A stretch of 64,000 bases of DNA, from contig CAXXHB010000002.1 in assembly GCA_963664815.2 (NCBI GenBank), positions 256,001-320,000 of the forward strand. The letters are read 5' to 3'. Position 1 is the first letter of the stretch. Each line of letters starts with the position of its first letter. This document shows positions 1 to 64,000 of the stretch, piece after piece. This DNA comes from Spirochaetota bacterium (GTDB taxonomy: Bacteria; Spirochaetota; UBA4802; UBA5550). The position numbers and the translations under genes were made by a program. The notes beneath the pieces were generated by a model. The model searched no databases, was not told where the DNA came from, and was given only the letters and a program-made list of their open reading frames with translations.

Positions 1-901
1 CCATGTAAAACAGGCAGGTTCAGTAGTTGATCCGGAAAAACTCCGCTTTGATTTTTCACATTTTAATTCATTGACTGAAAATGAACTCAGCCAGATCGAA
101 AATCAGGTTAATGAAGTTATCTGGAAAAACATAGATGTAACAACCGAGATAATGAATATAAACGATGCTGTAAAAAAAGGAGCTATGGCTGTTTTTGATG
201 AGAAATACGAGGAGACTGTCCGTGTACTTGAAGTAGCTGGTTTCAGCATGGAACTCTGCGGAGGAACACATGTTTCAAACACAGGAAAAATCGGGTTGTT
301 TAAAATTCTGAAGGAAAGCTCTCCTGGTGCCGGAATCAGGAGAATTGAAGCAGTGACGCTTAAGGGACTTCTCGACAGATTCAACGAACAAAACCGTATA
401 GTTTCAGAACTTACAGGAACTATCAATATTTCCGAATCCGGTCTTACTAAAAAGATTGATGAGATAGTCAGCAGGAACAAAGCCCTCGAAAAAGAAATAG
501 ATAAAATGAAAAAAACATCTCTTTCTTCCAATCTTGAAGAAATCATTTCGTCCGGTAAAGATATTAACGGTTTAAAAATTATATCAAAAGTTTTCAAGGA
601 AATGGATGTTGATACACTCCGCAGCCTTTCAGATTCAATCAGAGAAAGAGTACAGAATTCTGTAGTATGTTTCGGTTCAGATATCAGCGGGAAAGCAATG
701 CTGTTATATGCAGCAACAAATAAAGCCGTGGAGAAAGGTATTGACTGCGGAAAGCTTGTTAAGGAAACAGCTGGAATTGTCGGTGGAGGTGGTGGGGGCA
801 GAAAAGATATGGCCCAGGCTGGTGGAAAAGACACGTCAAATCTTCAGGAAGCAGTTGATGAAGCGGTAAAACTTGCGGAGAAGATGGCAGGTATTAAATA
901 A
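1..901 (+). CDS. alaS: Alanyl-tRNA synthetase, C-terminal part (5' end outside window)
   Basis: ELCGGTHV editing motif, GIRRIEAVT, C-Ala domain GGGGGRKDMAQAGG; frame open from window start. Confidence 0.96.
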   Translation, partial: HVKQAGSVVDPEKLRFDFSHFNSLTENELSQIENQVNEVIWKNIDVTTEIMNINDAVKKGAMAVFDEKYEETVRVLEVAGFSMELCGGTHVSNTGKIGLFKILKESSPGAGIRRIEAVTLKGLLDRFNEQNRIVSELTGTINISESGLTKKIDEIVSRNKALEKEIDKMKKTSLSSNLEEIISSGKDINGLKIISKVFKEMDVDTLRSLSDSIRERVQNSVVCFGSDISGKAMLLYAATNKAVEKGIDCGKLVKETAGIVGGGGGGRKDMAQAGGKDTSNLQEAVDEAVKLAEKMAGIK

Positions 902-914
902 AAAATATTTGATA

Positions 915-958
915 ATTAAAGTTCTGCCAACCCCGCGGGGGGTTGGCAGAACTTTAAT
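915..958. terminator. Long hairpin between convergent alaS and guaA
   Basis: attaaagttctgccaacccc-gcgg-ggggttggcagaactttaat, 20-bp stem. Confidence 0.75.
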
Positions 959-973
959 AAATAAATGCAGTAT

Positions 974-2539
974 TCACTCCCACTCAATAGTGGAAGGAGG
1001 TTTGGAAGAAATATCATAAACCACCCTGTTTATTCCTTTGACTTCATTAATAATTCTGTTTGATATTTTTCTTAGTAAAGCTTCAGGCAGGTACGCCCAG
1101 TCAGCAGTCATTGCGTCAACCGAAGTAACTCCCCGAATCGCAATTACATTTTCGTATGTTCTCTTGTCGCCCATGACTCCAACCGATTTTACCGGTAGAA
1201 AAACCGCAAATATCTGCCAGAGAGAATTATATAACCCGGCATCACGAATTTCCTGTATAAGTATATCATCAGCATGTTGTAAGGTTTTAATTCTCTCCGT
1301 TGTAACATCTCCTACAATCCGTATTGCAAGCCCCGGACCTGGAAACGGATGCCTGTTAATAAGCTCTTCAGCCATACCAAGCTTAACTCCAAGCTCCCTC
1401 ACCTCATCTTTAAACAACTCCTTCAAAGGTTCAATCACCTTTCCAGATTTTATAAGTTTCAGTATTTCCGGAACTCTGTTATGATGACTTTTTATAGTAT
1501 CGGAGGGGCCCTTAGTAGAAACAGATTCAATCACATCGGGATATAATGTTCCCTGTGCAAGAAAATCAAACCGCCCTATCTTTTTCGCCTCATCCATAAA
1601 TACCGCTAAAAACTCTTTTCCAATAATCCTTCTCTTTTTCTCCGGATCCTCAACTCCTTTTAACAGATCAAGAAACCTCTTTGAAGCATCAACATGCACA
1701 AGATTGAGTTTCATATTCTTTTTGTATCTTTCAACAACACCATCAGCTTCATCTTTACGCATTACACCATTATCAACAAACACGCAGGTGAGTCTGTCCC
1801 CTATAGCTTTATGAATCAGCTCCGCTGTTACAGAGGAGTCAACCCCACCCGAAAGCCCCAGAAGAACCGTTCCTTCACCAACATCCTTTCTTATAGCTTC
1901 TACCGATGTTTCGATAAATGATTCCATTGTCCATGTCGGTTTGAGTTTACATATTCCAAAAACAAAATTGCCTAAAAATTTAGCACCGTTAGTGGTGTGA
2001 AAAACCTCCGGATGGAACTGAACACCATATACCTTTTTCGCCTTATTCTCTATAGCAGCAATCTCCGCATTTTCAGATGAAGCTGTTACTTTAAAACCTT
2101 CCGGCATTATGGTAACTTTATCTCCATGGCTCATCCAGACCTGTTCTTTCTTTTTAAGACCTTTGAAAAGATTCGATTTTTCCTTAATAGTAATAAATGC
2201 ACGGCCATACTCCCGGGATTTTGCCCCTGCGCTCTTCCCGTTAAACGCATGAACCACAACATAAAGCCCATAGCAAATTCCAAGTACAGGAACTCCGAGA
2301 TTGAATATATCATTTGACACCTGAGGAGCACTCTCCTCATCAATTGATGAAGGTCCGCCTGACAGAATAATCGCTGATGGTTTTTCCTTTCTTATATCTT
2401 CAACCGGTGTATGAAAAGGAATAATTTCCGCGTAAACCTTCAGTTCCCTTATCTTTCTCGCAATAAGCTGCGTGTATTGTGACCCGAAATCAAGAATAAG
2501 AACTCTCTCTTGCGGAATACCTGAACCGTGTTCAATCAT
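974..2539 (-). CDS. guaA: GMP synthase (glutamine-hydrolysing)
   Basis: ILDFGSQY, GICYG, QFHPEV, SGGVDSS, HPFPGPGLAIR, KPPSTIEWE. Confidence 0.98.
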   Translation of the reverse strand: MIEHGSGIPQERVLILDFGSQYTQLIARKIRELKVYAEIIPFHTPVEDIRKEKPSAIILSGGPSSIDEESAPQVSNDIFNLGVPVLGICYGLYVVVHAFNGKSAGAKSREYGRAFITIKEKSNLFKGLKKKEQVWMSHGDKVTIMPEGFKVTASSENAEIAAIENKAKKVYGVQFHPEVFHTTNGAKFLGNFVFGICKLKPTWTMESFIETSVEAIRKDVGEGTVLLGLSGGVDSSVTAELIHKAIGDRLTCVFVDNGVMRKDEADGVVERYKKNMKLNLVHVDASKRFLDLLKGVEDPEKKRRIIGKEFLAVFMDEAKKIGRFDFLAQGTLYPDVIESVSTKGPSDTIKSHHNRVPEILKLIKSGKVIEPLKELFKDEVRELGVKLGMAEELINRHPFPGPGLAIRIVGDVTTERIKTLQHADDILIQEIRDAGLYNSLWQIFAVFLPVKSVGVMGDKRTYENVIAIRGVTSVDAMTADWAYLPEALLRKISNRIINEVKGINRVVYDISSKPPSTIEWE

Positions 2540-3066
2540 TTTTTACCCTCTAATTTATCAATATAATTCATCAGACCAGTCTCTTTAATGCTTCTGTTTT
2601 TATCAATTATTTTCGCTTCCATTTTTTTTCTGTAGTCGACAAGCTTTTCAGTTATAATTTTATCACTGGTAGCTAGAATACTTAAAGCGAAAAGTGCCGC
2701 GTTAGTGCCACCCGATTTTCCTGCCGGCATTGTTCCAACCGGTATCCCGGCCGGCATCTGAAGAATGGAGAGAACTGAATCAAGTCCACCTGCAATACCG
2801 GTTTCAATTGGAATTCCTATGACCGGCAAAACCGTATGAGCTGCAACAACTCCGGGAAGATGTGCAGCGCCACCTGCAACAGCAATTATAACCTTCATCC
2901 CTTTTTCAGGGGCATTCCTGACCCAATCAACAGTCTGCCCGGGTGATCTGTGCGCTGATGAAACAATTAATTCATATTCAACTGAAAACTGCTCAAAAAC
3001 TTCAAAACATTCCCTTACCTTTGGAAGATCAGAATCGCTTCCCAGAATAACACCCACTAAAGCCAT
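2536..3066 (-). CDS. purE: N5-carboxyaminoimidazole ribonucleotide mutase
   Basis: GSDSD, SAHRSP, AGGAAHLPGVVAA, QMPAGIPV; 4-bp overlap with guaA. Confidence 0.96.
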   Translation of the reverse strand: MALVGVILGSDSDLPKVRECFEVFEQFSVEYELIVSSAHRSPGQTVDWVRNAPEKGMKVIIAVAGGAAHLPGVVAAHTVLPVIGIPIETGIAGGLDSVLSILQMPAGIPVGTMPAGKSGGTNAALFALSILATSDKIITEKLVDYRKKMEAKIIDKNRSIKETGLMNYIDKLEGKK

Positions 3067-3440
3067 CTTGCACCTCTGCTTTTTAATACAGTTTATTATA
3101 AATTAACCTTTCATCTTCAGTATAACCTTTTGTCAACATTAATCATTTTTCAGTATTATTTCATCAACCATACTGAAGTAAATAAATGAGTCAATCAGCA
3201 TATTCGTTCAATATGGTAATATTAAAATTTCTTCCTGATCACTGTGCAGATGTTAAATATTCAATAAACATTTTCTGAAAAAGTTATCATAAATATAAAA
3301 GTCAGATATTCTCTTATTGAAATATCGAAACATAACAGTTACTTAACTTTTTCTATGATTTTAATAATGTTTTGAATATACTTGACTTTTAAAAAGTGTT
3401 TTTATAGCTTTATTAAAGAATAAATACAAGGAGTTTTAAG

Positions 3441-4037
3441 ATGAAAAGAATAATATTGGCTGCTTTTTTTATGCTTACTTTCTCAGTTTCAGTTTTTGCA
3501 ATAAACTCAAACATCAATATCAAAGGTGGTATTCAGCATCCAGATGCCCCCGGTAAAACAGGACTGGATTCAGCTCTTACTCTGAATATCGGTGTTGACA
3601 AGTATCTTACAATAGGTGCTGAATCCGGATTTGGATGGGTAAGATGGAAAGATGAAACTTCAAAAGTTGCAGTAGCAAAGGTAGCTGGAGCTACAATTGA
3701 TGAAACAAATTTATACACCCTCCCTGTTCTTGGTGTAATGACTATCAGACTTGCAGACATGATGGAGCAGTATGGTTTTATGCCCTATATCACAGGTGGA
3801 GCTGGCTATTCATGGACATGGTACCGTAATCCTGCATTCAAAGACAGGTTTGAGGGCTTTACATGGCAGGCACTGGGTGGAGTTCAGTTTAAACTGGGAG
3901 AAGATTCCGGTCTTTCAATGCTGGTTGAAGCAGGATACAGAGGAGCGCCTGTTCAGAACTCTGACAATGTTGAAGTAGATATGTCAGGATTCATAGGCAG
4001 GATTGGACTGAGCTTTCCTATTGAATCTGCTGAGTAA
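3441..4037 (+). CDS. Outer-membrane beta-barrel protein (OmpA-like 8-strand type)
   Basis: Signal peptide, PYITGGAGY strand motif, alternating hydrophobic C-terminal strand; AGGAG RBS and TTGACT..TATAGC upstream. Confidence 0.7.
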   Translation: MKRIILAAFFMLTFSVSVFAINSNINIKGGIQHPDAPGKTGLDSALTLNIGVDKYLTIGAESGFGWVRWKDETSKVAVAKVAGATIDETNLYTLPVLGVMTIRLADMMEQYGFMPYITGGAGYSWTWYRNPAFKDRFEGFTWQALGGVQFKLGEDSGLSMLVEAGYRGAPVQNSDNVEVDMSGFIGRIGLSFPIESAE

Positions 4038-4052
4038 TTATTACAGTTACAT

Positions 4053-4089
4053 ACAAAAAAACCCCGCTTTTCAGGCGGGGTTTTTTTGT
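4053..4089. terminator. Bidirectional intrinsic terminator
   Basis: A-run ccccgc-ttttcag-gcgggg T-run between convergent genes. Confidence 0.85.
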
Positions 4090-4122
4090 ATTCCCTATTT
4101 GAAAATAATCGTCTGTTTTAAA

Positions 4123-4977
4123 TCAACCGCCGCCAAGAAGCTGAAGCATGGATCTTGTTTTCATGTTCGCCTGAGCTAACATCGCAGTACCACTCTGAAT
4201 AAGAACCTGATCTTTTGTTAAATCCACCATTGTTTCAGCCATATCAGCGTCTCTGATCCGACTTTCGGATGCTTGTATATTTTCATAGGCAGTCATGAGA
4301 CCTCTTGTAGCATAATCGAGCCTGTTATAATATGCACCAAGGTCCGCTCTCTGCTTTGAAATTTTGTGAAGAGCATCATCGATCACACCAATTGTTCTGT
4401 TTGCGCTGCCAGCAGAAGCCAGATCAGCGATAAAGGCGCCGCTTTTTTCTTTAAGACCAAGACCATTAGCAGTCATTGTCCCAATATAAACCCTCTCCCT
4501 CTGATTCATATTTGAACCCATATGAAACCACATACTTGATTTTGGAGCAGTTTTGGAGAAATCACCAAGAAGCAGTTTAAACTTGTTAAACTCCGCCTGC
4601 GATGCAATCCTGTCAACTTCATCGACAAGAGCTGAAACTTCAACCTGAATAAGAATTCTGTCCTGATCAGAGTAGATACCATTTGAAGATTGTACTGCAA
4701 GAACCCTGATCCTTTGAAGTATTTCAGTTGTCTGGTTCAGATACCCTTCAGTGGTCTGAACAAAAGACATCCCATCTTCAGTATTTCTCTCAGCCTGTCT
4801 TAAACCATTAATCTGTGTTCTCATTTTTTCTGATACTGCAAGTCCTGAAGCATCATCTCCGGCTCTATTAATTCTGAGACCAGAGGATAAACTCTCCATC
4901 GACTTGTTTGTATCCCACTGCTTGAATTTCAACGCTTTATTCGCGTTTATTGCACTCATGTTATGATTGATAATCAT
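4123..4977 (-). CDS. flaB: Periplasmic flagellar core protein FlaB (copy 2)
   Basis: [12 protein letters not shown] start, [29 protein letters not shown]; ~284 aa without variable domain. Confidence 0.95.
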
Positions 4978-5142
4978 ATTAAACACTCCTTTGTTTAATT
5001 AGATGCTCACTCCCTCCTACAGAAGTGAACTGCCTGACATCCTTATCAGGCATTTGATACCAGGTTTGTACTCGTACATAGGGAATACAGACGCCTTTAT
5101 TACAGCGACCATACATTATTAAATATATAAGACAGCTTTATA

Positions 5143-5292
5143 AAGCCCCCGCACCCGGATAGGGCTTTGCCCTTTCCGGGTGCGGGGGCGACCACATTTA
5201 ACACTGTATGCTCGCCATAATTTTTTCGTTTTCAAAGAGCACCCTTTTTAAGGAAAAGGGAAACCCGGCGGTCTCTCCCAAGGCCGCCGGGG
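5143..5292 (-). terminator. Two GC-rich hairpins between the flaB genes
   Basis: 5144-5189 gcccccgcacccgga..tccgggtgcgggggc and 5264-5292 cccggcgg..ccgccggg with pyrimidine tail on the minus strand. Confidence 0.65.
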
Positions 5293-5319
5293 CAAGAATG
5301 AATGATAAATAAAACCTAA

Positions 5320-6165
5320 TTATCTGAGTAACTGCAATATACCCTGAGACTTCGCATTTGCCTGAGCAAGCATCGCCGTACCACTCTGTACAAGTATCTG
5401 GTTTTTTGTAAAATCAACCATTGTTTCTGCCATATCAGCATCTCTGATACGACTTTCAGAAGACTGGATGTTTTCATATGCTACCATTAAACCCTTGGCT
5501 GCATGTTCCATCCTATTGTAATAAGCACCGAGATCCGCTCTCTGCTTTGAAAGAACGTGAAGAGCATTGTCCATAACCCCGATGTTTCTGTTTGCTTCTC
5601 CGGCCGTAGAAAGAGTAATGGGATTCCCTGTCATGTTTTTTAGCCCGAGAGCTTTTGCTGTCATGGTCTGAATAAAAATTCTTTCCCTCTGATGCATATT
5701 TGCTCCCATGTGTATCCACATAGACGCTGTTACACTTACTCTCGCAAAATCACCCTGAAGCAGATGCATTTTGTTGAACTCCGCCTGAGAAGCAATTCTA
5801 TCTACTTCACTTACAAGCTGAGAAACTTCAACCTGAATCATCTGGCGGTCTTCTGCTGAGTAAATACCATTTGAAGACTGAACTGCAAGAACCCTGATTC
5901 TCTGAATGATGTTTGATACTTCATCAAGGTAACCTTCAGTTGTCTGAACAAGAGACATACCATCTTCAGTATTTCTTTCAGCCTGTCTTAAACCGTTAAC
6001 CTGAGTTCTCATCTTTTCAGAAACTGCAAGTCCTGAAGCATCATCTCCCGCCTTGTTGATTCTTAAGCCGGAAGAAAGTGATTCCATGTTTTTTGAAACA
6101 TTCCAGTTTTGAAATTTTAAAGCCCTGTTAGTATTAATAGCGGACATATTGTGGTTAATAATCAT
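5320..6165 (-). CDS. flaB: Periplasmic flagellar core protein FlaB (copy 1)
   Basis: [41 protein letters not shown]. Confidence 0.95.
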
Positions 6166-6168
6166 TTT

Positions 6169-6216
6169 GATTCCTCCATGAATCTTTGTTGTAAACCCGG
6201 CATCCTTGCCATGGGT
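6169..6216 (-). promoter_or_regulatory. Two CsrA-type GGA-loop hairpins in flaB leader (equivalents at 4978-4999 and 5031-5052)
   Basis: mRNA ggcAAGGAUgcc and gauucAUGGAGgaauc, the second overlapping the SD. Confidence 0.65.
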
Positions 6217-6569
6217 ATCAGAAATAGACTTCCTGACATTTATAGATTCGGGAGCATATCCCTTTTTATTAAGTCCGATTATAACCAGTTATTAGCATTT
6301 ATAAACGATTATAATCATTTATAATAATATATAACACTTATTTAACTTCATTAACATTTTTTTTGCATATTTTGCCTTATTCTTATATTCGGGCTTTTCA
6401 CCTTTTCCTTTGACAAAAAAATTTTTTAATCTAACATAAATATTCATCTGATAAATTTTTCTTGATTTTTTAGTAATTGAAATGATCTTATAAGATAAGA
6501 TCTCTGCTCCAATCATACCCTCACAAAGAATTTCAGCGGATATCTGTAAATTAAATACAGGAGATTAAA

Positions 6570-7328
6570 ATGATCAGAAAAGGTTTTCTTTTATCGATGG
6601 TTTTAGCGCTATCAGTGTGCTGTGCAGTTTCCGGATGCAGTAAAGAAAGTGCAAAGACTAAAAAATTAGTTATTGCAACTGACGCAACATGGCCTCCGAT
6701 GGAAAGTGTTGATGCTAATAAAAATATTGTTGGTTTCGATATTGATATGCTTAATGCTGCAGCAAAAGAGGGCGGTTTCCAGATTGAATTCATCAATCAG
6801 GCCTGGGATGGGATTTTCGCAGGACTGGCTGCTGCAAAATATGACGCTGTTGTCTCTTCTGTTACCATAACTGCAGAAAGGCAGAAAACCATGGATTTCT
6901 CAGTACCATATGTAAACTGCGGACAGATAATTGTTGTTAAAAAAGAACTTAATGGAATGGATAAGCTCTCTCAATTTGAAGGAAAAAAAGTCGGTGCCCA
7001 GATTGGAACAACAGGTGCCATCGAAATTGCAAAAATCAGCAAAATAACTCTTAAAAACTATGACGAAATAGGTCTTGCCATTGAAGACCTTGCCAAAGGA
7101 AGAATTGATGCTGTAGTATGTGATTCTCCTATCGCGGCAAATTATGCCCTCCAGAATCCCAAATATAAACCAATTCTTAAAATCGTCGGTCACCCTTTTA
7201 CAACTGAAGAATATGGTGTTGCAGTAACAAAAGGAAATAAAGAAGTCCTTGACTTAATCAACTCCGGTCTTAAAAAAGTTAAAGAAAAAGGGATAGACAA
7301 AGAGTTAGAGAAAAAGTGGCTAAGATAA
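6570..7328 (+). CDS. Polar/basic amino-acid ABC transporter substrate-binding lipoprotein
   Basis: Lipobox VSGC, DATWPPME, GFDID, GAQIGTTG. Confidence 0.92.
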   Translation: MIRKGFLLSMVLALSVCCAVSGCSKESAKTKKLVIATDATWPPMESVDANKNIVGFDIDMLNAAAKEGGFQIEFINQAWDGIFAGLAAAKYDAVVSSVTITAERQKTMDFSVPYVNCGQIIVVKKELNGMDKLSQFEGKKVGAQIGTTGAIEIAKISKITLKNYDEIGLAIEDLAKGRIDAVVCDSPIAANYALQNPKYKPILKIVGHPFTTEEYGVAVTKGNKEVLDLINSGLKKVKEKGIDKELEKKWLR

Positions 7329-8140
7329 ATAACAAAACAAAAATCGAAATAACAGATGGAGTACTCATCCCTGCAAGGGATGATTCCTCCATATTCTCAG
7401 CATGGAGAATCGCATTTTATGGGGCAATATCAACACTGATATTGCTCCCTGTAATTACACCTGATCCATATCGTAAATTATTTAAGTTTGTCATAGGTTT
7501 TGATGACAACTGGAATTTTGACTTCGGGAACAGCGGTTTAATTAAGACATTTGAAGTAACAGTACTTTCCATAATTTTTGCACTACTTATCGGATTGATT
7601 GTAGGTCTTGGCAGGATTTCAAGATATCCTGTAATCAATTTAATATGCACTGTCTATGTTGAAGTAATAAGAGGGATCCCTCTCCTCGTTCAACTCTTTT
7701 ATATCTATTTTGCTCTCGCTAAATTTGTGAAAATAATGGATATCAGTGCCGCTGTAATTGCAATGGCCATCTGCTATGGAGCATATATCAGTGAAATATT
7801 CCGAGCAGGTATACAATCAATACCGAAAGGGCAAATGGAAGCTGCTCTCGCTCTTGGAATGTCGAGATCGCAGGCAATTTTCAGAATTATACTACCTCAG
7901 ACAATAAAAGTTGTTCTGCCGCCAATCGGAAACGAATTTATAGCGCTTCTGAAGGATTCCTCACTTGTATCAATTCTCGCCGTATCAGATCTTTTAAGAA
8001 GAGGAAGAGAATTTGCTTCAACAACTTTTTACTATTTTGAAACATTCACTATGGTTGCAATAATTTATCTGATCTTAACCCTTTTCTTTTCTAGACTCGT
8101 TGCAATTATGGAAGAGAGGATGAAAACAGATGCAAAATAG
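7316..8140 (+). CDS. Polar amino-acid ABC transporter permease
   Basis: [33 protein letters not shown]. Confidence 0.93.
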
Positions 8141-8867
8141 AGTTAAAGTAATCAATGTTTCAAAGAATTTCGGTCACGTTACAGCCCTTAAAAATGTCAG
8201 TCTTGAAGTTAAAAATGGTGATGTTTTTTTTATAATCGGTTCATCCGGAAGCGGAAAAAGTACTCTTCTGCGATGTATAAACAGACTTGAAAATGTCACA
8301 AGCGGTGATATCTGGATTGAAGAAGATCTTGTTACAGGACCAACAGCTAATATCAGGCTGATAAGAGAGGAGACGGGCATGGTATTCCAGTCTTTCAATC
8401 TATTCCCTCATCTAACAGTACTTGATAACATTACTCTTGCACCGAGAATTGTAAGAAAAATTGATCCGAAAGAAGCTGAAGAAAAGGGACGTGCCCTCCT
8501 GAAAAGAGTGGGTCTCTCTGATAAAGAAAAAGCATATCCCGAACAGCTGTCCGGGGGTCAGCAACAACGTGTTGCTATAGCCAGGGCTCTTGCTATGAAT
8601 CCCAAGGTAATACTTTTTGACGAACCGACATCGGCACTGGATCCTGAGATGACAAAAGAGGTTCTTGATGTAATGCTCGATCTTGCCAGGGAGGGAATGA
8701 CGATGATAGTTGTTTCCCATGAAATGGGTTTTGCCAAAGCTGCTGCAACTAAAGTAATATATATGGATGAAGCAGAAGTGATAGAAGTGGGAACTCCTGA
8801 TGAGATTTTTAATCATCCCCAAAAAGAGAGAACTCAGCGTTTTTTGAAAAATGTTCTGCATGCTTAA
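8130..8867 (+). CDS. Polar amino-acid ABC transporter ATPase (GlnQ family)
   Basis: [34 protein letters not shown]. Confidence 0.95.
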
Positions 8868-8891
8868 TATATCTTTAACACGCACTTTTTA

Positions 8892-8916
8892 AACCGGTCA
8901 ATAAGACCGGTTTTTT
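8892..8916 (+). terminator. Intrinsic terminator after ABC operon
   Basis: aaccggtc-aataa-gaccggtt followed by T-run. Confidence 0.75.
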
Positions 8917-9022
8917 ATACTTCAATAATATTTTCAAATTTCTGTTTTTATATACGATTAGAATTCTATTTGATATTTCTGACCAGTATCTGATAATAGA
9001 CAAAAAAAATGAGGTATCTCGT

Positions 9023-10627
9023 ATGAAAATTGAGTTTGTCGGCGGAGCAAGAACAGTTACAGGTTCTTCCTATATCATTAAAGATGACGACTTCACAATA
9101 ATGATAGATTGCGGCATGTTTCAGGGCAAGCATGAACTTATAGAGAGAAATCAGCTGCACCTGATCTATGCTCCTCATAAAATTGACTGCATGCTTCTTA
9201 CACACGCTCATATAGACCACAGTGGATTGATCCCCAAACTTGTAAAAGAAGGATTTTTTGGAAATATATATGCTACAAAAGCAACCGTTGACTTATGTTC
9301 TGTAATGCTTCCTGATAGTGCCCACATACAGGAAATGGATACCAAATGGACAAATAAACGGAACAAAAAACTTGGAAGACCTGAAGTAGATCCTCTTTAC
9401 ACAGTGGAGGATGCTGATAAATCATTAAGCCACTTTGTTCCTGTTAATTACGGTGAAATGATTCAGATACATCCCAGAATACAGGTAAGATTTCGTGATG
9501 CCGGACATATTCTTGGTTCTTCCTTTATTGAAATGTGGATAGATGAAAAAGGTAAGAAAACAAAAGTCGTATTTTCAGGAGATATAGGAACCAGAGACCA
9601 GCATATAATAAGGGATCCTGAACCGCTTGACGATGCGGATATTATTCTTATTGAATCCACTTATGGTGACAGATTACATAAAAACAGGGACGATACATAT
9701 ACTGAATTTAAAACTATTCTTCTGAATTCTATAAACAAAAACGGAAATATAATAATCCCCGCTTTTGCTATTGAAAGAACTCAGGAAATCATTTATACAC
9801 TTAACAGATTATTTAAAAACGGAGAACTGCCCCGAATCCCTGTTTTTATAGATTCACCATTAGCAATTTCCGCAACGGAGATATTCCGGGAAAATAAACA
9901 ATGTTTCGATGAAGAAATGATTCAAATTCTTATGTCAGGGGATAATCCTCTCGATTTCCCTAATTTAAAATTTACAAAAACAACCGAAGAATCCAAACTT
10001 CTGCAGGAAGCTAAAGGTGCAATTATTATCTCTGCAAGCGGAATGTGTACTGCAGGAAGAATTCAATATCATCTTCAGAACAATTTATATAAGAGTGAAT
10101 CCAGTATAATTTTTGTCGGTTATCAGGCTGAAGGGACTCTGGGAAGAAGAATCATTGACGGAGCAAAACAGGTAAAAATCTATGGAGAAGATATAGCGGT
10201 GAAAGCCCAGATTCATACTCTCGGAGGTTTTTCAGCTCATGCCGATAAAGACGGTCTCCTTAAATGGCTCAGCACTAATAAAAATCCCAAATTAAAAGTC
10301 TTTATTGTTCATGGAGAGGAGGAATCTGCTGAATATTTTGGAAAACTTGTAAGCAGCGAATTCGGCCTTGCTGCTTATGTTCCCAGATGGGGAGAGATAG
10401 TCGATCTTGAAACAATGCAGTCTGAAGTAGCTTCATATGGAACATCTGCTGATGATAGATTCTCACCTGTAGACAGTCAGATTGAAGCTCTTACCAACAG
10501 TTTAAAAATATTAAAAGAAAAATATAACAAAGCAAAATCTGAAAACAGGCTTGAATCTCTTAAAAAGCTTCAGGAAGATATTAACGATGCTAAAGAAATG
10601 TTATCAATGATAATAGACCGGCTTTAA
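9023..10627 (+). CDS. Metallo-beta-lactamase / beta-CASP RNA-processing nuclease
   Basis: THAHIDHSG, AGHILGS, ESTYG, SASGM, FSAHAD, VHGE. Confidence 0.92.
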   Translation: MKIEFVGGARTVTGSSYIIKDDDFTIMIDCGMFQGKHELIERNQLHLIYAPHKIDCMLLTHAHIDHSGLIPKLVKEGFFGNIYATKATVDLCSVMLPDSAHIQEMDTKWTNKRNKKLGRPEVDPLYTVEDADKSLSHFVPVNYGEMIQIHPRIQVRFRDAGHILGSSFIEMWIDEKGKKTKVVFSGDIGTRDQHIIRDPEPLDDADIILIESTYGDRLHKNRDDTYTEFKTILLNSINKNGNIIIPAFAIERTQEIIYTLNRLFKNGELPRIPVFIDSPLAISATEIFRENKQCFDEEMIQILMSGDNPLDFPNLKFTKTTEESKLLQEAKGAIIISASGMCTAGRIQYHLQNNLYKSESSIIFVGYQAEGTLGRRIIDGAKQVKIYGEDIAVKAQIHTLGGFSAHADKDGLLKWLSTNKNPKLKVFIVHGEEESAEYFGKLVSSEFGLAAYVPRWGEIVDLETMQSEVASYGTSADDRFSPVDSQIEALTNSLKILKEKYNKAKSENRLESLKKLQEDINDAKEMLSMIIDRL

Positions 10628-10739
10628 ACACTTTTAAACCGGATCAGAAAACATCGCGGCGCAGATTTCTATCTTCTGCGCCACTTTTTTAAAAATTTCT
10701 CTATACTATAGCATTTCACAATTGAAATAGAACATAGTC

Positions 10740-10845
10740 TGTCATTTCGAAAAAGCGATAGCGACTGAGAAATCTGGTATTTGCAGTAACTTTAATATTT
10801 CTCACACTTGTACTGAGTCTGTCGAAGTATACGTTCGAAATGACA
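10740..10845. repeat. Palindromic MITE/REP-like element
   Basis: Terminal inverted repeat TGTCATTTCGAA...TTCGAAATGACA with inner gagaaat/atttctc arms, between convergent genes. Confidence 0.7.
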
Positions 10846-10888
10846 AGACCTAATTATTTCGTTAACTTCTATGATAAAATAATAATAT

Positions 10889-11365
10889 TTATTTTAAGAA
10901 CATACCTTTTCTGCTTAACTGATGACAGATGGCAATAGCAAGTGCATCTGCCGCATCATCCGGTCCTTCAATAATATCAAGTTTAAGCAGCTTTTTCATC
11001 ATAAAATAGATCTGCTCTTTTGTTGCTTTCCCGTATCCTGTAACAGAATGTTTTATTTCGGTAGGAGAATACTCCGTAAAGTTAATACCTTTCAGCTTTA
11101 GTGTCAGACTTATTACACCTGCCGCTTTGGCAACTGGTATCGCAGTTTTTACATTTTTCTGGAAAAAAATTTTTTCCACAGCAGCACAGTCAGGAGTAAA
11201 TTTTTCTATAATATTATTAAGGCTCCTGTGAATATTCAGGAGCCTTTCATCAAAATCATCATTAACAGATGTTTTTATTATGCCATAGTTTTCTACTTTA
11301 AAATTATCATCAAGGATGGACCACCCGACTATATCATATCCGGGATCAATTCCAATAATTCTCAA
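10889..11365 (-). CDS. ruvC: Holliday junction resolvase
   Basis: IIGIDPG, AVEKIFF, VTGYGKATKEQ, DDAADALAIAICH. Confidence 0.96.
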   Translation of the reverse strand: MRIIGIDPGYDIVGWSILDDNFKVENYGIIKTSVNDDFDERLLNIHRSLNNIIEKFTPDCAAVEKIFFQKNVKTAIPVAKAAGVISLTLKLKGINFTEYSPTEIKHSVTGYGKATKEQIYFMMKKLLKLDIIEGPDDAADALAIAICHQLSRKGMFLK

Positions 11366-11366
11366 A

Positions 11367-12116
11367 CTATTCCCCGATCTTAGCCATTATCTCATCAGGG
11401 ATATCGTAATTTGAATAAACTTCCTGAGTATCATCCTGATCTTCAAGCTGTTCCATTATCCTCAGGCACTGAGTTGCTTTTTTCTCATCAAGTACAACTG
11501 TAGTTTTTGGAATATATGTCAGCTGATTCATTAAAAGATGAAATTCTTTTTTTGAAAGAAAATCTGAAACCTGAACATACCCCTCAGGAGATGTTGTAAT
11601 TACAATGTTACCATCTTCACTCTTGATATCTTCAATATCAAAATCCAGAAGCATCTCTATAACTTCATCTTCGGTGATTTTTCCACCTTCAATAATCAGT
11701 ATCCCTTTCCTGTCAAAGAGGTAATTTACAGACCCTGTTTCTCCAAGGTTCCCGCCATTTTTACCCAGTATTGATCTGATTTCCGGAGTAGTCCGGTTTT
11801 TATTATCAGTAATACAATCAACCATGATAGCTACTCCACCTGGGCCGTAACCTTCATACCTGACCTCTTCATATACAGCTCCTTCAATGTTACCCATTCC
11901 TTTTTTTATAGCCCTGTCAATATTGTCATTGGGCATGTTTGAATCTTTGGCTTTTAAAACAGCTGTACGAAGCCTTGGATTTGAATCCAAATCCTCACCA
12001 CCAGCCCTCGCAGCAACAGTAATCTCCCTTATGAGTTTTGTAAAAAGAGCACCTCTTTTTGCATCAGTAACACCTTTCTTTCTTTTAATTGTAGACCACT
12101 TATTATGTCCTGACAT
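11367..12116 (-). CDS. yebC: YebC/PmpR family protein
   Basis: MSGHNKWSTIKRKK, YEGYGPGG, TDNKNRT; usual position upstream of ruvC. Confidence 0.96.
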   Translation of the reverse strand: MSGHNKWSTIKRKKGVTDAKRGALFTKLIREITVAARAGGEDLDSNPRLRTAVLKAKDSNMPNDNIDRAIKKGMGNIEGAVYEEVRYEGYGPGGVAIMVDCITDNKNRTTPEIRSILGKNGGNLGETGSVNYLFDRKGILIIEGGKITEDEVIEMLLDFDIEDIKSEDGNIVITTSPEGYVQVSDFLSKKEFHLLMNQLTYIPKTTVVLDEKKATQCLRIMEQLEDQDDTQEVYSNYDIPDEIMAKIGE

Positions 12117-12251
12117 AAAAACCTCTTAGATAAATACTTATTTTAATATATGGAAAAAAACTATTTTTCTTTTATATAATATTCAATGATATAATACAAA
12201 CAGATTTTAATATGGAAAAATAATATATTTTTAAATATGAATTGCAATATA

Positions 12252-13538
12252 CTAATACCCCCTTTTAATTTTCAACTGTAATTTTACAATCATCTTTCTT
12301 GCATCATTAGAGTTATAATCATATTTCACTGCTTCCCTGTAAAACTTAATCGCCTCTTCATATCTTTCATTCTTTTCATTTGACACAGCAATTAACCATC
12401 TAAGTCTCCCCGGCTCCAGTTTATTGAATTCTAACTGAAGATTTTCCAGTTCTTTATCAATCTTATTCCTGTCATCTGTCAGAATTTCATAATCTTCATA
12501 TTTCTCAAATTCTTTGTTATTAATTAACGCTTCTTTCAGTTTATTCATTCTGGAATTAACTTCATTTCTTTCACTGGTTTTTGTTTCAATCAATTCAAGA
12601 ACTTTAATCTGGTATTTAATACATTCATTATAAAATATCAGGGCTTTATCATATTTTAAATTATTATAAGACATATCCCCAAGATATTCATATGATTTTG
12701 ATCTTCTGAAAATATCCCCCTCTTTAAGGATTTTAATAGCCCTTTGAAGAGATGACTCTGCTAAAATATAATTCCCTGTTTTTTTATAAGAAATATACCC
12801 AAGTGCAAAAAGAATTTCAGCATTATCCGGCTTCATGCGCAGATATTCATTATAGTATTTTTCTGTTTCGAGATATTTTTCCAGGCTCTCATAAAGGTTA
12901 CCGAGCTTTAAATATATTTCCGGTTTTATCTCATTTTCTGTATTTTCAACATATCGTTTTAAATGGAAAATTGCCTTTTTTTTATCTCTTGTTACAGATA
13001 ACTCATTACCTATCTCTAATGAATATTTATATTCACCCGGATTTAAATCATACGCCTGTTCCAATGCATCAATATATCCCTTAAAATATATTTTTTCGTT
13101 ATACATCCTGAAAACCTGGGCAATTTCATAAAATACGACATCATCCCTGCGTAATTCGAGGTTCCTGAACCGCAAAGACTGTATATAATGGTTTAATCCA
13201 TCCTTTTTTTTCCCGAGTTTTATATAGCATCGCGCAGCATAAAAATGTAATTCCGCCAAATCCTTATTTTCCTCTATGAAAAAACCTTTCTCTTTTCTCT
13301 TTCTGAATAGAGTAAGAAGATCAGCGCTTTCACTGACATTACTCAATGCAAGATACCCTGCCGGAATTCTTTTATCTTCAATTTTCTTTTCATACATGAT
13401 TGTTAGCTTTGAATTAATGATCTCAAGCGATTTGTCATATTCTTTATTATTATAAAAAGAAATATAATCCTCCCCGCTCTGACCGAACAGAGAACTGAAA
13501 AAAAATATTAAAAACAGCAATACTAATTTTTTTTCCAT
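12252..13538 (-). CDS. Exported TPR-repeat protein
   Basis: Signal peptide and several TPR-like repeats (YLKLGNLY, LFALGYI, YEYLGDM). Confidence 0.75.
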   Translation of the reverse strand: MEKKLVLLFLIFFFSSLFGQSGEDYISFYNNKEYDKSLEIINSKLTIMYEKKIEDKRIPAGYLALSNVSESADLLTLFRKRKEKGFFIEENKDLAELHFYAARCYIKLGKKKDGLNHYIQSLRFRNLELRRDDVVFYEIAQVFRMYNEKIYFKGYIDALEQAYDLNPGEYKYSLEIGNELSVTRDKKKAIFHLKRYVENTENEIKPEIYLKLGNLYESLEKYLETEKYYNEYLRMKPDNAEILFALGYISYKKTGNYILAESSLQRAIKILKEGDIFRRSKSYEYLGDMSYNNLKYDKALIFYNECIKYQIKVLELIETKTSERNEVNSRMNKLKEALINNKEFEKYEDYEILTDDRNKIDKELENLQLEFNKLEPGRLRWLIAVSNEKNERYEEAIKFYREAVKYDYNSNDARKMIVKLQLKIKRGY

Positions 13539-13738
13539 TTTACATTTCCCGCTGAAACATAAATTACATATTTTTACTCTTTATAATTATCGGAAAAAAT
13601 TGATTGTAAAAATCATTCTTTGCTTTTTAATTTTTGCATAATAAATTTATAATTTTTAACAAAAACATACCGATTTTATTATAGATAATCTTTTAAAAAG
13701 AATTTAATAGTACGTGTTCTAATGAGGAGTCTCCATAA

Positions 13739-16732
13739 ATGAGTCATTTTAAACAATTCAGTTATCCTGATATATCAAAAAGATGGATGATTCTTATCTC
13801 TGTTTTCCTATTATTTTTCGAACTGATAACACTGCTATCAGATATAATAATCTCACTTAAGCAATTTTTTCCATATTTTCCTATAATAAGAACAGTTCTA
13901 ATTATTGCGTTGTTATCATTCTTAGCTGGAAGTATAATTGGAAAAATTATTTATTCATCATTAAAAAAATTCAGACTTATCAATATAACATCATCATTTC
14001 TTCTTTTTTCAATATTCTTTTTTTATTATTTTAAAGTTCAGCTTTTCGGTCAGAATTTTACACATTTTAATCTTTATGTTCAATCAAGATATCTTGCAAC
14101 ACTATTAATAGTTATTCCATCATTTTTAGCTGGTTTGATTAATTGTTATTTTATCAAGATCTCAACAGGAGATTTTATTGATGAAAAAAATCTCCTCTCC
14201 AGCTATCTGATTTTTTTCTTTCTGGGCATCTCTTCAGCAGCTGCTTTTTCATTAATCATGCATTTAATATATCCGGAAGTTTTTTATCTCCGGTATTTCT
14301 ATATTTTTATAACATTTATCCTCATAGTTTTCGCATGTTTTATTAATATTCCATTTATTCCTGAATCACTGATAGCTCAACATTATCCCGATGATGACCA
14401 TATAGAACAGGAAATGCAGATTCACAGGGAAGATCTTTTTTATGCATATATCAATTTTTCATATATAATCATTTACCTTTACCTTGGATTGATTTCATTC
14501 AATAAATTCTTTGGAAATATATACTATTATAACTCTGTTTTTATATCTGTTTCATTGATATCTCTTGTAATAGGAATAATTATTGGAACGATTAAAAAAT
14601 TTTCTTCCTGGCATATATTCAGCGAAATGCTTTTCCCTCTCTTCTTTTTATGTTACCTGTTCTTTCTCTTTAATTATGAAAATAAAATCAGCGCTCCGAC
14701 AGGATTTCTTATTCTGATTCTGCCATCTCTTGTCTTCGGTTTCTCTTTGAAACAGACAGTACTCAATATTACTCACCATTTTGATCATGAAAAAAGATTC
14801 AATATAATTAATTTTTCACTATTCATCCTTCCAATCCCCATTGTTATAGCAGCATCCCTTGTTCCTTATACAAACCTTTCTTTTTTTCTGATACTCTATG
14901 TCATAACGTTTCTCAATATAATCATACCAGGTTTATACCTGTTAAATTCATCCCTGAGTTCGGGGAAAAAACTTTTTTACTTTTTCTTCTCACTTCTTTT
15001 TATTCCTGCAATAATCTTCATGCACCTTTACTATAAAATTCCATTAAATAATAAAGCATTTGTTAACAATATTTCAAATTTTGAATTACTGCGAAACACA
15101 AATTATAATCTGCCATATATTGGTGAAAGAGGTGAAATAAAAAAATCTGATTCAACAATTTTTTATCTGTCTGACAACACAATAAAAAATTTAAAAAGAG
15201 CCGTGGCGACCACCTCCCTTTTTTGTGAAGAAGATTCAAAAATACTTGTGATAGACAGTAATCAGAAGTTTTTCAGAAATCCGCTTTTCGGATTTTATAA
15301 TAATGCAACTATAATTGATAATATCTCTTCAGAATTTGTAAATAATAATAAACTCCCTGTCTCAGGAAGAGAGTTATATGTCGCTCAGGAGAAAGAGATT
15401 TTAAATTTTCTGATAGATAATAAAGATAAGTACTTTTCAATTATTGATGCTCCGAATATTCTCGATCAGAATTTTCACTCATATCGATTTTCTAAAGAAT
15501 ATTATTCATTAATAAAAAACAGACTCCCCCAAAACGGACTATATATAAATATAATAGACCTTCAGCTTGCAAACTATAATCTGATTAACAATTCATTATC
15601 AGCCATTTCCGATTTATATAAATATCACCTTGTTTTTCTTTTCTCAAACTTTGCTCTTACAATTTCATCTGATAGTATTGAAAGCCTGAAAATCAGTCAA
15701 AACTCCATTAAACGAATCAATAAAATAATACAGAATAATTCCATTTATGGACTGATCTTCTTCGATGAAACACATCCTTTCAATAATTTACTGTTTAATG
15801 ATCTTAACATCTTTCAGAATTTTCTTACTACATCAACAAAAATAAACTCTTATATATACTCTTCTGTTGAGATTAAAAACATTCCTGAACAGCTAACCGA
15901 ATTCTATTTTTCATATAAGAATGAATGGATAAATTCTCTTTTTATAATTGATAAAGATAGTCAGACATTTATGACTTCATTTAAATCTGATCTGCAGAAA
16001 AACGAACCAATTCTTGAAATTATTAAAAAAGCTGAATATGCTGAATCAATAAATGCATATGATCAGGAAACAATTCTCCTTTTTCAATTAAAGAAATACG
16101 AACCCTACAATATTGAAATGAAAAATTATCTCCAGCGAATCATGGAATTTAAAGAAAACTATTATTTCAGTGAAGCGCTGAGACTTGAAAAAGAAAAAAA
16201 ATGGGATGATGCAGCAATTCTGTACAGAGCAATTCTGACTATGAACAACGACAACTTTGATGCAAATTACAGATTTGGCCTTTTATACATAACGCTTCAG
16301 GACTTAAATAATGCCTTCAAATACCTTGATACGGCCTTGAAACTTAATAAAAACCATCCACAGGTTCTTTATCAGATGGGTATCCTGTTATTTTCCAGTG
16401 ACAAATTTAAAGAATCAATAGATTATCTCGAAAAAGCCAAGGAACTTGGAATTAATACCGCTACTCTTTATTTATATCTTGGAATTTCTTATGAAAAACA
16501 AAATCAGCTTGATAAGGCTAAAGAAAATCTCGAAAAAGCTGCCGTTCTGGATCCCAGCGATGCAAAACTTCAATCACTAATAAACCAGTTGAATAATAAA
16601 ATCATTATTGAGACAGATCAGGGTTTGACTGAAGAAAAGAAAAATATGTCAGATGATGAGCAGGATGAAGAAATAAAAATCCCTGTCAATAAAAAAGCAA
16701 TCAAAGCGAGGCTTAAAGATAATGAACAATAA
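13739..16732 (+). CDS. Polytopic membrane protein with degenerate spermidine-synthase-like domain and C-terminal TPRs
   Basis: ~430 aa hydrophobic N-terminus; KILVID, FSKEYYSLIKNRLPQNGLY; TPR repeats near the C-terminus. Confidence 0.65.
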   Translation: MSHFKQFSYPDISKRWMILISVFLLFFELITLLSDIIISLKQFFPYFPIIRTVLIIALLSFLAGSIIGKIIYSSLKKFRLINITSSFLLFSIFFFYYFKVQLFGQNFTHFNLYVQSRYLATLLIVIPSFLAGLINCYFIKISTGDFIDEKNLLSSYLIFFFLGISSAAAFSLIMHLIYPEVFYLRYFYIFITFILIVFACFINIPFIPESLIAQHYPDDDHIEQEMQIHREDLFYAYINFSYIIIYLYLGLISFNKFFGNIYYYNSVFISVSLISLVIGIIIGTIKKFSSWHIFSEMLFPLFFLCYLFFLFNYENKISAPTGFLILILPSLVFGFSLKQTVLNITHHFDHEKRFNIINFSLFILPIPIVIAASLVPYTNLSFFLILYVITFLNIIIPGLYLLNSSLSSGKKLFYFFFSLLFIPAIIFMHLYYKIPLNNKAFVNNISNFELLRNTNYNLPYIGERGEIKKSDSTIFYLSDNTIKNLKRAVATTSLFCEEDSKILVIDSNQKFFRNPLFGFYNNATIIDNISSEFVNNNKLPVSGRELYVAQEKEILNFLIDNKDKYFSIIDAPNILDQNFHSYRFSKEYYSLIKNRLPQNGLYINIIDLQLANYNLINNSLSAISDLYKYHLVFLFSNFALTISSDSIESLKISQNSIKRINKIIQNNSIYGLIFFDETHPFNNLLFNDLNIFQNFLTTSTKINSYIYSSVEIKNIPEQLTEFYFSYKNEWINSLFIIDKDSQTFMTSFKSDLQKNEPILEIIKKAEYAESINAYDQETILLFQLKKYEPYNIEMKNYLQRIMEFKENYYFSEALRLEKEKKWDDAAILYRAILTMNNDNFDANYRFGLLYITLQDLNNAFKYLDTALKLNKNHPQVLYQMGILLFSSDKFKESIDYLEKAKELGINTATLYLYLGISYEKQNQLDKAKENLEKAAVLDPSDAKLQSLINQLNNKIIIETDQGLTEEKKNMSDDEQDEEIKIPVNKKAIKARLKDNEQ

Positions 16733-16789
16733 AACCGCAGATTTTTTTATTCTACGGTTTTAAAAGACATTAAACAGAATTTAATTTTT

Positions 16790-17980
16790 TTATAATTTAT
16801 ATGAAGCCATAGCTTCTTTAAATTTCGGAACAGCTCTCTGTATTATATTTTCAGATATGCAATAGGCAATACGAATATAACCGGGTCCGCCAAAACCAAC
16901 CCCTGGAACAGCAAGAATATTATATTTCTGTAAATGCCTTACAAAATCTACATCATCTCCGCCTGGCGCTTTGCAGAATAAATAAAACGCACCTTCCGGT
17001 TCAGAAAATTCATACCCCGCATCCTTCAGCCCGGCCATTAAAATATCACGCCTTCTTTTATATATATCAACATTAACAGCTGCATCATTCAGCTCGGCTA
17101 CAATTCTCTGCATTAATGCAGGAGCATTAACAAATCCAAGAATTCTGTTACTGAGATTTAAACCTGCAATAAAAAGATTAACATTTTTCATTGAAGGATT
17201 AACTGCAACATAGCCGATTCTTTCACCGGGTAATGACAGGGATTTAGAGTAAGAATTTACTACCAGTGCATTCTCATATTTTGAAAGTACCGGTGAAACC
17301 TCTTTATTGTCATAAACAATCTCTCTGTATGGTTCATCACAGATCAGGGAAATCGCCCTGTCTCCGCTGTTTTTCCTTTTCAGCATATTACACAGATTAT
17401 CTATATCTTTCCCGCTGTATATTTTACCTGTCGGATTATTCGGGCTGTTTATTATAATTCCTTTTGTTTTAGGTGTTATTGCTTTCTCAATGGCATCAAC
17501 ATTAATCGAAAAATCATCATTTGAATCAACGAGTACAAGAACACCCTGGTGGTTTGATACATAAAAGCCATATTCAGCAAAATAGGGTTTAATTGCTATT
17601 ATTTCATCACCAGGATCAAGAATTGTTTTTAAAATAATATTCATTCCACCGGCAGCACCACAAGTCATTACAATAGAATTACCATCCAACTTAATTTTAT
17701 GATCTTTCTCCACTTTGTGAGCTATGGAACTTCTTACATTCTCAAAACCGGAATTTGACATATATCCATGTACACCCGGTTTTATTGTATCTGCCATCTG
17801 CTTCAATGTTTTAAAAAATTCTTCCGGAGGTTCAATATCAGGATTTCCCAGACTGAAATCAAAAACATTATCAGCGCCAAACTCCGCCTTTAACTTCGCA
17901 CCTTCTTCAAACATTTTCCTGATCCATGAAGATTTCTCTATTGAATCCTGTATTTTCATTGAAACTGACATATTCACCAC
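16790..17980 (-). CDS. PLP-dependent class I/II (aspartate-type) aminotransferase
   Basis: DFSLGNP, NSPNNPTG, DEPY, SYSKSLSLPGERIGY. Confidence 0.93.
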   Translation of the reverse strand: MVNMSVSMKIQDSIEKSSWIRKMFEEGAKLKAEFGADNVFDFSLGNPDIEPPEEFFKTLKQMADTIKPGVHGYMSNSGFENVRSSIAHKVEKDHKIKLDGNSIVMTCGAAGGMNIILKTILDPGDEIIAIKPYFAEYGFYVSNHQGVLVLVDSNDDFSINVDAIEKAITPKTKGIIINSPNNPTGKIYSGKDIDNLCNMLKRKNSGDRAISLICDEPYREIVYDNKEVSPVLSKYENALVVNSYSKSLSLPGERIGYVAVNPSMKNVNLFIAGLNLSNRILGFVNAPALMQRIVAELNDAAVNVDIYKRRRDILMAGLKDAGYEFSEPEGAFYLFCKAPGGDDVDFVRHLQKYNILAVPGVGFGGPGYIRIAYCISENIIQRAVPKFKEAMASYKL

Positions 17981-17981
17981 C

Positions 17982-18713
17982 CTATTTTCTGTTTTCTTCT
18001 ATCTTTTTCATCAGGCTTTTAATCGCTTCATTTTCCGGTGCAATTCCAAAAGCTTTTTTTGCATAACTTTCAGCATCATTGCTTTTCCCCATCATTACAA
18101 GACTTTGGGCAATATTAAAATTAATCTCAACTGATTCCGGATCGATTGCAAGAGCTACAGAAAAAGCGGCATTGGCGTCACCAAATTTGCCTAATTTCAT
18201 CAACACCATTCCAAGATCGTTATAAGAAAAATAAAATTCAGGATCCATTGCATTTGCCTTTTCCAGTAATTCCTTTGCCCTGCTTAAATTCCCTTTTTTA
18301 TAATAAACTCTTCCCAAAATCCAGAAAAGCATAGGATCTTCCTTTATATTAAAACCATCTTCAATAACCGATTTTGCCGCATTCAGTTTTCCTTTTTCCG
18401 AAAGCATTATTGCCAAATCTATATATGGATCTACTTTAGTTTTATCTATAGCCATACATTTTCTGAAATGAGAAGATGCCGAATCTACATTTCCAAGTTT
18501 CCAGTGATTATGCGCTGCGAGAAATCTTATTTTGTAATTCGGTGAACCCTGTTTAAAATCATCTGCAACAATTAAATCCTTTCCGAGAACTGCCAGAGAA
18601 TCCTGATATTTTTTTTCCTGAAACAACACAAGCGCCTGATCATAGGCCGCAAAAACATCCGAATACATAATTATGAACATCAATGAAAAGAAAAACAGCT
18701 TTTTCATACGCAA
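17982..18713 (-). CDS. Exported TPR-repeat protein
   Basis: Signal peptide and tandem TPR motifs. Confidence 0.8.
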   Translation of the reverse strand: MRMKKLFFFSLMFIIMYSDVFAAYDQALVLFQEKKYQDSLAVLGKDLIVADDFKQGSPNYKIRFLAAHNHWKLGNVDSASSHFRKCMAIDKTKVDPYIDLAIMLSEKGKLNAAKSVIEDGFNIKEDPMLFWILGRVYYKKGNLSRAKELLEKANAMDPEFYFSYNDLGMVLMKLGKFGDANAAFSVALAIDPESVEINFNIAQSLVMMGKSNDAESYAKKAFGIAPENEAIKSLMKKIEENRK

Positions 18714-18915
18714 TCCTTTAAATACATTTTGTAAAATTTTAAAGAGTCGTTTATAAAATAAAAACCACTATCTCTATCCTTATAATTCAACAACCTTTAA
18801 GATTTATAGAATGTTTAATTTAAATAAATATCTTTAATCTATGATTATATAAGATTTTTTAATACTGCAATTTATTTTCAATAACTATTTACTGATTTTT
18901 TCATTTTTTAAACTA

Positions 18916-18951
18916 AAAGGGGCCGGTCATTCTTCAGACCAGCCCCTTTTT
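18916..18951 (-). terminator. Terminator after ppdK
   Basis: aaaaggggccggtc..gaccagcccctttt hairpin. Confidence 0.75.
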
Positions 18952-18979
18952 ATTAAATAAAAAAACTTAAAATTTTATT

Positions 18980-21703
18980 CTACTTTTTTTTCTCATCATT
19001 CATTATCGCAGCCTGTGCAGCAGCAAGTCTTGCAATAGGAACACGAAATGGCGAACAACTTACATAATTGAGACCCAGAAGATGACAGAATTCAACTGAA
19101 TTAGGATCTCCTCCATGTTCTCCGCAAATACCCACCTTCAGATTTTTGTTTACTCCCCTTCCTTTGGTAACTCCCATTTTCATCATTTCACCAACGCCTG
19201 ATCTGTCAATTGTCTTAAACGGATCTGTGGGTAATATTTTTTTATCGATATACTCAGGGAGGAAAACTCCGGCATCATCACGGCTGTACCCGAATGTCAT
19301 CTGTGTAAGATCATTTGTTCCGAAAGAGAAAAATTCCGCTTCGCCTGCTATAACATCCGCAGTTATACACGCCCTGGGAATTTCAATCATTGTACCTACA
19401 TGATAATCTACTTTTACTTTTTTCTGCGACATAACTTTTTCTGCTGTATCAACAATTATCTGCTTCTGCAGCGTAAATTCCTTAATTGTTCCAACAAGAG
19501 GAACCATAACTTCAGGTTTAACATCAACTCCCTTTTTCTTGAGTTCACATGCAGCTTCAAAAATTGCCTGAGCCTGCATCTCAGTAATTTCCGGGTATGT
19601 TATTCCAAGACGGCATCCCCTGTGGCCAAGCATCGGGTTAAATTCATGAAGTGAAGCAACCCTTTCCTTTACCTTTTCAAGTGAGATGCCCATCTCTGTA
19701 GCCATCTCTTTCTGGCTCTCTTCATCGTGTGGCACAAACTCATGCAGCGGAGGATCAAGAAGTCTTATAGTTACTCCATATCCTTCCATAGCGCTCAGAA
19801 TACCGGTAAAATCTTTTTTCTGCATTGGAAGAAGTTTTTTCAGGGCCTTTTTTCTTCCTTCAAGATCTTCAGCAAGAATCATCTCTCTGACAGCCTTAAT
19901 TCTGTCCCCCTCAAAAAACATATGTTCTGTACGGCAAAGGCCTATGCCCTGGGCGCCGAAATCACGCGCAACCTGCGCATCTTTTGGAGTATCCGCATTT
20001 GTCCTTACAATCAGCTTTTTATATTCATCAGCCCATTTCATAATAGTTGAAAAATTTCCGGAGAGTTTGGCATCAATTGTATTTACCTTGCCGAGCATGA
20101 CATCCCCTGTTGATCCATCGAGTGAAATAAAATCACCTTCCTTAATGATAATATCGCCAACCTTCATGATTCTGGAGGAATAATCTATCGCAAGAGTTCC
20201 GCATCCGGAAACGCAGCATTTACCCATACCCCTTGCAACAACTGCCGCATGTGAGGTCATTCCGCCTCTGGCAGTGAGTATTCCCTGCGCAGCATTCATC
20301 CCTTTCAGATCTTCAGGAGATGTTTCTATACGTACAAGAATAACTTTTTCACCCCGTTCATTCCAGTCATCCGCATCATCTGCATTGAAAACAACCTTAC
20401 CTGTAGCTGCTCCCGGAGAAGCCGGCAGGCCCTTTGCGATAATCTGTTTTTTAGCCTTTGGATCGAACGTCGGATGCAGAAGCTGGTCAAGTGAAGCCGG
20501 TTCAACTCTCATAACTGCAGTCTTTTTGTCTATCAGTTTCTCTTCAACCATATCAACTGCAATTTTAACAGCTGCTGCTGCTGTCCGTTTACCGTTTCTT
20601 GTCTGAAGCATCCACAGCTGTTCATCCTGAATAGTGAATTCAATATCCTGCATATCCTTATAGTGTTTTTCAAGTTTCTGATAAACATCTACAAGCTGTT
20701 TATATGCTGAAGGCATATATTCTTCGAGAGAAAGAAACTTTTCTTTCCTTTCTTTTTCTGAAACTTCATTTTCTTTTGCCCATTTTTTAGATCCCTGGGC
20801 TGTTATCTGCTGAGGTGTTCGTATTCCGGCAACAACATCCTCCCCCTGTGCATTGATCAGGTATTCACCAAAAAACGCTTTTTCTCCGGTAGCGGGGTCT
20901 CTTGTAAAAGCGACGCCTGTCCCGCTCTTGTCACCCATGTTGCCATAAACCATAGCAACAACGCTTACTGCCGTACCCCATGAGTCGTCAAAACCGTTCA
21001 TTTTTCTGTAGAGTTTGGCTCTTTCATTATTCCATGACCCGAAAACTGCACCAATCGCCCCCCAGAGCTGCTCCTGAGGGTCATCCGGGAAAGGTTTCTT
21101 CAGTTTTTCCTTGATAAGAGCTTTAAACCTTTTTACCAGCTCTTTTAAATCATCAACATTCATTTCAAGATCAGACTTATAACCTTTTGAATGCTTGAGT
21201 TTTTCCATTACATCTTCAAAGGGATCAGTTTCATCTTTTCCTTCCGGTTTAAGGCCCATAACGACATCGCCATACATCTGGATAAATCTTCTGTACGAAT
21301 CCCATCCAAATCTTTCATTTCCTGATCGTTTAATTATACCCTTAACGGTATTGTCATTCAGACCAAGATTCAGAACTGTATCCATCATCCCCGGCATTGA
21401 AACCCTTGCCCCGGATCTTACAGATACAAGAAGCGGATTTTCAGGATCGCCAAAATTACGGCCCATAATTTTCTCTGTTTTTTTCATGGCCGCTTCAACA
21501 TCCTTATCAAGGCCTGCAGGAAATTTTCTGTTATTTTTGTAATATTCCGTGCAGACTTCTGTTGTTATGGTAAAACCCGCCGGAACGGGAACACCTATAT
21601 TTGACATTTCAGCAAGACCTGCACCTTTACCACCAAGGAGATTCTTCATATCAGAACTCCCCTCTCCGGAACCTCCACCAAAACTATAAACTCTTTTAGC
21701 CAT
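18980..21703 (-). CDS. ppdK: Pyruvate, phosphate dikinase
   Basis: LLGGKGAGLAEM, SVRSGARVSMPGMMDT, GGMTSHAAVVARG, SFGTNDLTQ; start placed at MAKRV after AGGAG. Confidence 0.98.
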   Translation of the reverse strand: MAKRVYSFGGGSGEGSSDMKNLLGGKGAGLAEMSNIGVPVPAGFTITTEVCTEYYKNNRKFPAGLDKDVEAAMKKTEKIMGRNFGDPENPLLVSVRSGARVSMPGMMDTVLNLGLNDNTVKGIIKRSGNERFGWDSYRRFIQMYGDVVMGLKPEGKDETDPFEDVMEKLKHSKGYKSDLEMNVDDLKELVKRFKALIKEKLKKPFPDDPQEQLWGAIGAVFGSWNNERAKLYRKMNGFDDSWGTAVSVVAMVYGNMGDKSGTGVAFTRDPATGEKAFFGEYLINAQGEDVVAGIRTPQQITAQGSKKWAKENEVSEKERKEKFLSLEEYMPSAYKQLVDVYQKLEKHYKDMQDIEFTIQDEQLWMLQTRNGKRTAAAAVKIAVDMVEEKLIDKKTAVMRVEPASLDQLLHPTFDPKAKKQIIAKGLPASPGAATGKVVFNADDADDWNERGEKVILVRIETSPEDLKGMNAAQGILTARGGMTSHAAVVARGMGKCCVSGCGTLAIDYSSRIMKVGDIIIKEGDFISLDGSTGDVMLGKVNTIDAKLSGNFSTIMKWADEYKKLIVRTNADTPKDAQVARDFGAQGIGLCRTEHMFFEGDRIKAVREMILAEDLEGRKKALKKLLPMQKKDFTGILSAMEGYGVTIRLLDPPLHEFVPHDEESQKEMATEMGISLEKVKERVASLHEFNPMLGHRGCRLGITYPEITEMQAQAIFEAACELKKKGVDVKPEVMVPLVGTIKEFTLQKQIIVDTAEKVMSQKKVKVDYHVGTMIEIPRACITADVIAGEAEFFSFGTNDLTQMTFGYSRDDAGVFLPEYIDKKILPTDPFKTIDRSGVGEMMKMGVTKGRGVNKNLKVGICGEHGGDPNSVEFCHLLGLNYVSCSPFRVPIARLAAAQAAIMNDEKKK

Positions 21704-22341
21704 TGATCGTTCTCCTTTAAACATATTAGCGACTAATTATAAGGTTGTTATAAAACCAGAAAATATTTTTTAATACTACCTCAAATACAATATTTCACAT
21801 TATTAAATATAAAAAAAAGAATATTTTTTCAAAAGCATCAAATTGTAAAGGTTTTTTTTCTATTTATTAAATAGTAATAAATTTATAATCAATGTCAAAA
21901 ATTGTTTAATATTAATATTATTATTAATATCATTCCGTGAGCAGTAAAAATTCTGTTTTTTATACTTAACCGGAAAGCTCTGCAAAAATCTGAAATATTT
22001 TATCATTCCTATCTTAAAAATGTTTATTTTTATTGCCATTATACTCTACAGTGGTAATAATTATATTAAAAATTTGATCTCTGATATATAAATTCTTAAG
22101 TCTTCTTTAAAATTATATGATTTACTGTATTTAATCCCGTGATATACGATTATTATACTCAGTTGTTAAAGTAATTAAATTACTTTCTGGTTAAATAGTA
22201 TTAATCAATTAATAAAATAATAGAAAAATATAAATCTTTTCTTCAATTTTTCTTAAAATATTTAATTATTTTCTTTTTAATTAAAATAATTTATAATGTT
22301 CATTAAAAAACCGATATAACATATATAGTATAATATCTGAT

Positions 22342-23388
22342 ATGACAACAATAGACAATAAAACTCTAAACTCACTTGACCGGGATAATCTGGAAAAAAT
22401 GGTTTTTGATCTCCAGAACCTTATTGAAATAGCTCTGAGTTTATCATCAAATCTTGAATTTGACAGTCTCGTTGAATCAATATTATATATATGCATTGGA
22501 CAGATGATTGTTGATAAAGCGGCCATTTTTTTAAATTCCAATCTTGAAAATGATGATTTAACCCTGTATATGTCCCGCGGTTACACTCTTGAACCCGATT
22601 TAAAGATTATTTCCAGGTCTGCACTGATAAATTATTTATATTCAAATTGCGGCATCCTTGATTCTGAAAAAGCAAGAGATTTAATGTCCAGTGATCCGCT
22701 TACGAAAGATACTTATGAAAAATTAAAACCTGAAATTGTAATACCCCTGAAATCCAAAAACTCAATAAACGGTTTAATCTTTTTAAGCCAGAAAATTATA
22801 GATAATTCATATACAGAACAGGATTTCCAGTTCCTTGAAAAAATGGCAAAATTTGCCTCCATATCAGTTGAAAACTCACGGCTTTACAGAATGGCAACAC
22901 TGGATCGCATGACCGGCCTGTTTATTCACCACTATTTTCAGGAAAGGCTGATAGAAGAAATTAAAAGATCTGACAGAAAAGGGACACCTCTTACTTTACT
23001 TATGGCTGATCTTGATCATTTCAAAACTGTTAATGATACATTCGGACATACGCAGGGAGATGTCATTCTTAAAGGAACATCCTCCATCATTCATCAGAAT
23101 ATACGCGGATTTGATATTGCCTCAAGATATGGCGGGGAAGAATTTGCCATAATTCTTCCTGAGACTGATATACAAGCTGCGGAAATAATTGCTGAAAGGC
23201 TTAGAAAGAAAATTGAAGATGCTAACTATAAGAATGATGAAAATCTGATTAAAGTTACTATAAGCATAGGATTAGCCCAGTACAATCATAAAATTGATAA
23301 AAACGGAATGGATCTGATTAATAGAGCTGACTCTTCCCTCTACACTGCAAAAAAACTTGGAAGAAACAGAGTAATAAAATCAGAATAA
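22342..23388 (+). CDS. GAF-sensor diguanylate cyclase
   Basis: N-terminal GAF-like region; DLDHFKTVND, RGFD I-site, RYGGEEF. Confidence 0.92.
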   Translation: MTTIDNKTLNSLDRDNLEKMVFDLQNLIEIALSLSSNLEFDSLVESILYICIGQMIVDKAAIFLNSNLENDDLTLYMSRGYTLEPDLKIISRSALINYLYSNCGILDSEKARDLMSSDPLTKDTYEKLKPEIVIPLKSKNSINGLIFLSQKIIDNSYTEQDFQFLEKMAKFASISVENSRLYRMATLDRMTGLFIHHYFQERLIEEIKRSDRKGTPLTLLMADLDHFKTVNDTFGHTQGDVILKGTSSIIHQNIRGFDIASRYGGEEFAIILPETDIQAAEIIAERLRKKIEDANYKNDENLIKVTISIGLAQYNHKIDKNGMDLINRADSSLYTAKKLGRNRVIKSE

Positions 23389-23414
23389 AGAATAACATTA
23401 TTAAGGAATTCATA

Positions 23415-24215
23415 TTGAATAAAAACATTCAAAACGCCTCGTTTCCTGATAACAGAGAGGAGCTTAACAGTATAATTGATCTTATTAAAAAAAATCCTGA
23501 TAATCATGAAGGGTATATAAAACTGGCTGTTAAATTATCACAAATGAAAAGGTATGATCAGGCTATAAAATCATTTAACAAAGCCAATTCAATAAAAGAA
23601 GATTATATTACACTATATAATATTGGTTGTCTTTATTACGAAAAAAATGATTTTAAAAATGCAATTATTGCCCTTGAAAAATCCAAACTCCTGAATAACA
23701 ATTTTCATATGATCTACTTGCTTACCGGACTGTGTTATGGCAGATTAAATAACTTCAAAGCCTCTGAATCAAATTTTATAAAAGTTCTTATGACTGATCC
23801 GGAGAATCCCACTGCACTTACAGCCCTTGCAGTCCTTTATTACAATCAGGGGAATGTTTTTGATTCATTGAACATTATACGAAGCATTTCCAGCCAGAAA
23901 AATAAATCGGTGCAAAAAATTAAATCGGAGATACTCTTCAATTCAGGAAGGACCTCCGAATCTGTAAATGAGATTAAAGAATATAAGAACAGTAATGAAA
24001 AATTTAAAAATTTTAATGATTATATAAAATCGATTCCTGTAGCAATCCTCTGTGACAAATATGGCTCTATCGAAGAAAAAATACAACAGCTTGAGAACAA
24101 GCCGTCTAAAACCCCGGATAACCTGATCTCTCTCAGTCTATGCCACCTTTTCTCAGGAAACACAGATTCCGCCATTGATTACCTTTATGAAGCAAGAAGC
24201 AGTATAGCCATTTAA
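23415..24215 (+). CDS. TPR-repeat protein
   Basis: Tandem TPR-like repeats; TTG start. Confidence 0.75.
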   Translation: MNKNIQNASFPDNREELNSIIDLIKKNPDNHEGYIKLAVKLSQMKRYDQAIKSFNKANSIKEDYITLYNIGCLYYEKNDFKNAIIALEKSKLLNNNFHMIYLLTGLCYGRLNNFKASESNFIKVLMTDPENPTALTALAVLYYNQGNVFDSLNIIRSISSQKNKSVQKIKSEILFNSGRTSESVNEIKEYKNSNEKFKNFNDYIKSIPVAILCDKYGSIEEKIQQLENKPSKTPDNLISLSLCHLFSGNTDSAIDYLYEARSSIAI

Positions 24216-25841
24216 TTATTTCTTTTTGAAAATAGATTTTATTTTTCCTATTAATGATACCTTTTTCTCTGACGATTTTACACGGGATTTTTTCCCGCTT
24301 TTCACAGGTTCGGCTTTTATCTCCCTTTTAATAGTAAAATCTTCTCCGTATCTCTCTTTATAATAATCCATTCTCTTATCAAGGGTCAGATTCTTGGACA
24401 ATCGTTCTTTCCCGGCAGCAGCAATATTCTCTTTTTTCCTGTCATTTTTTTCCGATTTATCCTTAACAGCAATCCGATCTGATTTTATTTCTTTATCAGT
24501 CTCTTTAAATCCGGATTTTATCTCTTTCTTCCTTTCGGGTATTTTTTTATAGTCTTTTTTATCAGTTTTTGCAGCAGATACAGGTTTCTCACTTCGTTTT
24601 TTACCTTTGCCCGATTTATCAGATTTTTTCTCATCATGTTCTGATACAATTCTTATCTGCTTTGACTCTTTCATAAAATTACGGATAAACTCATCGCTGC
24701 TTACATCCTCCAGAAACAATTCATCTGCAGCCCATTCTACAGGTATTTTCATTTTAATGTATGCTTCTATAGCTTCAAGCCCATAAACAAATTTTTCACA
24801 GGCAAAGGTTACTGCCATTCCCGTCTTTCCTGCCCTTGCAGTCCTTCCAATCCTGTGGACATAATTTTCGTAATCTTCCGGGATATCAAAATTTATCACC
24901 AGATCAAGATCATTAATATGAAGCCCCCTGGCTGCTACATCTGTCGCGACAAGATATCTCAGTTTTCCTGATTTAATATTTTCAATAATCTTTGTTCTTT
25001 TACTCTGAGGTAGATCCCCGATTATATAACTGCATTCATATCCGTTGCCTGCAAGCCGGGCGGCAACTTTCACTGCATCCTGTTTGGTGTTTGTAAAAAT
25101 CAGCGTATTCTGGGGATTTTGTTCTTTAAGAATACCGAGTAAAAGATTTATTTTTTCATTTGTACCTACATGATACAGAACCTGTTTTATTTTATCTACT
25201 GTAACCTGCCCTCCGGAAACATTAACCTCGGCAGGATCGTTCATATATTCCCAGGCAAGATTTTTTACCTTTGAACTTAACGTAGCGCTGAAAAGCATTG
25301 AAATCCTTTCAGATGGTGCGGCCATTCTTTTAAGCATACGTTTTATATCCGGGAAAAATCCCATATCAAACATTCTGTCTGCTTCATCAATTACCAGTAT
25401 CGAGAATTCGTTGAATTTAATCTTTCCGCTACCTGCAAAATCTATTAATCTTCCCGGAGTTCCTACATAAATATCAACACCCTCTTTAAGGGCTGTTTCC
25501 TGCTGATTGTACCCCACTCCTCCATAAAAACTTTTAATTTTAAAATCTAGGAATGTACCTAAAAGCTTTCCCTCTTTTTCTATCTGAATTACAAGTTCTC
25601 TCGTCGGCGCGAGAATAAGAACTTTTCTGTTTTTCATTTTTTCATTTGTCAGGAGAAGATGATAAAGTGGTATCATAAAAGCAGCCGTTTTCCCTGTACC
25701 GGTCTGGGATTGCACAAGAATGTCTCTTCCGGCAAGAGTATATTTAAGAGATTCTGCCTGTACTTCTGTGCAGTCTATAAAACCTGCCTTTTCAATACCT
25801 TTTAATATCCTTTCATCAAGATTGAATTCACTGAATTTCAT
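24216..25841 (-). CDS. DEAD-box RNA helicase (RhlB-like) with Lys-rich tail
   Basis: QTGTGKT, PTREL, DEAD, SAT, HRIGRTAR. Confidence 0.95.
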   Translation of the reverse strand: MKFSEFNLDERILKGIEKAGFIDCTEVQAESLKYTLAGRDILVQSQTGTGKTAAFMIPLYHLLLTNEKMKNRKVLILAPTRELVIQIEKEGKLLGTFLDFKIKSFYGGVGYNQQETALKEGVDIYVGTPGRLIDFAGSGKIKFNEFSILVIDEADRMFDMGFFPDIKRMLKRMAAPSERISMLFSATLSSKVKNLAWEYMNDPAEVNVSGGQVTVDKIKQVLYHVGTNEKINLLLGILKEQNPQNTLIFTNTKQDAVKVAARLAGNGYECSYIIGDLPQSKRTKIIENIKSGKLRYLVATDVAARGLHINDLDLVINFDIPEDYENYVHRIGRTARAGKTGMAVTFACEKFVYGLEAIEAYIKMKIPVEWAADELFLEDVSSDEFIRNFMKESKQIRIVSEHDEKKSDKSGKGKKRSEKPVSAAKTDKKDYKKIPERKKEIKSGFKETDKEIKSDRIAVKDKSEKNDRKKENIAAAGKERLSKNLTLDKRMDYYKERYGEDFTIKREIKAEPVKSGKKSRVKSSEKKVSLIGKIKSIFKKK

Positions 25842-26182
25842 TTATATAGACTCCATATGCTTATAAAACGTACCCATTAATAAACTATCTGTAAAGTATA
25901 TTCAGACTAAGATTCCGTACCTCAACAGATAAACACTGCAATAATTTAGTATATACTATCAATATTAATTACTTAACATATATTTTGTGTATAATCAAGG
26001 ATTATATCTCCACCGCCTTCAGCAGCAAAAAAAATAGAATATTTTATATTAAAAATGTTCAGAAATTCTTATTAATATACTGTTAAGACATATGCTGATA
26101 AAAGATTCTATTTGTAAAGTAAAAGGAAAAAATTTACAAAAATAAAAAAATTGACATTCTGTGAATAAATACCCCAATGGTA

Positions 26183-26197
26183 ATTGGTTCAACCAAT
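26183..26197. promoter_or_regulatory. FadR-subfamily operator palindrome
   Basis: ATTGGT-tca-ACCAAT just upstream of the GntR gene; TTGACA at 26151. Confidence 0.7.
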
Positions 26198-26215
26198 AAA
26201 CCAATGAGAGATTAA

Positions 26216-26917
26216 ATGTTCACTGAAATCAATAAAAAAAACCTGAGTGACGCGGTCGCTTCCCAGATAATAGATCATATTGTTACCGGCGCAATAGCTG
26301 CCGGTGAAAAACTCCCTCCGGAAAGGGAAATTTCAGTTAAAATGAATGTTAACCGCCATACAGTCCGGGAAGCACTCAGAAAAATCGAGTCAATGGGACT
26401 TCTATCAATACGCCAGGGTGACGGTATCTACATTAAAGAATACCGCGATTCCGGAAATCTTGAACTTCTGAAACATATCCTTTACCGTCAGAATGATAAA
26501 ACATCCGCAGTTCTTAAGGATATTCTTGAAATACGAAGGATAATATCCCCCGAAATGGCCGAAAAAGCTGCACTTAACCGGACTGAGCATGAAATTTCAC
26601 TGCTTCAGAAAATTCTGGTTTCTCAGCAATCAGTAATAGAACGTGACATTGCCATTCACCACGCAATTGCTGAAGCTGGAAATAATATTCTCTATATATT
26701 TATTCTGAATTTCTTTAATGATATTTTCAAGGATTTCGGCCATCTTTACTTTTCATCAGAGGAGAATAAAAAAGTAACCAATAAATTTCACACAGATATT
26801 TCAAAAGCAGTAATTTCCGGAGATGGAAAATCATCAAAAAAAATTATGCTGGATGTCATGATATATTCTGAAAAAAAAATTCTGATCAGCCTGGAGAAAA
26901 ACAATGATAAGAACTGA
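26216..26917 (+). CDS. GntR/FadR family transcriptional regulator
   Basis: GEKLPPERE, VNRHTVREAL, FCD-like C-terminus. Confidence 0.93.
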   Translation: MFTEINKKNLSDAVASQIIDHIVTGAIAAGEKLPPEREISVKMNVNRHTVREALRKIESMGLLSIRQGDGIYIKEYRDSGNLELLKHILYRQNDKTSAVLKDILEIRRIISPEMAEKAALNRTEHEISLLQKILVSQQSVIERDIAIHHAIAEAGNNILYIFILNFFNDIFKDFGHLYFSSEENKKVTNKFHTDISKAVISGDGKSSKKIMLDVMIYSEKKILISLEKNNDKN

Positions 26918-28532
26918 GTTTAATGAAATTAAAGAGTATGATATTATAGTTATCGGAGGGGGTATCACAGGTGCCGCTGTTGCCTACGACGCTGCTTCAA
27001 GAGGTCTTTCTGTAGCGCTAATTGAAAAAGACGACTTCGGATCGAAAACCTCTTCCGCCACATCCAAACTCATTCATGGAGGACTGCGTTATCTGGCAAA
27101 TTTTGAACTTTCACTTGTCAGAGAATCATTAAAAGAGAGAAGGATTCTTGAAAATATCGCTCCGAATTTTGTCTATCCTGTACCAAACATGATAATATTC
27201 AACAATCCTTCGATTAAAAAGCAGAGAATTCCATTAAAGATAGGGATGATTTTATATGATATACTCTCCTTTGATAAAAAATTTACATGGGATAAAAATA
27301 AGAGACTGCCTTCTCACAAGAGTATTTCAAGAGAAGATACCATCAAGGGTGAACCACGGCTGGACAGCAAAAACTTAAGCGGTTCCCTTGTTTATTATGA
27401 CTGTGCCAGTCTCTTCCCTGAACGCCTGACCCTTTCCTTTATCAAGTCTGCAGCAGCAAAAGGGGCTGATATTGCAAACTACATGGAACTGACCAGTTTT
27501 GTTATTAATAACAATAAAATTGAAGGTATCAATGCAGATGATAAAATAAGAAACCGCAAAGTTTCAATAAAGGGAAAGCTTACAATTAATTGTGCAGGCC
27601 CCTGGGCTGACCGGGTTCTTTCACTTACAGGGAGCGCCAGACATCACGAGATTCTCCGCAGATCCGAAGGTATACATATTATAACCAGACAGATATTCAC
27701 TAAATATGTTGTTACATCAACTACACCCGGCGGCCGGCATATCTTTATAATCCCGTGGAGAGGCTACTCTCTAATAGGAACAACCGACAAAGAATATATC
27801 GGCAGCCCCGATGACTGGAAAATAACAAAAGAAAGCATTCATGAACTGATTGATGATGTTAACGCATCTTTCGGTGAAAATGTAAGAATTTCATACGATG
27901 ATGTTGTTTACTGCTACGGTGGACTAAGGCCTCTTGTCGAGGATCAGACTGAAGATGTATACGAATCCTCACGAAAATATGAAATCTTTGACAACACTAT
28001 TGATGGCTTTGACGGACTTATTACTGTTGAGGGTGGGAAATTTACAACCAGCCGGAATCTTGCAGACAATGTAATGAAACTCGCCATGAAAAAACTAAAG
28101 ATCCCGTATAAAAAAGCCGGGACTGAAACGGAGTATCTTTACGGTTCCGAGATAGAAGACATTGATGCCTTTATCAGATTCTGTAAAAATAAATATTCCT
28201 TTCTTCCCGAAAACGCTGTAGATTACCTTGCAAGAATATACGGCACCGAGATTGATTCTCTCCTTGAATCGGTCAAAAAGGATAAGTCTCTTATTCAGCC
28301 GTTAACACCTGAGGGTGAAATTCCGGCACAGATCGTTTACGCAATACAGAATGAAATGGCAACCAGTCTCGCAGACATTTTATTCAGGAGAACTGGACTT
28401 GGAACCCTGGGCCATCCGGGGAAAAAAGTCCTTAAAAGAACTGCTGATATTGCCGGGGATCTTTTAAAGTGGAGCGAAAGCAGAAAAAACAGAGAAATTA
28501 CCGAAGCGGAAAAGCTTTTTTTAAAACCATAA
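26904..28532 (+). CDS. glpD: FAD-dependent glycerol-3-phosphate dehydrogenase/oxidase
   Basis: IGGGITGA, TSSATSKLIHGGLRYL, GTTD, GLRPL, GGKFTT. Confidence 0.88.
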   Translation: MIRTEFNEIKEYDIIVIGGGITGAAVAYDAASRGLSVALIEKDDFGSKTSSATSKLIHGGLRYLANFELSLVRESLKERRILENIAPNFVYPVPNMIIFNNPSIKKQRIPLKIGMILYDILSFDKKFTWDKNKRLPSHKSISREDTIKGEPRLDSKNLSGSLVYYDCASLFPERLTLSFIKSAAAKGADIANYMELTSFVINNNKIEGINADDKIRNRKVSIKGKLTINCAGPWADRVLSLTGSARHHEILRRSEGIHIITRQIFTKYVVTSTTPGGRHIFIIPWRGYSLIGTTDKEYIGSPDDWKITKESIHELIDDVNASFGENVRISYDDVVYCYGGLRPLVEDQTEDVYESSRKYEIFDNTIDGFDGLITVEGGKFTTSRNLADNVMKLAMKKLKIPYKKAGTETEYLYGSEIEDIDAFIRFCKNKYSFLPENAVDYLARIYGTEIDSLLESVKKDKSLIQPLTPEGEIPAQIVYAIQNEMATSLADILFRRTGLGTLGHPGKKVLKRTADIAGDLLKWSESRKNREITEAEKLFLKP

Positions 28533-28547
28533 TCTGGAGTATATACT

Positions 28548-30266
28548 ATGAGCGGAAAAACATTTGAACCAGCCTGGAGAGAAACCCCCCCGGTTGAAAA
28601 AAGCAGCAGATCCATCTTTAAATGGGGCGCATCAGCTGAATATAAACACCCCAATCATAAACTTTACGAAGAGATTAAAAATACCTTCCACCTTGACGAC
28701 ACGCATTTTTCATCAGTTACAACTACCGGTGATGAATTAATTTCTTTTAAACGACCTTTGAAACTCAAAAAAACAGATGTTTCCAGACTTGAAAACATTG
28801 CAGGAAAAAATAATATACAAACTGACGAATATAGCCGTTTGAAATTTTCCACCGGTAAGACCGTTGAAGAGGCCATTAACCTCCGTAATGGTAAATTCAG
28901 CTCAATTTCTGATATTGTAATACACCCCGAATCAGAATCTGTCATTTCTGAAATTGTCAAATACTGCAACTCCCGGAAAATCCCGGTTTATGTTTTCGGC
29001 GGGGGCTCATCTGTCAACTTCGGCCTTAAGGCTTCAAAGGGTGGAGTTACCCTGGTGATGAATACACACATGAACAAAGTGCTGGAGCTGAATGAGCTTA
29101 ACCAGACTGTCACAGTACAGGCAGGAATAATGGGGCCAGCCCTTGAAAATTCACTCAACAATGCCGCAGAGATTTTCGGCGCCGGAACAGCTTATACATG
29201 CGGACATTTCCCGCAGTCTTTTGAATATTCATCTGCCGGCGGCTGGGTTTCAACAATAGGGTCCGGCCAGGCTTCATCATATTATGGAGATGCCTATGAT
29301 CTGGTCATAAGCCAGAAATATATCACACCATCCGGCAGTTTTACTACATTGAACTATCCGGCAACAGCAACCGGGCCGAAGGTAAATGATATAATGAAGG
29401 GAAGTGAAGGGACTTTCGGTATACTTGTTGAAGTCACTCTTAAAATTTTTAAGTATATGCCGCAGAACAGGAAAAGATTCGGCTTTATTTTTCCGACTTT
29501 CCAGGATGCAGTAAACGCCGGGAGAGAAATTTCCCAGGGTGAATTCGGGATGCCTGCGGTCTTCCGTATTTCCGACGAGGAGGAGACTCATATAGGACTT
29601 AAGCTCTACGGTATAGACGGAACAATTCTTGACAGGGCAATTCAGCTTCGCGGCTTTAAACCTATGAAACGCTGCCTGTTTCTCGGATCAAGTGAGGGTG
29701 AAAAACACTTTACAAAAAATGTAAAAAAACAGGTAAAAAAGATCTGCCGCAAACATGGAGGAATGTACATTTCCGGTCTGCCAGCCAGGATGTGGGAACC
29801 TGGCCGCTATAAAGATCCATACCTCAGAGAAGATCTTCATGATTACGGCATTTTAATTGACACGCTTGAAACAGGCGTATGCTGGGATAACCTTCATAAA
29901 ATCCATTCCGAGGTAAGAGAATATATCAAGGCACGCCCTGAAACCATATGCATGACTCATTCTTCACATTTTTATCCGCAGGGGACAAACCTCTATTTCA
30001 TTTTTATCATGAAAGACAACGGAGTTAAAGATTATATAAAATTTCAGGAAGGCGTTATAGATTCAATCTGTAAAAGCGGCGGATCCCTCAGCCATCATCA
30101 TGGTGTGGGAAAAATGATTGCACCATGGATGGAAAAACATCTCGGGAAGGAGCAGATGGATATCCTCCGGGCAATTAAAAAGCACCTCGATCCCAATAAT
30201 ATAATGAATCCGGGAGGACAGCTGGGCCTTGATATTAAAGACAAAAACTGGAGAGATATAAAATAA
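28548..30266 (+). CDS. FAD-linked oxidase, alkyl-dihydroxyacetonephosphate synthase-like
   Basis: GHFPQSFEYSS, GSEGTFG, SHHHGVG, DPNNIMNPG. Confidence 0.85.
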   Translation: MSGKTFEPAWRETPPVEKSSRSIFKWGASAEYKHPNHKLYEEIKNTFHLDDTHFSSVTTTGDELISFKRPLKLKKTDVSRLENIAGKNNIQTDEYSRLKFSTGKTVEEAINLRNGKFSSISDIVIHPESESVISEIVKYCNSRKIPVYVFGGGSSVNFGLKASKGGVTLVMNTHMNKVLELNELNQTVTVQAGIMGPALENSLNNAAEIFGAGTAYTCGHFPQSFEYSSAGGWVSTIGSGQASSYYGDAYDLVISQKYITPSGSFTTLNYPATATGPKVNDIMKGSEGTFGILVEVTLKIFKYMPQNRKRFGFIFPTFQDAVNAGREISQGEFGMPAVFRISDEEETHIGLKLYGIDGTILDRAIQLRGFKPMKRCLFLGSSEGEKHFTKNVKKQVKKICRKHGGMYISGLPARMWEPGRYKDPYLREDLHDYGILIDTLETGVCWDNLHKIHSEVREYIKARPETICMTHSSHFYPQGTNLYFIFIMKDNGVKDYIKFQEGVIDSICKSGGSLSHHHGVGKMIAPWMEKHLGKEQMDILRAIKKHLDPNNIMNPGGQLGLDIKDKNWRDIK

Positions 30267-30347
30267 ATTTATTTTATATCTGTGCAGAAAGGCCTGTTCC
30301 AATAGATATTTATTCCGGAACAGGCAGATATTTAAACCACAATAATA

Positions 30348-30710
30348 TCAGTTGTCTGTCTGATGTTTCAGATGTTTAAAAATTATTTTCTGATCTTCAG
30401 GATCAGTGAAATATGCGCCGATACTTCTTTTACCTTCAGTTTCTTCACTGAATACACAAAGGCATTTAATATACGAATCAATATCGTAGTATTTCAGATA
30501 AAAAAAATCACCGGATGTAACAGATATATTAATGTCTACATTAATACCTATCCCAAGGGGGCTTAAATTTTCTATTTCAGATTTTACTTCTTTGTCATCA
30601 ATAAGAACTATCGGCTTTTGCAGAATTTCCGGGATTTCTTTGATTGATAATCTTACTGTTTTTCTTGTATTCATATCAGCTCTTGACGGTTTTTTAAAGT
30701 TATCTGTCAT
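30348..30710 (-). CDS. PilZ-like small protein
   Basis: RKTVR and NLSPLGIG motifs (RxxxR, D/NxSxxG). Confidence 0.6.
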   Translation of the reverse strand: MTDNFKKPSRADMNTRKTVRLSIKEIPEILQKPIVLIDDKEVKSEIENLSPLGIGINVDINISVTSGDFFYLKYYDIDSYIKCLCVFSEETEGKRSIGAYFTDPEDQKIIFKHLKHQTDN

Positions 30711-30914
30711 TTTATGGCTATTCCTGCATTAATAAAAATCAGAGAAATGTTTCAATACTTTTAACAATATTGAGACAGCTCTTAATATATAATATATGCT
30801 GAATGCAGAATTAAAAAATATTATCTGATATTTTTTATACCAGTTCTTTTACTGTCATGCTGTGCAGGTATGTTTTTTATAAAACGCTGTTTTTCCTTTT
30901 TTATCTGCATTTAC

Positions 30915-30950
30915 AAAAAAAAGAGGGAATCGTTCAGAACCCTCTTTTTT
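30915..30950. terminator. Terminator after MoxR-VWA pair
   Basis: A-run gaggg..ccctc T-run. Confidence 0.7.
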
Positions 30951-31017
30951 ATTATTAATACAGATCCGGAAATAAAAATACTATATTAATAATCAAAGCT
31001 GCTGATGTAATTTTATT

Positions 31018-32211
31018 TTACCGGTTATATAATGAACATTTTCCTGTCATAAGATATTTAACCCCTTCATCCAGCCCGTCCAGTGTAAGTTCAAACATCG
31101 GGAAAACGTCACGGACCATTCTTATTGAATGAACATACTCCCACGATCTTTTAGGAAGAGGATTAAGCCATATTGCATCTTTAAACTTGTCTTTGAAGCG
31201 CTGCATCCAGACTAGCCCTGGAATATCATTGTGATACCAGTAATCAACCGCGCCGTTGGCCCATGTCAGTTCAGACGGAGCCATCTCTGCATCTCCGACT
31301 ATTATCACTTTGTAATCAGAATCTTCACTTTTCAGCATTTCCAGCGTTGATATGGAAGTGTTTCTCTCCATATCTGTCCATAAATCCTGATAAAACGCAT
31401 TGTGAAAATAGAAATGCTTAAACTTGCTGATCTGTGACGCAGAGGCGGAAAACAGCCTTTCAACAAGTTCAGCAAATGGAGTCATTGAACCTCCGACATC
31501 CATAAGCAGCATAACTTTTGAACTCTTTTTTTCCTTATCCTGCCAGACAAGCTCTATCTCGCCGGCATTTTTATTGCATGTCACATCAATTGTCTTTTTA
31601 AGGTCGAGCTTCTCCCCGACACCCATAGGCAAAAGCGATCTCAGGTGGGCAAGAGCAACCCTCATCTGTCTGGTATCAAGAGTAATATCACTGGAATAAT
31701 TTCTGAATGTCCTTTTCTCGGCTATCTGTATTGCCCTTTTATGTCTGGACTCACCCTGCCCTATTCTTATCCCTGCCGGATTATATCCCCACGCGCCCTG
31801 AGTGGAACGTCCTCCGGTTCCGATAGCTTTGTTTCCCCCTACATGTTCCTTGTAGTGCCCCTGTTTCAGCTGCTCCTCAAAATTTCTGAGAACCTCATCC
31901 AGATTAAGCTGCTCAATCTGCTTTTTCTCCTCCTCTGAGAGATGAAGCTCTTTAACTTTTTTTAACCCCGCAAGAATCTTTTCAAGCATTTCATCAGTAG
32001 TCTCAATATCCTTGAATGTATCCAGAAATGCCATATCATATCTGTCAAAGAAAATCTCGTTCTTTACAAGTATTGACCTTGCCATATGGTAAAAGGATGT
32101 GAGGCTGCAGTCATTGAGATTCATTTCAATAGCCTTATGCAGAGTTATCCACTCATGCAGTGAAACGGGAATCCCCTTGGCCTTGAGATTAAAGAAAAAA
32201 TTAATAAACAT
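31018..32211 (-). CDS. VWA-domain protein (CoxE-like)
   Basis: MIDAS-like DVGGSM, VGDAEMAP, WLNP. Confidence 0.88.
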   Translation of the reverse strand: MFINFFFNLKAKGIPVSLHEWITLHKAIEMNLNDCSLTSFYHMARSILVKNEIFFDRYDMAFLDTFKDIETTDEMLEKILAGLKKVKELHLSEEEKKQIEQLNLDEVLRNFEEQLKQGHYKEHVGGNKAIGTGGRSTQGAWGYNPAGIRIGQGESRHKRAIQIAEKRTFRNYSSDITLDTRQMRVALAHLRSLLPMGVGEKLDLKKTIDVTCNKNAGEIELVWQDKEKKSSKVMLLMDVGGSMTPFAELVERLFSASASQISKFKHFYFHNAFYQDLWTDMERNTSISTLEMLKSEDSDYKVIIVGDAEMAPSELTWANGAVDYWYHNDIPGLVWMQRFKDKFKDAIWLNPLPKRSWEYVHSIRMVRDVFPMFELTLDGLDEGVKYLMTGKCSLYNR

Positions 32212-33055
32212 CCCTCGTCCTCATGCTTGTATTATATGCATAGTGTGATTTTCCTGATTTCTGAAGGAGATCAATATCCTCCTGTTTTTTAAGGAGCGTG
32301 CCGAGGAAAGGGATCTCCTTTTCCACATCTTTTACCGGAATTCCTCCGATTATAAGCGCCTGCAGCCAATCGATCAGTTCGCTTGTAGATGGTTTTTTTC
32401 TCAACATGTCAAATTCCCTGATCCAGTAGAATTTTTTCAATGCCTCTCTTAAAAGCTTGTTCTCGATTTTAGGGAAATGCACATGAACAATCTCTTCCAT
32501 AAGTTCCTGGGTCGGAAATTCAATATAATGGAAGATACATCTTCGAAGGAAGGGATCCGGCAGTTCTCTTTCACTGTTGGATGTTATTATAACTATAGGC
32601 CTGTTCTTGGCCTTGATTGTTTCTTTTGTTTCAGGAATATAAAAACTCATCTCATCAAGCTCATTGAGCAAATCGTTTGGAAACTCAATATCCGCCTTGT
32701 CTATCTCGTCGATAAGAAGAACAACCTGATCGTCAGAGGCAAAAGCCTCTCCAAGTTTACCAAGCTTTATATACTGTTTAATATCTGAGACATTATGATC
32801 GCCGAATCTCGCATCATTAAGCCTCTGTACTGTATCATATACATAAAGTCCCTCCTGGGCCTTTGTTGTTGACTTTATGTTCCAGATAATAAACTTTTTC
32901 CCGAGTGCTTTTGCAATTGCGTGCGCCAGCAGGGTTTTACCTGTACCCGGTTCACCTTTTACAATAAGCGGCCTTTGAAGAGCTATGGAGACATTGACAT
33001 TATCCCTCAACTCTTTGGATATTACATAATCTTCAGTTCCTTTAAAATAATCCAT
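32201..33055 (-). CDS. MoxR-family AAA+ ATPase
   Basis: GEPGTGKT, LLIDEIDKAD, ELPDPFLRRC. Confidence 0.93.
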   Translation of the reverse strand: MDYFKGTEDYVISKELRDNVNVSIALQRPLIVKGEPGTGKTLLAHAIAKALGKKFIIWNIKSTTKAQEGLYVYDTVQRLNDARFGDHNVSDIKQYIKLGKLGEAFASDDQVVLLIDEIDKADIEFPNDLLNELDEMSFYIPETKETIKAKNRPIVIITSNSERELPDPFLRRCIFHYIEFPTQELMEEIVHVHFPKIENKLLREALKKFYWIREFDMLRKKPSTSELIDWLQALIIGGIPVKDVEKEIPFLGTLLKKQEDIDLLQKSGKSHYAYNTSMRTRDVY

Positions 33056-33558
33056 TTCTGTTCCTGTACCTCAATTTTAGTTTTATCAAGCCCCTGGCAT
33101 TTTCAGAACAGGAGCCAATCTAACCAGTGTAAACCTGGTCACCTTTTTCAATAATTATCCTATACTACTACAAATCCCGCTATTATATTGGCAAGTAATT
33201 AATTATTCTCTGTAATACATATTATGTCAGATTTCAGCCGGTTATTCCGGTTTTTTTAAAGTTATAATATATTCAAAGTTGAATTATCAGTATATGCATT
33301 TGGAATTCATCAAAACTTTGATTTTACCACTAAAGATACCTTTTTTATACAATGCCCGTAAGCAGGAACCGCATGAGCACCATTCGGCCTGTATCCGCAA
33401 AGAGCAGGATCTCTCCTATAGTTCTATAAAGGCTCATCTCAAATAAAAATGTTAAAGCGGAACCTTTTAATATAAAAGAAGGTCTAATAAAAAAATTATC
33501 AAATTTTTAATATTTTTCTTTGTGTGATTATAATAATAAATAAAAAGAGGATTAGTAC

Positions 33559-34281
33559 ATGAAAAGACTTATACTCGCCACATTAACAATTTTTATCTTC
33601 ATGACTGTATCGAAACCACAGGCAGGTACTGCAGCGGGTATGTCTGTAGGCGCAGCAACATGGTATACATATTGGGATTATGACAATAATTCTAAAATTG
33701 ACATTGATCCGACATTTCTTTACGGCCCGGTATTTTCTTTTAAGATTAACGATCGTTTTAACATGACATTAGCCTTCCTGTATGGAACTTTTGACATGAA
33801 GTATACATCCACAACAGCTGTTTCAAATTATGAAATGACGCGGTATGATGGCGATTTTGCAGTGAATTACAGGTTAAATGACTATTTCAAAATATTCATT
33901 GGAGCAAAATATACAAATTATAACTATGAATTCGAAGACGACGATGTAGAAATGAAGCATAGTGGGATAGGAACGGGATCCGGGCTCAGTCTTATAGTTC
34001 CGGTGTATTCAGGTTTCTTTTTCATCATGAATGCAGGAGGAGTTTACCTCTGGGGAACCGAAAAAACAGAATTCAGCAATGATGATAAAAATACTGAAAA
34101 GTCAAAAGATTATGGAGTAAACACAACAGCAGCTCTTGCATATTATATTGAACCTGCTTCAGTTACATTAAGTCTGGGCGGAAGATACCAGTATATTATC
34201 AATAACTATGAAGATAGTGCATCAGAAAAACATAAATTCTACGGTGTAACCTTCTCCGCAATATATTCATTTGACATATAA
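33559..34281 (+). CDS. Outer-membrane beta-barrel protein
   Basis: Signal peptide, aromatic alternating strands, C-terminal YSF; GAGG RBS. Confidence 0.7.
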   Translation: MKRLILATLTIFIFMTVSKPQAGTAAGMSVGAATWYTYWDYDNNSKIDIDPTFLYGPVFSFKINDRFNMTLAFLYGTFDMKYTSTTAVSNYEMTRYDGDFAVNYRLNDYFKIFIGAKYTNYNYEFEDDDVEMKHSGIGTGSGLSLIVPVYSGFFFIMNAGGVYLWGTEKTEFSNDDKNTEKSKDYGVNTTAALAYYIEPASVTLSLGGRYQYIINNYEDSASEKHKFYGVTFSAIYSFDI

Positions 34282-34306
34282 TTGCATAAGTCTTTTTAAA
34301 TAAAAA

Positions 34307-34340
34307 AATGTAGGGTACAGGCATGCCTGTACCCTACATT
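34307..34340. repeat. Perfect 34-bp palindrome, GTAG-type REP-like
   Basis: aatgtagggtacaggcatgcctgtaccctacatt equals its own reverse complement. Confidence 0.8.
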
Positions 34341-34365
34341 ACCCGCCTGTTATTCTCTTTTATTA

Positions 34366-34956
34366 TCATTTATTTCTGTTATAATCTTCAGGTTTGGCAT
34401 CTTCAATCTTTTCTACTTCAAAGGCAACTTCCTGGAATGGACTTTGAAGTTCCATGGAGCCAACCCAACTAATAGATTCCCTTGTACACCTTTGATGAAT
34501 CTCTCCGGATTTCATAATTTTCAGATAAACAATCTGACCTGAGTTCACATCCAGATTTAATTCTTTTTCTTTAACATTATAATAACTTTTATTAAAACAT
34601 CCCGAGTCATCCTTAAAACCAGTATAAGAATATACGCCATCATGGCTTTGAGTGAAAATTGTATAAGAAATTTTTATTTTCCCTTCAGGAACCATTTTTA
34701 TAAATTTTTTATTATCATTAATTCTTTCCTCAAATTCTACATTATTATTAACTTTAATTAATACATTAAGAAAGCTAAATATATATCTTCTTGTAGGAAT
34801 GAATGATTTATCTTCTATAAAATCTTTATTAAATAAAAAAACAATTGTTCCACAATTAAAACATTTATTCTCTACCAATTCTTCCTGAATGCTGGAATTT
34901 AAACCACTACATGCTGATGTAATAAATATGCTTAAAATGATAATTGATTTTTTCAT
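34366..34956 (-). CDS. Hypothetical lipoprotein (putative cassette gene)
   Basis: MKKSIIILSIFITSAC lipobox; GTTGGAC core site ~37 bp upstream. Confidence 0.7.
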   Translation of the reverse strand: MKKSIIILSIFITSACSGLNSSIQEELVENKCFNCGTIVFLFNKDFIEDKSFIPTRRYIFSFLNVLIKVNNNVEFEERINDNKKFIKMVPEGKIKISYTIFTQSHDGVYSYTGFKDDSGCFNKSYYNVKEKELNLDVNSGQIVYLKIMKSGEIHQRCTRESISWVGSMELQSPFQEVAFEVEKIEDAKPEDYNRNK

Positions 34957-34992
34957 CTTTATGCCTCATTATAATCAATTGTTCTTTCTTTG

Positions 34993-35068
34993 TGTCCAAC
35001 AGATAAATTCTTACGTACCAATGAACATTATTTAAAGAGCGGGTGCTCCCGAAGATCGCTTGTTTTGC
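34993..35068 (-). other. attC-like recombination site
   Basis: Minus strand: AAC aagcg atcttcg ... cgtaagaat ttatct GTTGGAC (GTTRRRY) with internal hairpin. Confidence 0.55.
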
Positions 35069-35685
35069 AGTTAAATTTATTTTTTTAATACTTAAAAAAA
35101 AGCAGTGGAAAGAATGATACTTTCAGGCAGCAGAACCTTTTAAAATTAAATAGCATTTTATATATCGAATGGAGTTATCAAAATCCATTTATCTTCCCTG
35201 TGCAATTCTTTACTCTCTCTGATCTCATAGGTTTTCCCCTTAATCTCAAAAATAAAATTATAATCCATCCTCAGTTTTTCATCATCCACTTTATCAAATA
35301 TGTAAATAATTTCTCCTGGATATTTATTATACTCTTTTTCTAAAAATTCTGACTCAGTTTTAAAATGCAGAATATTCTTATCACTAAACATACTTCCATA
35401 AAACCAATCAATTCTTTTAAACGAAATGCTGTCACCTTCAGCATTAAATAAATTAACCGTACATTTCTTTATAATAATTGGTTGCCTCGTGCTTTTCCCT
35501 TGTAATCTAAAACTACTAAGTAAAACACCGGTCCATGACTCAATTTGATATTCAAATGCCATTTTAGTATTAAATAAATAAACCAGCTTAAGGTCTGTAT
35601 TTTTATTTATCTCCAGAACACAACTATCTTTATTTTCGCTGTCTAAATATGTAATTGATGTTCCCCCGAAAAAATGGACACTTTG

Positions 35686-36555
35686 TTAAGCCATTATTTT
35701 AAGATTTAATCTTTCAAAAATCTCCGGACTTTTATAACCCAGATGTGAATGCCTTCTTTTACGGTTATAAAATATTTCAATATATCTAAAGATACTTCTC
35801 TTAGCCTCATTCCTTGTTTTGTAAATATTAAAATAAAATTCTTCTGTTTTCATCGAATGAAATAAAGATTCAGCACAGGCATTATCCCAGCAATTGCCAT
35901 TCCTGCTCATACTCTGAATACATTTCTTTGATTCAAGTAATTCCCTGAAGGATTTGCTGGCATATTGTTTACCTCTATCAGAATGGAATATCAGGCCAGG
36001 GCCCGGATTTCTTCTCATACAGGCCATGTTAAAAGCATCTTCAACAAGTTCAGCTCTCATATGATTTGCCATTGACCATCCGACTATCATTCTGGAAAAT
36101 AAATCCATTACTATACATAAATACAGCCAGCCTTCTAATGTCCAGATATAGGTTATATCTGACACATATACTTTATCTTTCTCTTCAACAGTAAAATTCC
36201 TGTCTAGTATATTCTCAGACACTGGCAAAGAATGACCCGAATCAGTGGTTGCCTTAAATTTTTTCTTTGTCTTTGCATGAATCCCATTCACATTCATCAG
36301 CCTCTCAACCCTATGTATTCCGCAGAAAATACCTTCTTCAAGTAAATCCTGATGAATTCTGGGGCTGCCATAGCTCTCTCCGCTTGATTCATGTGATGAT
36401 TTTATCCTCTCCAATAGTATTTCATTTTCAAGCCCTCTTATACTCTTTGGAGCTTTCAGCCAGGCATAATAACCGCTTTTACTCACATCCATAATCTGGC
36501 ATATCCTCGATACTGGAAATTCAGTACTCTGTTCCTTGATGAATTCATATTTCAT
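35686..36555 (-). CDS. IS3 transposase OrfB (DDE)
   Basis: SDITYI, HSDRGKQY, GNCWDNACAES. Confidence 0.95.
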   Translation of the reverse strand: MKYEFIKEQSTEFPVSRICQIMDVSKSGYYAWLKAPKSIRGLENEILLERIKSSHESSGESYGSPRIHQDLLEEGIFCGIHRVERLMNVNGIHAKTKKKFKATTDSGHSLPVSENILDRNFTVEEKDKVYVSDITYIWTLEGWLYLCIVMDLFSRMIVGWSMANHMRAELVEDAFNMACMRRNPGPGLIFHSDRGKQYASKSFRELLESKKCIQSMSRNGNCWDNACAESLFHSMKTEEFYFNIYKTRNEAKRSIFRYIEIFYNRKRRHSHLGYKSPEIFERLNLKIMA

Positions 36556-36842
36556 TCTTGTGGTTTCGAGAATATGCCCAGAGCCTTTTTTAGAATGTCA
36601 CGCTCCTGCTTAAGAATCAACATTTCCTTCTTGAGTCGTTTAATTTCTTCACTATCCTGAGGATTTATTGTTATTGTCCCGGAATTCCTTTCCTCTGTTT
36701 CAATTTCCCTATTCCAGCGCAATAGATTATCTCTTTTAATCCCAAGATCATTCGCTATTTCAAGTGATGTCTTTCCGCTGGTTCTTAATAATTCTACAGC
36801 CTCTTTCTTAAATTCCGGGCTGTATTTACTTCTCTCTGACAT
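36552..36842 (-). CDS. IS3 transposase OrfA (HTH)
   Basis: KYSPEFKKEAV, ERDILKKA. Confidence 0.95.
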   Translation of the reverse strand: MSERSKYSPEFKKEAVELLRTSGKTSLEIANDLGIKRDNLLRWNREIETEERNSGTITINPQDSEEIKRLKKEMLILKQERDILKKALGIFSKPQE

Positions 36843-37217
36843 TGTAAGCCTCCAAATTTATTATATTTTCGGCTTAACTTAATGTCCACTATATCAGGGG
36901 AAGATCAAATATCCTTATATGGTATACATCCATTCATCAATGTTAACAAAATTATAATTATCAATATTTCCAATTTCATATTAATCTTCATTCATTTTTT
37001 AGTGAAACGATGACAAAGTATGTATTGTAATCTATATTTCAGCAGATACGGCTTCAAGGAGTCTTTGTCTATCTAAGTATGTATATATGTCATAATATAC
37101 ACTAGTCTATCCATTTTTTTCAATCTTTAAGTGTAAATTTTTTAACACGGATTTTCTGTGAGGTCTGCTCTGAACGAATCAAAGAGTAACTCAATAAGAG
37201 GTACAATGTTAAGTAAG

Positions 37218-37637
37218 TTATTTTAACGACATTTTGTACTGCAGTATAACATTGAAGTCTTTTAATACCTTTTTATTTTTTATCTCAAAGGTACATCCCT
37301 TTGATTTCCCGGTATTTTTTGTATTCCGGAACCGTTCTTTTGTATCATCAGATAGAGATTGATCATAGATACCGTCAATATATCTTTCCGGAATATATAT
37401 GGTTGCCCTTAAAAATCCCTTTACTGCAGACATCCAGACAACCGTCTTTTTCTTTTTAGTCGCTTTACAGAGCCACATTTTCCCGTCATTATAATATCTC
37501 CATTCATATGAAATTTCATTTTTGTCATACAAAGCCAGTAATTCCTTAAATGGCTCAAATCCTTTCTCAAGAACATTCTGAAGAATATTTTCATCCGGAT
37601 AAACATCAGGATCTGTTAATTCCTTTTTGTATTCCAT
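37218..37637 (-). CDS. DUF3788-like protein
   Basis: EWRYYNDGKMWLCK..KKKTVVW motif; start at MEYK. Confidence 0.7.
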   Translation of the reverse strand: MEYKKELTDPDVYPDENILQNVLEKGFEPFKELLALYDKNEISYEWRYYNDGKMWLCKATKKKKTVVWMSAVKGFLRATIYIPERYIDGIYDQSLSDDTKERFRNTKNTGKSKGCTFEIKNKKVLKDFNVILQYKMSLK

Positions 37638-37674
37638 ACCTGCCCCCCTGTAGTTCAATACTCTGATTATACAG

Positions 37675-37747
37675 CCTCAACGGCTGAATTCAGCTGCTGT
37701 TTTGCAGCAGCATACTGCCTGATAAAGAATATAACAGCCGGTTAAAT
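37675..37747 (-). other. attC-like site (candidate)
   Basis: Minus strand ATTTAAC cggctg ... gctgctg-caaaa-cagcagc ... cagcc GTTGAGG, 11 bp after a stop codon. Confidence 0.45.
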
Positions 37748-37758
37748 ACAGACTGATT

Positions 37759-38238
37759 TTATTCATCAACAGCCACTCCACGGGATGTAAATGAAATTCC
37801 CTGCTGGCCCTTTGTGCTGATCATTATAGTTTCAATAATCGGCTGATTTGCTTTCGATTGTGCAGACCATTTAATGATAAAATTTGCACCAATCCCTCCG
37901 CTGTTGTCCGTTTCCTTAATTCCCAGGCTGTATGTTTCCAGCGGCTGCAGAATTATTTTTTTATCTTTAATATAACTGTATATTATTTTCCCCGAAGTAT
38001 TGTAATAATCAATTGAATCGATAGTGATTCTGTTTTTCATATCAATATTATGGATGCTTAATGTAACCGATAAATTAATTTCCCGTTTTAAATCAGAATG
38101 ATAAACAGATGAATATGCAGGGACATAAACCGTATTATTCTGTACTTTATTTTTTACCTGAGGGGTTGCAGACTGAATACTCACAAACAGTGAACATATT
38201 ACAACAATCAGCAATGCAGTATTTTTCCTGATTTTCAT
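37759..38238 (-). CDS. DUF3124-like exported protein
   Basis: VYVPAYSSVY, TLSIHN, GGIGANFIIKW, GISFTSRG. Confidence 0.8.
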   Translation of the reverse strand: MKIRKNTALLIVVICSLFVSIQSATPQVKNKVQNNTVYVPAYSSVYHSDLKREINLSVTLSIHNIDMKNRITIDSIDYYNTSGKIIYSYIKDKKIILQPLETYSLGIKETDNSGGIGANFIIKWSAQSKANQPIIETIMISTKGQQGISFTSRGVAVDE

Positions 38239-38270
38239 TTTATTGTCTCCTTGAATTTTATTACAGATAT

Positions 38271-40232
38271 TTACAATAACATCATTAATTCACTGAATAT
38301 TTTTTTATTTTCAGGTAAACCTATTATTGCTATATAATCTCCCCCCTGGAAGACAAATTCTGCCTCCGGATTCGGGATAAATTCATTATTTCTCAAAACA
38401 CCCACCACAGAGACACCAGTTTTTGACCTGATTGACAGGTCATTAATTGATCTGCCGGTAACAGCGCTGTTTTCAGTATTTTCGAACCAGCTCATCTCAA
38501 GAAGAAAAGGCGTTACCTTGACATTAGCTGACAGTGAATTCTTAACATTCTCAATTTGCAAATTTGAAAAATTCTGTTTTCTGATATCGTCAGTAAAACC
38601 ATATATTTTTGTTAAAGGAACTTCAAGAAGAACCAGCGACTGTCTGATTATTTCAAGACTCGCTTCAAATTCAGGCTGTACAACTTCAAAAATATTCATT
38701 TTAAATAATTCATCCACATGAGTAAGATCATCCGCACGCGCTATTATCTTTACCTCCGGATTAGACCTCAGTACAGTTGAAACTATTTCTCGTGCTGTTG
38801 TAATCAATGGTACAGTAATTATAATTAAGCGTGCTCTGTCGATTTTCGAACCATTTAAAACCGTTTCCCTGCCTGCATCACCATATATTACCGGAAAACC
38901 GGCATTTTTTGATTTTTCAAATCTCCTGAAATCCTGTTCAATTATTATAAACGAAAAATCAAGCTTTTGAAATATTGATGCTATCTGAAAACCGACACGC
39001 CCTCCGCCGGCAATAACTATATGGTTATTTAATCCGGCATCCGGTATATTTATTGTCTGAATCTGTTCATTTTTAAACCATTTATTTTTCAAAGAATAAA
39101 TAGGAACAACCAGCATGGATAATATCGGTGATATAATCATCGTTATTACAGAAACCGATAATACCAGTGAAAAAAAACCGGTTCCGATAATTTTATTCTG
39201 TAATCCGGTTCTTGCTAGTACAAAGGAAAACTCCCCGATCTGGGAGAGGCTGAAACCCAGGGCAAGCGGGATGATATTATAATATTTAAAAACAATACTC
39301 ATGGAAGAAAAAAGAATTAATTTGCCGGAGATAACCAGAACTACGAGAATAAAAATATTATAGAGATTATTATAAACAAAAGACGGATCAAGGAGCATGC
39401 CGATTGATGTAAAAAAAATCAGCCCGAAAATATCACGAAGAGGAATAATATCATTAAGCGCCTGATGACCGTAATCCGATTCATTTATTACCATGCCGGC
39501 GACAAAGGCGCCAAAGGCAAGAGAGAGTCCGAATATATGAGTAAGATACCCGACACCGAGCCCCAATGCGGTAATGGTCAGCAGAAATAATTCTCTGGAA
39601 TTCAGTTTCGCGACAACCTTAAGTATCCATGGGATAAGCCGGACACCGACAAATATTATTGCCGGTAAAATCAAAACTGCTTTTAAAAGAGTGAGCAGAA
39701 GCGGAATTAAATTACTGCTCAGAGAATTAAGTTCCGGAATAATCAGCATCAGCGGTATAGCCGCTAAATCCTGAACAATTAATATTCCGGTCATTACCCT
39801 GCCCGACAGTGTTCCTGTCAGTCCCCTGCTCATCAGTATTTTAAGAACCACCATTGTGCTGGAGAGAGATATTATCATTCCAAAAACAACAGATTCATTC
39901 AATGACATTTTCAGAAAAAACCCGATTGCACATCCATAGGCAATTAATATCAGCACCTGTATTGGCGTGCCGATAAGGGCAATGGCTTTAACAGCTTTTA
40001 ATTCTTTAAAAGAAAAATCCAGCCCTATGGAAAACAGAAGCAGGGCAACACCAATCTCCGCAAGTAATTCAATACGGGGAATATCAGATACGGTTATACC
40101 CCCAGTATAAGGGCCTATTATTATCCCGGCAATTATGTAACCAATAATCGGAGGAAATTTAATTTTTTCAGCTATTAACCCTGTCAATAATCCGACGATT
40201 ATAATTATTATAAGATCTTCTGCTATACCCAT
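38271..40232 (-). CDS. CPA2 cation:proton antiporter with TrkA-N/TrkA-C domains (Kef-like)
   Basis: LAEIGVALLLFSIGL, LSSTMVV, QIGEFSFVL, GGGRVG, C-terminal RCK_C. Confidence 0.92.
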   Translation of the reverse strand: MGIAEDLIIIIIVGLLTGLIAEKIKFPPIIGYIIAGIIIGPYTGGITVSDIPRIELLAEIGVALLLFSIGLDFSFKELKAVKAIALIGTPIQVLILIAYGCAIGFFLKMSLNESVVFGMIISLSSTMVVLKILMSRGLTGTLSGRVMTGILIVQDLAAIPLMLIIPELNSLSSNLIPLLLTLLKAVLILPAIIFVGVRLIPWILKVVAKLNSRELFLLTITALGLGVGYLTHIFGLSLAFGAFVAGMVINESDYGHQALNDIIPLRDIFGLIFFTSIGMLLDPSFVYNNLYNIFILVVLVISGKLILFSSMSIVFKYYNIIPLALGFSLSQIGEFSFVLARTGLQNKIIGTGFFSLVLSVSVITMIISPILSMLVVPIYSLKNKWFKNEQIQTINIPDAGLNNHIVIAGGGRVGFQIASIFQKLDFSFIIIEQDFRRFEKSKNAGFPVIYGDAGRETVLNGSKIDRARLIIITVPLITTAREIVSTVLRSNPEVKIIARADDLTHVDELFKMNIFEVVQPEFEASLEIIRQSLVLLEVPLTKIYGFTDDIRKQNFSNLQIENVKNSLSANVKVTPFLLEMSWFENTENSAVTGRSINDLSIRSKTGVSVVGVLRNNEFIPNPEAEFVFQGGDYIAIIGLPENKKIFSELMMLL

Positions 40233-40249
40233 AATTTATAAATTCATAA

Positions 40250-40927
40250 TTATTTTATTAATGCATCATGTAATAAGGCCAGCCCGTTTTTATGATTATC
40301 TTTCACGGTTGAATAAATATCTTCATAAAAATCAATACTCCCTTTTAATCTTTTTTCAGCTATCTCCCTGGCACGTTCTGTAAATAAACCGGCATGAACA
40401 TTTTTTAATTTATATGAATATTCTCTGAAGAATGATTCCCCCTCATTTTCGTTTCCATCAAGAACATTTCCATCTTCATCAACTGAATACAGAGGTTGTT
40501 CAGTTATACCGGCATATAAAAGGGTTCTGGCTATACCAAGCGTTCCAATCACATCAATTTTATCCGCATCATAAATAATTTTTGCTTCTATACTTTCCGG
40601 AGGATTTGTATTTCTGTAACGATGAGTTGAAATGCAGTTTTTTACATGATGCGATTTAGTTTCATTCCAGTTGATTGATAATAAAAATTTATAAGCCATA
40701 TCAGCACCTATAATGGCATGATCTGATGCTCTGTTTTTAAACTGGGCTTCACGTCCAATATCATGAAGAAGTGCGGCAGTAATTAATACTTCGGTATCAA
40801 CATCAAAATGCTTTGCTATATCTAATGCAGAATATAAAACCCGATATACATGCTGTGTATCATGTGCACTGTCTTTCATGCATTTTTTCATATATTGTTC
40901 AATTTCTAAATACATATCTGATTTCAT
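40250..40927 (-). CDS. HD-domain phosphohydrolase
   Basis: AHD..HVYRV, AALLHDIGR, YDADKID. Confidence 0.9.
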   Translation of the reverse strand: MKSDMYLEIEQYMKKCMKDSAHDTQHVYRVLYSALDIAKHFDVDTEVLITAALLHDIGREAQFKNRASDHAIIGADMAYKFLLSINWNETKSHHVKNCISTHRYRNTNPPESIEAKIIYDADKIDVIGTLGIARTLLYAGITEQPLYSVDEDGNVLDGNENEGESFFREYSYKLKNVHAGLFTERAREIAEKRLKGSIDFYEDIYSTVKDNHKNGLALLHDALIK

Positions 40928-40972
40928 ATATAAATATCCGTTAATAAAAATTTTAAACAGGTTAATCCCGGT

Positions 40973-41710
40973 TCATCTTATATCTTCTGTCTTTTTTGCA
41001 ACGATATGTACCATGCGGTTTATTGTTTCTGATGAGTCTATTTCAAAACCACAATTTTTTAAAATGGTAATGATTTCATTCTCTGAAACTCTTAACTTCT
41101 TATAAGCACTTATTTTTTGAATCCATTCTCCATTTTCTTTTTCATGGAGCAGATCATATACCAAAACAAAATTGTCAAAGTATTCTAAAAAACATGTTAA
41201 GATACGATTTTCGTCTGATTTAACCGGAAGAAACCGGCTTACACCTTCCAGCGGGACAGTCAGATCGCGATATGAAATAATTAATTTTCCACCAGGAACC
41301 AATAACCCGTATGATTTTTGAAAAAGTTTTTCAATTTCAGAAGATGACAACAAATGAGTAATAGTATCTCCCATGCATGTTATAATTTCAAATGAAGAAT
41401 ATGGAATAATACTAAAATCCATAAAATCAGCTTCAATTGTTTTGATATCCAGCCCGATAGATTTTTTATTCAATTCATATAAAAGCTGCTCACTGAAATC
41501 TATTGCAATGACCTTAAAACCTGATCGTGCAAGTGAAACAGATTGAATTCCATTACCACATCCAAGATCTAACGCCACACCGTTTGTGACCAGTTGAATA
41601 TTATGAGATTTAAAATATTTTTGTTGTTCGATTACTTTGGTTTCAAAATCTCCAAGCATCCATGAATAAAATTTTCCCAGATGGTTGTCATAATGCTCTT
41701 TCACTGTCAT
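40973..41710 (-). CDS. Class I SAM-dependent methyltransferase
   Basis: LDLGCGNG, CMGDTITHL, LVPGG. Confidence 0.9.
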   Translation of the reverse strand: MTVKEHYDNHLGKFYSWMLGDFETKVIEQQKYFKSHNIQLVTNGVALDLGCGNGIQSVSLARSGFKVIAIDFSEQLLYELNKKSIGLDIKTIEADFMDFSIIPYSSFEIITCMGDTITHLLSSSEIEKLFQKSYGLLVPGGKLIISYRDLTVPLEGVSRFLPVKSDENRILTCFLEYFDNFVLVYDLLHEKENGEWIQKISAYKKLRVSENEIITILKNCGFEIDSSETINRMVHIVAKKTEDIR

Positions 41711-41940
41711 TGATTTTTACCTCCACAAACTACAGCATGAATTTACATTGCATCAGACCGGACAGGAATTGCGTATAATATCCTGCTGATGTAATATCGC
41801 ATTAGTCTTTAAAATACCTATGCCTGTGCTGAGAAATTGAATAATGTAATGTTCGATGCCAGAGATTTCGTACAGCAGAATTTATACGAAGGAATTGGCC
41901 ATTTCATATGATATTTGTAAAAAACTAAAAGTTTATCCTT

Positions 41941-42222
41941 CTATAGTCTTACTCTTTTATTTTCAAAAATAATTTTCAAACCAAGTGCTCCGCATACTTT
42001 CAGAAAAGTGTTGATATTACAATTAATTCCATTTTCAACTTTCGAAAGTTGTTGCTGGGTTACATGTGCTTTCTTTGCTAAGTCTTTTTGAGAAATTCCG
42101 AGTTTATTTCTTTCTTCTAAAATTTTTATTGAAAGAGATAGCAGTTCTCTTTCTTCATTATATAATTGTGTGAATTTTTCATCTTTTAATTCTTCTTTTA
42201 TTTGTTTTTTAAATGTTTTCAT
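41941..42222 (-). CDS. XRE/HigA-like antitoxin
   Basis: ISQKDLAKKAHVTQQQLSKVENG; start at MKTFK. Confidence 0.85.
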   Translation of the reverse strand: MKTFKKQIKEELKDEKFTQLYNEERELLSLSIKILEERNKLGISQKDLAKKAHVTQQQLSKVENGINCNINTFLKVCGALGLKIIFENKRVRL

Positions 42223-42424
42223 TATAAACATCCAATATTTTTTTCTCATCAAATCTCTTTAAAAAATCAGCATAAGGACGCGTCAGGTTTGGACCTTCCT
42301 CTTCAAGAAATGAAAGTAATCCGAGAATCTTCGCTCGATTTTTTATACTTTTTGAAGAAATGAAATCTTCAACGGGGCATTCACCATTTTTTGTTTCATA
42401 ATAAATGATTTTCCAGTTTTTCAT
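42209..42424 (-). pseudogene. HigB/Gp49-like toxin, internally deleted
   Basis: WKIIYYETKNGECPVEDFI..EEGPNLTRPYAD, then lacks the ELR/RIFY core; promoter TTGACA with palindrome ttacatcatatatgatgtaa at 42436-42455. Confidence 0.75.
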
Positions 42425-42660
42425 GATAATTCAACTTACATCATATATGATGTAATGTCAACTTAAATATTCTATTTATCTTATCGAAAGAATCTATTAC
42501 TATTGAGAGACAAAATAATTCTGGCTAATTCTTTCAGGGCAAATAATCTTGCGCTCTGCCCGCTGGCTGGGTAAATAATTATTTTACGTGATTATTATTT
42601 TTTCAGGTAAGTCACAGGATAATATAAGTTATCGATTGTTCCCCCCGCCGTTCGATGTAG

Positions 42661-43029
42661 TTATATAAAACGGTCTACTGATACATTAAATATTTTTGCT
42701 AATTTCTTTGCTGTTATTTTACTGACTGGTCTTGAACCATTTTCCATATTTGAAACATGTTGTTTTGGAATTCAACCAAGCATTTCTCCAAGTTTTTCCT
42801 GGGTTATTTTATGAATCTTCCTGTAAATTTTCATGTTGTCACCAGGAGTTTTTTCAGCATGAATTTTCTTATACCAATCAGTTTCAATGATATCTACAAA
42901 TTCATCATCTTCATCTTCTGTTAAATGAAATTTTTTACCGTATTTTTCTTTCAACAGTGTGATGATCTTCTGTGGAATATCACTTTTAATGTTTATTTCA
43001 ATATGGGGCGTTTTCACGACTGCCTGCAT
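42661..43029 (-). pseudogene. XRE antitoxin with one in-frame TGA, paralogue of 48774-49142
   Basis: Frame continues past TGA (42772) as IPKQHVSNMENGSRP..VDRFI*. Confidence 0.85.
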
Positions 43030-43258
43030 AATATACCTCTATTATTAATGAATCATTTTCATAATACCAACATGCGACCCATTTGTATGATAGATGGCAA
43101 TGGTATTCATTTTTTCCTGACTTACTGAAGTTTGGCCATTCTTTTCTAATTTGTCATTTTTCTCTTAAATCTTTAACAAGGGATTCAAAAGTGAATTAAA
43201 TATCCTTCGGCATCATGAGGACATTTTTCATTATGCTTTTTTAATGATTATATTGTAT
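42998..43258 (-). pseudogene. RelE-like toxin, degraded
   Basis: WPNFSK..YHCHLSYKWVACW..EVYYAGSRENAPY* with two stops and a frameshift upstream. Confidence 0.75.
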
Positions 43259-43378
43259 ATAAATCAGAGTAATCATTTTATGGTTAGTGATCAAGATGTT
43301 TTTTGAATCTTTAAGTGTAATAATGACATAAAAGTTTAATATTGGAAAGCGGTAAATTCTGATCGGTTTTAACAGCCA

Positions 43379-43701
43379 TGAAGGTAGAGCTATCTACAAT
43401 AGCCGGTCATGCATCATAGAACATATATTCGGAGAAATAAATGAGTATAAACATTTCCGGAGATTCTATCATCGTGGACTGGAAAAGGTTAACACAATCC
43501 GGGCTATTTTCTGTAATGCTCATAATTTCCATAAGCTTGCCCGGCTGGAATACAGATTATAATTAAATAAATTAAAATATTCCCGAAGACATAGGATCTT
43601 CGGGATACATACAGGATTGTCAAAATAAAATCAGAGGATATTCAGTCGATATTATTTTAGACTACTCCATTTTTTTAATAAGCTACTTTTTCAACAGACT
43701 C
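43379..43701 (+). mobile_element. IS1182-family right-end remnant
   Basis: Highly similar to 53546-53874; ends tactttttcaacagactc followed by CTTT-GTTATATGAA. Confidence 0.85.
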
Positions 43702-43730
43702 CTTTGTTATATGAAGTCGCCTGACTTTTT

Positions 43731-44099
43731 TTAAGAATTTTTAGTCAGAGTCCCTTGATGAAAAATCATTTTCCATTTATCATCCTTGTATTTCCATACC
43801 GAACTTCGAATTGAATATTTTTGTTCAAGATTAATTTCAGAATGCTTAATTAGTTTATATGTTGCTAAAACTATAAAATCAGATAATTGTTTAATCGAAA
43901 AATCAATTATTTCCCAATTAATTTTTGGAGAAATGAAAGTATCTCCTTTTTTGTAATGATATATTTTCCCATTGCTAGAAAATTCAATAAGTTCATCATC
44001 AATTATTTCATTTAATTTTTGTTCTGATTCTCTAGTCTCAGATTTTAATAATTGATTTTCTAAATAAAGTATTTCTTTTTCAATTGTTTTTATATTCAT
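43731..44099 (-). CDS. DUF4440 / NTF2-like protein (putative cassette gene)
   Basis: EFSSNG, SIRSSVW..WKMIFHQGT; followed by TTCATATAAC inverse-core. Confidence 0.8.
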   Translation of the reverse strand: MNIKTIEKEILYLENQLLKSETRESEQKLNEIIDDELIEFSSNGKIYHYKKGDTFISPKINWEIIDFSIKQLSDFIVLATYKLIKHSEINLEQKYSIRSSVWKYKDDKWKMIFHQGTLTKNS

Positions 44100-44132
44100 G
44101 ACGATCTTGGCTTTTCATTAAGTTTAAAAATC

Positions 44133-44709
44133 TGTACAACCCGACGACATCGGTAACACTCTACTGTGCTTTCTGTACCTTTGTACCATCTGTTTTATAA
44201 ATAATCAAGCCGGTTATTTTATCCAGAACACCTATCATAAAATCATCAAACCATATGTCCAGTTCACCCTGGTTTTCTTTTATGCCAACATTATAACCGG
44301 CAAAAGGATTATCTACAAATAATCTCTTACCACTGTAATTGCAGAATCCGCAATCATTTACCATGCGACTTTTATAACCCTTGCCATAAACGATCAACAC
44401 ATCTTCCGGCTCGTAAACTCTACCGGACTTTACATATACATCAACCGGTCTTTTCATATCCAATGCTTCATGGGGACTAATTGTATTAAAGTCTTCACGC
44501 CACTTATCAAACACTCTCTGATGTTCATTCAGATTACCATCTATCTGCCCTTCGAGCTCTGCTTTCATATCACGATACATCCTCTCATGTCCGCCATTCT
44601 GATACGGGCATCCGGGATCGATACGGTCCAGTTTTATCCCCAGCGACATCCACCAAACTGATAGTTTACTCAGTCCGAATACATTGCCACCAGGGCCGCT
44701 CCTTTGCAT
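44133..44709 (-). mobile_element. IS481-family transposase 3' remnant with right end
   Basis: LSVWW..LGI..RIDPGCPYQNGGHERM, PHEALDM; TGT terminus at 44133. Confidence 0.8.
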
Positions 44710-44757
44710 CCGTGCAACCGCGGCACTACGACATCCATGTCGGACATATTTCTACAG

Positions 44758-45173
44758 TAGTCAGATAGTGGAGGTGAACCACCACAAAAAAACCGTTACC
44801 TTTCGGTATAAGAAGAGAATGGGTAGGAGATCAGAAAGAAGCATTACACCACTGAAACTATAAGCATATATGAATTTATAGCGCGTATGCTCTTCTTTTT
44901 GCCCGATAAACACCGTAAAATACTTCGCTACTACGTGATATATGCCCATAGTATAGAAAAGAAACTGGACAAAATTGAGCGAATCACCTGGTCAAAGGCC
45001 ATTGAGCATTCATTTGAAAAAATCCTGAAAAATGCCCGGCATATTCGTCTCATATGGTGAAGGATGTTGTATTTTCTTTTTATGCGGATAAAGAGATTAA
45101 GAGACTAATAACAACCCATGCTATTAGCAAAGGAAATTTTATACCCTATAAGAAAAAGGCACAGCCATCGTAA
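44758..45173 (+). pseudogene. IS91-family (Y2/HUH) transposase C-terminal remnant
   Basis: VTFRYK, EFIARMLFFLPDKHRKILRYY, WSKAIEHSF..NPEKCP across two frameshifts; not in ORF track. Confidence 0.7.
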
Positions 45174-45299
45174 TTGCGAACGCAGGTTTGCTGAAGTTGA
45201 CAAAAAGAACTTGACTATGTTTCAAATTGGAAGATATATTTTCTCGATAGAAACGAGGTATACGTGAACATGAAATTTCGCGCGATTTTTGGCGCGAAA

Positions 45300-45485
45300 T
45301 TTTAACAACTCATTGCTATGAGGGACTTTTTTCTGCTGAATGAACCTTGTGGTGATACCGATAAGGCCGATTCTATCCCATTACGTAGGTTTCTCATGAG
45401 ACATCTGGTATCCTTTTTCACCCTTCTTGTCATTCCTTTTTCTCTAGTGTCGGCGGACTTTCCTACAACAATGAGAATGTTGTAG
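45300..45485 (+). other. attC-like inverted repeat (candidate)
   Basis: AACaactcattgctatgagg pairs with cctacaacaatgagaatGTT; preceded by 11-bp hairpin 45273-45302. Confidence 0.45.
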
Positions 45486-45545
45486 ACTGAAACGCAGTTT
45501 TATAACCAACCATAAATTTTAAAAATATGTACGTAGGTAATTGAA

Positions 45546-46169
45546 ATGAATCATACTAAAGATCTTTTTGAAAAAGAATATGAAAAACCCATTGCACGTT
45601 GGACAAACGAAAATCCCCCACAAGAACTTACAGAGTTAATTGATTCTGAAATAATTAAACCTTGCAAAACTCTTGATATTGGATGCGGAGAAGGCTTTTA
45701 TTCTATTTATCTCGCAAAAAGAGGTTTTGAAGTCGTCGGAATAGACCTTTCAGAAAAGGCAATAGAATACGCAAAGAAAAATGCGAATGAAAATGGAGTG
45801 AATGTAAAATTCATTGCAATGAATGTAAAAAACTTGAACAAGTTGGATGAAAAGTTCGATTTTGTTTTTGAGTGGGCGTTTCTGCATTGCATAACAAAGC
45901 CCAAAGAAAGAGAAGAGTATATAGAAAAGGTGAGCAAACTATTAAATAAAGGTGGAAAATATTTTTCGATTTGTTTTAATGAAGATCAATTCAAAGAGAT
46001 CCCGGAAGAATCCAAGAAAGCCCTCGGATCAATATTATATTTTTCATCATTAAATGAACTTAAGAAATTATTCAGTTCTTATTTTAAGACAATAGAAAGT
46101 AAAGTAGTTGAAATTGTTGTATCCGGGAAAAAATTCATTTGGAACTATTTCCTGATGGAGAAAAAATAG
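45546..46169 (+). CDS. Class I SAM-dependent methyltransferase
   Basis: LDIGCGEG, GIDLS, FDFVFE, LNKGG. Confidence 0.9.
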   Translation: MNHTKDLFEKEYEKPIARWTNENPPQELTELIDSEIIKPCKTLDIGCGEGFYSIYLAKRGFEVVGIDLSEKAIEYAKKNANENGVNVKFIAMNVKNLNKLDEKFDFVFEWAFLHCITKPKEREEYIEKVSKLLNKGGKYFSICFNEDQFKEIPEESKKALGSILYFSSLNELKKLFSSYFKTIESKVVEIVVSGKKFIWNYFLMEKK

Positions 46170-46178
46170 GTAAGTTTT

Positions 46179-46227
46179 ATATAACGTTAAGACATGCTTA
46201 ATACAAGCAGTGCATCGCCTGTTATAT
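46179..46227 (+). other. Short attC-like site
   Basis: ATATAAC..tgcttaatacaagca..GTTATAT, 9 bp after stop codon. Confidence 0.5.
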
Positions 46228-46794
46228 GCCGGCAGGTGGTCACTGAGCCTGCAAACGTACTGTTTGCTCAACATAACCGCCTGAGCAGTAACACGATATA
46301 ATATTAATGGATTTTAAATTACCGGATTTATAATTGCAATAATAATTCGTATGTAGAAATTTGAATAAATAAACAATTGCATCTTTATAACAACCAATAT
46401 ATCTGCTTTTAAATTATTGTTAAACGATACTTTCCGGAATAAATTATCAGTATTTTTCAGTTATCAGAATAAAAGTATACCTTCATGATCTTTTTATAGT
46501 TCCATAATCATAGTATTAATATATAGATAATAATCTACAACCGCTCCGGTTCGCTGGAGGTGAACTGTATAGTACCGGTTCAGGAATCTCCTTTAAAATA
46601 ATGTTTATTATATTTAACTGATGTCAGCATTATAAATAATCGAATTGTGTTGAAAACTACCTTATGACAAATTCACATTTTAGATACAAAATAAAACTTT
46701 CCGCCAAATGATAAACAGAAGCTCTCAAGATGCAATTTACCCTGCAATCAACGAGCCTCATCAAATCTTTGTTTAACATTTTCCACCTTTACTA

Positions 46795-48027
46795 CTATTT
46801 ATTTGACCATTCGCTATTGTATAGCAGACCATCATCAATACTGCTTTTTATATTATTTTTAAAAGGTGACAAAAGATATGTAATGAAAAGTAGACAAATT
46901 ACTGCTGAAATACCGGCGAATATCAGAACCAGTGCCACGCCTAATTTTTCTGCCATATACCCTCCAATCAGCATAGAGCAGATACCTGCAGGTGTTAATA
47001 ATCCCAAAACAGAACCATATACACTTCCCCTGATAGATGCCTGAGTAGACTGATCTCTTAATGTATGAATACTGACCAATGCTGCATAAAAGACTGCAAA
47101 GGAAAGCATTACAATCAGGCATGCAAGGTAATAATTTTTAATCAGCCCTAACGCAGCAAAGGAGGTAAAATGTATTAACAATCCCCATAATATAATCTGA
47201 TTGTTCTTCCTCTTTTTTGCAAGCCAGGGTCCTGCCAGGCTTCCGGCAATACTCCCCAGCCCTATCAGCGTCATAAAAAATCCATATTGACTATCATTTC
47301 CGGCAAGAAACGTTTTCACATAGATTATAAAAAGTGAAACCTGCAATCCAAGGAAGAGCCGCCATGTGACTCCGACATATACCAAGTATTTCAAATAATT
47401 ATTATCTTTTATATATTTGAACCCGTCCGGGATTTTTTTCATTGGATTTATTTTTTCTGCAGTAACATTTATTTTTTCCGATTTAATAAAGCAGCTCATT
47501 ACAGCTGTGACTATATATATAATACAAGTAGCATACAATAATACATTAATCTGAAATTTCAGAACAACAAGACCTCCTATCAATGGCGCCAAGAGCTTTG
47601 CCGCATTCAGTAATATTAATATAACGGAGTTACCTGTGTGATATTTTTCTGCAGGTATAATCTCTGCAATTAACGTACCTCTTACATTCATTATGAAGGT
47701 AAGCATTATTGAAATACAAAACCAGAGGGCGTAAACTTCAGATATATTATTCACCAATGACAGGAAAAACAGCATTACTGATGTAGCCAAGGCAATAATG
47801 CGCAGTACATTGAGTCTACTAAATCTGTCTGCTATTGCACCACAGACCGGTGAAAAGAATCTTGGTAAATATGTCAGCACAGCAAATAGACTTACATTTA
47901 ATGCGCTCTTTGTGATATCATATACATGCACTGTCATGATAAAGAATATAAACTCATATCCAAAGGCTGACAGGACATATGTAACAAAGAAATTATTTAC
48001 ATTTTGTTTCTTCGTGATTTGTTTCAT
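46795..48027 (-). CDS. MFS transporter (macrolide-efflux/DHA3-like)
   Basis: ~12 hydrophobic segments, GAIADRFSR motif A, RGSVYG. Confidence 0.88.
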   Translation of the reverse strand: MKQITKKQNVNNFFVTYVLSAFGYEFIFFIMTVHVYDITKSALNVSLFAVLTYLPRFFSPVCGAIADRFSRLNVLRIIALATSVMLFFLSLVNNISEVYALWFCISIMLTFIMNVRGTLIAEIIPAEKYHTGNSVILILLNAAKLLAPLIGGLVVLKFQINVLLYATCIIYIVTAVMSCFIKSEKINVTAEKINPMKKIPDGFKYIKDNNYLKYLVYVGVTWRLFLGLQVSLFIIYVKTFLAGNDSQYGFFMTLIGLGSIAGSLAGPWLAKKRKNNQIILWGLLIHFTSFAALGLIKNYYLACLIVMLSFAVFYAALVSIHTLRDQSTQASIRGSVYGSVLGLLTPAGICSMLIGGYMAEKLGVALVLIFAGISAVICLLFITYLLSPFKNNIKSSIDDGLLYNSEWSNK

Positions 48028-48032
48028 ATAGC

Positions 48033-48140
48033 TTACACTCTTAATTGTGATAAAAAGGGATTACTGCTACTTGGCTCTACACAATGAAAGCTTGAAAAAC
48101 AGTGTACTAAAACCTTTTCTTTGATTACTTGCTTTTTCAT
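48033..48140 (-). CDS. 35-aa small ORF upstream of the MFS gene
   Basis: GGAGG RBS; MKKQVIKEKVLVHCFSSFHCVEPSSSNPFLSQLRV*; stop 5 bp before MFS ATG. Confidence 0.5.
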   Translation of the reverse strand: MKKQVIKEKVLVHCFSSFHCVEPSSSNPFLSQLRV

Positions 48141-48263
48141 AATTCCTCCATTTTTCCTGCAATTCTTTGTTTACATTTATACCAATCGAAATTATCAGGT
48201 CAACAGAACGAATTGATGTGTTATATCGTAGTTTCCGATATGATGCTTTATTGGAGTATTTAC

Positions 48264-48550
48264 GTGGATTTTAAACAGCTTTACACATAGGGCTATTGCA
48301 ACGCTTTGAAGCTTTAATCAAGCCGCAGACACACTTGATTATGCGTAGTCGACAGTGTCAGAGCAGATCAGGACACTTGAGACGAATTTAGGTGTTAAAC
48401 TATTTAAAAGGGACAGTAAAAAATAGCTCTCTTACTTCGGCGTGTGAACTTCTTTTACATTATGCTTAAAAAATAATAAGTCTTGAAGCGAAGAAGAGGT
48501 TAGTTCGGAATACATAGGATGCTAAGAGATATCAAACCGGCAAAATTATG
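48264..48550 (+). pseudogene. LysR regulator N-terminal remnant, divergent from MFS
   Basis: MDFKQL..SFNQAADTLDYA*STVSEQIRTLETNLGVKLFKR. Confidence 0.8.
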
Positions 48551-48603
48551 TCGGTGAAAAGCGGCAAATTCTAATTGGTGTTCACAATTATTATTTTTTC
48601 CGG

Positions 48604-48730
48604 TAAAATCACCGGATTATTACTGCATGTTATTTCAAATACCGGAAGAAAACGGTGTTCAAATCTCTATTAATACTTGTGCTGAGTATAATCGAAGTAT
48701 GTTCTGCCCGATAGCAGCGGTTTCGTCCAC
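48604..48730. repeat. ~127-bp dispersed repeat, copy A (copy B 54621-54750)
   Basis: Shared gattattactgcatgttatttcaa, accggaagaaaacggt, ttgtgctgagtataa, tgttctgcccgata. Confidence 0.85.
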
Positions 48731-48773
48731 GAGAGTACAAGGATGTACTCATGTATGATAAATGTTTATGATT

Positions 48774-49142
48774 TTAAATAAACCTATCTATTGGTACATT
48801 AAAAATTTTCGATAATTCTTTAGCATTCTGTTTACTGATAGCCCTTGTTCCTCTTTCCATATGAGATATGTTTTGCTTAGAGATTCCTCCAAGTTTTTCT
48901 CCTAATTCTTCCTGTGTCATTTTATGGATTTCACGATAAATTTTCATGCTCTTACCAGGAAACATTTTACTATCAATTTCTTTGAACCAATCAGTTTCAA
49001 AGACGTCAATTAGTTCGTCTTCACTATCTTTAATCAGCTTCATTTTTTTCCCATAAACCTCTTTCAATACAGAAAGAACTTTTGGAGGTATTTCTCCTTC
49101 AATTTCGATTTTAATATGTGGCGTCTTCACGTGAGCCTGCAT
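48774..49142 (-). CDS. XRE antitoxin-like HTH protein
   Basis: MQAHVKTPH..MTQEELGEKLGGISKQNISHMERG. Confidence 0.85.
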   Translation of the reverse strand: MQAHVKTPHIKIEIEGEIPPKVLSVLKEVYGKKMKLIKDSEDELIDVFETDWFKEIDSKMFPGKSMKIYREIHKMTQEELGEKLGGISKQNISHMERGTRAISKQNAKELSKIFNVPIDRFI

Positions 49143-49200
49143 AATATACCTCAATTACAATTGAATTCTTTTCATGTTTCCAGCATGCAATCAATTTATA
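49111..49200 (-). pseudogene. RelE-like toxin 3' fragment
   Basis: YKLIACWKHEKNSIVIEVYYAGSREDATY*, truncated at an IS-end-like sequence. Confidence 0.75.
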
Positions 49201-49249
49201 CTTTTCTACAGTCTCGTTATATGAAGGCGCACCACTTTTTAAATATAAC

Positions 49250-49882
49250 TTATTTCTTAATAAACAATGTTTCTGGCATAAAATCACAACCTATCGATTC
49301 ATCAGGAATTACTGCTTGTAATCTTAAATAATTTTTATCAATTTGAAATACTAATTCTACTTTATCTTTTTTTGCAATATTAAAGTCACTACTTTTAATT
49401 TTCAATTTGATTGTTTTACCATCAACATGATATGTTCCTCTAACAATTCCAAAGCCGTGGCATAAATTAATGTAATATTTGAAGGTTTTATCTTTATAAA
49501 TAAAAAGTTGAGACGGGTTATATTTTGTCAAATCTGTAACCATTATATATTCACCAACAATTGGTACTCTTTCGTCAATTTTTATCTCAGACAAAAATCC
49601 ATCAAAAACATAACCGAGCTTATTGCCATATTGGACTTTAATCCAATTACCTGGAATCCCTTTAACAGTTACCATGTCATTGATATAGACTTTTTGTTCT
49701 ATTAGATTAATCTTTGAATTAAATGGTATAATATATAGAATTTTTGAATCAGCTGAATTATTTTTATGTAAACTAACACCAGATTTTGGTGTAACAAATA
49801 AACTTTTATTTTTTGATAACAACATAAGTGGTAATAATAAAATAAATGTAATATAAAAAATCAGAAATTTATTTCTTTTCAA
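49250..49882 (-). CDS. Exported SH3-domain protein
   Basis: Signal peptide; GNWIKVQYGNKLGYVFDGFLS. Confidence 0.8.
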   Translation of the reverse strand: MKRNKFLIFYITFILLLPLMLLSKNKSLFVTPKSGVSLHKNNSADSKILYIIPFNSKINLIEQKVYINDMVTVKGIPGNWIKVQYGNKLGYVFDGFLSEIKIDERVPIVGEYIMVTDLTKYNPSQLFIYKDKTFKYYINLCHGFGIVRGTYHVDGKTIKLKIKSSDFNIAKKDKVELVFQIDKNYLRLQAVIPDESIGCDFMPETLFIKK

Positions 49883-49929
49883 TTTTTACCCTTTAAATCC
49901 TAAATTATAATCAAATATAAAATTTATTA

Positions 49930-51060
49930 TCAAAAGAAATATCCAAAATCAATCGCAATTGTTTTAATCGAACCAGTATAAAGATCTCGCGAAATAATTT
50001 TTTTATCAACTGAATAAATTAACCAACGATCAATGATTTTATAAACAGCATAATCATCTGGTTCTAAGATTATTTGCTTATCTTTATATACATCATATAT
50101 TACTAAATAATCATCTGGTGATGAGCGACCCTCAATTTTTTTTTCTTTATTAAAAACTAAAAATCTTCCATCTTCACTAATCGTAATTCCTTGATAATCT
50201 TCATTTTCATCAGGTTGCGTTACATGATATACTTTATTTTTTCTCAAATCTAAATATTCGATCCAAGTATGTATATCTTTTAGCGGTTTAAACTGTACAT
50301 AAGCAAGAGTATTATTTCCTGATATTTTAAAACCATTTGTTAATAAAGGAAACTGTTTGAATTTTTCAAATTTATTTGTTTCAATATAATAATATGATAA
50401 ATTGTGTTCTAACCCAGAATTATCAAAATCTTCAAAATTTCTATGTATTTTTTGCATATCATAATATTTGTTATCATCTAGTTCATAACATAATATAGTG
50501 TTTGAATTTGGTACAAATTGCAGAAAGCCCCCAAGCTTCCGTATATATGTAGTTTTTTCATTTCGTGTGTTATAATAATAAAATCCCTTTTTGGGATTTA
50601 TTCTATGCAACAGTTCATTTTCTGTGCTCGGGCATTCTCTGAAATAAATAAAATAATCACCTGTATCACTCCATCCAGTTAGTAAGATTTCTGATGCAGT
50701 ATAATCGCTTGTTTCTTCATAAAATTTTTCGATAAATCGTTCTGTATTTTTCTTTAAGTTCATTATATATAAGTCATTATTCTTTAAATATGCTAAAAAC
50801 TCTCCATTTTTTGAGATTAATGGATAGCCTCTTCCTCTGAAGGCACTCATATTGCCCATGCCACTTTTACCTGCAACTATCTTATTATTTCCAAGCGCAT
50901 CTAGAATACAAATATCATCATTTTCAGCAAGATAGCATAAATATGGAATATTTTTTACTTCGGGTATTTTATCTGTAATCTGTTCAGGTAAATTTGGATT
51001 TTTACAAGATTCTAATGCCAGCATTATTAGGAGAAAAAAAATAGCTTTTATTGATTTCAT
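49930..51060 (-). CDS. Lipoprotein with TolB-like beta-propeller repeats
   Basis: MKSIK..LESC lipobox after GAGG RBS; ISKNGEFLAY, WSDTGDYFIY, ISEDGRFLVF. Confidence 0.7.
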   Translation of the reverse strand: MKSIKAIFFLLIMLALESCKNPNLPEQITDKIPEVKNIPYLCYLAENDDICILDALGNNKIVAGKSGMGNMSAFRGRGYPLISKNGEFLAYLKNNDLYIMNLKKNTERFIEKFYEETSDYTASEILLTGWSDTGDYFIYFRECPSTENELLHRINPKKGFYYYNTRNEKTTYIRKLGGFLQFVPNSNTILCYELDDNKYYDMQKIHRNFEDFDNSGLEHNLSYYYIETNKFEKFKQFPLLTNGFKISGNNTLAYVQFKPLKDIHTWIEYLDLRKNKVYHVTQPDENEDYQGITISEDGRFLVFNKEKKIEGRSSPDDYLVIYDVYKDKQIILEPDDYAVYKIIDRWLIYSVDKKIISRDLYTGSIKTIAIDFGYFF

Positions 51061-51129
51061 ATTATTCAATCCTCTATTTTTTAGTTCAATAATAAGTATA
51101 TTTAAATCTAAATTTTGTAGCACGATTTT

Positions 51130-51232
51130 GTTCAACGCCTAGCTTACGCAAAGTTGGCCGAAGGCCAATTTGCCGAGCCTGTTTCTCAAGTCAAGTGCCA
51201 AGGAGCGAAAGCGACGCAGCGCCGTAAGTTTT
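51130..51232 (-). other. attC site, major part (remainder at 53875-53885)
   Basis: GC-rich imperfect palindrome; minus strand ends cgtaagct aggc GTTGAAC; restored arms AGCTTACG/CGTAAGCT. Confidence 0.75.
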
Positions 51233-51429
51233 GAGTCTAACGCAAAAATAAATATTAATTTACTGTCAACACACAGGATGTGAATAATATCAATCATCTT
51301 TTAAAAAAAGGATAAAGATATGAATGCACGCTACCACTCATACACTCCAGACCAGCTCTTTATATGATCTTCCCCTGATATAGTGGACATTAAGTTAAGC
51401 CGAAAATATAATAAATTTGGAGGCTTACA

Positions 51430-51720
51430 ATGTCAGAGAGAAGTAAATACAGCCCGGAATTTAAGAAAGAGGCTGTAGAATTATTAAGAACCAGCGGAAA
51501 GACATCACTTGAAATAGCGAATGATCTTGGGATTAAAAGAGATAATCTATTGCGCTGGAATAGGGAAATTGAAACAGAGGAAAGGAATTCCGGGACAATA
51601 ACAATAAATCCTCAGGATAGTGAAGAAATTAAACGACTCAAGAAGGAAATGTTGATTCTTAAGCAGGAGCGTGACATTCTAAAAAAGGCTCTGGGCATAT
51701 TCTCGAAACCACAAGAATGA
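51430..51720 (+). CDS. IS3 transposase OrfA
   Basis: Identical translation to 36552-36842. Confidence 0.95.
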   Translation: MSERSKYSPEFKKEAVELLRTSGKTSLEIANDLGIKRDNLLRWNREIETEERNSGTITINPQDSEEIKRLKKEMLILKQERDILKKALGIFSKPQE

Positions 51721-52586
51721 AATATGAATTCATCAAGGAACAGAGTACTGAATTTCCAGTATCGAGGATATGCCAGATTATGGATGTGAGTAAAAGCGGT
51801 TATTATGCCTGGCTGAAAGCTCCAAAGAGTATAAGAGGGCTTGAAAATGAAATACTATTGGAGAGGATAAAATCATCACATGAATCAAGCGGAGAGAGCT
51901 ATGGCAGCCCCAGAATTCATCAGGATTTACTTGAAGAAGGTATTTTCTGCGGAATACATAGGGTTGAGAGGCTGATGAATGTGAATGGGATTCATGCAAA
52001 GACAAAGAAAAAATTTAAGGCAACCACTGATTCGGGTCATTCTTTGCCAGTGTCTGAGAATATACTAGACAGGAATTTTACTGTTGAAGAGAAAGATAAA
52101 GTATATGTGTCAGATATAACCTATATCTGGACATTAGAAGGCTGGCTGTATTTATGTATAGTAATGGATTTATTTTCCAGAATGATAGTCGGATGGTCAA
52201 TGGCAAATCATATGAGAGCTGAACTTGTTGAAGATGCTTTTAACATGGCCTGTATGAGAAGAAATCCGGGCCCTGGCCTGATATTCCATTCTGATAGAGG
52301 TAAACAATATGCCAGCAAATCCTTCAGGGAATTACTTGAATCAAAGAAATGTATTCAGAGTATGAGCAGGAATGGCAATTGCTGGGATAATGCCTGTGCT
52401 GAATCTTTATTTCATTCGATGAAAACAGAAGAATTTTATTTTAATATTTACAAAACAAGGAATGAGGCTAAGAGAAGTATCTTTAGATATATTGAAATAT
52501 TTTATAACCGTAAAAGAAGGCATTCACATCTGGGTTATAAAAGTCCGGAGATTTTTGAAAGATTAAATCTTAAAATAATGGCTTAA
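51717..52586 (+). CDS. IS3 transposase OrfB (DDE)
   Basis: Identical translation to 35686-36555. Confidence 0.95.
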   Translation: MKYEFIKEQSTEFPVSRICQIMDVSKSGYYAWLKAPKSIRGLENEILLERIKSSHESSGESYGSPRIHQDLLEEGIFCGIHRVERLMNVNGIHAKTKKKFKATTDSGHSLPVSENILDRNFTVEEKDKVYVSDITYIWTLEGWLYLCIVMDLFSRMIVGWSMANHMRAELVEDAFNMACMRRNPGPGLIFHSDRGKQYASKSFRELLESKKCIQSMSRNGNCWDNACAESLFHSMKTEEFYFNIYKTRNEAKRSIFRYIEIFYNRKRRHSHLGYKSPEIFERLNLKIMA

Positions 52587-53986
52587 CAAAGTGTCCATTT
52601 TTTCGGGGGAACATCAATAGTCCAGATAAATCCTGAAGAAATCCACAGACATAATTCTCTTGTATCTGCAATAGATGACTTTGTCAAAAACATGTCTCAT
52701 TATCACCATTTTCAGCAAAATATGCCAACAGCTTAAACGGAGCTCCGGCTATTCATGCCGGGATGATGCTTAAAGTAATTTTTTATTGTTTCGCTACATG
52801 AAGTTACAGTTCAAGAGAGATCGAAAGGAGAACTAACTGGGATCAGAATGTAATTTACCTTTCCGGTGACAGCTCAGTAGATCATAGTACAATCTGCCGT
52901 TTTATAGAAAAATATCCGGAAGAGATAACAAATGTATTTTCACGAATGGTATATGTACTTAAAAAGATGGGTTTAATAAATTATGATATTGTTGCAATTG
53001 ACGGTAGTAAAATTCAGGGATACGGGAGCAAAGAGTTTACAGGTAACATAAAGGAATTTAAAGAGCAGAAGAGACGTATAGAAAAAAAGATTTCAATACT
53101 TCTGAACAATACAACAAACGATATTTCGCTGCCGGAAAAGAAACTTAAGCGTTGGGAATATAATCTTGAAAAAATAACATCTTTTCTTGCTGACGTAGAA
53201 AATTCAGATAATAACGATTATGAACATACACGCATTAATCTGACAGACCGCAATGCAAGACTTTTGAAGGACAGTGGCCGAATTTATCTGGGTTATAACT
53301 GTCAGACAGCAGCCATTGGGGAAAATAATATAATTGTCGGGTACCAGGTAACTAATAATGCCAGTGACAAGTCTCAACTGGTCCCGATGATAGATGAAGT
53401 AAAAAAACATCAGAATGACCACAGCATTGAAATGAAAGTAGTCGTTGATGCGGGATACTTCACTTCCGAAAATATCGAATATGCAGAAGAAAATGCCATA
53501 ACAATTTCAGGGCAGGAACAGGATGAAGAGTAAACTATTGAGTCCTGAAGGTAGAGCTATCTACAATAACCGGTCATGCATCATGGAACATGGAACATAT
53601 ATTCGGAGAAATAAAGGAGTATAAACATTTCCGGAGATTCTATCACCGTGGACTGGAAAAGGTTAACACAATATGGTCTCTTATCTGTATTGCTCATAAT
53701 TTCCGGAAGTTCGCCCGGCTGGAAGACAGATTATAATTAAATAAATTAAAATATTCCCAAAGACACACGATCTTCGGGATACATACAGGATTGTAAAAAT
53801 AAAATCAGAGGATATTCAGCCGATATTATTTTAAACTACGTATTTTTTTAATATGTTACTTTTGCGACAGACTCCTTTGTTATCGGCTGTTGACCCGCCC
53901 CTTATTATCTTTTTCGTATAAATTTGTTCAAGTGGAAAACGATGTCGAGCCTGAATAATTCAGATATAAATATTTTTGTAAATCTG

Positions 53987-54307
53987 CTATAATCCCATTT
54001 GCAAAGCTCTTTTAATAACAGGAGCAACTGTATCATTATTTATTTTATTATTTTTACAATATTCTGAATTTATCCAGTCTGATAATTTTTTAGTTCCTTT
54101 ACTTGAATTACATGCTGAACAACATCTGGCAATATTTTCTTTTGTAATAATAGTCTGGTCATTAATTATATGTTCCCACGTTGCAGCATTTTTCCTTGAT
54201 TCTCCTCGATTTACTTTTTCAACCATTTTAATCCCACAATAAACACAGTTCTTATCTCTTATAATTATTTCTTTCTCCATTTCTTCAGGAATATTCCATC
54301 TATTCAT
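53987..54307 (-). CDS. HNH endonuclease
   Basis: RD..CVYCG, TWEHI, CCSACNSSKG. Confidence 0.88.
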   Translation of the reverse strand: MNRWNIPEEMEKEIIIRDKNCVYCGIKMVEKVNRGESRKNAATWEHIINDQTIITKENIARCCSACNSSKGTKKLSDWINSEYCKNNKINNDTVAPVIKRALQMGL

Positions 54308-54310
54308 GTA

Positions 54311-54620
54311 TTAATTTCCTTTTATACAGAGTGAAATTCTTTTTCTAAGAACTCAACTCCAGTTTTATATGGATCATTTTGTTTCTTAAGAAACTCAATA
54401 TTTGTTTTGTATTGTTCTGGAAAATTTTTAAATTCTTCCGCCATACGTTTAACACCTGCTGGACATAGATAGGCTGGTGTATTTAATCCATTTATTCCTA
54501 AGGAGGAGATTTTTTCATCAAATAATTCTTCGGATACTTCAACGCCGAATAATGTTTTTACTGCTTTATTTGTTAATTGTATAAAATATGGAATTCTTAC
54601 TACTTTATATCTTAGATTTA
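54311..54620 (-). pseudogene. 5'-truncated putative endonuclease (DUF559/PD-(D/E)XK-like)
   Basis: Open frame YKVVRIPYFIQLT..TPAYLCPAG..YKGN*, cut by repeat copy B. Confidence 0.55.
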
Positions 54621-54750
54621 TAAAATCATCAGATTATTACTGCATGTTATTTCAAGGACCGGAAGAAAACGGTATTAAAATTCCTGTCTATATTTGTGCT
54701 GAGTATAAAAACGAAGCATGTTCTGCCCGATACCAGCAGCTTCGTTCAAC
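54621..54750. repeat. Dispersed repeat, copy B
   Basis: See copy A 48604-48730. Confidence 0.85.
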
Positions 54751-54888
54751 AAAAGCCTTAAAATAGCTGTTGCCTGAAATTTCAAACATTCTGCTTAATA
54801 TTGTTATCCCGCTGATAAAGAATGGCAGTTTTTTTGGGGCAGCTACGTTAAGACTTCTATAACGTATATACAGAGCTCACCCCTGGCT

Positions 54889-55212
54889 TTATGCTTTTAA
54901 AATTATTATTTCTTCATTTTTTTTCTTTTTATCTAATGGAAATGCTTTTATTTCTATACCAAGTCCAAGATTATGAAGATATTCAATTAACGTTGAAATT
55001 TTCATATCTTTTCTCGTTTCCAGTTTTGATACACTTGATTGAGAAAAAGATTTTATATCTTCTTGTCTTATTCCTCTTTTTTCTCTAATTTCAGAAAGAC
55101 GAATCTGTAATATTTCTTTTTCTGCTTCTTTGTATGCTTTTTTAATTCTCTTTTCTGGTAATGTAGAAGCTAATTCATCAATGAAATCATTTTTCTTTTT
55201 TGTTGTTTTCAT
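54889..55212 (-). CDS. XRE/HigA-like antitoxin
   Basis: LSEIREKRGIRQ..SQSSVSKLETRKDMKISTL. Confidence 0.85.
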   Translation of the reverse strand: MKTTKKKNDFIDELASTLPEKRIKKAYKEAEKEILQIRLSEIREKRGIRQEDIKSFSQSSVSKLETRKDMKISTLIEYLHNLGLGIEIKAFPLDKKKKNEEIIILKA

Positions 55213-55558
55213 TTGTTTTCCTCCTGAATTTTATGTGGTCGTTATAAAGATTATCAGCGATTGGAATCATTTTCTCATAAAATCTTTTATCACCGCGTTT
55301 ATCTCCTCCAATCAGAAGAATTGCTTTTTGATCTAAATCAAATACAAAAAATATTCGAAATAACCTCATTTTGTTTTGAGCCCGTAATTCTTTCATGTTT
55401 TTATGTCGGCTTTGTTTTATGGTACCAACATATGGTCTTCCGAGATTAGGTCCAATCTCTTTTAAAATAATAAGATTTTTCAATATAGCTTCACGAGCAT
55501 CATCATCAAGAGCGGTTGTCAATTCGGCTAATTGATCTGTTCTTTCTTTTTCCCACAT
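55187..55558 (-). CDS. HigB/Gp49-like (RelE superfamily) toxin
   Basis: GPNLGRPY, NMKELR, AILLIGGDK. Confidence 0.88.
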   Translation of the reverse strand: MWEKERTDQLAELTTALDDDAREAILKNLIILKEIGPNLGRPYVGTIKQSRHKNMKELRAQNKMRLFRIFFVFDLDQKAILLIGGDKRGDKRFYEKMIPIADNLYNDHIKFRRKTNENNKKEK

Positions 55559-55646
55559 GTGAACAATATGATCTGTATTTGTTATGACATCAAGTGAATA
55601 TTACCTTAAGTGCATATTATTTTAACTCTTAAAGTATTATGAAATA

Positions 55647-55916
55647 CTACAAATTCAGCAGCACGACGGGGAGCCCTGGTAAATATCTTTTTACTTCATC
55701 TTTCAGTTCCCTTATGAACGATGATATAATCGTAAAATCAGGTGATCTGTCTGTATTCTCCGACATTTTCAAAAGGTTTGCGATAAAGCCCGTGGCATCC
55801 CATATATCTGAATTATCATTGGATCTTGTATTATAAACCCATGAAGGTAAGTTAGTATTTAATCTGAGCCATGAATATATTGCCCTCAATTTATTATGAA
55901 TTTCATATTCAAGCAT
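55647..55916 (-). CDS. Hypothetical protein
   Basis: 89-aa ORF starting 9 bp after the YhcG-like gene. Confidence 0.4.
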   Translation of the reverse strand: MLEYEIHNKLRAIYSWLRLNTNLPSWVYNTRSNDNSDIWDATGFIANLLKMSENTDRSPDFTIISSFIRELKDEVKRYLPGLPVVLLNL

Positions 55917-55925
55917 TATTAATAA

Positions 55926-56960
55926 CTATAATCCCTCAAGTTCTGCTTCAATCTCTTCAATAGATGGAAGACTTGATTTCAACTGTTCCGGCAATGATTC
56001 AGTTAACCGGTATTCCGATACACCAATAGGCTTATTGATGTCACTGAGCGCATACTCAGCCACAAGCTTATCCCGCTTTTTGCAAATTATTATTCCGATA
56101 GTGGGGGTATCCTGTTCTGTACGAAACTGGGTATCTACTGCCTTAATGTAGAAGTTCAGCTTTTCCGCGTGTTCAGGTTCAAATTCAATAGTTTTGAGCT
56201 CAATTACGATGTAACAGTGGAGTTTGATATGATAAAAAAGGAGATCAATGAAAAACTCACGTTCTCCCACCTGTAGGGGAACCTGACGGCCGATATAGGC
56301 AAAACCAGCACCAAGTTCAAGTAGAAATCTCGAAACGTGATCAACCAGGCTGGTTTCAAGATCCCTCTCTGTAAAATCTGATGTAAGAGAGAGAAAATCA
56401 AATACATAGGGATCCTTGACAGTCTGCTGCGCCAAATCTGATATTGGCTCCGGAAGAGTGGCAGGGAAATTGCTTATACTTTTGCCCTCACGGTTTATCA
56501 GGCCGCTCTCTATCTGATGGACAAGAACGCTGCGGCTCCAGCCATGTTCAATTATTTTGCTAACGTAATAAGATGCATCATTCAGATTTTTACATTTAGT
56601 GATTATTACTATGTTGTGACCCCAGGGAATCTGCTTAATTTGTGCAACAAGCTGTTGCCCAATTGATACTCCCTGGTTATAAAAAAGATACCACTGCCTG
56701 ATATATTTTAAATTCCTTTCTGAAAACCCTTTCATGTACGGAAACTCAGAGGATAAATCCCTGCTTAGTTGTGTTAAAAAACCATCCCCCCAGGAATGCT
56801 GAGATTGTTGACGAACTATTTCTGCACCGAGATCCCAATACAGCTGAAGAAGTTCAACATTAACCTGGACAGCTGCCTTGAGCCGGGAAGAGCGGACTTT
56901 TTGTTTAAGAGATAAAAGCCAGTCTTTATATTCTTTATCAATAGAGATATCTGAATTCAT
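55926..56960 (-). CDS. YhcG/DUF1016 PD-(D/E)XK nuclease-like protein
   Basis: GFSERNLKY, KDPYVFDFL, FLLELGAGFAY, IDLLFYH, VIELK. Confidence 0.92.
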   Translation of the reverse strand: MNSDISIDKEYKDWLLSLKQKVRSSRLKAAVQVNVELLQLYWDLGAEIVRQQSQHSWGDGFLTQLSRDLSSEFPYMKGFSERNLKYIRQWYLFYNQGVSIGQQLVAQIKQIPWGHNIVIITKCKNLNDASYYVSKIIEHGWSRSVLVHQIESGLINREGKSISNFPATLPEPISDLAQQTVKDPYVFDFLSLTSDFTERDLETSLVDHVSRFLLELGAGFAYIGRQVPLQVGEREFFIDLLFYHIKLHCYIVIELKTIEFEPEHAEKLNFYIKAVDTQFRTEQDTPTIGIIICKKRDKLVAEYALSDINKPIGVSEYRLTESLPEQLKSSLPSIEEIEAELEGL

Positions 56961-57884
56961 AATTATTTGTCAATACCCACGACCCTGAAATATCCATAAT
57001 CAAAATTTTAACTCTCAGCTAACTGTTGTATTTCTATCAAATCTTCTGAATCTCATCTACTGTCTTTTTCCTGTCTGCATCTTTAAAACGTTTGAGACTC
57101 TCTTCCGTTGAAATTACTACCTGCCGGTGAAGGTCGGGGGATTCAAAATCATCAACTGCATTAAGTATGGGATTGAATATTGCATTGATTTTTTATATTT
57201 TGTTTTATCAGCTTTTTACAAGATCCTTTCATATGCGGAAATTCCGCATCTGCTTTTCTTTTTTGAAAAGAGAGTTAACCCTCAGAAAACATTATACCGA
57301 AGCTCTGGAATTTACTTTACATACTGAATTTATCAAAAGACTTTAAATGTATCTTTCCTGATAATAATTTTTCAATACGCCCTTTTAAAATTAAAATTTA
57401 CGCTTCGCACAAATGTTAAAAAGCTTTTCCTTTGATTATTACTTACAGCCATCAAAAAAAATAAGTCAAGACCTTTATCAATTCTGAAATTTGAAAATTT
57501 TTCAAATCGATTTAACCTGTTTAACAAATTCCTTAAAATTGAATGTTATCAATATGCCCGCACCAGCTTCGGAACCGTTTTTTCCGGTTTTTTAAACTAC
57601 CCCGTTCCCCGAGTGTTTCGAGTGAAACGAGAAATGTACCGAGGGGATCACTACAGGAAAACTGTTTTCTGAAATCTATAAATAATATTATTCGTCTGAA
57701 CACGATTATGGGATTAAGAGATTAACTGGATTACCAGTGAATAAGCGTACCGTACACCAACGTACTTACATCGTGCATCAGCTGATTCAGATTCAAATTC
57801 ACTGCAGATTTAAGACAAAAGCCCGACTCTCTTTACAGAAAAGTCAGTTTCCCTTCAATTTCGCCTCAAACACGTTACATACAG

Positions 57885-58424
57885 CTATAAACGCGCGTTT
57901 TTCTCTGTCGGTAACGGAGTTGAAACGGTATTGAAACGGTTTTTAACAGGGTCTACATACTGCTTAAGTCCTGTTTTAACAGCTTCACCTCTGTCTTTTA
58001 CTGCATTAATATTACTCTGTCCATCTGCTGATCTGCTGTTTGCTGAATAGTAACCGGCATATTCCGTAATTTCACCGGAGGCAGATACAACCACAGCATC
58101 CCCTGTTCCGCCGCTTCCCGATGGAGTAACAGGTGAACCTGGTGCAATGCCGCGAAGATATTCAGACATAAAAAGGTTATACCCTGACTTTCTCTTCCTC
58201 TTTGCCCTGTTTCTGTAGAGAGCTTTCTCCTCTTCCGGAAGAACCTGCCATGCCTTAACACCGCCGCCAAAATTACCCCTGCATTTCACCTGCGGTTCAG
58301 TACGCGGATTGGAGGGAATTGTGCGTGCTTTAATGTAGATTTTACCATAGCGTCTGTAAAGAACAAGTCCATCCAGACCACCATGCGCAGTTCTTAAATA
58401 GGGATGAAGCTTAACTTTTGCCAT
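57885..58424 (-). CDS. Basic putative DNA-binding protein with HMG-box-like motif
   Basis: AAGGAG RBS; NPRTEPQ; AWQVLPEEEKALYRNRAK, SGYNLFMSEYL. Confidence 0.65.
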   Translation of the reverse strand: MAKVKLHPYLRTAHGGLDGLVLYRRYGKIYIKARTIPSNPRTEPQVKCRGNFGGGVKAWQVLPEEEKALYRNRAKRKRKSGYNLFMSEYLRGIAPGSPVTPSGSGGTGDAVVVSASGEITEYAGYYSANSRSADGQSNINAVKDRGEAVKTGLKQYVDPVKNRFNTVSTPLPTEKNARL

Positions 58425-58579
58425 AGATATACACTCCTTTATTGCTGTTATATTTATCGTTATTTATATAGAAACTTATGTCTCTAATAACCAGTGCGGA
58501 AAAACAAATGACATGGGGCAAGCAGAATTTTTAAAAATTTTATATGTTAAAAACCCAGATTTATCAAAGGAGATATTTT

Positions 58580-58866
58580 GCCTTGCCCCTTCAGGGCGCC
58601 CGAGCGTAGTGACAAAGTACCCTTGGGGTAGGTGCGGGGGCTTATGGTACAGGTAAATTTACCAGATGATGTACTCGACAGACCGAAGTGTGCGGGGTCT
58701 TAAAAGTCCAGGCTGGTAAGGTATACTATACAGACAGTGTGTACTCAATGATTAATGATTAAAAACCCCCTTAACAAGGGGGTTGGCCGTCAGGCCGGGG
58801 GAGTTTTTCCATGTTACACCACATTCCATACAACATCAAAGGGGATTGCCCGGAGGTGCGGGGGCC
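58580..58866. repeat. Cluster of GC-rich REP-like palindromes
   Basis: gccccttcagggc, taccccttggggta-like, aacccccttaacaagggggtt-ggccgtcaggcc, and gtgcgggg three times. Confidence 0.55.
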
Positions 58867-59136
58867 GATTGTATTTAAACGAACTTTCGCAGAAAAATGT
58901 GACATATTTTTTGAAAAACACTACAAAATACAATTTTCCATCCCTATAATAACATATAATATCATCTTTTCAGATATTCCGGGCGGTTGTTATAACAATT
59001 AATAAACCGCATTAAAATTCTTATTGAATTTTACGCTTTTAAAAAAGTATAATGCAGATGTAGTCATTTAATGTTTCAAAGAATGATTGCTTATTAAAAG
59101 TGCAATTAATTATTAAAATTAAAAAGGAGAGTTGTA

Positions 59137-59943
59137 ATGAGAAACAAAATGGTTAAACTTCTATCCCTGTTTATCGCAGTAATATTCCTGTCAGCAGGCT
59201 GCGGTAAAGATAACACAAAGGATAAATCTCTTGCCCAGATCAAGGCAAAGGGTGTTTTCGTTGTCGGTCTTGACGACCAGTTTCCTCCAATGGGTTTCCG
59301 CGGACAGAATAACAATGAAATTATCGGTTTTGATATCGACCTCGCAAAAGAAGCGGCCAAAAGACTTGGCGTTCAGGTTCAGTTCAAACCTGTGGCATGG
59401 GATGGAATAATTCTCAGCCTCAACAAAGGGGACATTGATGTTGTATGGAACGGAATGACAATTACTGACGAAAGAAAACAGAAAATTGAATTCTCAAAAC
59501 CGTATCTCAAAAACAGACAGATAATCATGGTTACTATTGACAGCACATTGAGTAAAATTGATATGCTCAAAGGGAAAAAAGTCGGCCTCCAGCTTGGAAG
59601 CAGCAGCGAAACAGCTCTTAATACAAAACCTGATCTTGTAAAACAGCTGAAAGAGGTCAAGAAATATGAAAACAATACACTAGCACTTATGGACCTGGCA
59701 GCCAAGAGAATCGATGCGGTTGTAATCGATGAAATCGTCGGCAGATGGAACATGGCTAAAAAACCGGGCGTTTATAAGGTTTTCGAAGAAGATATGGGGA
59801 ATGAACTTTACGGTGTCGGTATCAGAAAAAATGATGTTACCTTTAAAGAAGCGCTGGACAAAGTTCTTGATGAAATCAAAAGTGACAAGTCCGGCGAAGA
59901 GATATCAAAAAAATGGTTTGGTGAGAATATAATTCTTAAATAA
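59137..59943 (+). CDS. Polar amino-acid ABC transporter substrate-binding lipoprotein
   Basis: LSAGC lipobox, DDQFPPMGF, GFDIDL, WNGMTITDER. Confidence 0.93.
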   Translation: MRNKMVKLLSLFIAVIFLSAGCGKDNTKDKSLAQIKAKGVFVVGLDDQFPPMGFRGQNNNEIIGFDIDLAKEAAKRLGVQVQFKPVAWDGIILSLNKGDIDVVWNGMTITDERKQKIEFSKPYLKNRQIIMVTIDSTLSKIDMLKGKKVGLQLGSSSETALNTKPDLVKQLKEVKKYENNTLALMDLAAKRIDAVVIDEIVGRWNMAKKPGVYKVFEEDMGNELYGVGIRKNDVTFKEALDKVLDEIKSDKSGEEISKKWFGENIILK

Positions 59944-59946
59944 CTT

Positions 59947-60600
59947 ATGGAACAATATATACAATATGTCATAGATTCTTCAGCTTTTATCCTCAAGGGG
60001 AGCGTTTTAACAGTTAAACTCTATTTTGTTACAATACTGTTTTCGATCCCCCTGGGGATTATTCTCGCCCTTATGAAAATTTCGAAATTCAGGCTTATGA
60101 GAATTTCAATAGGATTTTACACCTGGGTGTTCAGAGGAACACCCCTTCTTTTGCAGTTATTTTTCGTATATTACGGCCTTCCAATCTTCGGTATATCACT
60201 CTCTGATTTTACAGCTGCTTCGCTTACTTTCGTAATAAACTACTCTGCCTATCTTACCGAGATTTACAGGGCGGGGATCGAATCAATCGATAAAGGGCAG
60301 TATGAGGCATCAAAAGCGCTGAACATGAACTATTTTCAGACAATGAAAAGAATAATACTCCCGCAGGTTGTAAGAAGAACAATTCCTCCGACATGCAATG
60401 AAGCAATAACCCTTGTAAAAGATACAGCTCTGGTTGTTGTAATTGGAATGGGGGATCTTTTAAGATCGGCAAAGGAGCTGTTTGCCAGGGATTTTGCCAT
60501 AACCCCTTTTGCTATTGCCGCAATAGTATACCTCCTTATGACCACGGTAATAGTTTATTTTTTCCGTAAAATTGAAATCAAGTATTCCATATACGAGTAA
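59947..60600 (+). CDS. Polar amino-acid ABC transporter permease
   Basis: RGTPLLLQL, EIYRAGIESIDKGQYEA, VKDTAL. Confidence 0.93.
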   Translation: MEQYIQYVIDSSAFILKGSVLTVKLYFVTILFSIPLGIILALMKISKFRLMRISIGFYTWVFRGTPLLLQLFFVYYGLPIFGISLSDFTAASLTFVINYSAYLTEIYRAGIESIDKGQYEASKALNMNYFQTMKRIILPQVVRRTIPPTCNEAITLVKDTALVVVIGMGDLLRSAKELFARDFAITPFAIAAIVYLLMTTVIVYFFRKIEIKYSIYE

Positions 60601-60613
60601 TCAGGATTAATAC

Positions 60614-61393
60614 ATGAAAATGATCCAGGCCGGCAGTCTTTATAAATCTTTCGGAGCACACCAGGTTCTTGATAATGTAAACTTCGAAGTCAATAAGGGT
60701 GAAGTAATTGTTATTATCGGACCCTCCGGGTCTGGAAAAAGCACCCTGTTACGATGCTTTAACGGCCTTGAAGAGATAGATTCAGGCACTATTACAATTG
60801 AAGGTGAAGTATTTGCAAAAAAAGATAAAGGAAAAAAAGATTCAATAAATTCAAAAGCGAAGAAAGAGATTGCCAAAAAGCTTGGAATGGTTTTCCAGCA
60901 TTTTAATCTCTTCCCGCACAGAACAGTTCTTGAAAATGTAATAGAAGCGCCGGTCACTGTTTCAGGAATGAAAAAAAATGACGCAGTTGTGATGGGGGAA
61001 GCCCTTCTTGAAAAAGTAGGACTCTCCGATAAAAAAAACTCCTTCCCTTCCAAAATCTCCGGAGGGCAAAAACAGCGCGTTGCTATTGCACGCGCCCTTG
61101 GCATGAACCCGGATATAATGCTTTTTGACGAGCCGACATCCTCCCTCGACCCCGAGCTGGTAGGTGAAGTCCAGAAGGTTATTATTGACCTTGCACGTGA
61201 GAAGATGACAATGCTGATTGTAACCCATGAGATGAGATTCGCGGCTGAAGTCGCCGACAGGATTATTTTTATGGATGAAGGTAAAATTATAGCGGATGAA
61301 GAACCGCATAAAATTTTCAATAATCCGGAACATCCCCGGATAATCACATTCATAGACAAGATTACGATGAGACAATTTAACAGACAGGATTAA
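60614..61393 (+). CDS. Polar amino-acid ABC transporter ATPase
   Basis: GPSGSGKS, ISGGQKQRVAIAR, FDEPTSSLDPE. Confidence 0.95.
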   Translation: MKMIQAGSLYKSFGAHQVLDNVNFEVNKGEVIVIIGPSGSGKSTLLRCFNGLEEIDSGTITIEGEVFAKKDKGKKDSINSKAKKEIAKKLGMVFQHFNLFPHRTVLENVIEAPVTVSGMKKNDAVVMGEALLEKVGLSDKKNSFPSKISGGQKQRVAIARALGMNPDIMLFDEPTSSLDPELVGEVQKVIIDLAREKMTMLIVTHEMRFAAEVADRIIFMDEGKIIADEEPHKIFNNPEHPRIITFIDKITMRQFNRQD

Positions 61394-61517
61394 CTCTTTT
61401 AGTATATATCAGGGTTTCCCTTAATCCGAAATAATCATTTTCCCTAATTGACTTATTCCACAGAAAATGCATAATCAAAACACCATTAAGTTGTATCATA
61501 TTCATGATTTTCTCTCG

Positions 61518-61549
61518 ACCCCCGAAATATTGTTTTGGGGGTTTTTTTT
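61518..61549 (+). terminator. Intrinsic terminator
   Basis: acccccgaaa-tattgt-tttgggggt followed by T-run. Confidence 0.8.
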
Positions 61550-61640
61550 ATTGCGCTAATCCCGTGACATACAGATACTATCTGTATGTATAATCTGTTT
61601 TTTTATCATTCATACAACATCACACTGCGGGAGAAAAAAT

Positions 61641-62147
61641 ATGCTTTTTACCGTAGATAATTCTTTGCAGATGAAACTTTATTTTAAAGAAATAAAAGCC
61701 GGGTACTTTTTTCATTTCCCACGGAAATCATTTGTCTCTTTAATTGTACCTGTACTTATTATTGTTCTGTTTTTTTTATCAGGATGCAGATTTAACAAAG
61801 ACGATTCAGAACCCTGGGAGGGGATAACAGGTAATATTTTAAAAATAAATATTTCGGAGTTTTTCCCTTTTGAGGAAAATATCGATAATGCCGCAATGAA
61901 AAAAATGATAAGCGAACGGATAAACCAGAGAGCGTCATTAATTATTGCAAGCTACATCTCAATGAACCTTCCGAAAAATCAGGCATCCCCTGATAACGAT
62001 GCTGTCTTTAATAAAATGATGGATAGTATTATTTCCAGCGGCATACTTTCGGAATATGAATGTTACGAGAACAACTACTGCACGGCTCATATAGAATATG
62101 ATATCTCGGAACTGCAGAAAAAGCTTGAGCAGCTTAACAACCGGTAG
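61641..62147 (+). CDS. Hypothetical lipoprotein
   Basis: Hydrophobic stretch ending LSGC; true start uncertain. Confidence 0.55.
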   Translation: MLFTVDNSLQMKLYFKEIKAGYFFHFPRKSFVSLIVPVLIIVLFFLSGCRFNKDDSEPWEGITGNILKINISEFFPFEENIDNAAMKKMISERINQRASLIIASYISMNLPKNQASPDNDAVFNKMMDSIISSGILSEYECYENNYCTAHIEYDISELQKKLEQLNNR

Positions 62148-62150
62148 AAA

Positions 62151-63263
62151 CTATCTTTTTAAAGCAATTGCCCCTTCCGGACATATTTCCATACAACAGT
62201 AGCATCTTATACATTTACTGTAATTATAAAATGGAACAGATCCGTTTTTACTTTTCTCAATTACACCTGCGGGGCAGATTGTTCTGCACTGATAGCAGAG
62301 AGTACATTTTTTTTTATCCGGTACCGGTTTTTTAACAAGAAGGTTTTTCAGCAAAATTTTACTTACCGGAATTTTTCCTGTAAATGTTTTATTTTTCGGC
62401 GGGATAAAGCGGTTACTGAAATCAGATAAAGAGGCTCCGTTTATTTTTATTTTTTTTATATCCGATACTCCAAGACCTCTTTTTGCGCCTTCAATACAGA
62501 GACTTGCTCTCCCTGCATCCAGTCCGGCAGCTGCAACGGCAACGGCATCAACTGCAACAGCATCCATACCTGCAATAACCGCCTCTGCAGAAACAGGCTT
62601 TCCGCTCTTTCCAGGCCCCTCCCCCTCCAGTCCGGTAATCCCGTCCATAATTGAAATTATTCTGTCCTTTTTAGAAAATAAAAATGCCCCGTACAGATCG
62701 AGGATAAATGACATAAATTCCTTTTCATTCTCGGTTTTAACATGCCATTTTGATTTTTCGAGTCCATTTATTGTACCGAATAAATTCTTAACAGCTCCGG
62801 TGAAATATGTTAATGAATGAGTTTTCATTTTCGGAAGACTAAAGATAAAATCAGAATCGGCAATATCCTCTGCAACATGAAATGATCTGTATTTCACTCC
62901 GTTTTCATTTTTAATAACTGCAATTTTTGATGTATCACATACCTGAATCTTTTCAGTTTTTATAATCTCTTCATATCCGCATTTCTTCAACACCTTATCA
63001 ATACTGAAAAAGGCCGGCGATTCCACAAGTACCGGATTACCCTTGTGCTCCCTTATAAAATGAATCACAGCCCGGAAAAATTCCGGATGGGTAGTAACTC
63101 CGCTTTCAGGAGACGCGGCAGTAAGAAGATTCGGTTTTACCGCTATTTTAGCCCCTGCAAGATTTGCAGGATTAAAGGAGATATTTTTACAGGATTGATA
63201 TATTGCCTCTGAAAGATCATCCCTGTTATAACTGCTGTATTTAAGCAGAGAGACTACACTCAT
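62151..63263 (-). CDS. DUF362 family protein with two C-terminal 4Fe-4S motifs
   Basis: VKPNLL, PKMKTH, TGAVKNLFG, EGEGP; CxxCxxCxxxCP twice. Confidence 0.9.
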   Translation of the reverse strand: MSVVSLLKYSSYNRDDLSEAIYQSCKNISFNPANLAGAKIAVKPNLLTAASPESGVTTHPEFFRAVIHFIREHKGNPVLVESPAFFSIDKVLKKCGYEEIIKTEKIQVCDTSKIAVIKNENGVKYRSFHVAEDIADSDFIFSLPKMKTHSLTYFTGAVKNLFGTINGLEKSKWHVKTENEKEFMSFILDLYGAFLFSKKDRIISIMDGITGLEGEGPGKSGKPVSAEAVIAGMDAVAVDAVAVAAAGLDAGRASLCIEGAKRGLGVSDIKKIKINGASLSDFSNRFIPPKNKTFTGKIPVSKILLKNLLVKKPVPDKKKCTLCYQCRTICPAGVIEKSKNGSVPFYNYSKCIRCYCCMEICPEGAIALKR

Positions 63264-63303
63264 ATGTTACCACCGTTAAAACAAAATTTATTTTCAGGGC
63301 ATT

Positions 63304-64000
63304 TCAATGAAGTGTATCATCATTGGAGGGATAATAATGCTTCCTGGCCCATTCCAGCCTCTTTTTTTCATCAGGTGTAAGTGAATTCATTCCGCTTTTT
63401 GCAATTTTGGCAAGAGTATCATCTATTATTTTTTTTGCGGAGATTCTTGTATCTATAATCTTTTTCTTTTTATTCACCCTGTTTTTTTTCTTAAGTCTTT
63501 CAATAAATGATATGCCGGCTTTCTTCGTGGTACCGGAATTCTTCATAGATTTCATTATAATAAATCCTGAAATAATTCCGCCAAGATGCCCTATATGACT
63601 TATATTGCCGCCTGTACCTGCCGTTGATGAAAGAGTCCCGAAAAACTCCATAAGCCCGAAAGCCAATACCAGATATTTAATTTTGATGGGGAATAAAAAG
63701 TACAGCAATACCTCCCTGTCGGGCCACATTACGGCATATGCAAGAAGTATGGCATATATTGCTCCGGATGCGCCTATGGTAACAGCATTTGATCCGTAAT
63801 TAATAAAAGCAATGTAATTCATCAGGGCAATAAAAAGCCCGGCACCCAGTCCGGAGAGCAGATAGTATCTTATAAATTTTGTTCTCCCCCAGGCTAACTC
63901 CAGCTCGCCGGCAAACATCCATAATCCAAGCAGATTGAATATTATATGCATCCAGCCGCCATGAAGAAACATATAGGTAAAGGGCTGCCATATCATAAAA
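63304..64000 (-). CDS. Rhomboid intramembrane serine protease (5' end outside window)
   Basis: TYMFLHG..HI.FN, GASGA, HLGG. Confidence 0.93.
   Translation of the reverse strand, partial: FMIWQPFTYMFLHGGWMHIIFNLLGLWMFAGELELAWGRTKFIRYYLLSGLGAGLFIALMNYIAFINYGSNAVTIGASGAIYAILLAYAVMWPDREVLLYFLFPIKIKYLVLAFGLMEFFGTLSSTAGTGGNISHIGHLGGIISGFIIMKSMKNSGTTKKAGISFIERLKKKNRVNKKKKIIDTRISAKKIIDDTLAKIAKSGMNSLTPDEKKRLEWARKHYYPSNDDTLH

Follow-up and report, generated by a model that had tools for sequence, protein, structure and literature searches.

An IS1182-family DDE insertion sequence with apparent specificity and fixed orientation for attC-type sites in Spirochaetota

Two kinds of mobile elements specific for attC sites were found described, the insertion sequences of the IS1111-attC group (DEDD transposase with seekRNA) and the group IIC-attC retro-introns. 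Members of the first group (ISPa21, ISPst6, ISKpn4) encode IS110/IS1111 DEDD transposases and, according to PMC3001079 and PMC11187229, occupy a single attC position, close to the 5' (R''/L'') end, in one orientation that is antisense to the cassette genes; the transposase of IS1111 elements is guided by a seekRNA, and they carry subterminal repeats and lack a classical target duplication. Group IIC-attC introns are attC specialists as well, inserted in the bottom strand opposite to cassette transcription (PMC3001079), but they are retroelements (ribozyme plus reverse transcriptase) and not DNA transposons. Within the IS1182 family, palindrome targeting was noted by Siguier et al., as cited in PMC5678879; there IS1272, which shares the transposase family of the element described here and also a target able to form a stem-loop, uses targets with no common sequence, replacing the stem-loop with no duplication. 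The literature passages covered, including those of 10.1101/2025.07.22.666184, contained no report of IS1182 elements targeting attC, and those among them that name both together held only lists.

The locus compared here with these systems lies in a 64,000-nt stretch of a Spirochaetota genome, hereafter the window. The original prediction stated that an IS1182 element at 51233-53874 splits a palindrome, and the element was indeed found to sit within a structured repeat of ~110 nt. The features of this region are:

49930-51135, minus strand: first ORF of the next cassette (401 aa), starting where the interrupted attC ends with R'
51130-51232, minus strand: body of the interrupted attC-like site, in minus-strand order L'', variable centre, L', spacer, R'
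51233-53874, plus strand: type A IS1182-family relic, dead, with inverted repeats (IRs) GAGTCTAACGCAAAAAT / ACTTTTGCGACAGACTC
51365-52626, plus strand: IS3-family element inside the relic, ATA on both sides, ends set by eye from inverted repeats
51430-51720 and 51717-52586: orfA and orfB of the IS3 element
53875-53885, minus strand: right duplication copy CTTT (53875-53878) and R'' complement GTTATCG (53879-53885)
53987-54307, minus strand: ORF of the cassette whose attC holds the IS (106 aa, weakly HNH-like)

On the plus strand the interrupted site reads GTTCAAC (51130-51136), AGCTTACG (51141-51148) and CGTAAG (51223-51228), followed by TTTT (51229-51232), a decayed copy of the target duplication; cutting out the IS together with this TTTT restored, as had been claimed, a site of 110 nt with the 8-bp arms AGCTTACG and CGTAAGCT. 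The strand reading of the prediction was wrong, since an ORF census and the comparison with a related genome (G397) led to the rejection of GTTCAAC on the plus strand as R'' and established the reverse complement as the gene-sense (top) strand. Read on the minus strand, R'' of the interrupted site is CGATAAC and R' is GTTGAAC (51136-51130); the complement of R'', GTTAT, adjoins the stop codon, and the IS separates R'' from L'' and is antisense to the cassettes. The stop of the ORF at 53987-54307 is 113 nt past the IS end. No orthologous empty site was found for this attC; in the genome G107 the cassette gene (89% identity) precedes a different site.

The relic begins with GAGTCTAACGC at 51233 and ends with GCGACAGACTC at 53874. 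Its transposase is disrupted by the IS3 element and by stop codons, and the relic is ~400 bp shorter than the intact relative. The top NCBIfam match of a 195-aa fragment was NF033551 (IS1182, 95.9 bits), and the same fragment is 75% identical, with two TGA stops, to the transposase of L089, an intact 1777-bp IS on a metagenome contig. The nested IS3 element is present in seven copies genome-wide, with at least 99.8% identity. With a cut-off of 270 for NF033551, the transposases of L089 (272.3), of a copy from the genome G310 (308.4) and of a second lineage, type B (278.1), all scored above it; the Pfam domains DUF772, DDE_Tnp_1 and DDE_Tnp_1_6 follow each other in a single ORF of ~480-500 aa. 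Target duplications in the IS1182 family range from 0 to 60 bp, and terminal IRs with a short duplication were found in L089 (perfect 17-bp IR, perfect CTTT on each side) as well as in the G310 element, with perfect 4-bp duplications in all six copies having both flanks. About 69 clusters of related transposases were counted, and the tree has two starred clades, one per target type. Another IS1182 of the same genome is located in GC-rich palindromic repeats.

Compared with the IS1111-attC elements, the present one thus has a DDE transposase of the IS1182 family, 17-bp terminal IRs and a duplication of 4 bp (or 3 bp), and on the DEDD transposase it was rejected as a member of that group. Stem-loop replacement of the IS1272 type was likewise rejected, as the target is kept on both sides with 4 bp duplicated; unlike IS1272, the target is of the attC class, with the position fixed to AAC/GTT, the site kept and 4 or 3 bp duplicated.

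The body of the interrupted site matches a repeat family (nhmmer and covariance model, CM; 37.7 bits, E 9e-7) with 12 members dispersed in the genome, forming no single dense array. The core consensus of attC sites is RYYYAAC/GTTRRRY. In the repeats R''...AAC pairs with GTT...R' and L'' with L', an unpaired spacer lies between the boxes, and the centre is variable. Across the eight intact sites, 88.4% of the positions in the R-box, L-box and inner stems are paired versus 30-51% with slid pairing, the covariation of the stems was 0.303, a value reached by none of 500 shuffles, versus 0.18, and RNAalifold together with pair counts revealed nine pairs changed on both sides; folds computed for DNA supported the palindrome as well. 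The AAC of R'' is invariant or nearly so and R' is GTT in six sites and ATT in two, while the R''/R' flanks fit the consensus only in part (e.g., ATATAAC, GTCTAAC). In 11 of the 12 sites a co-oriented ORF stops 7-102 nt away on the GTTAT side and the next ORF follows R'. Cassette starts proved complementary, at 17/18 and 11/11 positions, to the extended R box of the opposite cassette end.

No integron integrase exceeded the TIGR02249 cut-off in this genome (the best score, 126+100 bits, belonged to an Xer-like protein) nor in any of seven genomes of the genus, and none was found in G310. Two candidates (C3:1972136-1973209 and C3:3696566-3697429) were discarded as Xer-like proteins devoid of the IntI-specific segment, and one of them belongs to an IS91-family element as its upstream ORF; a recombinase near the IS copies of G310, which adjoins an N6 methylase gene, is not an integron integrase either. 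Since the genome lacks an integrase, the sites look like integrase-less attC clusters (attC-like, CALIN-type). It is conceivable, though improbable, that the targets are instead some other structured intergenic repeat (REP- or terminator-like) placed behind genes and that the IS merely follows the palindrome habit of IS1182. The lack of IntI in this genome and G310, the scattering of the 12 members, the GC-rich palindromic location of the other IS1182 and the use by IS1272 of inverted repeats unrelated in sequence (PMC5678879) would all fit such a view. It is opposed by the covarying architecture, with an R-box stem closed by AAC/GTT, a spacer, an L stem and a variable centre, by the complementarity of cassette starts and R boxes, and by the nucleotide-fixed insertion with 4 bp duplicated, where IS1272 replaces the stem-loop. 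Of 122 genomes in the order, moreover, eight encode true IntI. In two relatives, G397 and G429 (384 and 380 bits), related IS copies lie in the array 6-24 kb from the integrase; the attCs beside the IntI of G397 read CATAAC-AAAGAG-...-GTTATAT, sharing the ATAAC-AAAG...GTTATAT ends, and hold related IS at GTT. Copies of one clade thereby occupy the GTT of R' within a bona fide integron.

No Rfam family matched the window, and the CM of the repeat family retrieved only the 12 members in this genome and, from G015 and G044, weak relatives; the arrays beside the true IntI of G039, G028 and G044 went unmatched, and the model is thus unusable as a general attC test. A regular-expression scan (RYYYAAC..GTTRRRY with L boxes) gave 26 hits on contig C2 versus 16 in shuffled sequence, none of them in the window or by the true IntI of relatives, where a search for repeats yielded one pair of attC-like repeats, by eye, in L046. 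Minimum free energy folding of reconstructed empty sites gave z values from -3.4 to +0.3, at a length (147 nt) too arbitrary for these to be informative. A degenerate 20-mer scan of genome contigs returned 40 stretches, with ~35 expected by chance, of which only L051 extends by blast; the other 39 were discarded.

The remaining IS ends of the window are located at lower coordinates than the relic:

43379-43701, plus strand: isolated right end of another type A copy, with C-terminal codons of the transposase and right IR
43702-43713, minus strand: CTTT and R'' complement (GTTATATG), with CTTT-GTTAT at 43702-43710
43731-44099, minus strand: ORF next to this right end (DUF4440)
49183-49215, plus strand: end remnant of a type B IS1182, ~33 nt, aligning with type B ends of G007 and G006
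49216-49223, minus strand: R'' complement (GTTATATG) of the cassette of the SH3-domain ORF
49250-49882, minus strand: SH3-domain cassette ORF, with its stop 35 nt from the type B stub

The diverged second right end, predicted to be followed by CTTT-GTTAT at 25 nt from a gene stop, is 89% identical to the first across 330 nt, and the stop of the minus-strand ORF lies 25 nt from GTT and 30 nt past the IS end; the left part of this IS and the attC body are gone, and the upstream sequence is unrelated. A third IR-like stub had also been pointed out: it is real and abuts GTTATATGAAGG, but it belongs to the other IS1182 lineage (that of G006 and G007), is offset by 4 nt and has no CTTT.

Genome-wide, the long right ends are followed by (C/G)TTT-G(T/C)T in seven of seven cases, and the same flank occurs at two more short IR stubs. 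All 10 IS ends in the genome share the attC-like context, at odds with a location of most copies elsewhere, and each has a convergent ORF stop 6-113 nt away; of nine right ends, seven stand without left end and attC body. When the position relative to GTT was tabulated as the original prediction had proposed, GTT fell at +5 to +7 in 12 of 14 right-end junctions of this IS lineage (nine from this genome, five from elsewhere); across the genome, GTT is expected at any one position with a frequency of 1.6%. Metagenome contigs recovered with a pattern from the IS only showed CTTTGTTA in 3/3 cases; L089 is inserted in the same repeat family, and a 615-bp derivative (L114) also has perfect CTTT duplications, whereas the window copy and a MITE-like copy have one mismatch each. 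In G310, GTT follows the right end in five of seven junctions (two are without it) and an ORF stop is 29-75 nt away in five of seven; one copy with a single flank (L131) has the opposite orientation.

The uniform position might also reflect a few old insertions spread by cassette duplication, by IntI-mediated shuffling between G and TT of the GTT triplet or by homologous recombination. Two IS copies in G397 are preceded by the same 70-nt left flank, meaning that an IS-bearing cassette was duplicated, and recombination at G-TT would place an IS-bearing half-site before different cassettes, so that differing downstream flanks alone do not prove independent events. This possibility is nevertheless very unlikely in view of the six left ends with differing attC bodies (window, MITE-like, L089, L114, L099 and L119), of the G310 copies, nearly identical yet with four different duplications and left flanks, and of the identical position across families of the phylum and on metagenome contigs. 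That CTTTGTTAT, which follows nearly every right end, is a piece of the IS end with no target specificity is already refuted, as the inverted string is absent before the left IR, intact copies have CTTT on both sides, the uninterrupted repeat-family members read GTAAGCTTTGTTAT free of IS in at least six places (CTTT being the target duplication and GTTAT part of the uninterrupted repeat), and G310 combines the same IR with other duplications (CGCT, CCGT, ACGT).

Altogether, the junctions, the CTTT duplication, the orientation, the transposase family and the attC-like architecture with its target position support the original proposal, and the type A lineage is probably (at roughly 0.8, judged from sequence) an IS1182 DDE insertion sequence that enters attC-type sites site-specifically and in one orientation. 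All type A copies of this genome are dead, so we infer activity from the relatives, whose presence at the same exact position suggests a DDE transposase specialised on attC-type sites. The target reads, on the gene-sense strand, ...stop codon...xxATAAC (R'')-AAAG-CTTAC (start of L'')..., the entry point being the short spacer that stays unpaired between R box and L stem, with the 4 bp AAAG (CTTT on the plus strand of the window) duplicated, the right end always toward R'' and the transposase antisense to the cassette genes. The transposase may recognise the R-box triplet (AAC/GTT) when this lies a set distance away from the base of the L stem, sensing both sequence and distorted or hairpin DNA; hairpin targets are known for other IS1182 members. 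IS91/ISCR elements are also associated with integrons, and an IS91-family element of this genome likewise ends precisely at the R'' triplet (...ttctataa directly followed by GTTAT); it is a separate element, with an HUH Y2 rolling-circle transposase.

A second IS1182 clade, comprising type B of this genus and relatives, uses the same sites and duplicates the GTT/AAC triplet itself. On a more tentative reading, such insertion would regenerate G-TT on both sides, and the IS could ride within a cassette moved by IntI; the IS-bearing cassette duplicated in the true integron of G397 hints at this. With R'' parted from the rest of the site, folding and, with it, cassette excision would be disabled, and the many solo right ends could be leftovers of later deletions. 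That the IS freezes cassettes and seeds deletions is circumstantially suggested by the 7/9 stripped right ends. It is a more doubtful idea that two IS1182 clades reading the integron site (AAC/GTT by the L stem), one duplicating the 4-bp spacer at the R'' end and the other the GTT crossover triplet, are a main cause of the decay to integrase-less attC clusters in the phylum.

A classical DDE transposase that targets attC with nucleotide precision and in a fixed orientation would add a third, independent route to this niche, and would provide a tractable system to learn how such an enzyme recognises sites that are structured or pseudo-palindromic. Programs that search for attC will overlook sites split by such elements, which would offer a concrete mechanism for the freezing and erosion of cassette arrays.

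Across the junctions of type A, the IS1182-family lineage of the relic in the window, the position and orientation of the element are constant with respect to the AAC/GTT of attC-type sites (attC, the integron cassette recombination site), bearing out the original prediction of an IS1182 element at such sites. The elements concerned are the following (coordinates without prefix refer to the window; C1-C3 are contigs of the source genome, G000; L numbers are individual loci).

51233-53874: type A IS1182 relic, inverted ends GAGTCTAACGCAAAAAT (left) and ACTTTTGCGACAGACTC (right)
51365-52626: IS3-family element interrupting the relic, orfA and orfB at 51430-52586, span taken from its inverted repeats, ATA on each side
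43379-43701: solo type A right end (left end lost), 89% identical to the end of the relic
49183-49215: third stub, aligning with the end of the type B IS1182 element
46283-46420: IS91-family fragment
48587-48760: IS91-family fragment
54621-54862: IS91-family fragment
C3:3670610-3670876: 260-bp type A derivative with both ends kept
L089: intact IS of 1777 bp with a 483-aa transposase, perfect 17-bp inverted repeats (IRs) and CTTT on both sides
L114 (genome G067, same order): 615-bp derivative with a perfect CTTT duplication

The sole sizeable ORF of the relic (195 aa) matches Pfam DDE_Tnp_1, and its top NCBIfam match is the IS1182 model (95.9 bits). Intact transposases score 272.3 (L089), 308.4 (a relative in genome G310) and 278.1 bits (type B) against this model, the cut-off of which is 270, and carry DUF772, DDE_Tnp_1 and DDE_Tnp_1_6 in that order. 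Among PLSDB plasmids, identity to the nearest relatives, annotated there as IS1182 family, does not exceed 28%. Screening 5.8 billion proteins returned 98 clusters at E <=1e-40, of which about 69 reach 34% identity or more; every one is metagenomic, and most lie on contigs of about 2 kb. The IS3-family element has seven copies in G000, the one in the window and six elsewhere; as these are 99.8-100% identical, it was presumably active recently in this genome.

The source genome comprises three contigs (5.2 Mb; the window is C2:256001-320000), and blast over its whole length detected no intact copy of the type A element, only the copy in the window, the 260-bp derivative and five right ends standing alone (158-330 nt, among them the one at 43379-43701). 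Searching the 18-nt right IR with up to three edits gave 37 matches, from which these seven copies were retained along with three stubs, at C3:3582913, at C3:1600437 and at 49199 in the window; the remaining ones were treated as chance since none displays the CTTT-GTT flank. Seven of the nine type A right ends have no attC body, and the surplus of solo right ends points to subsequent one-sided deletions. Left ends number two, plus a weak 41-nt match at C3:1394175, against the nine right ends, and two of the stubs are truncated at an identical internal position (query position 1093).

Directly outside all seven longer right ends in G000 stands (C/G)TTT, and beyond it GTT or a one-letter variant; the short stubs at C3:3582913 and C3:1600437 have right flanks CTTTGTTATGCG and CGTTGTTATATG, and the two left ends are immediately preceded by GTAAGTTTT and GTAAGCCTT. 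Uninterrupted GTAAGCTTTGTTAT and close variants are also present in G000, terminating a repeat of about 105 nt. A metagenome collection scanned with an IS-only pattern yielded three contigs, all genuine, and the flanks of L089 (...gcagcgggtaagCTTT/IS/CTTTgttatatgctg) belong to the same repeat family as the G000 sites. Based on the uninterrupted repeats and on the flanks of L089 and L114, CTTT is, as read from sequence, the 4 bp of target duplicated on insertion, and GTTAT is part of the target, not of the IS; the reservation that the flanking string might be part of the IS end does not hold, given the perfect CTTT at both loci and the uninterrupted GTAAGCTTTGTTAT. The duplication has one mismatch each in the window copy and the 260-bp derivative. 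Counting the nine right ends in G000 together with L089, L090, L091, L010 and L114, GTT stands at +5 to +7 in 12 of 14 type A junctions (background 1.6%). A degenerate scan of the genome_contigs collection gave 40 stretches, approximately the chance expectation, of which only L051, identical in sequence to L091, was genuine.

The repeat family in G000 has 12 members by nhmmer and by covariance model alike (eight intact, two partial, two split by an IS). Its alignment supports an outer stem, closed by AAC/GTT, and a second one, GCTTAC/GTAAGC, with a short unpaired spacer between the two and with a variable centre; single-strand DNA folds agree with this architecture. Paired cells amount to 88.4%, versus 30-51% with partners slid; nine pairs are changed on both sides, and the covariation score (0.303 versus 0.18 in shuffles) was reached by none of 500 shuffles. 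The ends of one cassette-like unit form an inverted extended R box (GTTATATGAAGGCGGCGC versus GCGCCGCTTTCATATAAC, 17/18 positions), as do those of a second (GTTAGACGACG versus CGTCGTCTAAC, 11/11 positions), in which a short hairpin of canonical appearance, GTCTAAC...GTTGGAC (z -3.99), forms the second site. Short hairpins of canonical attC appearance (about 65-70 nt; TATAAC/GTCTAAC...GTTATAT/GTTGGAC) lie at window 46180-46245 and L024:10083-10150; the former follows a + strand methyltransferase ORF (45546-46169), so that this cassette is read as inverted relative to its neighbours.

No match above the TIGR02249 cut-off for integron integrase (IntI) was detected in the whole G000 genome, the best candidates being Xer-like proteins without the IntI-specific segment. 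None of the seven genomes of the genus has IntI, and 8 of the 122 genomes of the order have a true one. Since the attC architecture is present and IntI is not, the most fitting description of the G000 sites appears to be attC sites in clusters that lack an integrase.

The strand on which the site had been read in the original prediction must be reversed. On the opposite strand, 11 of the 12 sites have an ORF whose stop lies 7-102 nt away on the GTTAT side; beyond the other side, the following ORF starts after 48-480 nt. A convergent ORF stop lies 6-113 nt from all ten IS ends of G000. Bona fide attCs of genome G397, oriented by IntI and sense ORFs, read CATAAC-AAAGAG-TTTGAG...GCTCAA-CTCGTT-GTTATAT, and share the ATAAC-AAAG start with the G000 family on the gene-sense strand. 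Based on the census of ORF stops and this comparison, the top strand is taken as the reverse complement of the earlier one; in this orientation GTTAT complements R'', and the type A IS separates R'' from L'', its transposase being encoded antisense to the cassettes. According to PMC3001079, IS1111-attC elements and group IIC-attC introns occupy this same end and strand of attC.

The third IR-like stub is a genuine remnant, as had been proposed, but of a second lineage, type B, and lies 4 nt off the type A position. Type B was found in G006, G004 and G007, all of the same genus, with a transposase 30% identical to that of L089. One of its ends adjoins /AAC-AAAG-L'' and the other /GTTGTGC or /GTTAGCT, which implies that it duplicates the AAC triplet (3 bp), with the transposase sense to the cassettes.

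A protein search over 401 genomes of the phylum gave matches in 19. In G310, a genome from a different family of the phylum in which no IntI was found, the IS is present in six full copies (98-100% identity), besides a split copy and a fragment; it shares the type A IR, and its transposase is 47% identical to that of L089. All six copies with two flanks have perfect 4-bp duplications (CGCT, CCGT, CGCT, ACGT, CGCT, CCGT). GTT follows five of seven right junctions (GTC and CTT in the other two), and a convergent ORF stop lies 29-75 nt away in five of seven. One single-flank copy at a contig end (L131, G310:C7:1-1678) has the opposite orientation, its left and not its right end adjoining CCGT-GTTATGC.

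Of 15 further IS1182 loci put through an automated IR finder, five (G255, G104, G429, G368, G397) have IR GAGNCTGTNGAA together with a duplicated GTT at attC-like flanks; the remaining ten gave an unclear or a different picture, one of these lying in a GC-rich hairpin. In a maximum-likelihood tree of 28 transposases, the 4-bp duplication type forms one starred clade (seven rows) and the GTT type another (eight rows, six with the GTT-type label and two being loci where the IR finder failed); under the midpoint root the two are not sisters. G000 itself holds another IS1182 (C3:454428-456167 and at least four further copies, at C3:2132468, 2571719, 2784609 and C1:90786; 99% identity, 509-aa transposase), apparently active, in GC-rich palindromic repeats (CCCCGCACCCC...GGGGCAAAG) that are not attC-like.

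True IntI is encoded in G397 (384 bits) and G429 (380 bits). Three IS copies of G397 lie 6-19 kb from intI, within the array and exactly at the R' GTT (...CTCGTT GTT/IS/GTT ATG...), sense to the cassettes, with the next ORF starting 4-156 nt downstream in all three. Two of them have an identical 70-nt left flank, from which duplication of an IS-bearing cassette follows. In this integron (L157/L158, G397:C1:2219230-2232735), the IS duplicates the R' GTT with G/TT kept on both sides, and a non-coding cassette of about 770 bp with the IS occurs at least twice with identical left flank, suggesting that the IS may travel with the cassette.

Other elements neighbour these sites. An intact IS91-family element (L024:10386-12429; G000:C3:3695386-3697429, - strand) encodes a Xer-like tyrosine recombinase and, after it, a Y2 transposase (NF033538, 429 bits), and dozens of degenerate copies in G000 end in ...ttctataa directly against GTTAT, terminating at the R'' triplet also used by the IS1182 elements. 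At L025:6556-6980 (G000:C3:1966556-1966980, - strand), an IS91 fragment is joined to a piece that by eye resembles the 3' portion of a group II intron: it has a maturase-like C-terminal ORF, and its GAGCCGTATG...CGTACGGTTC looks like domain V. The composite is repeated at least four times. In the window, two small overlapping ORFs at 54889-55558 (- strand; 123 and 107 aa) are arranged like a toxin-antitoxin pair; about 25 nt past their stop an IS91-like fragment stands in place of attC.

Targeting of attC is described for IS1111-attC elements and group IIC-attC introns in PMC3001079 and PMC11187229, and PMC5678879 reports palindrome targeting for IS1182 members, with selection of stem-loop targets in the family. 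No report of IS1182 elements specific for attC was found in the main texts of the openly readable papers searched. What is observed is that the elements encode a transposase of the DDE family, end in IRs, duplicate 4 bp (or 3 bp), and keep one position and orientation relative to AAC/GTT and the L stem. Because the L-side sequence differs between G000 and G310 with the GTT offset kept, and given the stem-loop choice of the family, the target may be recognised jointly through the R-box triplet and the base of the L stem. An IS of 1.4-1.8 kb between R'' and L'' would prevent folding of the site, so that cassette excision would stop, and later one-sided deletions would leave solo right ends.
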